Below are positions 1-32,000 of a stretch of 32,000 bases of DNA, piece after piece; the first letter of the stretch is position 1, and every line of letters starts with the position of its first letter. The notes under the pieces were generated by a model. That model worked only from the letters and a program-made list of their open reading frames with translations. It was not told the origin of the DNA and did not search any database. The stretch comes from Desulfobulbus propionicus DSM 2032 (lineage in GTDB: Bacteria > Desulfobacterota > Desulfobulbia > Desulfobulbales > Desulfobulbaceae), in NCBI RefSeq assembly GCF_000186885.1, contig NC_014972.1, forward strand, positions 390,001 through 422,000. Reading direction: 5' to 3'. A program made the position numbers and the translations under genes.

Positions 1-195
1 GGCCCCTGCTGGTGTCGTCTTGTTAAAAATATCGATAAAGCAAGTTGATGGGTGGTGCCGACATGAACCCGACATGGCCCGGTATCGGGGAACAGGTCAC
101 CCGATATCCACTGACAGCCACCGGAGGCCAATCTACAGTGCAGGCACAGGATCGGAGATTCGTCGCTGGCCGATCCTTGAGGAGTGTGAACAACG

Positions 196-399
196 ATGAA
201 CCGAAAAGAACGAGGTGGCCTGTTGGTCTGCCTGACCCTGCTGATCACCGCCCCGCCCCTGGACCACGAGCATTTCTGCACGGTGCTCTCCGTCCACCGG
301 GGCAAGGTGGTTCTGCAGTGCGACAAGCCCACCGGGATGCACCCCGATGAGCGGGTCAGACTGGGGCCGATCAGAAAGAAGGGACAGGAAGGTCGCTGA
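196..399 (+). CDS. hypothetical small protein (67 aa) with hydrophobic N-terminal segment
   Basis: ATG at 196 with GAGGAG at 179-184 (a long 11-nt spacer). Third-position G/C bias is like neighbouring genes. Hydrophobic stretch LLVCLTLLITAPP. No family recognised. Confidence 0.25.
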   Translation: MNRKERGGLLVCLTLLITAPPLDHEHFCTVLSVHRGKVVLQCDKPTGMHPDERVRLGPIRKKGQEGR

Positions 400-437
400 C
401 CGAGGCGACCGTGTCAACGAACGCAAAGGAGAAAAAA

Positions 438-770
438 ATGAACGGCAGGAAAATGCTTGTTGGCGGAATGCTGGTCCTGGCGCTGTTGGGACTGGAAGGA
501 CATGTGAATCAGGTCGAGGCCCGAAGTCGTGTCTATGTGGGCGCCGATCTGGGGGGGCTGGTGCTGGGCTTTGGCGGTTATCCCCGCTATGTGCACCACC
601 GGCCTCCTCCGTATGTCTACGGCTATGACCGGTATGTTCCAGTGGGGCCGCCCCCCTATCCGCCGCGCGGCTGGTATCGGTATAACCCGCCTCCGCCGGT
701 GTATTATCATGATCACCGGCGGCCGCATCATCGGCATCACCATGATCGAGGTTACCGTGGACGATGGTGA
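438..770 (+). CDS. small secreted Pro/Tyr/His/Arg-rich protein (110 aa)
   Basis: ORF 411..770 trimmed to ATG 438 (AAGGAG at 426-431, 6-nt spacer). Signal-peptide-like N-terminus MNGRKMLVGGMLVLALLGLEGHVNQVEA. The mature part is dominated by PPPY/YxY repeats and ends in a HDHRRPHHRHHHD run. The antisense 216-aa ORF (133..783) looks like a shadow frame. Confidence 0.5.
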   Translation: MNGRKMLVGGMLVLALLGLEGHVNQVEARSRVYVGADLGGLVLGFGGYPRYVHHRPPPYVYGYDRYVPVGPPPYPPRGWYRYNPPPPVYYHDHRRPHHRHHHDRGYRGRW

Positions 771-772
771 GG

Positions 773-794
773 AGCCGCCTCATGCGAGGCGGCT
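773..794 (+). terminator. stem-loop just after the stop of the 438..770 gene
   Basis: AGCCGCCTC (773-781), loop ATGC, GAGGCGGCT (786-794): a 9-bp perfect stem. No clear U-tract follows. Confidence 0.3.
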
Positions 795-862
795 TCGGGA
801 CAGGTCAGAGAGTTCCGGGGCCGAAAATCCAGGAACGGACGCTGCTGTGGAGAGCGCGTATT

Positions 863-887
863 CCCCCGGCGTCCCGGACGCCGGGGG
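863..887. terminator. GC-rich hairpin between convergent genes (small secreted protein / ackA)
   Basis: CCCCCGGCGTC (863-873), loop CCG, GACGCCGGGGG (877-887): an 11-bp perfect stem. It lies 22 nt downstream of the ackA stop on the minus strand. There is no U-tract on either side. Confidence 0.35.
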
Positions 888-908
888 CCTGACAGCGTCG
901 ATCCGTGC

Positions 909-2117
<1,209 letters not shown>

Positions 2118-2144
2118 AATCTCGTGTCCGTTGGAGGAGTGGGC

Positions 2145-4262
2145 TTAACGGTTCTTGGCCACTTGCGCCTGAATGGCGGTCAGGGCCACGGTATCGACGA
2201 TGTCCTGGACGGTGCAGCCGCGCGACAGGTCGTTGACCGGCTTGTTGAGTCCCTGGAGAACAGGGCCCATGGCCACGGCGTTGGCGGCTCGCTGCACGGC
2301 CTTGTAGGTGTTGTTGCCGGTGTTGAGGTCCGGGAAGATGAACACCGTGGCCTGGCCGGCCACCTGTGAATTGGGCGACTTGAGCCGGCCAACCTCGGGA
2401 TCGAAGGCGGCATCGTACTGCAGGGGGCCTTCCAACGGATAGTCGAGGCCGCGCTCGGCCATCAGCTGCTTGGCGATGGCGGTGGCGTGGACCACCTTGT
2501 CCACATCCTCGCCGGAACCGGACGAACCGGTGGAGTAGCTCAGCAGGGCTACCCGCGGTTCGATGCCGTAGATTCGCGCGGTCTCCGCCGAGCTGATGGC
2601 TATTTCCGCCAATTGGCGGGCATCGGGGTTGGGGACCACGGCACAGTCGCCGAACGCCAGGATCTTGGATTGCAGACACATGATGAAGATCGAGGAGACC
2701 ACCGACACGCCGGGCTTGGTCTTGATGAACTCAAAGGCCGGGCGGATGGTCTGGGCGGTGGTGGTCACCGAGCCGGAGACCATGCCGTCGGCCAGGCCCT
2801 TGTGCACCATCATGGTGCCGAAGTAGGTGGGGTCGGACATCCGGTCCCGGGCCACGTCCATGACGATCCCGCGATGCTTGCGGATATCGAAATAGGTCTG
2901 GACGAACTCCTCGTAACAGCTTGAGCTGGTCGGGTCGAGGATTTGGGCGCCCTCGATGTTGAGATTGAGCTTGTTGGCCTTGGCCCGGATCTCGTCCTCC
3001 TTGCCGAGCAGGGTGATGTCGGCGATGCCGCGGCGGAGGATGATGTCGGTGGCGTTGAGGATCCGCTCGCCCGTGCCTTCGGGGAGGACGATGTGCTGCC
3101 GGTTGCTGGCCGCCTTTTCCACCAGGGAGTACTCGAACATGCGCGGGGTAATCTTGACCGAGCGCTGGGAGACCACTCGTTTGGTCAGTTCGGGTACGTT
3201 GACATACTTGCCGAACCAGCCGAGCGCGGTGGCGATACGCTTGTCGTCGGTGGGTTCGATGCGGCCGTAGAGTTCGTTGACGCTCTGCACCGTGTCGTAG
3301 GTGTGCGATTCGACGAACAGCACCGGCACCGGGATGCCGGTCCAACCCTGGATCAGGCGCTGGACGCTGGGGCTGACCTCGATGCCGCCGGTGATGAGGA
3401 TGCCGGAGATGTTGGGGTAGGCCGAGGAGATCCGGCTGGCGAGGCTTGCGATGATGATGTCCGAACGGTCGCCGGGAGTGATGATCAAGCTGCCTTCCTT
3501 GATGTACTCGAGGAAGTTGCTGATCTGCATGGCCGCGACCAGATAGTTGTTCACCAGATTGAGCATGCTCGGCTTGCCGTACAAAACCTCGGCCCCCAGC
3601 CAGCGCTTGACGTCGTCGATGGTCGGATTGCCCAGGGCCTTGTTTTCCGGGATCACGTAGAGGGGGTGGGGGCGGCCGAACTGCTCGCGGCACTTGGCGT
3701 TGCTGGCGGTATCACGGAGAAAGGTTTCCGGGGCGCGGTTGATGATGCAGGCGGCGATGTCGACTCCCATTTCTTCCAAGGTATCGATGGTGATCGCGGT
3801 ATGGGTGCAGATCTCCTCGGTGGACTTTTCGCGTCCCGAGGCGATGAGCAGCACCGGCGCGCCCAGGTTGGCGGCGATGTTGGCGTTAAGGTCGAGTTCA
3901 AAGCCCGGATCCTTGCCCTGGAAATCGGTGCCCTCGCAGAGCACGAAATCGTACCGGGCTTCGAGCTGTTTGTATTTCTTGAGGATGTTTTCGTAGAGAA
4001 TGCCCTCCTGGCCGGAGGAGATCAGCTGGCGCGCCTGGCTGAGCGTGTAGGCGTGGGTGTCGTTGTACTCGATGTCGAGCTTGAAGTATTTGAGGATCAG
4101 GTTGAGATCGTGGTCAACCCGGCCAAAGACGTGATCGTTGATGATCGGGCGAAAAAAGGCGATCCGGCTGATCTCCTTGAGGATCACCTGCATGACCCCG
4201 AGAATGATCGCCGATTTGCCGCTTCGTTCCTCTGCTGCCGTGACGTAAAGATTGTTTGCCAT
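2145..4262 (-). CDS. pta: phosphate acetyltransferase, long form (N-terminal P-loop-like/DRTGG region plus C-terminal PTA_PTB domain)
   Basis: ORF 2145..4346 trimmed to ATG 4262 (MANNLYVTAAEERSGKSAI...), which has GAGG 9 nt upstream. About 705 aa, typical of long Pta. The C-terminal catalytic region (…VFIFPDLNTGNNTYKAVQR…GLNKPVNDLSRGC) is characteristic. Confidence 0.93.
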   Translation of the reverse strand: MANNLYVTAAEERSGKSAIILGVMQVILKEISRIAFFRPIINDHVFGRVDHDLNLILKYFKLDIEYNDTHAYTLSQARQLISSGQEGILYENILKKYKQLEARYDFVLCEGTDFQGKDPGFELDLNANIAANLGAPVLLIASGREKSTEEICTHTAITIDTLEEMGVDIAACIINRAPETFLRDTASNAKCREQFGRPHPLYVIPENKALGNPTIDDVKRWLGAEVLYGKPSMLNLVNNYLVAAMQISNFLEYIKEGSLIITPGDRSDIIIASLASRISSAYPNISGILITGGIEVSPSVQRLIQGWTGIPVPVLFVESHTYDTVQSVNELYGRIEPTDDKRIATALGWFGKYVNVPELTKRVVSQRSVKITPRMFEYSLVEKAASNRQHIVLPEGTGERILNATDIILRRGIADITLLGKEDEIRAKANKLNLNIEGAQILDPTSSSCYEEFVQTYFDIRKHRGIVMDVARDRMSDPTYFGTMMVHKGLADGMVSGSVTTTAQTIRPAFEFIKTKPGVSVVSSIFIMCLQSKILAFGDCAVVPNPDARQLAEIAISSAETARIYGIEPRVALLSYSTGSSGSGEDVDKVVHATAIAKQLMAERGLDYPLEGPLQYDAAFDPEVGRLKSPNSQVAGQATVFIFPDLNTGNNTYKAVQRAANAVAMGPVLQGLNKPVNDLSRGCTVQDIVDTVALTAIQAQVAKNR

Positions 4263-4428
4263 GGAATGAAACCTCATATTCCCGCAGGACGCGGGAGGAG
4301 AGACGGAAAACGGACCGGCCCCGGCCGGAACAGGGAGCAGTTCCAACCGGGGGCCGGGGGATTGTGTCGTTGCTGTAAGTGTATAACTCTATCGGATTGT
4401 GAGCAAATCAAATCATGCGGATCGAACC

Positions 4429-4468
4429 GCCGATCCCGGCCGCCGCAGATCGCGGAGCCGGGATCGGC
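4429..4468 (-). other. large GC-rich intercistronic stem-loop between the lutB-like gene and pta
   Basis: GCCGATCCCGGC (4429-4440) pairs with GCCGGGATCGGC (4457-4468): 12 bp perfect, with a further CCGC/GCGG pairing inside the loop. It starts 9 nt after the lutB-like stop on the minus strand. No U-tract. Confidence 0.35.
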
Positions 4469-4476
4469 GCTCACCG

Positions 4477-6618
4477 TCATCCCTCCAGTTGGTCGGCGAT
4501 CAGCTCAACGGTGTGGCGCACCTGGACCGGGGCGCCATCCTGGTCCATGCCGCCGCGGATCTGCATGACGCAGCCGGGGCAGTCCATGGCCACCACCGGG
4601 GCGCCGGTATCCTTGATGTTTTTCAGTTTACGCTGCAGGATCGGCGCCGAGATCTCCGGCAGTTTGAGCGAGTAGGAGCCGCCCATGCCGCAGCAGATAT
4701 CGCACTCGAACATCTCGGCCAGCTCGTACCCGGCCTTCTGCAGCAGTTCGCGCGGCGGCTGGTCGGCGTGCAGGGTCCGCTTGAGGTGACAGGAGTCGTG
4801 ATAGGTGATCTTGCCCAGTTGCCTGCCTTCCTTGAGGGTCAAGCGCCCCTCGTCGACCAGTTTTTTCACCAGGGTCGAGAAGTCGATGGTCTTGGCGGCC
4901 AGTTCGCGCGCCTGGGGCAGCCATTTGCGCTGACCGAGGCTCTCGAAGGTGGCGATGAACTCATGATCCAGGGCCACGGTGCAGGTGGGGCAGGCGGAGA
5001 TCACATAATTCGCTTGCTCCGCCAGCAGGGCCTGGATGTTGTCGACCGCGTTGTTGGCCGCCACCTCGTAGGCGCCGTTGTACCGAGCCGGCGCGCCGCA
5101 ACAGGTCTGGCCGTCGGGGAACAGCACCTCGATGCCCGCCTTGTTGAGGATCTTCACCAAGGCCACGCCCATCTCCGGGTAGGCGAAATCGATCAGGCAG
5201 CCGGCGTAGAAGACCGCCTTCTCCTGCAAGCCTTTCGGTTGCTGGATGGTTTTGAAGACATCGCGGAAGGGCTTGGCGGCAATGGCCGGCAGGCTGCGGC
5301 CGTCGGTGAGATCGGCGAGAAACATCGGCAGGTGGCGGATGAACTTGGTGCCCTTGGCAAACGGCTTGGCGGCGACGGAGGCGGCGCGGAGCATCCCGTG
5401 GAACACTCTCCGGTTGTTGACCACCGCGTAGATCGACTTGTGCACCAGCGGCAGGCCCTGTTCCTTGACCAATCGCCGCCGGATCTCCATGATCAGGCCG
5501 GGGATGTCGATCTTGCCGGGGCAGACGTCCTTGCAGGCCCCGCACTGGATGCACAACCCCTGGATGTCTTCGGAGCTCTTCAGCTCATCGTGCCAGGCGG
5601 TGAGGATGGTGCCGATGCCGCCGGTGTAGACCTTGCCGAACACATGGCCGCCGACCAGGCGGAAGATCGGGCAGACGTTGAGGCAGGAGGCGCAGCGGAT
5701 GCACTGCATCGCCTCCTTGAACAGCGGATCGGCGGCCATCTCGGAGCGGTGGTTGTCCATGAGGATGATGTGCAGCTCTTTCATCGAGCCGTCGCTGTTG
5801 GGAGTCGGGCCGGAGATGATCGAGACGTAGCTGGTCAGCAGCTGGGCGGTGGCGCTGCGCGGCAGGGCCTTGAGGATCGGGCCGATGTCGCTGAACTTGG
5901 CCACCAGTTTCTCGATGCCGACCACGGCGATGTGGATCTTGGGCAGCGAGGTCACCATGCGGGCGTTGCCCTCGTTGGTCACTAGGGTGATGGAGCCGGT
6001 TTCGGCGACGGCGATGTTGCCGCCGGAGATGCCCATGTCGGCGCGGAGGAATTTGGGCCGCATTTCATTGCGCGCCACCTTGACCAGGCGGGGAATGTCG
6101 GAGCTGAGGCGCTCGTCGACCTCCTTGGAGAAAATGTCGGCCACCTCCTCCTTGGTCATGTGGATGGCGGGCATGACCATGTGCGAGGGGGTCTGGCCGG
6201 CCAGCTGGATGATCCACTCGCCGAGATCGGTTTCGTTGACCTCGATGCCCGCCTTCTCCAGGAAGGGGTTGAGGTGGATCTCCTCGGTGGCCATGGATTT
6301 GGATTTGACCACCGACTTGACGTTGTTGGCCTGGGCGACCTTGAGGATGTATTCACGGACCTTGGCCGGGTCGTTGGTGCGGAAGACCTTGGCGCCCTTG
6401 GCCTCGGCGTTTTTCTGGAACAGGTCGGAGAGTTCGTCGAGGTGCGAGGCGGCGTAAGACTTCAGGCCGGCGATGGTGGTGCGCAGGGCCTCGAAATCGA
6501 TGCCCTCATAGGCCTTGGCCCGGTTGACCTTGTAGGCCTCGGAAAACTTGCCGAGCGCGCCGGTGAGGTTGGCGTTGTGCAGGGCACGGTCGATGGATTG
6601 TTTGAATTCCTGCTGCAT
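4477..6618 (-). CDS. lutB: L-lactate utilization Fe-S oxidoreductase, LutB-LutA-type fusion (LUD domain + 2x[4Fe-4S] + two CCG cysteine-rich domains)
   Basis: 713 aa. The N-terminal half is a LUD/DUF162-type domain. Ferredoxin motifs CIRCASCLNVCP and CIQCGACKDVCP. The C-terminal half has CCG-type modules (…QTCCGAP… and …CDICCGMGGSY…). The start ATG 6618 overlaps the lutC stop (TGATG). Confidence 0.85.
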   Translation of the reverse strand: MQQEFKQSIDRALHNANLTGALGKFSEAYKVNRAKAYEGIDFEALRTTIAGLKSYAASHLDELSDLFQKNAEAKGAKVFRTNDPAKVREYILKVAQANNVKSVVKSKSMATEEIHLNPFLEKAGIEVNETDLGEWIIQLAGQTPSHMVMPAIHMTKEEVADIFSKEVDERLSSDIPRLVKVARNEMRPKFLRADMGISGGNIAVAETGSITLVTNEGNARMVTSLPKIHIAVVGIEKLVAKFSDIGPILKALPRSATAQLLTSYVSIISGPTPNSDGSMKELHIILMDNHRSEMAADPLFKEAMQCIRCASCLNVCPIFRLVGGHVFGKVYTGGIGTILTAWHDELKSSEDIQGLCIQCGACKDVCPGKIDIPGLIMEIRRRLVKEQGLPLVHKSIYAVVNNRRVFHGMLRAASVAAKPFAKGTKFIRHLPMFLADLTDGRSLPAIAAKPFRDVFKTIQQPKGLQEKAVFYAGCLIDFAYPEMGVALVKILNKAGIEVLFPDGQTCCGAPARYNGAYEVAANNAVDNIQALLAEQANYVISACPTCTVALDHEFIATFESLGQRKWLPQARELAAKTIDFSTLVKKLVDEGRLTLKEGRQLGKITYHDSCHLKRTLHADQPPRELLQKAGYELAEMFECDICCGMGGSYSLKLPEISAPILQRKLKNIKDTGAPVVAMDCPGCVMQIRGGMDQDGAPVQVRHTVELIADQLEG

Positions 6619-7166
6619 CAGTTGGTCCCTCCCAGCTGGTCGATGAAAACGATGACGAGCCGCTCCGGCCCGTGAACGCCAATGGTCAGCACCCGCTCGA
6701 TGTCGGCGGTTCGGCTCGGGCCGGTGATCATGGCGATGTAGCCGGTGTTTTGCGGCTGCACCTCGGCCAGCCAGGCCGGCATGTCCGGGAGCAGGCCGGA
6801 AGTGGCGATCACGGCCACGTGGATGGTCGGCAGGGTCGATACCAGCCGTTTATCGATGGCGGTGGCATCCTGCACCAGGGTGCCGGTATCGGCGAGCGCC
6901 CAGTCGACTTGGCTGATGCCGACCTTGGCGTCGGCCGCCCGCTGGCGGGTGACCTCGAAATGCAACCCCGCGATCGCGTCCAGCTGTTGACGGTCGATGG
7001 CGTTCAAAAAGGGGCTGTCGGCCACCACTGCCCCCTGGCCGGGCTGGTCGGCCACGCCCTCGGCGCGGAGGAGGGTGACGAGAAAATCAAGCGCCTCCGC
7101 TGGGGTTGAAAAACGGTGCACCTCGGCACTGACGCCCTCGGCCCTGGTTCTGAATTGATCAAACAT
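6618..7166 (-). CDS. lutC: lactate utilization protein C-like (LUD domain)
   Basis: ORF 6618..7295 trimmed to ATG 7166 (MFDQFRTRAEGVSAEVHRF…), preceded by GGGAGGAG. 182 aa, the typical LutC/LldG size. Translationally coupled to the lutB-like gene. Confidence 0.8.
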   Translation of the reverse strand: MFDQFRTRAEGVSAEVHRFSTPAEALDFLVTLLRAEGVADQPGQGAVVADSPFLNAIDRQQLDAIAGLHFEVTRQRAADAKVGISQVDWALADTGTLVQDATAIDKRLVSTLPTIHVAVIATSGLLPDMPAWLAEVQPQNTGYIAMITGPSRTADIERVLTIGVHGPERLVIVFIDQLGGTN

Positions 7167-7268
7167 CTGCTCCTCCCTCTTTCCCGGTCGTGGAACCGGT
7201 CCAGTCGTGACCGGCCATTCCGTCGGCCTTTCCGGAGCCGCACCAACAGCGCTGGTCATTTTTTCAAG

Positions 7269-7320
7269 TTGTAAAACCAAATTATGCCTAACCATATTGC
7301 ATACTATCGCCCTTTGTCAA
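7269..7320 (-). promoter_or_regulatory. candidate promoter (-35 TTGACA) plus GntR/FadR-type operator-like element for lutC-lutB-pta-ackA
   Basis: The minus strand reads TTGACA at 7320-7315, followed by A/T-rich -10 candidates (CAATAT/ATATGG, CATAAT). It then reads ATTTGGTTTTACAAC (7283-7269), which resembles AATTGGT-N3-ACCAATT. No transcription start data. Confidence 0.4.
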
Positions 7321-7351
7321 CATTGTTTTTCCGGAGGCGCTAAAAAATGTC

Positions 7352-7392
7352 TTGACAACTTTTTCAAAGTGGAATAACTGGTATTACCAATT
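7352..7392 (+). promoter_or_regulatory. candidate lctP promoter with a near-perfect PdhR/LldR-type operator overlapping the -10/+1 region
   Basis: TTGACA at 7352-7357 and ATAACT at 7374-7379 (16-nt spacer). AACTGGTATTACCAATT at 7376-7392 is a 17-bp palindrome (TGGTA-T-TACCA core). It matches the E. coli PdhR/LldR box AATTGGTnnnACCAATT at all but one specified position. Confidence 0.65.
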
Positions 7393-7491
7393 AACAAAGC
7401 CAAAAGATGACGCGCGCTCTTCCTGGACATCCGTAACCCGCCCCGGCCCTGGGGTTGTATGTTAATCCTCCACCACTTAGGAGAACCCGTT

Positions 7492-9441
7492 ATGCCCTGG
7501 ATACAAAACTACACCCCCATAGGGGAGAGTCTGGGAATGTCGGCCCTTGTCGCCAGCATTCCCCTGGTCGTCATCTTTGTGTGCCTCGCGGTACTGAAGA
7601 TGAAAGCGCACAAGGCTGCCTTGCTGGCGGTGGCTTCAGCCTTCGCCATCGCCGTCACCGTCTGGGGGATGCCGGCCAAGCTCGCTGGCCTGGCCTTTGG
7701 CCAAGGCGCCGCCTTTGGTCTGTTCCCCGTGTTCTACATCGTGCTCACCACCCTGTTTCTCTACAATATTACCGTTAAAGGCGGACAGTTCGAGATCATC
7801 CGCGCCTCGCTGGCCGGCTTGACTGCGGACCGCCGCATTCAGGCCCTGCTGATCGCCTTCTGCTTCGGTGCCTTTATCGAAGGCGCGGCCGGGTTCGGCA
7901 CGCCGGTGGCCATTGCCGGCGCCACCCTGGTGGGACTCGGTTTCCGTCCCCTCTACGCCGCCGGTGTCTGTCTGGTGGCCAACACCGCGCCGGTGGCCTT
8001 CGGTGCCATCGGTATTCCAGTGGTCGCCCTGTCCGCGGTCATGGGCTATGGCGACGACGGCATGATGAAGCTTTCCAAGATGGTTGGTCATCAGCTGCCG
8101 TTTATCTCGGTTTTTATCCCCTTCTATGTCATCGTCATGATGGCTGGGCTGAAGAAGGCGATGGAGGTCCTGCCGGCCATTCTGACCTGCGGCGTGACCT
8201 TTGCCATTGCGCAATGGCTGACCGCGAGCTATGTCGGTCCGTACCTGCCGGACATCACCGCCTCGCTGGCTGCCATGGCAGCGCTGGTTATCCTGCTCCG
8301 CGTCTGGCAGCCCAAGGAAAACTTCGTTTTCGCCCATGAGAAGGCCGCAACCAGGGAAGAGCACAACTATACCGGCGGGCAGATTCTGCGCGCGTGGACG
8401 CCTTACCTGTTTCTCACCCTGATGGTTCTCCTCTGGGGGCTGCCCTCGGTCAAGGCCGGCCTCGACAATATCGGCAAGGTGGTCATCACCGTGACCGGTC
8501 TGGACAACATGATCGTCAAGAAGGTCAACACCCCTGATGTGGGCCTGCAGAAGATCGCCGTGGTCAACGGTGAAATCGACAAGCTGACCGCCGCGCTGCC
8601 CGCCGGTGAGGCCAAGCTGGCACCGGTCGTGACCCTGCTTGGCGAGTTGAAAGCCCTGCAAGGCCCCTTGGCCGAAGTGGAGCAGCGGCTTGTCGGCAAA
8701 GGTGCGGTTCTGCCGGAAGAGCGTTTCAAGGCCTTTGAGCCGGTTTTCAAGAAATCGGAAGAGCTGAAGAAGTTGAGCGAGGGCTTGGTCAAGGACAAGG
8801 TGGTGGAAAAGGATCAGTTCAAGTCGCTGACCAAGGCGCTTGCCGACCAACTGCCCACCAAGATCGCCGCCAAGTATAACTTTAACTATCTGTCCGCGGC
8901 CGGTACCGCCATCCTGATCGCGGCCCTGCTGTCCGCCCTGATTTGCGGCGTCGGCTTTGGCGATGTGGCAAAAATCGCCGGCAAGACCATCGTCGACATG
9001 CGCTTCCCGGCGTTGACCGTGGCCTCGGTGCTTGGTCTGGCCTATGTGATGAATGCCTCGGGCATGACCAACTGCCTCGGTCTGGTCTTCACCAAGACCG
9101 GTCATTGGTTCCCGTTCATCGCCCCGATTCTCGGCTGGCTGGGCGTGTTCCTCACCGGTTCCGACACCTCGAGCAACGTGCTCTTCGGTGGTCTGCAGAA
9201 GGCCACGGCTGAACAGTTGGGGATCAGCCCGATTCTCACCGGTGCCGCCAATACCTCGGGTGGTGTCATGGGCAAGATGATTTCTCCCCAGTCCCTGGCC
9301 GTTGCCACCGCCGCGTGCGGCATGGTCGGCGAGGAAGGCAACCTGTTCCGTTTTACCCTGAAGCATTCGTTGTTCTTGACATTCATCGTCTGCGTCATGG
9401 TCTATCTCCAGGCCTACTACCTGCAATGGATGATTCCGTAA
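7492..9441 (+). CDS. lctP: L-lactate permease (LctP family) with an unusually long hydrophilic central insertion
   Basis: ORF 7459..9441 trimmed to ATG 7492 (AGGAGA at 7477-7482, 9-nt spacer). MPWIQNYTPIGESLGMSALVASIPLVV… and …LTGSDTSSNVLFGGLQ… are typical LctP/LldP family sequences. 649 aa, against roughly 550 aa for E. coli LldP/GlcA. Confidence 0.9.
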   Translation: MPWIQNYTPIGESLGMSALVASIPLVVIFVCLAVLKMKAHKAALLAVASAFAIAVTVWGMPAKLAGLAFGQGAAFGLFPVFYIVLTTLFLYNITVKGGQFEIIRASLAGLTADRRIQALLIAFCFGAFIEGAAGFGTPVAIAGATLVGLGFRPLYAAGVCLVANTAPVAFGAIGIPVVALSAVMGYGDDGMMKLSKMVGHQLPFISVFIPFYVIVMMAGLKKAMEVLPAILTCGVTFAIAQWLTASYVGPYLPDITASLAAMAALVILLRVWQPKENFVFAHEKAATREEHNYTGGQILRAWTPYLFLTLMVLLWGLPSVKAGLDNIGKVVITVTGLDNMIVKKVNTPDVGLQKIAVVNGEIDKLTAALPAGEAKLAPVVTLLGELKALQGPLAEVEQRLVGKGAVLPEERFKAFEPVFKKSEELKKLSEGLVKDKVVEKDQFKSLTKALADQLPTKIAAKYNFNYLSAAGTAILIAALLSALICGVGFGDVAKIAGKTIVDMRFPALTVASVLGLAYVMNASGMTNCLGLVFTKTGHWFPFIAPILGWLGVFLTGSDTSSNVLFGGLQKATAEQLGISPILTGAANTSGGVMGKMISPQSLAVATAACGMVGEEGNLFRFTLKHSLFLTFIVCVMVYLQAYYLQWMIP

Positions 9442-9468
9442 CCTGATCTCCTTGTCTCTCTTCCTCAG

Positions 9469-9505
9469 GAATTGTCCGGTTCACTTCCCCCTGGCCGGAC
9501 AATTC
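9469..9505 (+). other. stem-loop 1 in the lctP 3' region
   Basis: GAATTGTCCGG (9469-9479) pairs with CCGGACAATTC (9495-9505): 11-bp perfect stem, 15-nt loop. Confidence 0.45.
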
Positions 9506-9534
9506 GCCCCCACTGACGAAGAGGACGCACGTCC

Positions 9535-9566
9535 CTCCGGGTGGCCTTTCATCGGGCCACCCGGAG
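9535..9566 (+). other. stem-loop 2 in the lctP 3' region
   Basis: CTCCGGGTGGCC (9535-9546), loop TTTCATCG, GGCCACCCGGAG (9555-9566): 12-bp perfect stem. Confidence 0.45.
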
Positions 9567-9578
9567 ACCTTCTCGATC

Positions 9579-9612
9579 AAAGGGGGGATGCCAAGGCATC
9601 TCCCCTTTCTGT
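9579..9612 (+). terminator. probable rho-independent terminator of lctP
   Basis: AAAGGGGGGATGCC, loop AA, GGCATCTCCCCTTT (one G:T pair), followed by the T-rich tail TTTCTGTTGT. Confidence 0.6.
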
Positions 9613-9773
9613 TGTGAGGGCCGAGCCATTCGAGAACCTTGTCCGTTTCATCCGTTTCAGCTGTTCGCTCCCGCGCCCGTCGTGTCGATGCAGATGACAA
9701 TTCCTTGCATTTCACCAGGTGGTGGAGTAGAAAAGGCCCGATTCCCTGAGTGATGTTAACCGTGTGGACGACT

Positions 9774-10493
9774 ATGCGATTCAAACCGATCAAGCCAAAG
9801 AAGGTTTCCACCCAGATAGCAGACCAGATTCGCGACTCGATTCTTGCCGGTGATTTCGCTCCCGGCGACAAGCTGCCGCCAGAACGGGAGTTGGCCGAGA
9901 TGTTCGGCGTTTCCCGCCCTTCGGTGCGCGAGGCGCTCAATATCCTCGCCGCGGCCGGATTGGTGATGTCCTATCAGGGGGGCGGCACCGTGGTGTTATC
10001 TCTGGTCGACGCCGGGCAGGGCGGCTCGCTGAGCGAGTTGATCCGCAGCCAGCAGGAACGCGCCCTGGAGGTGATCGAAGTGCGCAAGTGCATGGAATCC
10101 TGGACTGCCTACTATGCGGCCCAGCGAGCACTGCCTGACGATCTGCGCCGCATGGAGGAGATTTTGGCCGGCATGGAAAAGAATCTGACCGATCAGCTGC
10201 CGTCCGAGGATCTGGATGCCAATCTGCATATCGTCATCGCCCGCGCCACCCACAACATTGTCTGGTTGCACCTGATGCAGTCCATTTTCGACGCCATGAA
10301 GGAGTTTCAGCGCGGCGTGTGGCGGGCGGTGTATCTGACCCTGGAAGACCACAAACTGCTCTATCAACACCATTCCGCCCTGGTGGCGGCCATTCGTTCC
10401 CGGGATGCGGACCGGGCGCGTGAGATGATGATGCATCACCTCACCTTCGCGGAAAAACGCAGCGCCGCCTACGTCTCCAGCCAACCCAACTGA
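9774..10493 (+). CDS. GntR-family transcriptional regulator, FadR subfamily (FCD C-terminal domain); likely lactate/pyruvate-responsive
   Basis: The N-terminal winged helix …GDKLPPERELAEMFGVSRPSVREALNILAAAGLV… is the GntR signature. The C-terminal all-helical FCD-like region contains …HLHIVIARATHN…HHSALVAAIRSRDADRAREMMMHH. ATG 9774 was chosen (MRFKPIKPKKVSTQIADQI…); the alternative start at 9750 cannot be excluded. Confidence 0.85.
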   Translation: MRFKPIKPKKVSTQIADQIRDSILAGDFAPGDKLPPERELAEMFGVSRPSVREALNILAAAGLVMSYQGGGTVVLSLVDAGQGGSLSELIRSQQERALEVIEVRKCMESWTAYYAAQRALPDDLRRMEEILAGMEKNLTDQLPSEDLDANLHIVIARATHNIVWLHLMQSIFDAMKEFQRGVWRAVYLTLEDHKLLYQHHSALVAAIRSRDADRAREMMMHHLTFAEKRSAAYVSSQPN

Positions 10494-10499
10494 CCTGCC

Positions 10500-10525
10500 C
10501 CCCTGTCCGCCTCTTTCGACAGGGG
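10500..10525 (+). terminator. hairpin after the regulator gene
   Basis: CCCCTGTC (10500-10507) pairs with GACAGGGG (10518-10525): 8-bp stem, followed by TGGATTCCTTTTCTC. Confidence 0.3.
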
Positions 10526-10653
10526 TGGATTCCTTTTCTCGATCCCCTCCCGTTTCCCTCGCCGCCCTTCGTTTTGCGGTGATTTTTTGTTCTGCTTCCC
10601 GAGAGTTGTCCGCAAATACGGCGGGTTCTGGCGACGGCCGCGCGTGATTTTAT

Positions 10654-10692
10654 TTGACAGATCATTTTTCAAGTGATAATTGGTAAGACAAC
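10654..10692 (+). promoter_or_regulatory. candidate promoter of the glcD-like/glpC-like pair with an operator-like half-site
   Basis: TTGACA at 10654-10659 and ATAATT at 10676-10681 (16-nt spacer). AATTGGTAAGACAAC at 10678-10692 has a perfect left half AATTGGT and a degenerate right half. It is preceded by TCATTTTTCAAGTG, which is also found at 7256-7271 and, with small variation, at 7358-7371. Confidence 0.5.
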
Positions 10693-10785
10693 AATACCGC
10701 CGTCGAATAAGCAGGCAGGTACGGGAAGTTGCGGCGGAGAGAGTGAATCCGGCATGTGCGTTCAGCGCAAAGGAGAACAGTCGAT

Positions 10786-12180
10786 ATGCTTGACAAGACC
10801 GTTATTGAACAACTCGAGGCCCTGGTAGGAAAAGAAAATGTACTGACCGGCAAGGTCGATCTGGTGGCGTACAGCTATGATGCCACCGCCGATGTGCCGC
10901 GGCAGGTGCCGGATGTGGTCGTGTTGCCAACCAGTGCCGAAATGGTCCAGGACATCGTCCGCCTGGCCCGGCGTCACAAGATCGCCATCTATCCGCGTGG
11001 CGCCGGCACCAATCTCAGCGGCGGCACCGTGCCCCTGAAGAAGGGGATTGTCCTCTCCTTCCAGAAAATGAACAAGATCCTGGAGATCGATGCCGCCAAC
11101 CTCACCGCCGTGGTCCAGCCCGGGGTGGTGATCAATGCCCTCAACACCGCTGTCGCGTCCCATGGGCTGATCTATCCGCCCGATCCGGGCACGGTGGCCA
11201 CCGCCACCATGGGCGGCTCGGCGGCGGAAAACTCCGGCGGCCTGCGCGGCCTCAAGTACGGCGTGACCAAAAATTACATCATGGGTATGGAAGTGGTGCT
11301 GGCCAGCGGCGACAAGGTCCGCTTCGGCGGCAAAACCGTGAAGAACGTCACTGCCTATGATTTTTCCAACCTCTTTGTCGGTTCGGAAGGGACGCTCGGC
11401 ATCATCACCGAACTGACCGCCAAACTGATCCCCGCCCCGAAATTTCGCCGCACCATGACCGGTGAGTTCAAAACCCTGGCCGATGCGGGCAATGCCGTGG
11501 CCGGGATCATCGCCGCCCAGGTCATTCCCGCCACGCTTGAAATCATGGATCGGATGACCATTCAAACCGTCGAGGATTTCGCCCATATCGGCCTGCCGGT
11601 GGATGCCGAGGCCCTGTTGCTCATCGAGGTGGACGGCATGTCCGAGGATGTGGTCAACGCCGAAGCCGAGGCGGTGATGCGGGTGGTGACCGAGAATAAC
11701 GGCAATCTCAGAACGGCGAATACCGATCAGGAGCGCGACCAGCTGTGGACCGCGCGCCGCAACGCCTTGCCGGCCCTGGCTTCGCTCAACAACACCGTCA
11801 TCCTTGAGGATGCCACCGTGCCGCGTTCGCGCATCACCGACATGCTCATCGCCTGTCAGGACATCGGCAAGAAATATGCATTGACGCTCGGCACCTTTGG
11901 GCATGCCGGCGACGGCAATCTCCATCCCACCATCCTCTGCGACAAGAACAACCAGGACGAAATGAGCCGGATGCACAAGGCGGTCGACGAGATTTTCGAG
12001 GCAGCCCTGCATTTTGGCGGCACCTTGTCCGGCGAACATGGTATCGGCATGGCAAAAATGAAGTATCTCGGCGATGAGCTCGGTCAGAGCGGCCTGGACC
12101 TGATGCGCAGCATCAAGGAGTCGCTGGACCCCGAGTACGTGCTCAATCCGGGCAAGATGGTTCCTGTGCGGGAGAACTGA
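10786..12180 (+). CDS. glcD: FAD-binding oxidoreductase, GlcD-like (probable D-lactate dehydrogenase catalytic subunit)
   Basis: ORF trimmed to ATG 10786 (AGGAGA at 10771-10776). PCMH-type FAD-binding region …IYPRGAGTNLSGG…. The C-terminal …GGTLSGEHGIGMAKMKYL… is typical of the GlcD/Dld family. 464 aa. Confidence 0.9.
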   Translation: MLDKTVIEQLEALVGKENVLTGKVDLVAYSYDATADVPRQVPDVVVLPTSAEMVQDIVRLARRHKIAIYPRGAGTNLSGGTVPLKKGIVLSFQKMNKILEIDAANLTAVVQPGVVINALNTAVASHGLIYPPDPGTVATATMGGSAAENSGGLRGLKYGVTKNYIMGMEVVLASGDKVRFGGKTVKNVTAYDFSNLFVGSEGTLGIITELTAKLIPAPKFRRTMTGEFKTLADAGNAVAGIIAAQVIPATLEIMDRMTIQTVEDFAHIGLPVDAEALLLIEVDGMSEDVVNAEAEAVMRVVTENNGNLRTANTDQERDQLWTARRNALPALASLNNTVILEDATVPRSRITDMLIACQDIGKKYALTLGTFGHAGDGNLHPTILCDKNNQDEMSRMHKAVDEIFEAALHFGGTLSGEHGIGMAKMKYLGDELGQSGLDLMRSIKESLDPEYVLNPGKMVPVREN

Positions 12181-12183
12181 ATC

Positions 12184-13539
12184 ATGGCGGTCACAGAAGA
12201 CAAGGCCCGGGTGGTACGGGCTGGAAAAACCTACCACGACGATCTGGCCATCGTCCGCGAGGAACTCGACAAATGCATGAAGTGCGGCAACTGCATGGCC
12301 GTGTGTCCGGTGTACGGGGCGGATAAGCTGGAAACCTCCGTCACCCGCTCCAAGATCGCGGTGGCCGAGGCCGTGCTCGACGGTCAGCTGGAACTCGACG
12401 ATCCCCAGGTCTATGAGATGCTGTTTAACTGTTTGGTGTGCAAATCCTGCATGACCAACTGCCCGACCAAGGTCAATTTCGGCCGGATCATCCTGGCCCT
12501 GCGGGCTGCCTTGGTGCGCAAGAACGGCCTACCCTGGCTGAAGAAGGCAATTTTTTCCACCCTCAAGCATCCCTCGCTGTTTGATACCAGCATGCGGATC
12601 GGGGCGGCCCTCCAAGGATTGGCCTTCAAGACCGACCAAGGCGGCAAGGCTATCTCGCCCCGCGCCCCCTTTGCCAAGGTGGGGGGGCCGATTGGCCTCG
12701 ACAGCGAGCGACAGATGCCGGCCCTGAACGTCACTCCGTTGCGGGACCGGGTGGACGACGTGGTCAAGGTGGCGGGCAGCACGATGAAGGTGGCTTTCTT
12801 TACCGGCGATTCCTTGAACTATTTCTACCCCGAGGCCGGCCAGGATCTGATCGAGGTCCTGAGTGCCAACCAGATCGAGGTCCATATCCCCAAAGGGCAG
12901 AACTGCTGCGGCGTGCCGGTGCTGGTTCATGGCGACATCGACACCGTGCGCAAGCTGGCCCGCGCCAATATCGATGCCTTCGAGGCGACGGGTTGTGAAT
13001 ACCTGATTACCGGCTGCGGCTCCTGCGGTAGCGCCTGGCAGCATGACTACACCGAGATTCTGGCCGCCGACCCGGTTTACGGTCCCAAGGCCGAATACTG
13101 GGCCAAGCGGACGTACGACATCTCCACGTTCCTCACCCGGGTGATCACCTTGCGCGAACCCAAGGGACGGGTGGAACGGGTGGTCACCTACCACGATTCC
13201 TGCCATTTGAAAAAGGCAATGAAGGTTTCTGCCGAACCACGCGAGATCCTCAACGTCATCCCCGGTCTCACCTTCAAGGAAATGTCGGCGCCGGACGCCT
13301 GTTGCGGCAGCGGTGGCTCCTTTGTCCTCTCCCACTACGAGACGGCGAGCACCATCGGCCGTAAAAAAGCCGACGACATCAACCGCACCGGCGCCGATAC
13401 CGTATCCACGGGGTGTCCGGCCTGCATGATGCAACTGCTGGATAATGTCCATCGCAGCGGCGGCCAGCAAAAGATCATCCACTACATCTCCTTGCTGGCT
13501 GAGTCGTATCGGAAGGAGAAAGAGGGGGCCCGTTCCTGA
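12184..13539 (+). CDS. Fe-S oxidoreductase, GlpC/GlcF-like (2x[4Fe-4S] + two CCG domains), partner of the GlcD-like subunit
   Basis: Ferredoxin motifs CMKCGNCMAVCP and CLVCKSCMTNCP. CCG modules …QNCCGVP… and …DACCGSGGSF…. Starts 3 nt after the glcD-like stop. Confidence 0.88.
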   Translation: MAVTEDKARVVRAGKTYHDDLAIVREELDKCMKCGNCMAVCPVYGADKLETSVTRSKIAVAEAVLDGQLELDDPQVYEMLFNCLVCKSCMTNCPTKVNFGRIILALRAALVRKNGLPWLKKAIFSTLKHPSLFDTSMRIGAALQGLAFKTDQGGKAISPRAPFAKVGGPIGLDSERQMPALNVTPLRDRVDDVVKVAGSTMKVAFFTGDSLNYFYPEAGQDLIEVLSANQIEVHIPKGQNCCGVPVLVHGDIDTVRKLARANIDAFEATGCEYLITGCGSCGSAWQHDYTEILAADPVYGPKAEYWAKRTYDISTFLTRVITLREPKGRVERVVTYHDSCHLKKAMKVSAEPREILNVIPGLTFKEMSAPDACCGSGGSFVLSHYETASTIGRKKADDINRTGADTVSTGCPACMMQLLDNVHRSGGQQKIIHYISLLAESYRKEKEGARS

Positions 13540-13565
13540 GCGGGAGCGTTCTCCGGAGACACAAG

Positions 13566-13604
13566 AAAAAAGGGGAAAGGATGTTACATCCTTTCCCCTT
13601 TTTT
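13566..13604. terminator. bidirectional rho-independent terminator
   Basis: AAAAAA, GGGGAAAGGATG (13572-13583), loop TTA, CATCCTTTCCCC (13587-13598), TTTTTT. 12-bp perfect stem flanked by an A-tract and a T-tract, between convergent genes. Confidence 0.85.
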
Positions 13605-13802
13605 CATCTCTTGTGCTGGCCAGTCCTTTGTTTTTCTTTCCTCGTCAACAGGACGATGGGGTCTTCCCTACCGACCGAGCACGGTGAAGAGGACCCTCTC
13701 CTCATGGCCTGTTTTGTTTTCTTTTGACCAAAACGGGTGGTGCTGCCCCGTACTCTATCATGTTGCGCTGTCTGCCCGGTGCCGGTTCAAAGTGCAACGG
13801 TA

Positions 13803-15359
13803 TTACTGTCCGGTCGGGAAAATGGCCAGATAGCCGACCTGTTCTCCCGGATGTTTCATTTCCCGATCTTTTGACCGTTCCTCCTGGATTTTTATCTGAA
13901 ATCCTTCGGTGGTTATTTTCTTTACACGCAAGGTGGATGGCTCCGCATTGGCCAGGGTTTGCAGGCTAGCCAGGACCAGGGGCGGTTGTCTGAAGGCGCT
14001 CTGAAAGCGGGCCTTGGACCAAGAACTGGAAACCAGCTTGCCGGTGGACGATGCCTCGAATCGGACCATTCCGGTTGCACCTATGCCCGGTTGCCAGGCC
14101 ACGTAATGCACGGTTTCGTTGCGATGATCAGCGCGAAGGTTGCTCTCTTGTTCCTGGAAAAAGTAGGTGAATCCGGAACGGTTGATGTTGTGAACCCGGC
14201 CGGCGATGGATTCGGCCTCATTGGTTGAGGTGACGGTGGTCAAGACCACGGGAACGGCTTGAAAGGTTTTACTAAAGGAGATCGGTCGCGCAGTGGCTGA
14301 ACCGGTGAAACTTCCGGCCTCGACCACGGAACCGTTGTTCAAGGTGATCCTTCCCTTTTCCATGACTAGATAGCTGATGGTTTCTTCCGGGTGTTTGTCG
14401 TCCTGATAGGTCCATTCTGCAATCCGGACATCAAAACCGGTGGCGGTGACATTGCGAGTACGGACGCCGCAGGGCGCACTGTTGGAGAAATTTGGTGGTC
14501 CAACCACCAGGATGGGATTGCTGTAGCGCGAGGCAAAAGGAACGTGGACCCAATTGCTGGTAATTCCGATCTCGCCCGCTTCAAGGGCCAACCTGGCGGC
14601 TCCAGTCCCGGCCGTGTTCCGGTTGTTGGCGGTTGTGGTCGAGGAGGAGGTAGCAGTCGTTGCCTCACTCGGTGTGGTTGCGGAGACAGTGCGGGAGGGC
14701 ACCGATGTAGAGCTATTGTTCGAGGTGGCCTGGCGAGCGCTGACCGGCGTGGTAACCACGATGGGGGTGCTGGCCTTGCTTGTTCCGCCCTGACTGTCTT
14801 CGATGGTTAGGGTGGTGGTATAGGTACCCGCCTCGGTGAAGGTGTGGGAGGTTCTGGCGCCGGTGGCCTTGAAACCGTCGCCAAAATTCCAAGAGTAGGA
14901 GATGATCGAGCTCCGATTGGCAGCCGTCGAGCCGGACCCGTCAAAGGAGATGGTCAACGGGTTTGTCCCTGCCGCGGTACTTGAGGAGAGGACAGCTGTG
15001 GATACCCTGCTGGTGGAGGCGCCCGTTGTCCCGGAACTGCCTGCTTTGGAGCTGGTAAAGGCGAACGGCGCGGAATGCGGACTTTCGGTTCCATCCGTGA
15101 AGGCGGCGGTCAGGGTGAAATGGGTGATGTCGGTCGTTAGAGTAACCGCGCAATCCATGGCCGTTGCCTTGGGGTTTTTGACTTGACAGACAAAACTTCC
15201 TTCCTGATACAGCTTGAAACCGCTGACCGCCGGGGTGCTCGGAGGCGTATATCCCCATTCGACATGGATGGATTGGGTCGCGGCCGCAGCGGGAATACAG
15301 GCCAGGCCATGCAGGGCCAGAAGGAAAAGTGCATAGAGAAGACGAGACATAGAAGGCAT
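13803..15359 (-). CDS. secreted multidomain surface protein: FN3-like domain, PKD domain, Ser/Thr-rich linker, three tandem beta-sandwich (H-type-lectin-like, tentative) repeats
   Basis: ORF 13803..15464 trimmed to ATG 15359 (or 15350). Signal peptide MSRLLYALFLLALHGLACIPAAAA. PKD signature …ISFDGSGS…YSWNFGDG…HTFTEAGTYTTTLTIEDSQGG…. Three ~95-aa repeats share F..P.V…N…RV.N(I/V)T..GF…(I/F).E…H..E.V.Y. No SD is evident. Confidence 0.75.
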   Translation of the reverse strand: MPSMSRLLYALFLLALHGLACIPAAAATQSIHVEWGYTPPSTPAVSGFKLYQEGSFVCQVKNPKATAMDCAVTLTTDITHFTLTAAFTDGTESPHSAPFAFTSSKAGSSGTTGASTSRVSTAVLSSSTAAGTNPLTISFDGSGSTAANRSSIISYSWNFGDGFKATGARTSHTFTEAGTYTTTLTIEDSQGGTSKASTPIVVTTPVSARQATSNNSSTSVPSRTVSATTPSEATTATSSSTTTANNRNTAGTGAARLALEAGEIGITSNWVHVPFASRYSNPILVVGPPNFSNSAPCGVRTRNVTATGFDVRIAEWTYQDDKHPEETISYLVMEKGRITLNNGSVVEAGSFTGSATARPISFSKTFQAVPVVLTTVTSTNEAESIAGRVHNINRSGFTYFFQEQESNLRADHRNETVHYVAWQPGIGATGMVRFEASSTGKLVSSSWSKARFQSAFRQPPLVLASLQTLANAEPSTLRVKKITTEGFQIKIQEERSKDREMKHPGEQVGYLAIFPTGQ

Positions 15360-15394
15360 CGGGTAAAGTATTGATGGGGGAAGGAGAAACAGAT

Positions 15395-15913
15395 TCACCA
15401 TTGTTCCCCATGTACAAGGTTTGGATTGTAGCGGGTGCGGGCCGGACTGTCCTGGGCCGGCCAACCGAGGGCGATGGCGGACACCGGAATGATGGTTTCG
15501 GGGAGAGAGAACGTCCGCGAGACGGCCGCAATCCGCTCCTCGCGGGGATGGATGCCCAGCCAGCAGGCGCCCAAGCCCAGGGCATTGGCCGCCAGGAGAA
15601 TGTTTTCGATCGCGGCGCTTACATCCTGCAATAAAAAAGAGAGCTCCCGGTCATGGGCCCGGTCGATGTCGCCACACACCACCAGGGCGGCGGCGGCCCC
15701 GCCGAGCATCTTGCCATTGGGGAGACAGGCGGCCAGCTGGTCCAAGGAACCACGGGTGCGCAGGACGAGAAAATGCCAGGGATCCTTGGCCACCGCGGAA
15801 GGCGCGGCCATGGCCGCTTCCAGCAGGTCGGTGATCATGCTGTCCGGTACTTCCTTTTGGGTGAAGGTGCGAATGCTGCGTCGCGAAAAGATGAAATGCA
15901 GTTTGGGGTTCAT
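15395..15913 (-). CDS. nitroreductase-family protein
   Basis: ORF trimmed to ATG 15913 (GGGAGG upstream). MNPKLHFIFSRRSIRTFTQKEVP…AAMAAPSA…ALGLGACWLG… matches the nitroreductase fold pattern. 172 aa. Confidence 0.85.
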   Translation of the reverse strand: MNPKLHFIFSRRSIRTFTQKEVPDSMITDLLEAAMAAPSAVAKDPWHFLVLRTRGSLDQLAACLPNGKMLGGAAAALVVCGDIDRAHDRELSFLLQDVSAAIENILLAANALGLGACWLGIHPREERIAAVSRTFSLPETIIPVSAIALGWPAQDSPARTRYNPNLVHGEQW

Positions 15914-15962
15914 GGGGCCTCCCGAAGTACGTTCAAGGTGTTGGTGCGTGGGGGCGGCGGAG

Positions 15963-16634
15963 TCAGACCGTGGTCCGACGCTGGTCGCCTTGATACTGGC
16001 GGCATTCCTCCAGGTAGCAGCCGATGATCTCCACCACGGCCTCGGGGGTGTCGACCAGGTGAAACAGATCCAGATCCTCCGGGGCAATGGATCTGTGGGG
16101 GAGCATCTCCGCCCGGATCCAGTCGAGCAACCCCTGCCAGTAGCTGGTGCCAAAGAGGACGATGGGAAACCGGCGAATCTTTTTGGTCTGGATCAGGGTC
16201 AAGGACTCGAAAAATTCATCCATCGTACCGAAACCGCCGGGGAAAATGACATAGGCCATGGCGTAGCGAACAAACATCAGCTTGCGGATGAAAAAATAGC
16301 GAAAGGTGAGGCTGCGGTTCTGAAAGTGGTTGGGGTGCTGCTCCCGGGGCAGAATGATGTTCAGCCCGACCGAGGTGCCGCCTGCCTCGAAGCAGCCACG
16401 GCTGGCCGCCTCCATGATCCCGGGGCCGCCGCCGGTGATCACCGCCAGATTCTGCTGGACCAGCAGCCCCGCCGTTTCTCGGGCGGCGATATAATAGGGG
16501 GAATTCTCACCAAAACGGGCGCCGCCGAAAACCGACACAGCGGGCCCGAGATCGTTGAGGGTTTCGATACCATCGATCAGTTCGGCCTGGATGCGGAAAA
16601 TCCGCCAGGCTTCCGAGGTTTTCAGGTCATCCAT
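15963..16634 (-). CDS. LOG-family protein (TIGR00730-type; cytokinin riboside 5'-monophosphate phosphoribohydrolase-like)
   Basis: Motifs VFGGARFG, ITGGGPGIMEA and the hallmark PGGFGTMDEF (PGGxGTxxE). 223 aa. Confidence 0.88.
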   Translation of the reverse strand: MDDLKTSEAWRIFRIQAELIDGIETLNDLGPAVSVFGGARFGENSPYYIAARETAGLLVQQNLAVITGGGPGIMEAASRGCFEAGGTSVGLNIILPREQHPNHFQNRSLTFRYFFIRKLMFVRYAMAYVIFPGGFGTMDEFFESLTLIQTKKIRRFPIVLFGTSYWQGLLDWIRAEMLPHRSIAPEDLDLFHLVDTPEAVVEIIGCYLEECRQYQGDQRRTTV

Positions 16635-16639
16635 GAAAA

Positions 16640-16681
16640 AACGAAGAAGACGGCCGATGGGAAGGTGATCCTTCCCATCGG
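16640..16681 (-). terminator. probable terminator of the fumarate hydratase gene, abutting the LOG start codon
   Basis: The minus strand reads CCGATGGGAAGG, loop ATCA, CCTTCCCATCGG (12-bp perfect stem at 16681-16654). It is followed by CCGTCTTCTTCGTTTTTTC and then directly by the LOG ATG (16634). Confidence 0.6.
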
Positions 16682-16734
16682 TCAGGAGTTGTCAACCGAG
16701 CCGTCGACCGCGGACGGCCGGCGGCAGAGAGGAA

Positions 16735-18354
16735 TTACAGCAGGCCCTTGAAAAAGTCGTTGCCCTTGTCGTCGACCAGGATGAAGGCCGGGAAGTCAAC
16801 CACTTCGATCTTCCATACCGCTTCCATGCCCAGTTCCGGATAGTCGATGCACTCGACCTTCTTGATGTTCTCCTCGGCCAGCAGGGCGGCAGGGCCGCCG
16901 ATGGAGCCGAGGTAGAAGCCGCCATGCTTCTTGCAAGCATCGGTCACCTGCTGCGAGCGGTTGCCCTTGGCGATCATCACCATGGAGCCGCCGTTGGCCT
17001 GGAACAGATCGACATAGCTGTCCATGCGGCCGGCCGTGGTCGGGCCGAAGGAACCGGACGGTTTGCCGGGCGGGGTCTTGGCAGGGCCGGCATAGTAGAC
17101 CGGATGATTCTTGAGATAATCGGGCAACGGCTTACCGGCGTCGAGCAACTCTTTCCACTTGGCGTGGGCGATGTCGCGGCCGACGATGATGGTCCCGGTG
17201 AGCGAAAGAACCGTGGAGACCGGGTGCTTGGTCAGCTCGGCGAGCACGTTCTTGATCGGCTGGTTGAGATCGATCTTCACCTGATGGCCGCCTTTGCGGT
17301 CACGGTACTCGGCCGGAATCAGGCGGCCGGGGTTGTCGTCCATCTGCTCGATCCAGAGGCCATCCTTGTTGATCTTGGCCTTGATGTTGCGGTCGGCGGA
17401 GCAGGAAACGCCCATGCCCACCGGGCAGGAGGCGCCGTGGCGGCTCATGCGGATGACGCGGATGTCGTGGGCAAAATACTTGCCGCCAAACTGGGCGCCA
17501 AGACCGAGTTTCTGGGCTTCGACCAGCAATTCTTGCTCCAGTTCCACATCACGGAAGGAGCGGCCGAGTTCATTGCCGCTGGTGGGCAGATTGTCCAGGT
17601 ATTTGGCCGAGGCCAGTTTCACGGTTTTCAGGCAGGTTTCAGCACTGGTGCCACCGATGACAAAGGCGATGTGGTACGGCGGGCAGGCGGCGGTACCGAG
17701 CGTCTTCATCTTCTCCACCAGGAATTTCTTCAGGGTGCCTGGGTTGAGCAGGGCCTTGGTCTCCTGATAGAGATAGGTCTTGTTGGCGCTGCCGCCGCCT
17801 TTCGCCAGGAAGAGGAACTTGTATTCCGCACCTTGCGTGGCATAGATGTCGATCTGGGCCGGCAGGTTGGTCTTGGTGTTGACCTCTTCGTACATGGTCA
17901 GCGGCGCATTCTGGGAATAGCGGAGATTCTCCTCGGTGTAGGTGGTGTAGACGCCGGCCGAAATCATCTCGGCATCGTCGCATCCGGTCCACACGTTCTG
18001 CCCCTTCTTGGCGACAACACAGGCGGTGCCGGTATCTTGGCAGACCGGCAGCACATAGCTGGCGGCTACCTCGGCGTTGCGCAACATGGCGTAGGCGACT
18101 TCCTTGTCGTTGCGCGAGGACTCGGGATCAGCGAAAATCTTGGCCACCTGCTCGTTATGCGCCGGACGGAGGCGGAACGACACCTCGCGCATGGCTTGGT
18201 TGGCCAGCACCTTCAGTCCTTCCGGGTCGATCTTGAGGACTTCCTGACCGTTGAAGGTTTCGGTGGACACATACTTGCTGGACCCCTCCAACAAACGGAA
18301 TTGGGTCTCATCTTTACCGAGGGGGAAGGGATCCTGATACACAAAACCTGCCAT
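16735..18354 (-). CDS. fumA: class I (Fe-S, fused alpha/beta) fumarate hydratase
   Basis: ORF trimmed to ATG 18354 (AAGGAG 7 nt upstream). [20 protein letters not shown]…PVCQDTGTA…[11 protein letters not shown]…GPTTAGRMD… are typical FumA/FumB-type sequences. 539 aa. Confidence 0.92.
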
Positions 18355-18730
18355 AATGGTGCTCCTTGTTTGAATGAAAAGACAATGTATGAGGGATCGC
18401 CCGGATAACCGGCCGACCATCCGACAAACAAACAACCGCTCGCTGTGCCATCGCCTTGGCCACGGAGCATTCACCCGTTAAGCGCCGAGGGGATGTTATC
18501 GCTTCTTCCACACCACATCCATCACCGCAGCGGTGGACGGAACAATTCGCTTCGAGGCATTCCGGCGTCGGGAAATTGTTCAACCGTACCTTTTACCCTG
18601 CGAAGCCGACAAAGGCAAGACTGGAAAACCGGGCAATTGGCGCGATTGAGAGCGGTGTTCGGCGGCAAGGGGATGGGCGAAACCCTGGCGAACCTGTCGC
18701 GGTGGCCTGGTTCGGGGCCACAAACCGGCC

Positions 18731-19882
18731 CTAGACCAGTTCGGCCATCACCCGGTTGGCCAGGGGTAGGCCCGTGGGCGAGAGACGGAGGCGGTCGTGT
18801 TCAAGGATCACCAATCCCTGATCGAGCAGCCGCGACAGGGTGGGGCCGTAATAGGTTGGGAGATGGATGGCGAATCGCTGCGCAAGAGCGCTGATCGATA
18901 CACCTGCCAGCAGGCGCAATCCCATGATCACGGTTTCGCGGAAGGCGGCTTCGGCATCCAACCGCTCTGTCGTCTGCCAAACGGTTTGCCCGGTGGCGAT
19001 CCAATGGCAATAGGCAGCGAGGTCGGCAACGGCGGTTCGGCGCTGGCCGCCGAAAGCGGCAACTGCACCCGGTCCCAGGCCAAGATACCAGCCATTTTGC
19101 CAGTAGTTGCGGTTGTGGGCGCATTCAAGGCCGGGCAGGGCGTAGTTGGATATTTCATACCGATGGAGGCCGTGGCGGCCGACGGTGCGGTCGATCGCCG
19201 TCATCATGGCCAGTACCTCGTCCTCTGGGGGCAGGGTCCACTGCCGCTGGGCGAGTTGCCGGGCAAAAGGAGTGTGCTCCTCCACGGTCAGCTCATAGAG
19301 CGAGCAGTGGTCGATGCCGGCAGCCAGGATCCGTTCCAATCCGCGCTGCCAGGAGTTCACCGTTTGCCCCGGCAGACCGTACATCAGGTCGGCGCTGCAG
19401 TTCTCGAAGCCGGCCTCGCGGGCGGCGGCGAGGATGGCCAGGGCCTCGTCGGCGGTGTGGATTCGGCCGAGCTGGTGCAGCTCCCGGTCGTCCAGCGATT
19501 GGATGCCGATGGAGAGACGATTGCATCCGGCCCGGTTCAACTGCCGGAGGCCTGTGGGATCGATGGTTCCGGGGTTGACCTCGATGGTGATTTCCGGCTG
19601 TTCGGTGGCGAAAGGGAACACGGCGCGGCAATCGGCCAGCAGGGTGGCCAAGGCCTCGGGTGGAAGGAGGGAAGGCGTGCCGCCGCCGAAAAAAACAGTG
19701 GCAAAGCGCAGCGCCTGGATCTCAGGCACTGCGGCCAACTGCCGCATCTGCAACCGTACTGTCTCGACATAGCGCCGGATGTCCCCGGCTTGGGGAACAA
19801 TAGAGAAAAAACTGCAGTAAGGGCACTTGCGGCGGCAGAAAGGCACATGGAGGTAAATGCCGGCTTGGGCGGCAAGGTCCAT
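18731..19882 (-). CDS. hemW: radical SAM HemN-like protein (HemW-type heme chaperone / coproporphyrinogen oxidase-like)
   Basis: IYLHVPFCRRKCPYCSF is the CxxxCxxC radical-SAM motif, with a HemN_C-like tail. ATG 19882 lies 1 nt after the radC stop; the upstream alternative is 19921. Confidence 0.88.
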   Translation of the reverse strand: MDLAAQAGIYLHVPFCRRKCPYCSFFSIVPQAGDIRRYVETVRLQMRQLAAVPEIQALRFATVFFGGGTPSLLPPEALATLLADCRAVFPFATEQPEITIEVNPGTIDPTGLRQLNRAGCNRLSIGIQSLDDRELHQLGRIHTADEALAILAAAREAGFENCSADLMYGLPGQTVNSWQRGLERILAAGIDHCSLYELTVEEHTPFARQLAQRQWTLPPEDEVLAMMTAIDRTVGRHGLHRYEISNYALPGLECAHNRNYWQNGWYLGLGPGAVAAFGGQRRTAVADLAAYCHWIATGQTVWQTTERLDAEAAFRETVIMGLRLLAGVSISALAQRFAIHLPTYYGPTLSRLLDQGLVILEHDRLRLSPTGLPLANRVMAELV

Positions 19883-19883
19883 G

Positions 19884-20621
19884 TCAGGCGGTCCGGTCGA
19901 GCAGGCGGCGGCAGTCGGCACGGATCTTGGCCATGATTCCCTGGTCGGCGAAACTGTACACTTGATCGGAGGCGCCGATGATCAGGTGGTCGAGCAGGTT
20001 GATGTGCATGAACGAGCAGATCAGATGGAGGGAGCGTGTGAGCTCTTCATCCTGGCGGGAGGGGGTGAGGCTGCCCGAGGGATGGTTGTGGGCGATCACC
20101 AGGGCGCTGGCATTGCGGGCCAGGGCGGCCTTGACCAGCTCGCGCGGGTAGACGGTATTGACCGTGACCGTGCCCTCGGCCACCACGGCCGCGTCGATGA
20201 TGCCGTGGGCGGCGTCGAGGAAGACCACGGTCAATACTTCGTGTTGCAGGCCGCGCATGGAGTGGATCAGATAGTCGGCCACCTCGCGGGAGGAGTGGAC
20301 ATACTGCTTGCCAACGATGCGCTGGCGCAGGTAGCGCCGGGCCACCCCCTGGATGAACTGGAGGGCGAAGATGTTCTTCGGACCGATCCCCTTGATCTGC
20401 TGTAACTGGATCGGCGAGGCGTCGAGCACGGCGGGCAGGGATTTGAACTGGGCCAGCGCCGCGCGCGCCGCCTCCTTGCAATCGGAGCGCGGTGTGCCGA
20501 AGGTCAGCAGCAGTTCGATGATTTCGCTGTCGGTGAAGGCCTCGATCCCCTGCGCCAGGAGCTTGTCGCGCAGCCGCTGGCGATGGCCCGCACCCTTGTC
20601 CTGCCAGTCACATTTATCCAC
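19884..20621 (-). CDS. radC: RadC-family JAB/MPN-domain protein
   Basis: N-terminal HhH-like region …FTDSEIIELLLTFGTP… and the JAMM-like motif …LVIAHNHPSGSLTPSRQD…. The ORF begins with GTG at 20621, 7 nt after the gatB stop; no in-frame ATG is nearby. Confidence 0.88.
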   Translation of the reverse strand: MDKCDWQDKGAGHRQRLRDKLLAQGIEAFTDSEIIELLLTFGTPRSDCKEAARAALAQFKSLPAVLDASPIQLQQIKGIGPKNIFALQFIQGVARRYLRQRIVGKQYVHSSREVADYLIHSMRGLQHEVLTVVFLDAAHGIIDAAVVAEGTVTVNTVYPRELVKAALARNASALVIAHNHPSGSLTPSRQDEELTRSLHLICSFMHINLLDHLIIGASDQVYSFADQGIMAKIRADCRRLLDRTA

Positions 20622-20628
20622 AGCGGTT

Positions 20629-22056
20629 TCAGGCGTTCAGCTCCTGGGCAAACAGCTTGTTGGCCAGCTGGGGGTTCGCCTGCCCCTTGGTCTTCTGCAT
20701 CAGTTGGCCGACGAAGAAACCCATCACCTTGGTCTTGCCATCGCGGAACTGTTGCACTTGATCCGGGTTGGCGTTGATAATTTCTCGCACCAGGGCCACC
20801 AAGGCACCCTCGTCGCTCATCTGCACCAGCCCCTTGGCCTTGACGATCGCCTCCGGATCGTCGCCGCTGGTCAGCATCTCGGTAAAGACCGTCTTGGCGA
20901 TCTTGCCCGAAATGGTGCCTTCCTCGATCAGGCGCAGCAACTTGGCCAACTGTGCCGGCCTGACCGGGCATTCGCCAATGCGTTCGGGGCCGTAGTCACG
21001 CAGGAGTTCGGTACCGATGAAGTTGGCCAGTTTTTTGGCGTTGGCAAAGTTCAGCAGGGCCTCTTCGAAATAGTCGGCCAGTTCACGGGAGGCGGTGAGA
21101 AGGGCGGCATCATAATCGGTCAGCCCAATATCACTGACAAACCGTTGCCGCCGCCGATCCGGCAGTTCGGGCAATTCGGCACGCACCTGTTCAATCCACG
21201 CCTCGTCAACCACCACCGGGATCAGGTCCGGGTCCGGAAAGTAGCGGTAGTCGTGGGCCTCTTCCTTGCCACGCATCGGCTCGGTCCGCCCCTTGTCCGG
21301 ATCCCACAGCAGGGTCTGCTGGATCACCTCGCCGCCTTCAAGCAGAACGTCGCGTTGGCGGCGGATCTCGTATTCCAGCGCCAATTGCACGTTGCGAAAC
21401 GAATTCATGTTCTTCAGCTCGGTGCGGGTACCGAACTCCTGCTGCCCTCGTGGTCGCAGCGAGATGTTGGCATCGCAGCGGAAACTGCCCTCCTGCATGT
21501 TGCCGTCGCAGATATCGAGGTAGCGGACAATGGCATGCAGTTTCTTCAAATAGGCGGCGGCCTCCTCCGGCGAGCGCAGGTCCGGTTCGCTGACGATTTC
21601 GAGCAACGGCGTGCCGGTGCGGTTGAGATCGACATAGCTGACCGGCTCGCGTTCGTCATGAACCAGCTTGCCGGCATCCTCCTCCATGTGGATGCGGGTG
21701 ATACCGATGGTCTTGGGCGTCTGGCCGTCTACCTCGATCTCGATGCGGCCGTGCTCGCAGATGGGCAGTTCGAACTGGGAGATCTGGTACCCCTTGGGCA
21801 GATCTGGATAAAAATAATTTTTGCGGGCAAAGCGGTTTTCCCGGTTGATGGTCGATTCGGTGGCCAATCCCAGCTTGATGGCCGACTCCACCACCTTACG
21901 GTTGAGCACCGGCAGCGAGCCGGGCATGCCCAGGCATACCGGGCAGGTGTGGGTGTTGGGCGGCGCGCCGAACTCGGTGGAGCAACCACAGAAAATTTTG
22001 CTCTTGGTCTTCATCTGGGCATGGATTTCCAGCCCGATCACGGTTTCAAATTCCAT
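20629..22056 (-). CDS. gatB: Asp-tRNA(Asn)/Glu-tRNA(Gln) amidotransferase subunit B
   Basis: ORF trimmed to ATG 22056. [25 protein letters not shown]…[14 protein letters not shown]… is the canonical GatB N-terminus, with a GatB/YqeY-type C-terminal tail. 475 aa. Confidence 0.95.
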
Positions 22057-22079
22057 AACGTTGTTGTGTGCTAAAGGCG

Positions 22080-22625
22080 TTATCCTTGATGGACGCCGGA
22101 CTCGATCCAGGCGCGAATCTTGATCAGTTCCTCGTTCCACAGATGCGAGGCCCTGATGTTAATGAACAGGCGGAACAGATCGCCCACCAGGTGGGTCAGT
22201 TGCTCGAAGAGGCCGATCCGTTCGAGGATGCGCCCCTCCAAACTCTCGGCGTCCTTGCCCTCGTCGGCCGCATCCACTGTTTTGGGCAGGCGGATGTTGC
22301 GGAACTCGAAGATCGCCGCCGTGAGGGTGACACCGAATTCGTAATCGCCATAGGCCAGACGCAGGCGGGCCTGTTCCGGTTTCTTGGCTAGGCCAAGTCC
22401 GGCCCTGGCCTCCTTGAGCTCGGTTTGTAGGCCGCGGCAGATCACCTTCTCGCTGGCATCGCCCTCGCCGTATTCGAGCAGCATGTGCTTTTCAAAAACC
22501 ACCAGCACGTCACCCCGGCCCGGCACCTCGACGCTACCGCCGCGCTCCTCCGACTTGAACCACAGCCAGGCGAGAAACTCCTGGCCAAGAAATCTTTTTT
22601 CCTGAATAAGATCGACAAGATCCAT
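22080..22625 (-). CDS. hypothetical protein (181 aa) resembling the C-terminal part of RdgC (tentative)
   Basis: ATG verified at 22625. Its segments follow the order of the C-terminal third of E. coli RdgC as recalled from memory: [10 protein letters not shown]; [29 protein letters not shown]; [28 protein letters not shown]. Needs an HMM check. Confidence 0.55.
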
Positions 22626-22664
22626 AGATTGTTCCGTTGACGTGGCGGCAAGGCACCGCCAGGA

Positions 22665-24509
22665 TTACAGTTCGAGCGTTAACGCCTCTTTGCCTTGTTG
22701 TTTTTCCGCGGCCTCGACACTCTGCTGAAAAATGGCCGCTGCCCGCTGCTGATAGTGTTGGGCTTCCTCGGATTTACGCTGATTGGTGCACAGTTTGGCT
22801 AATTCCTGGAGGATGGCGGCCACGCTCGGGTGCTCCTTGCCATGCACGGCCTCGTTGATGGCCAGGGATTTCCGGTAACAGGCCTCGGCTTCGGCATACT
22901 GCCCCTGAAGGCGATAGGATTCGGCCAGGTTATTGAGACTGATGACCAACTGGGGATGGGTCGGCCGCAGGGTTTTCTCCTGGATGCGGACCAACCGTTC
23001 ATAAAGCGGCACCGCCTGTTTCTCCATCTCCAATTCCATGCACAGGGCCGCCAGCTTGGCCAGGATGCCAGTCAAGGCGGGATGCTCTCTACCGCGTTTC
23101 TTTTCCAGAATATCCAGGGCCTTCTTATACAGGGCCACCGCCTTGTCATATTCCCCCAGGGTTTCCTGGTATTCGCCGATCTGCCGCCAACTGACCGCCA
23201 TCTCTACATGGTCCTGTCCCAGTTGCTTGGCCAGGCTGGTCATCGATTCCTTGTAAAGCGGACCGGCCTTCTGGTACTGGCCGCTGAGGACGTAGGTATA
23301 GGCCAATTCCCGCTGGGCCAGCGCCAAGGCCAGGGGATCGGTTGCGCTACTCTCCTTGGAGAGCTGGACAAAGGATTCCAGCCACGGCACCGCTTCCTTG
23401 TACTTATAGAGGCAGCGGGCTGTTCGACCGGCGGACTGGAGGTGACGAGGGTTGCCCGGTTCCTTGGCCACTGCCAGGCGGTACCTTTCCATGGCCTGTT
23501 GCAGGTCAACGCGGCACTCGGCCAACTGACCGCTGAAATGGGCGGCCTGGGCGGCAAGGGGGTGGGATTGTCCGCTCAGGTGCGCCAGATACGCCTCGGC
23601 TGCCGCCGGCTCGCCGACCTGCAATTGGTCGATGGCTGCCGTCAACTCTGGTTCTCCGTTTTCGTGTCGCAACCGTACCAGGGCGTCCAGGATCTGCTGG
23701 TAACAGGCCATTTCGTCCACATAACTGTCGGCCAGCAGGGCCAGCTTGTCGTTCATGATCACCAGCTCGCGCTGCAACTGATCCCGTCGTTTGTCGTCCT
23801 GCTGTTCAATGGCCTGGGCCAAGGCGGCTCTTTGCCGCTCTTCCAGGGCGTTCAGGCGGGAGGCATAGGCCTCAAGGCTCAGGCGGACCAGCGGCGGGGG
23901 CTCTTCGGAAGCCTTGGGCTCGGCCACAAGGTCGGGAATAGCGAAATCCATCACCTCTGTCTGGAGTTGGCCACTGGCAGGCGATTCGGCGCGCCCTTCC
24001 CCTTCCTCGGGGAAGGGTGCGGCGGAGGGCGATGCGCTTTCAGCAGCCGCCACGACCTTCTGTTCGTTGATCGCCTCTTGTTCCCCTTCGGTTGCCGCTG
24101 CGAGAACCGGCTCTGTTTCCTCGGCCAACCGATCGTGCTCGACAATCGCCAACGGCTCTGCCGCCTCACCCCTCTCCTGATCTTCCGTGATGGGTTCCAC
24201 TGCGGCTGGGGGCTCGGTCGGCGTTGGCTCGGCAACCGCTGCTGTCGTGTCCGATGTCGGCGCGACGGTCATTTCCAAGGAGGGAAGCTCTGGTGTTATG
24301 ACCGTGGCAGCCGATTCCTCCGGAACAGGAGCGACTGCGGGCGCCTCAACAGCCTGGGGCGGTTCCTGCTCGGGTGGCAGGGCAGGGCGTTGCGCCTGTT
24401 CCTCGGCTTTGCTGACCGTGGATTTTTTCCGGGCGGCCTGATTTTTCCACAGGAAGACAACCGCGAGCAGGGCAATCCCCACGAGCAGGGCAAGCGCGAA
24501 TCCGTTCAT
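22665..24509 (-). CDS. membrane-anchored protein with an acidic Pro/Glu/Ala-rich spacer, a coiled coil and C-terminal TPR repeats
   Basis: N-terminal TM helix MNGFALALLVGIALLAVVFLW, followed by a low-complexity acidic region of roughly 200 aa. The C-terminal half has repeated TPR_12-like units (…YKKALDILEKKRGREHPALTGILAKLA…, …YRKSLAINEAVHGKEHPSVAAILQELA…). GGAGG lies 4 nt upstream of ATG 24509. Confidence 0.85.
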   Translation of the reverse strand: MNGFALALLVGIALLAVVFLWKNQAARKKSTVSKAEEQAQRPALPPEQEPPQAVEAPAVAPVPEESAATVITPELPSLEMTVAPTSDTTAAVAEPTPTEPPAAVEPITEDQERGEAAEPLAIVEHDRLAEETEPVLAAATEGEQEAINEQKVVAAAESASPSAAPFPEEGEGRAESPASGQLQTEVMDFAIPDLVAEPKASEEPPPLVRLSLEAYASRLNALEERQRAALAQAIEQQDDKRRDQLQRELVIMNDKLALLADSYVDEMACYQQILDALVRLRHENGEPELTAAIDQLQVGEPAAAEAYLAHLSGQSHPLAAQAAHFSGQLAECRVDLQQAMERYRLAVAKEPGNPRHLQSAGRTARCLYKYKEAVPWLESFVQLSKESSATDPLALALAQRELAYTYVLSGQYQKAGPLYKESMTSLAKQLGQDHVEMAVSWRQIGEYQETLGEYDKAVALYKKALDILEKKRGREHPALTGILAKLAALCMELEMEKQAVPLYERLVRIQEKTLRPTHPQLVISLNNLAESYRLQGQYAEAEACYRKSLAINEAVHGKEHPSVAAILQELAKLCTNQRKSEEAQHYQQRAAAIFQQSVEAAEKQQGKEALTLEL

Positions 24510-24553
24510 TTTTCCTCCATCGTCTTCAGCGAACGTGGTTGTGCAGCCGTTGA

Positions 24554-25159
24554 TTACAGCAAAATGGCGGGGCGCATTTCCTCATATTTTTCCAATGCCT
24601 CGCCTTCGGCCATGCGTTGGCCGGTCAGCCAAGGGATCTGCAGGATGAGCGAGAGGTGAAAGGTCTCCTTGAACAGATCCTCAAGGAGAGCCATGGCCTT
24701 TTTGCTGGTGGAAAAAAAGAGCAGGGTGCTGTCGGCCAAATTCCAGCACAGGTCATAGGTGGAGGGAACCGGCGGCGATTTGCGAATCAGTTCGGCGCGC
24801 ACCCGCTCCTTGATCTCTAGGCGGGCCGCCCGATTTAATCGGGGGATCTGTTTTTCCCGCTTGATCCGTTCTTCTTCTTTGGCGACATATTTTTTCAGTA
24901 CCGACGGTGCCACCTTGCGCTCGTCAACCCGCATCGTCAAGGCGATGTAGTCCCCGGCGGCATAGGAGCTGTAGGCGAAGCCGGCGTCAAACATGTCCGC
25001 GACCGAAACCCAGCCGATGGAATATTCGTCCATGGTGTCGTCGATATCCTTGAAGCTCATCGCCGCGATTCTCTGGGCGGCAACATCCCAGAATGATTCG
25101 GGCAATTCCCCTACCACCGAAAAACGTGTCAACGATGCTGAACCTGCGAGTAATCCCAT
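24554..25159 (-). CDS. RdgC-like protein (N-terminal ~200-residue portion of the RdgC fold)
   Basis: MGLLAGSASLTRFSV…IGWVSVADMF…RVDERKVAPSVLKKYV…RLNRAARLEIKERVRAELI…CWNLADSTLLFFSTSKKAMALLEDLF parallels E. coli RdgC residues ~1-200 (recalled). The start is taken at ATG 25159; the ORF extends to an upstream ATG at 25198. Confidence 0.65.
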   Translation of the reverse strand: MGLLAGSASLTRFSVVGELPESFWDVAAQRIAAMSFKDIDDTMDEYSIGWVSVADMFDAGFAYSSYAAGDYIALTMRVDERKVAPSVLKKYVAKEEERIKREKQIPRLNRAARLEIKERVRAELIRKSPPVPSTYDLCWNLADSTLLFFSTSKKAMALLEDLFKETFHLSLILQIPWLTGQRMAEGEALEKYEEMRPAILL

Positions 25160-25354
25160 ACTATCCTGACCATGAAAAAATCCGGATGGAGAATCCATCT
25201 TTCATTTGGACAAATTTGAGTCGATTGTACTCGCAAACCCGCGCACAGACCACAAGGATTTTAGTAAAATTGGTCTAACTGTGGAGGCCGTAACGGCATG
25301 GGACATGACAAGGCCCTCTTGGGGGGAGAAAATAATTCTGAAAGATATTTTTGG

Positions 25355-25383
25355 TTGACACGCTCAGGAGAACTTAGTAGAGA
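25355..25383 (+). promoter_or_regulatory. candidate promoter for the tRNA-Lys/tRNA-Glu pair
   Basis: TTGACA at 25355-25360, preceded by an A/T-rich UP-like stretch. There is only a weak -10 candidate (TAGAGA at 25378-25383, 17-nt spacer), about 18 nt before the tRNA. Confidence 0.3.
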
Positions 25384-25400
25384 GAGTCTCTCGAAATGAA

Positions 25401-25476
25401 GGGTCGTTAACTCAGTCGGTAGAGTATCTGCCTTTTAAGCAGAGAGTCGCGCGTTCGAGCCGCGCACGACCCACCA
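25401..25476 (+). tRNA. tRNA-Lys (anticodon UUU)
   Basis: The cloverleaf folds by eye. Acceptor GGGTCGT/ACGACCC. Anticodon stem TCTGC/GCAGA with loop CTTTTAA. T-arm GCGCG-TTCGAGC-CGCGC. Encoded CCA end. Confidence 0.95.
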
Positions 25477-25494
25477 TCCAGTATTTTAAGACCT

Positions 25495-25572
25495 GTCCCC
25501 ATCGTCTAGCCAGGTCCAGGACACCGGCCTTTCACGCCGGCAACACCGGTTCAAATCCGGTTGGGGACGCCA
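25495..25572 (+). tRNA. tRNA-Glu (anticodon UUC)
   Basis: Acceptor GTCCCCA/TGGGGAC. Anticodon stem CCGGC/GCCGG with loop CTTTCAC. T-arm ACCGG-TTCAAAT-CCGGT. Encoded CCA. Very similar to E. coli tRNA-Glu. Confidence 0.95.
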
Positions 25573-25599
25573 AATAAATCAGCTAGTTATCTAGCTGGG

Positions 25600-26673
25600 T
25601 CATACTCCGAGAACCTGCTGAAGGATTTTTGAAGGATTTTTCTCGGAAGCAGTTAAGCCGGGGAGTGCCGCTAGCACTTCCCGGTTTTCTTTTTTCAGCC
25701 TGTGAATATACCGTTGAGTCGTCGCCAAGCTGGTGTGACGGAGCATGTATTGAATTTCAACCAGGGGCACATTCTGCGCCGCCAGGATTGAAGCAAACAG
25801 ATGCCGGATTCCGTGAAAACCAAACGGCTTTACCCCGGCTTCCTTGCAGACCTTTTTCAGCCAATGCTGGCGGTATTGATAGGCAAGGCTCCGATAGCTG
25901 ACAAATACATGTTCCTTCAAGTCGCTGTTTCCCTTCTTGTGCCGTAACAGCCACTCGGCAAGATCGTCCTTGATGCTCAACCACTGAGAGCGCCATTCTC
26001 CGACCTTATTTTTTCTCCAGCTGAGGCGGATTCTTTTACGAAAAAAATCCACATCGGCCCAGGTAAGACGGAACAGCTCATCCCGACGGGCTCCGGTCTG
26101 CAAGTAGCAATAGAGCATCAGCTTATCTTGGTCCTGGACGAGAGAATGAAAGACCTTCCAAAAATCGTCCAGGGTTGGAACGTATCTTTCGAACCGCTCC
26201 GAGGCGAATTTCTCCACCTTGGAAAACGGGTTTTCGCTGGGGAGTTGAAGAAACTTCACGCCCCAGGACCAAGCCGCCGACAAATTTTTCCTGTCTTTAT
26301 TGGCAGCGTTCCCGGATCGGCTGATGGATTGCCTTTGCAAAGCCTTTTGGACTTGCAGGGCGGTTAACCGATTGGCCGATTCTTTCGGGTTGATGCCAGA
26401 GTAGGCAAAAAATTGACGAAAGGCCATTCGTTTTTCGTCAAACGTCTTGCCGGTAAAATTTTGCTCTGCATGCCTTAGATATTCAGTTGCCCAATCAAGC
26501 AAGCAAACCGAATGGGTCTTTTGTTCGGCTATTTCGTCGGGAAGTTGTTCGGACTCCCACAAAAGAGCCTCTTTCTTGGTCAGAAAGCTTTTCCTCTGCC
26601 TCTTTCCGTTGACTATCCTCTGTCCCGTCCAGGGATATTTGTCTTTGTTGTTGTTGTAGTTTTTGTACGCCAT
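25600..26673 (-). CDS. int: tyrosine recombinase / phage integrase
   Basis: 357 aa. N-terminal arm-type region …RIVNGKRQRKSFLTKKEALLWE…. The catalytic C-terminus …FGFHGIRHLFASIL…LRHTSLATTQRYIH… has the R..H-x-x-R..Y pattern. Confidence 0.93.
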   Translation of the reverse strand: MAYKNYNNNKDKYPWTGQRIVNGKRQRKSFLTKKEALLWESEQLPDEIAEQKTHSVCLLDWATEYLRHAEQNFTGKTFDEKRMAFRQFFAYSGINPKESANRLTALQVQKALQRQSISRSGNAANKDRKNLSAAWSWGVKFLQLPSENPFSKVEKFASERFERYVPTLDDFWKVFHSLVQDQDKLMLYCYLQTGARRDELFRLTWADVDFFRKRIRLSWRKNKVGEWRSQWLSIKDDLAEWLLRHKKGNSDLKEHVFVSYRSLAYQYRQHWLKKVCKEAGVKPFGFHGIRHLFASILAAQNVPLVEIQYMLRHTSLATTQRYIHRLKKENREVLAALPGLTASEKNPSKILQQVLGV

Positions 26674-26821
26674 GATTCATAACCTCATTTCGTGGAAATC
26701 TCCAAGAACGTGGCCCCAAGCGTACTCCCCCGATCTTTTCAAGACCGTAGCGAAGCAAGACACGCTTTTCAACTCGGAAATATTCACAAACCTCTTTCAA
26801 GGTCATCATTTCAGGATACAT
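26495..26821 (-). CDS. xis: excisionase/AlpA-like helix-turn-helix protein
   Basis: MTLKEVCEYFRVEKRVLLRYGLEKIGGVRLGPRSWRFPRNEV is the MerR-superfamily excisionase-type HTH pattern. AGGA lies 8 nt upstream of ATG 26821. The reading frame stays open for 179 nt into the integrase gene. Confidence 0.7.
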   Translation of the reverse strand: MYPEMMTLKEVCEYFRVEKRVLLRYGLEKIGGVRLGPRSWRFPRNEVMNHGVQKLQQQQRQISLDGTEDSQRKEAEEKLSDQERGSFVGVRTTSRRNSRTKDPFGLLA

Positions 26822-26994
26822 TTTTCAAATCCTGGTAAAAATTGCTGCCGAGGATCGACGGCGGATTGTTTCTCTTCACGGACGGCGGCTTTTATGCGGC
26901 GGGCACGTTCGGCAACGGCGGGCATATACTCAGCCCCAAGGGCTTTGTCCCCCATCAGGCCCCTCCGGGGTGTGGTAAAAATCGAATTTTTCAT
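26806..26994 (-). CDS. hypothetical small protein (62 aa) filling the initiator-xis gap
   Basis: Internal ATG 26994 of ORF 26806..27222. MKNSIFTTPRRGLMGDKALGAEYMPAVAERARRIKAAVREEKQ…. It occupies the otherwise non-coding 195-nt gap. Weak RBS. Confidence 0.3.
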   Translation of the reverse strand: MKNSIFTTPRRGLMGDKALGAEYMPAVAERARRIKAAVREEKQSAVDPRQQFLPGFEKCILK

Positions 26995-27016
26995 TTCCTT
27001 GCGTACCTCAATCCGA

Positions 27017-28546
27017 TCAGCCAACACGCGCCAAATAAAAATCATTGCGGCGATCAGGCAATTTCTCGCCATGGGAGAGCTTTTCGAGGCATGACTTGCA
27101 TTGACAATGCGGGCTGCCGGCAATGTAAGAAACAGCCTGGTCATGATCGACAAATTCCGCACAATGAATGCAGACGAAAAAAGAAGTGTCGCCGGGGGGT
27201 GAAGGTGGAGGAATGGCCGCACCTATGACACCTTGTTCGGCGTCGTTCATCGTTGGGCCATGGATCTCGCTGAACCCGTAAGGCCACACCTCGTTAACCT
27301 TTTGTTCCATGCGCACCTGTAAATCAGACTTGCCGGTTTTGGGATCGACCTTTTGAGCCTTGGTACTGAGAATGGAAGAAATTGCTTCCTGGCACCAAAT
27401 GGAAATCACGTCATGATCATTGCCGGTATAACCATTGATGGCAGCGAGGTTGAGCGCGACACCGGCGAGCATATCCTCAAGCTGTCGCTTGTTCTTGGTG
27501 GGAAGACACTTGCGGCGTGATGCCATCTCTTCGCCGCTCCACTGGAGGGATTGAAGGCGTTCCCACCAGGGATTAATCTTTGCCCGGTCCTGGTGACGGT
27601 TGTTGCGGTCGAAAGGTTCAAGACAAAGCCGAGCCCAATCAGTGACGCAATAAGACCAAAGGGAAGAGGCTTTTTTGTGCAAATCCTGCAACGTCTTGAT
27701 ACGGAACTGTTTCAAGACGGTTTTGCGAAGTTGAAATTCGACCCGAGTTACCTGCAAATCTTCATCGTCATCTTGCTCACGTGACCAAACTGAGGCAAAA
27801 AGGGATTTCTTGCCATCGTTCTTGGCGATCTCCAGAACCTTGTCATAAACGCGAAGCATGATATCGCCCTGGCCAACGGAAATACCGGTTTCGGTGACGC
27901 GACCAGTATAGGTGGAGAGGTCCCCCAGGTCGCCCTCTGATTGATTCCAGGTAATACCGGAAAATTTCTGTTGCGAATGGTCATAGTAGGAGAAGAACTT
28001 GTTCGCCCGGGTGATCCAATAATCATACCGTTCAAGGCCGAGTTCGCGGATATCCTGCCCAATAGAATCGGCGCACAAGTGAACCTCAGAAACGGAATTC
28101 TTGTGAACCGTGCCCTGGTACAGATGGATCAGCTTGCAAATCTGGTTGATAACGGTGGTATATCCGGGAGCCCAACAGGACATGGAGCCAATATCAACCC
28201 ACACGTTCGGGGTATCCATGTAATCCCGACGAGTGGAGATGAACACATTGACGTCAGCGCGTGAGATGTGAAAGGCATACCCACCGTTTTTACCGGTGGC
28301 GTGGCAGTTGTAATACTGGTCAAAATCATCACCGAGCTTGATTGGCACCACTTGCCGAATCTCTTGCGCCTTTGCTTTTCCCTGACCCAAGATTTCAAAC
28401 AACCTTTCATCTTTGAACTCGACATAGAAACCGACCTTCAACCGATCAAGCCCCGTGGAGATTTCGACCCCCCTTGTTAATCGGTCTTGGGGAAAAGAAG
28501 GCGAAATTACCGGTGCCTGAGCCTGAGAAAGGAAACCATCGTACAT
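27017..28546 (-). CDS. rolling-circle-type replication initiation protein (Rep_trans-like) with a C-terminal Cys cluster
   Basis: ORF 27017..28714 trimmed to ATG 28546 (AGGAG 8 nt upstream). The ordered motifs SEVHLCADS, MLRVYDKVLEI and VTRVEFQLRK resemble the R/D-x-D, YDK and RxE-x-x-R blocks of replication initiation factor (PF02486-like) proteins. The C-terminus has CIHC…CQCKSC. Confidence 0.6.
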   Translation of the reverse strand: MYDGFLSQAQAPVISPSFPQDRLTRGVEISTGLDRLKVGFYVEFKDERLFEILGQGKAKAQEIRQVVPIKLGDDFDQYYNCHATGKNGGYAFHISRADVNVFISTRRDYMDTPNVWVDIGSMSCWAPGYTTVINQICKLIHLYQGTVHKNSVSEVHLCADSIGQDIRELGLERYDYWITRANKFFSYYDHSQQKFSGITWNQSEGDLGDLSTYTGRVTETGISVGQGDIMLRVYDKVLEIAKNDGKKSLFASVWSREQDDDEDLQVTRVEFQLRKTVLKQFRIKTLQDLHKKASSLWSYCVTDWARLCLEPFDRNNRHQDRAKINPWWERLQSLQWSGEEMASRRKCLPTKNKRQLEDMLAGVALNLAAINGYTGNDHDVISIWCQEAISSILSTKAQKVDPKTGKSDLQVRMEQKVNEVWPYGFSEIHGPTMNDAEQGVIGAAIPPPSPPGDTSFFVCIHCAEFVDHDQAVSYIAGSPHCQCKSCLEKLSHGEKLPDRRNDFYLARVG

Positions 28547-28664
28547 CGCATGAACTCCTGAAAAAAATGAATCCTGATCGTTACGCACTAACGCGCTATC
28601 GCTTGTTGCCTCCTCAAGGTCCCTGCAATCGCCTGGAAACCGCCCCAGGCGATCACAGCGAACC

Positions 28665-28958
28665 TTAAGGAGGGGGGAGATGGACGGGTTTGGGTAGGTC
28701 GTTTTTAATTTCATTTTTTCTTTTACTGCCGTAGCGCTGGAAAGCGCCTTGTCGGCTGAGCCCTAGAGCTAGGCCAATATGTTCCCAGGACCTGCCGAAG
28801 GAACGTTGCCCATCAATGGCAACCTGTACGGCTTGGTCAAACTCGGAACGAAGTTGAATCAGCATTGCAAGTTCGTGCTCATCGGCGGCGGCAACACGGC
28901 GGCCGGCTGCTCGAATCATCCGGGACAGCATCTTTAAGTAATCTGCGGTCTCAACCAT
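28665..28958 (-). CDS. small helix-turn-helix DNA-binding protein (97 aa)
   Basis: ORF 28665..29135 trimmed to ATG 28958 (GAGG 6 nt upstream). …GRSWEHIGLALGLSRQGAFQRYG… is a classic HTH. Confidence 0.6.
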   Translation of the reverse strand: MVETADYLKMLSRMIRAAGRRVAAADEHELAMLIQLRSEFDQAVQVAIDGQRSFGRSWEHIGLALGLSRQGAFQRYGSKRKNEIKNDLPKPVHLPPP

Positions 28959-29023
28959 GAAACGCCTCTTTTGCCGTGAAATGGTGTAAACGATTGGTTG
29001 ACGCTTTTCGGCCGAAGCAAGAT

Positions 29024-29236
29024 TCAAGAGCAATGAGGCCGCCCTGGAGCTGAGGATCCGGACGAAGATGGGCCGAGCTTGGTGGCCTTGCAGATCAGCC
29101 GGGAAGTGCGGATCCGAGATTCGCAGAACAGGCAAAGGCCGAAGTGAGGAAGAGAAGGGTCACAAACGGTTTTACGGCCGCAATCGGCGCAAAGGCAAAC
29201 GACCTGATTTGTCCTGTCGTTATGTGATTGGCTCAT
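29024..29236 (-). CDS. small zinc-ribbon-like protein (70 aa)
   Basis: ATG 29236 with GAGG 8 nt upstream. CLCADCGRKTVC…GLCLFCESRIR gives CxxC…CxxC spacing. Confidence 0.5.
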   Translation of the reverse strand: MSQSHNDRTNQVVCLCADCGRKTVCDPSLPHFGLCLFCESRIRTSRLICKATKLGPSSSGSSAPGRPHCS

Positions 29237-29249
29237 TTGTTTGGCCTCA

Positions 29250-29330
29250 TCAAAGGTTAGCTACGATGACGCCAGCAATAAGCATGGACGCCAAAAACAG
29301 TAAAAACAGGAAACAGGGTCGAGTGCTCAT
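29250..29330 (-). CDS. micro-ORF, 26-aa hydrophobic peptide (not in the supplied ORF track)
   Basis: Hand translation gives MSTRPCFLFLLFLASMLIAGVIVANL. Its ATG (29330-29328) overlaps the TGA of the upstream 88-aa gene (TGATG). Its stop lies 13 nt before the next ATG. Confidence 0.35.
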   Translation of the reverse strand: MSTRPCFLFLLFLASMLIAGVIVANL

Positions 29331-29596
29331 CAGCGTTCACTCCTAATTGCATTGATTGCTCGACCGCAGAGGCGGCCGAAATAAATCCAATTGTAGCTAA
29401 TGCCGTGTTGGTCACAGAGAGGCTTGATGGTATGCAGATCATCGAAGGCCGTGCAGGCGATCATTGTATAAGCATGTTTCTCAAGGCATGATAAGGCGTA
29501 GAGGCTCCACCAAAGCCGATACAAAGCGGTGAAAAAGCAGGCCGCCAGGAAGACGATTGATAACCAAGCGAGGTAGAAGAGAATGGCGGCAATCAT
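29330..29596 (-). CDS. small membrane protein (88 aa, two predicted TM helices, Cys-containing tail)
   Basis: MIAAILFYLAWLSIVFLAACFFTALYRLWWSLYALSCL…. The ATG overlaps the stop of the upstream 39-aa ORF (ATGA). Confidence 0.55.
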   Translation of the reverse strand: MIAAILFYLAWLSIVFLAACFFTALYRLWWSLYALSCLEKHAYTMIACTAFDDLHTIKPLCDQHGISYNWIYFGRLCGRAINAIRSER

Positions 29597-29712
29597 TTTG
29601 AAAAGTACCGTTGAAGTTTGCGGAACAAAGGGCTCAACCTTGGAATGAGGACAAAGACGACAAAAGGAATCAGGAAAAAAGGAATGAGATAAGCGAAAGA
29701 TTTGAAAGTCAT
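29593..29712 (-). CDS. micro-ORF, 39-aa hydrophobic peptide with a basic C-terminus (not in the supplied ORF track)
   Basis: Hand translation gives MTFKSFAYLIPFFLIPFVVFVLIPRLSPLFRKLQRYFSK. Strong RBS: GGAGG 8 nt upstream of ATG 29712. A single TM helix followed by an R/K-rich tail, as in filamentous-phage coat proteins. Confidence 0.45.
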   Translation of the reverse strand: MTFKSFAYLIPFFLIPFVVFVLIPRLSPLFRKLQRYFSK

Positions 29713-29729
29713 GTTTCTTGCCTCCAGTT

Positions 29730-30059
29730 TTAGGAAGTTATCTTAAGGAATCGAAGGATGGGGCCAGACATAAATTTGAGCAGATACAAAGAGATATAAA
29801 ATTGAGTGCACTGGAAAAGAACATCGACCGGGAATAACCAGGTCAACCAACAAATAGCAGTATGCGGTGTAGGGAATTGGTTGACAAGATCGGCCCCGAG
29901 AGACAAAGACGGCATGATTGTCGCCATCATTTCGATGAGGTATGCGAGAAGGGCAAGGATAGCGTTGAGAATGAGGACAAAGGCATCAACGATTACATTG
30001 ATAAGCGTATCGAAGAACGCTTGGAACCAAGAAAGTATTATTTTAATCAAAGAATCCAT
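29730..30059 (-). CDS. polytopic membrane protein (109 aa), pVI-like in size and hydrophobicity
   Basis: MDSLIKIILSWFQAFFDTLINVIVDAFVLILNAILALLAYLIEMMATI…. Starts 11 nt after the stop of the 468-aa gene. M13 pVI is 112 aa and sits in the same position after gIII. Confidence 0.6.
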   Translation of the reverse strand: MDSLIKIILSWFQAFFDTLINVIVDAFVLILNAILALLAYLIEMMATIMPSLSLGADLVNQFPTPHTAICWLTWLFPVDVLFQCTQFYISLYLLKFMSGPILRFLKITS

Positions 30060-30070
30060 TGCATCAGCCC

Positions 30071-31477
30071 TTAGCTGAAAAGAACCATGACCGCTTTACC
30101 AGTGCCGATAATGCACAGTATGGCAAAGAAAAAATTCATTACCTTCACAACTGAATCAAACGGCGCCATATCAAGAACCATTGGATCAGTTATGAAACGG
30201 CTCGACAAATCAACAGTAATTTTTGGAGGATATTCACAACCGCTGCCTTCAACGTAGCCGAGGCAATCAAGAAGCAGGTTGGGGAGTTGATATAGGGCTG
30301 TTTCTTGGAATGCGACTGAGGCATTCAAGATTTGCTCATAATTAATGCATGAAGACAGGCCGTCGGACAGGTCACATGTAGGGGTATACCAAGAGGTTGG
30401 GACTGGATAGTTAGGTTCAGATTCGGGATCAGGTTCCGATTGATTTGCGGCGGATTGAGCAGCGGTAACTGCTGCCTGCAATGCAGCAATTTGGGCAGTA
30501 GCATTATCAGCGTTTGAATTGACAATCTCTTGAGCAACCGTAGCGGCAGCTTGTGCAACTGAAGTTGCATTATCCTTGAGAGCTTGCGCGACTTCGGCAG
30601 CGGTAAGGGTGGGCTCTGTCAGGGTGTCAACGGATGCGCCCGGAACCGCATCGGCAATTTTCTTTTTCGCGTCGGGCAAATCTTTAATGGCTTGCTGTAA
30701 ATCCGAAGCAACTTCAGGCGCCGGGCTTACAAGACCATCGGCCAAGCCGGGATAGCTGACGCCGGGTGATGGTTTGTATGTCGGTTCCTTTGTCTCAAGA
30801 CTCCCTTTCGCTATCCAAACTCTATAGGTGGTAGCTCCGTAGGAATTGACGGAAGTATCATTCAAATCGAGAAAAACAGCCTGAGAGGGAGTTGCATAGA
30901 TAAGCGTAGAATAAACAGATTTAGGGTATGTGGACCCGTTGTTGTTGAAATAAGTGAGAGTCGTGTAATTGGCAGCGTATGGAGCTTGTGTGATCTCAAA
31001 AAATGTACCGTCCGTAAGTTCGAGAACAACACCGACAAAAAAATCTGATGGATTCACGGAGACAGGCAAAGAGTTAGCTTCTATCAAGTTCTTGAGGCTA
31101 GTGTATGCACCGGATGCGGAGGTTCTAACCTGATCTACAATATCAGCAATTGACGCACCCACAGCGGCAGCCTTAGCCGCATAGTAATTTTGAGCCGTGG
31201 TAAGAGATTGAGGGGTGAAAAGGGCACCAACGGCCTGAGCAAGATAAGAGGGCTGGAACACAGCGTCGGCCGCCGTGGCGACGGCACCGGAAGCCGTCTT
31301 GACATATTGGGGTATTTGCCCGGTTTGGGCGTAATAGGTTCCGGCGGAAGTTGCCGCCATGGATGCACCAATGGCAGCGGCCGCTATGAGGGCAACGGGA
31401 ACGGCAGAGTGACTTTGCGGCGGTTGCGCAAAGGTGCAGCAGTAGAAAAAGACGGTGAGCAGGGCGATCCGTTTCAT
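30071..31477 (-). CDS. secreted protein (468 aa) with signal peptide, Ala/Thr/Gln-rich linker, Cys-containing C-terminal domain and C-terminal membrane anchor (pIII-like architecture)
   Basis: Signal peptide MKRIALLTVFFYCCTFAQPPQSHSA. Low-complexity region …ATSVAQAAATVAQEIVNSNADNATAQIAALQAAVTAAQSAANQSEPDPESEP…. C-terminal hydrophobic anchor …VVKVMNFFFAILCIIGTGKAVMVLFS. Confidence 0.75.
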   Translation of the reverse strand: MKRIALLTVFFYCCTFAQPPQSHSAVPVALIAAAAIGASMAATSAGTYYAQTGQIPQYVKTASGAVATAADAVFQPSYLAQAVGALFTPQSLTTAQNYYAAKAAAVGASIADIVDQVRTSASGAYTSLKNLIEANSLPVSVNPSDFFVGVVLELTDGTFFEITQAPYAANYTTLTYFNNNGSTYPKSVYSTLIYATPSQAVFLDLNDTSVNSYGATTYRVWIAKGSLETKEPTYKPSPGVSYPGLADGLVSPAPEVASDLQQAIKDLPDAKKKIADAVPGASVDTLTEPTLTAAEVAQALKDNATSVAQAAATVAQEIVNSNADNATAQIAALQAAVTAAQSAANQSEPDPESEPNYPVPTSWYTPTCDLSDGLSSCINYEQILNASVAFQETALYQLPNLLLDCLGYVEGSGCEYPPKITVDLSSRFITDPMVLDMAPFDSVVKVMNFFFAILCIIGTGKAVMVLFS

Positions 31478-31872
31478 CTTTTAGCCCCCTTGACCAGCTG
31501 CCCGCCGGTGAGATCGTCGCCGCACTGACAGCGGAAATGCTCGTCAAAGGGTTGGAAGTCCTGACCGATGCAGACGAAGCGGAACATATCGCCGCGCTCC
31601 GCACACGACCGCTCACAGATAGCGAGATATTCCCGGCAGGGCTTGGCCTGCTTGATCCGCATCGAGGGGCTGGTTGTGGTGGTGTAGGGAAACCCGCCGC
31701 CAAAGGTGCCGGTATTGCCCGGCGTGTCCTGAGCAGGGTTGGAGGCGGACGCCGAGCTGGATTGCGGGGTAGAAGGGGTCCGAGAGTAGGTGACGCCGCC
31801 GTTAGCGCTGTTGAGCCCAAAGCCGAAGATGTTCAGGAAAGCAAGACAAAGAAGAAAAAAGATATTAGGCAT
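31474..31872 (-). CDS. secreted Cys-rich protein (about 132 aa)
   Basis: The ORF track starts at GTG 31881. ATG 31872 is preferred (AGGTG 6 nt upstream). Signal peptide MPNIFFLLCLAFLNIFGFGLNSANG, then a Ser/Thr/Pro/Gly linker, then a six-Cys C-terminal domain. The stop overlaps the next ATG (ATGA). Confidence 0.65.
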   Translation of the reverse strand: MPNIFFLLCLAFLNIFGFGLNSANGGVTYSRTPSTPQSSSASASNPAQDTPGNTGTFGGGFPYTTTTSPSMRIKQAKPCREYLAICERSCAERGDMFRFVCIGQDFQPFDEHFRCQCGDDLTGGQLVKGAKR

Positions 31873-32000
31873 GGCAGGCACCTGGATTAATGATTTCTCG
31901 GTAATCGTGAATAAAGGAGGATTCGGTTATCGCCTGATGTTTTTCCCTCAGTTCCTGAACGGCGGTCCTGTAATATATTTGCGGATCAAGGCCGAGGGGT
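31865..32000 (-). CDS. 3' end of an upstream gene that runs off the window
   Basis: Hand translation of the minus frame from 31999 gives 44 open codons (…LGLDPQIYYRTAVQELREKHQAITESSFIHDYREIINPGACHA). It ends at TAA 31867-31865, overlapping the next start (ATGCCTAA). Function unknown. Confidence 0.35.
   Translation of the reverse strand, partial: PLGLDPQIYYRTAVQELREKHQAITESSFIHDYREIINPGACHA

Follow-up and report, generated by a model that had tools for sequence, protein, structure and literature searches.

The 32,000-nt stretch of Desulfobulbus propionicus DSM 2032 DNA analysed here (the window) raises the question of what kind of element lies beside its tRNA-Glu gene, and whether that element lacks a pI/Zot morphogenesis ATPase. 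The original prediction had proposed a filamentous-prophage-like element in a sulfate reducer, and the finding of attR, a predicted Rep_trans fold and a pI/Zot ATPase bore this out. The region is, with high probability, part of an inovirus integrated as a filamentous prophage, of which it covers the 6.4 kb nearest the integrase. The apparently missing ATPase is an artefact of the window edge.

Boundaries and integration module

The tRNA genes at the boundary were located by ARAGORN at 25401-25476 (tRNA-Lys) and 25495-25572 (tRNA-Glu(ttc)), both on the plus strand. From the end of tRNA-Glu a series of minus-strand genes runs to the window edge (Table 1), and all the ORFs originally listed there exist. 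The accompanying fall in G+C content, previously judged by eye, was computed as 0.604 over 1-25400 versus 0.502 over 25573-32000. The 1-kb windows of 1-25400 have a mean of 0.606 (sd 0.020) and a minimum of 0.566; the drop is real and far outside host variation.

The window was extended with public contigs that are 99-100% identical to it. Extension had been suggested as a search for attR, and the last 48 nt of tRNA-Glu were found exactly repeated, in direct orientation, 10.3 kb away, beyond the window; the 20 nt flanking the att core (25573-25592) are also repeated, imperfectly. An integrase adjoins the tRNA gene and the tRNA 3' end recurs at the opposite boundary, the two features of a tRNA-integrating tyrosine-recombinase element. 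The element measures 10,311 bp in the extending contigs and 10.6 kb in the window's variant, and most of its roughly 25 short genes have no Pfam or PHROG match.

The excisionase-like protein matched HTH_17 (2.5e-4, under the Pfam cut-off), phrog_10045 (2.2e-6) and the excisionase family phrog_66 (6e-4), and 26 related loci have a homologue of it placed between the Rep and Int genes. The length of the ORF between rep and xis varies with the gene caller (49, 79 or 88 aa, and 62 aa in the original prediction).

Table 1. Features of the element within the window
Feature	Position	Strand	Remarks
att core, integrase end	25525..25572	+	3' 48 nt of tRNA-Glu(ttc); exact copy outside the window at contig L002 5329-5376
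Tyrosine integrase, 357 aa	25600..26673	-	PF00589 5.1e-24; phrog_1 1.4e-49
Excisionase-like HTH protein, 108 aa	26495..26821	-	3' part overlaps integrase start
Small uncertain ORF between rep and xis	26806..27016, inside 26806-27222	-	No family match
Predicted rolling-circle replication initiator (Rep), 509 aa	27017..28546	-	Identical to Despr_0400
Long hairpin just upstream of rep, stem ~27 bp	28609..28673	-	DNA fold z = -4.2
97-aa HTH DNA-binding protein	28665..28958	-	phrog_686 5.9e-8
70-aa CxxC...CxxC zinc-ribbon protein	29024..29236	-	Conserved upstream of rep in several relatives
26-aa hydrophobic ORF	29250..29330	-	Putative gene; too short for homology tests
88-aa membrane protein, N-terminal TM helix and ~55-aa Cys-containing tail	29330..29596	-	65% identical homologue in locus L032
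39-aa single-TM protein	29593..29712	-	65-82% conserved in loci L032, L060, L062
109-aa polytopic membrane protein, pVI-like candidate	29730..30059	-	Assigned solely on size, position and topology; no family match
468-aa pIII-like adsorption-protein candidate	30071..31477	-	Signal peptide, Ala/Gln-rich linker, C-terminal membrane anchor
132/135-aa secreted or anchored protein, six-Cys C-terminal domain	31474..31881	-	Precedes the 468-aa gene
pI/Zot morphogenesis ATPase, 3' end (last 44 codons and stop)	31865..32000	-	Remainder past window edge

The pI/Zot ATPase crosses the window edge

The original prediction saw no Walker A motif in the ORFs of 60 aa or more between 25.6 and 32.0 kb, and indeed no complete ORF of the window has one. 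The ATPase is nevertheless present: it seemed absent because the end of the window cuts off its gene, and the partial ORF at the edge is its C-terminus. One suggested explanation, a non-canonical gene order with the ATPase beyond 32000, proved correct when the extending contigs yielded a 282-aa pI/Zot protein with the Walker A sequence GAMGNGKS. The proposed search with Zot (PF05707) gave 30.9 bits, above its 20.3-bit cut-off, and the PHROG family 'protein I of M13' (phrog_1675) matched at 1.8e-12. By tblastn, residues 1-228 matched gene I of fs2, VFJ, IKe and other phages at 22-27% identity. The gene lies upstream of, not after, the pIII- and pVI-like genes.

In canonical pI/Zot proteins such as Ff pI and CTXphi Zot, an N-terminal ATPase is followed by a TM helix and then by a periplasmic C-terminal domain. 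No membrane helix was detected in the ATPase, in which hydropathy averaged over 19 residues peaks at 1.1 and nowhere attains 1.5. Of the 30 Zot homologues of at least 240 aa in the loci fetched, 25 show an evident helix beyond the ATPase domain, in most cases around residues 200-260. The tail of the Desulfobulbus protein is conserved yet hydrophilic, no periplasmic C-terminal domain was detected, and no separate homologue of the pI membrane/periplasmic tail was found within the element. The TM-less ATPase is kept at full length (266-287 aa, tail included) in 22 clusters, down to 40% identity, which points to purifying selection rather than decay, and short Zot relatives number in the hundreds. 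Without a membrane helix of its own, pI must rely on a separate protein to stay at the membrane.

The replication initiator

Rep appears to combine a divergent catalytic domain of the Rep_trans type with a Cys-rich tail, resembling a zinc ribbon, at its C-terminus. Run directly on Rep with Pfam, hmmscan returned nothing, with no match to PF02486 even at E 0.1 to 1, so that the family assignment needed structure and homologues. The initiator-family check suggested at the outset therefore failed as a direct Pfam match and succeeded by the other route: predicted fold, active-site residues and homologues identify Rep as a Rep_trans rolling-circle initiator. PF02486 was matched by 6 of 33 Rep homologues (best 4.1e-5). 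In Foldseek the predicted model (pLDDT 78, above 90 across most of the catalytic domain) matched 4CIJ (E 4e-10, prob 1.00) and 4CWC (3.4e-8), with TBP folds next in the list.

The motifs first noticed in Rep (SEVHLCADS, LRVYDK and RVEFQLRK) are present, and fall on D160, R232, Y234, K236, R268 and E270, which are invariant or near-invariant in a 33-member alignment. Y234, K236, R268 and E270 occur in all 33 members, R232 and D34 in 32; Tyr234 is the predicted catalytic residue. The R-x-Y-x-K and R-x-E motifs align with R189/Y191/K193 and R212/E214 of RepDE, a correspondence assigned by motif pattern and not by residue-level structural superposition. The RepDE metal ligands are D46, D142 and E214. 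Matched in the same way, D142 corresponds to His156, a His shared by 29 of the 33 members, whose strand reads E-x-H-x-C-x-D as against the canonical R-x-D-x-A-x-D. A metal-binding Asp thus appears to be replaced by His, which may alter metal preference in these initiators.

Judged by fold prediction and motif pattern, Rep resembles RepD/RepC of the pT181 family and RepSTK1 (4CWC, 4CIJ) in its fold, in R-x-Y-x-K, in R-x-E with its putative metal ligand and in the Asp of the first strand. It differs from them in being about twice as long, in its own C-terminal Cys-rich tail and in a Pfam score below threshold. The Rep_trans family also takes in initiators of phages of Gram-negative bacteria (Carr et al.).

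The rep start was placed at the ATG at 28546, with AGGAG 8 nt upstream; the maximal ORF of 565 aa was rejected as an over-extension whose added part reads through the long hairpin. None of 200 shuffles was as stable as this hairpin, and relatives carry 13-17-nt inverted repeats of differing sequence at its position. By inference it may serve as a double-strand origin (nick site) or as a regulatory structure.

Putative structural and regulatory genes

The membrane and secretion topologies initially assigned were supported by hydropathy. By Kyte-Doolittle hydropathy, a crude predictor of TM segments, the 49-, 40-, 50-, 39-, 60- and 88-aa proteins have a single hydrophobic segment each, weaker in the 49-aa p50 paralogue. 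In relatives, conservation of the 468-aa protein is confined to its C-terminal 105-200 residues, and the 132/135-aa gene is always paired and overlapping with the 468-aa gene.

Upstream of the ATPase, beyond the window, are four 40-50-aa coat-like membrane proteins, among them two tandem paralogues of 49 and 50 aa, and an 89-aa protein (p89) modelled as an OB fold (pLDDT 85). Also there is a divergently transcribed cI-like repressor (phrog_4, 2.2e-6) adjoining a HigB/HigA-like pair. The 39-, 88- and 26-aa proteins are probably not the coat proteins, for which better candidates lie in this upstream set. The pIII, pVI and coat assignments are candidates by size, order and topology, with no Pfam or PHROG family matches.

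Relatives and comparison with known phages

We found 53 related loci, mostly in Desulfobulbales, with a common layout of cI, structural genes and Rep-Xis-Int; of the 23 loci scanned, 14 have a tRNA gene no more than about 80 bp from the integrase. In other genomes the membrane cassette moves together with Rep, Xis and Int in units of roughly 10 kb bounded by att sites, contrary to the alternative that it is conserved chromosomal DNA. Two IMG/VR UViGs (3300027373_000059 and 3300005326_000241) have the same order of TM-less Zot, p132, p468 and p109, and their Zot and Int are 79-84% and 78-80% identical, respectively. Their termini share a 49-bp repeat and, aligned to contig L002, fall at its att cores in both UViGs. 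Their Rep is just 32% identical, which indicates that the replication module was exchanged, and the 88-aa and 97-aa genes are missing or diverged.

The Pf4/Pf5 prophages of Pseudomonas aeruginosa integrate in tRNA genes, with the initiator and then the integrase at the tRNA-proximal end. They have a repressor and an excisionase, with a toxin-antitoxin pair beside the integration module, they have no secretin of their own, and their genes run in the order SSB, coat, adsorption protein, pVI-like. The Desulfobulbus element is alike in all these respects. It differs in that its pI precedes the adsorption and pVI genes and lacks a TM helix, and in adding the Cys-rich secreted 132-aa protein ahead of the adsorption gene and two tandem coat-like paralogues. 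An INPHARED search gave no protein similarity to Pf proteins beyond generic gene I matches. With the Ff phages (M13/f1/fd), IKe, Vibrio fs2 and VFJ the element shares a homologous pI ATPase domain and the logic of small coats with pIII/pVI-like caps. Those phages, however, are non-integrative except for some Vibrio phages, and in them pI includes a TM helix as well as a periplasmic domain; Ff phages also encode a secretin themselves and use a gpII initiator of the HUH type.

Uncultivated inoviruses were catalogued by Roux et al. 2019 (PMC6813254), whose criteria are a pI-like morphogenesis ATPase as the sole conserved marker gene, 30-90-aa single-TM structural proteins, and a small genome of short, mostly uncharacterised or inovirus-shared genes. 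The element has a pI-like ATPase, short single-TM proteins and a length of 10.3-10.6 kb with about 25 genes. It is an ordinary, slightly rearranged inovirus prophage of a known group, whose relatives are already catalogued. Its three departures, namely a pI devoid of a membrane helix, the position of pI ahead of the pIII/pVI-like genes and an apparently altered metal site in Rep, are mild.

Alternative explanations

The element might instead be a defective or satellite filamentous element that has lost essential assembly functions (the membrane part of pI, the secretin) and is dead or dependent on a helper inovirus. Such a loss would fit a pI without TM helix or periplasmic domain and with no separate homologue of its tail in the element. 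Neither a circular attP junction nor an empty attB site was found in the viral or metagenome contigs searched, and the HTH gene is polymorphic, 265 bp at 28717-28981 (most of the 97-aa gene) being absent from six otherwise near-identical contigs; both points agree with a defective state. However, purifying selection on the full-length TM-less ATPase and the abundance of short Zot relatives speak against it, and the gene modules outside the pI question are intact, with zero frameshifts or stops. No secretin gene is present in the element, but many inoviruses without their own, such as CTXphi and Pf, use that of the host. Related elements are found at various tRNA sites, and among close relatives the Rep module is not the same; both observations point to ongoing mobility. 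We regard a defective or satellite state as improbable.

It is very unlikely that the locus is a non-viral RCR integrative element whose Zot-like ATPase and membrane cassette work in exporting DNA or in some other process at the membrane. In its favour, Rep_trans proteins are also described as relaxases or replicases of ICEs and plasmids (PMC4797284, PMC9371924, PMC6499999), and the structural assignments here come without any family match. Against it, among named proteins the ATPase best matches gene I products of phages, the element has no conjugation genes (coupling protein, VirB4 or MOB relaxase), and close relatives are filed as viral genomes in IMG/VR. Its size of about 10 kb, short genes, 40-50-aa single-TM proteins and OB-fold protein also fit the inovirus criteria (PMC6813254). 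Both explanations had been raised in the original prediction, and neither is favoured by any of the evidence.

Proposed life cycle and a possible soluble pI

For an inovirus prophage of this make-up we propose the following cycle. The long operon would be silenced by the cI-like repressor, probably through two palindromes that lie between the divergent promoters. Upon induction, Xis and Int would excise a circle at the att cores, and Rep, through Tyr234 and a divalent metal, would nick the double-strand origin, perhaps the hairpin, so that plus-strand ssDNA is spun off and coated by the 89-aa OB-fold protein. At the inner membrane the pI ATPase would drive the exchange of that protein for the 49- and 50-aa major-coat-like paralogues, and the filament would be capped by the 468- and 109-aa proteins. 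Because the element encodes no secretin, the particle would leave through that of the host.

It is possible, though doubtful, that in the Desulfobulbus inovirus clade, and with the far larger group of Zot-like proteins of 250-300 aa, filament assembly relies on a soluble pI ATPase devoid of both membrane helix and periplasmic domain. The motor may then be recruited by a separately encoded small membrane protein, with the 88-, 39-, 109- or 132-aa product as candidates; the start of the 132-aa gene overlaps the ATPase stop. To our knowledge no characterised filamentous phage has a split pI/pXI machine, and a soluble pI, if this reading is true, would be just such a split version.

The morphogenesis ATPase lies just beyond the window

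The A+T-richer DNA beside tRNA-Glu had been read as a filamentous-prophage-like element with one anomaly, the apparent absence of the ATPase pI/Zot, and indeed no complete ORF within the window contains a Walker A motif. An exact-sequence look-up with the 468-aa protein led to 15 public contigs, six of which, from six different samples, were fetched (L001-L006). One of them, the 87.6-kb ENA contig L002, is 99.9% identical to the window including the host flank, and runs beyond position 32000. Directly upstream of the 132-aa gene, L002 contains a 282-aa ORF that begins MAVIEMFCGAMGNGKS, with a Walker A motif within, and ends ...YREIINPGACHA, which is what the partial ORF at the window edge encodes. 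This ORF matched Pfam Zot (30.9 bits; cut-off 20.3) and PHROG 1675, 'morphogenesis (protein I of M13)' (1.8e-12). Its tblastn matches, with 22-27% identity and covering residues 1-228, were to gene I of the Vibrio phages fs2 and VFJ, of IKe, of Erwinia phages and of the M13 group. Since the Zot-family ORF extends the partial one, whose product is the C-terminal end of the ATPase, the anomaly reflects where the window ends. A non-canonical gene order with the ATPase past 32000, the explanation that the original prediction had placed first, is correct. The element is a complete-looking filamentous prophage, essentially as first interpreted.

Boundaries and gene content

The boundary at the end of tRNA-Glu was borne out by ARAGORN and by composition. 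The G+C content is 0.604 across the first 25.4 kb (0.606 ± 0.020 in 1-kb windows, with a minimum of 0.566), 0.502 from 25573 to the window end, and 0.48 over the whole element. Rfam and consensus scans found only the two tRNAs listed in the table. A BLAST comparison of the window with L002 showed that the 3' end of tRNA-Glu recurs at a distance of 10.3 kb. The attR sought outside the window is thus present, as an exact 48-nt repeat with 20 further nt repeated imperfectly beyond this core. The element measures 10,311 bp in L002 and 10,576 bp in the variant found in the window.

Features of the prophage and its integration site, with the element's genes in transcription order (the reverse of the window)
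Feature	Position (window unless L002 is named)	Strand	Evidence or remarks
tRNA-Lys	25401-25476	+	ARAGORN
tRNA-Glu(ttc)	25495-25572	+	ARAGORN
att repeat, 48 nt	25525-25572 = L002 15640-15687; L002 5329-5376		exact
HigB-like (Gp49) / HigA-like (HTH_37) pair	beyond window		precomputed Pfam matches
147-aa DUF4124 membrane protein	beyond window	opposite	
135-aa cI-like repressor	beyond window	opposite	Phage_CI_repr 6e-4; phrog_4 2.2e-6
Divergent intergenic region	L002 7087-7101 and 7147-7161, outside window		two palindromes ATAAGAAA(T/A)CTTATA, 60 bp apart
67-, 60- (TM) and 95-aa (zinc ribbon) proteins	beyond window		
89-aa protein (p89)	beyond window		AlphaFold pLDDT 85, five-stranded barrel
Four membrane proteins, 49, 40, 49 and 50 aa	beyond window		last two are paralogues with acidic N-termini and basic C-termini
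Coat-like 49- and 50-aa genes (the last two of these four)	L002 8461-8610 and 8613-8765		adjacent
pI ATPase, 282 aa	3' end, 31865-32000	-	
132-, 468-, 109-, 39-, 88- and 26-aa products	in window	-	after pI ATPase
70-aa zinc ribbon and 97-aa HTH	in window	-	
Segment of 265 bp	28717-28981		most of the 97-aa HTH gene (phrog_686)
Hairpin	28609-28673		stem ~27 bp, z = -4.2; between HTH gene and rep start
Rep, 509 aa	27017-28546	-	AGGAG 8 nt upstream of start
Small ORF, Xis, Int	in window, tRNA-proximal end	-	follow Rep
Overlap of Xis-like ORF with integrase start	26495-26673		179 nt, other frame

Every minus-strand ORF listed in the original prediction was found, and the membrane topologies given there agree with a simple hydropathy scan. 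In that scan, the 468-aa protein, the pIII-like candidate, has a signal-like N-terminus and a C-terminal anchor (438-468), and the 109-aa pVI-like candidate is hydrophobic from 12 to 52 and beyond; the 39- and 88-aa proteins have a single N-terminal helix each. The 49- and 50-aa coat-like paralogues, each of which retrieves the other in HMM iteration, resemble Pf3-type coats in the absence of a cleavable signal peptide. The palindromes between the cI-like gene and the forward operon look like operators. The model of p89 matched OB folds (uS12, the mitochondrial SSB Rim1, Teb1, PriB and RPA), with gene V protein absent from its top 50 structural matches, and a p89 profile gave no match among PDB sequences. 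For a secretin, there was neither a Pfam match nor a suitable ORF in the element. The Xis-like ORF matches HTH models only over its first ~50 residues, so its true stop or functional length is uncertain.

The initiator belongs to the Rep_trans family

Rep, whose sequence is identical to Despr_0400 of D. propionicus DSM 2032, matched nothing when scanned directly against Pfam, PHROGs and PDB sequences (hmmscan, phmmer), and the sole match of a profile of 33 homologues among PDB sequences was judged spurious. The assignment came only from per-member scans, structure prediction and Foldseek. PF02486 (Rep_trans) was matched by 6 of the 33 aligned members, with a best value of 4e-5. An AlphaFold model built from the 33-member alignment reached a pLDDT of 78, exceeding 90 over most of residues 30-200 and 230-420. 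Its best PDB matches in Foldseek were RepSTK1 (4CIJ, E 4e-10) and RepDE (4CWC, 3e-8), followed by TATA-box-binding proteins. To our knowledge, RepSTK1 and RepDE are the only solved Rep_trans proteins. The concern that the initiator might match no rolling-circle family thus held for direct scans, whereas homologues, fold and motifs all place it in Rep_trans.

The catalytic residues of RepDE are R189-x-Y191-x-K193, R212-x-E214, D46 and R140-x-D142-x-A144-x-D146 (Carr et al., PMC4797284). By motif pattern, two of the motifs noticed earlier in Rep correspond to the first two sets, LRVYDK being R232-x-Y234-x-K236 and RVEFQLRK being R268-x-E270, and D34, within GLDRL, corresponds to D46. Y234, K236, R268 and E270 are invariant, and R232 and D34 are each present in 32 of 33 members. 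The remaining strand reads E154-x-H156-x-C158-x-D160 in 29 members and R-x-D-x-A-x-D in the other four, which are the most distant. This pattern amounts to a coordinated three-residue change in the family, in which one metal-binding Asp is replaced by His, and the change at this strand is probably why the Pfam model misses Rep.

We preferred the start at 28546 to the 565-aa maximal ORF, because of the AGGAG 8 nt upstream and because the longer form runs through the hairpin. Relatives have inverted repeats at the same place upstream of rep, with unrelated sequences. Such differences fit an initiator-specific origin, and we infer only that the hairpin is a candidate for one.

Position of pI and its lack of a helix

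In most relatives Zot comes after the 132-aa, 468-aa and pVI-like genes, an arrangement that matches the classical order pIII-pVI-pI. In the D. propionicus clade (L002, L032 and the IMG/VR relatives L060-L063), Zot is shifted ahead of the 132-aa gene. A strongly hydrophobic segment follows the ATPase domain in 25 of 30 Zot homologues of ≥240 aa from the fetched loci, mostly at ~200-260. In the D. propionicus clade, pI has a maximum hydropathy of 1.1, and its C-terminal 55 residues are hydrophilic yet conserved.

The 132-aa protein starts where the pI helix would be, and we considered whether it replaces the missing tail as the second half of a split pI. This idea is weakened by relatives with a helix-bearing pI, where the 132-aa homologue likewise stands before the 468-aa gene and apart from pI. 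Another pI lacking a TM segment, in locus L042, has no 132-aa-type neighbour, and an HMM of pI tails found no separately encoded tail homologue among the element's proteins. The clade with TM-less pI comprises 22 clusters, nearly all from Desulfobulbus, which keep a length of 266-287 aa down to 40% identity, and this pattern speaks for a functional protein. A profile search of 1.84 billion representatives retrieved 343 pI relatives below 1e-10, many of 250-300 aa. Some distant short relatives show apparent TM segments at ~170-190, but in alignment these fall on a Pro-rich part conserved within the ATPase domain and do not make convincing helices. On these grounds, short helix-less pI-like ATPases seem common in uncultivated diversity.

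Related loci and mobility

A total of 100 Rep homologues was collected, and those with named sources are almost all from Desulfobulbales (Desulfopila, Desulfofustis, Desulfolithobacter, Candidatus Electrothrix, Candidatus Electronema, Thiovibrio and Desulforhopalus). When one genome per species was scanned, 53 loci with a Rep relative emerged, and their layout was read by iterated HMM searches over their ORFs. The recurrent layout is a reverse cI-like gene, 6-8 kb of short forward genes including a Zot-like ATPase, and then Rep, Xis and Int. The membrane cassette recurs in such loci and, taken with the evidence on mobility below, is not conserved chromosomal DNA, the possibility that would have spoken against a prophage. 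In cable bacteria, Rep homologues of 42-49% identity occur in Candidatus Electronema (L012, L018) and Candidatus Electrothrix (P0032). At both Candidatus Electronema loci, Rep is followed by an integrase; L012 also has tRNA-Asp/Val downstream and, upstream, a Zot-like ATPase that contains a TM helix. In the case of Candidatus Electrothrix, the evidence is the Rep homologue itself.

Of the 23 loci scanned, 14 have a tRNA gene (Glu-ttc, Glu-ctc or Pro) no more than ~80 bp from the integrase; in several of the others, the nearest was kilobases away or none was found. The tRNA-Lys/tRNA-Glu(ttc) site is also occupied by family members in L024 and L044, and two related elements stand in tandem on one contig (L036/L038, JBFXII010000005.1). 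Repeated integration at one site seems common. Upstream of its full element, locus L050 retains a remnant piece of an integrase gene together with part of a tRNA-Glu (1328-1630).

Four relatives whose Zot is 79-84% identical are present in IMG/VR. A 49-bp terminal repeat is borne by two of them (11,063 and 10,171 bp), and alignment of ends with the L002 att cores gave a match at both ends for L060 and at the right end for L062; hence both look like prophages whose ends were trimmed at the att sites. Compared with L032, L060 and L062, the structural genes and Int of the element are 65-92% identical whereas Rep is only 31-32% identical, which indicates that the replication module has been exchanged. 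In the same comparison, conservation of the 468-aa protein is confined to its last 105-200 residues, which is to be expected if it is an adsorption protein whose virion-anchoring end stays constant while its receptor-binding end varies.

Strain variation and activity

The six metagenome contigs L001-L006 are otherwise 99-100% identical to the window, and all of them lack the 265-bp segment. Its junction is clean, with microhomology of ≤1-2 nt. Homologues of the 97-aa HTH protein are placed variously, between Rep and Xis (L033, L050) or before Zot (L044). L001 (JGI SCADC) was considered as a case of the same prophage in two host lineages, and this reading was rejected. Its 98.5% identity to L002 covers the left flank as well as the element and RdgC, and drops to 80% only in the TPR, GatB and RadC genes of the far right flank, beyond L002 16650. 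L001 is either a recombinant, mosaic host or a chimeric assembly.

The predicted circular attP junction reads AGCTAACTAGCTGAAATATA, the 48-nt core, CAAAACAGCACGC... Exact-pattern searches found no such junction in IMG/VR and JGI metagenome contigs, and no empty attB in the latter. L004 (10,322 bp), a candidate for the excised circle, ends ~30 nt inside each att copy. A k=31 assembly break at the 48-nt repeat would give such ends, and L004 is therefore uninformative either way.

Discussion

The main value of this analysis is that the question of an inovirus without its hallmark ATPase was closed by extending the sequence. Pf-type prophages contain a repressor, Xis, structural genes, Rep, Int, a tRNA and a toxin-antitoxin pair beside the integration module, and are the closest to the element in architecture; the closest in sequence are uncultivated inoviruses in IMG/VR. 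Literature searches found no published inovirus in Desulfobulbaceae or the order Desulfobulbales, and inoviruses do not feature in a survey of sulfate-reducer prophages (PMC8146710). The D. propionicus 1pr3 genome paper is one of many genome papers in the supplementary references of Roux et al. 2019. Its inclusion suggests that this genome was mined there, although a citation is no proof that the prophage was detected. The element is an uncharacterised inovirus of a known kind.

The position of pI, its lack of a helix and the metal site of Rep are three mild variations that would not surprise a specialist and merit a line in a comparative study. As a natural experiment, the helix-less pI could help to show which parts the assembly motor can do without. 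The family spans Desulfobulbales, including the cable-bacterium genus Candidatus Electronema. The host is a model sulfate reducer with a cultivable type strain, and the prophage, if inducible, would serve as a useful genetic tool and give access to the phage-host biology of anoxic sediments.
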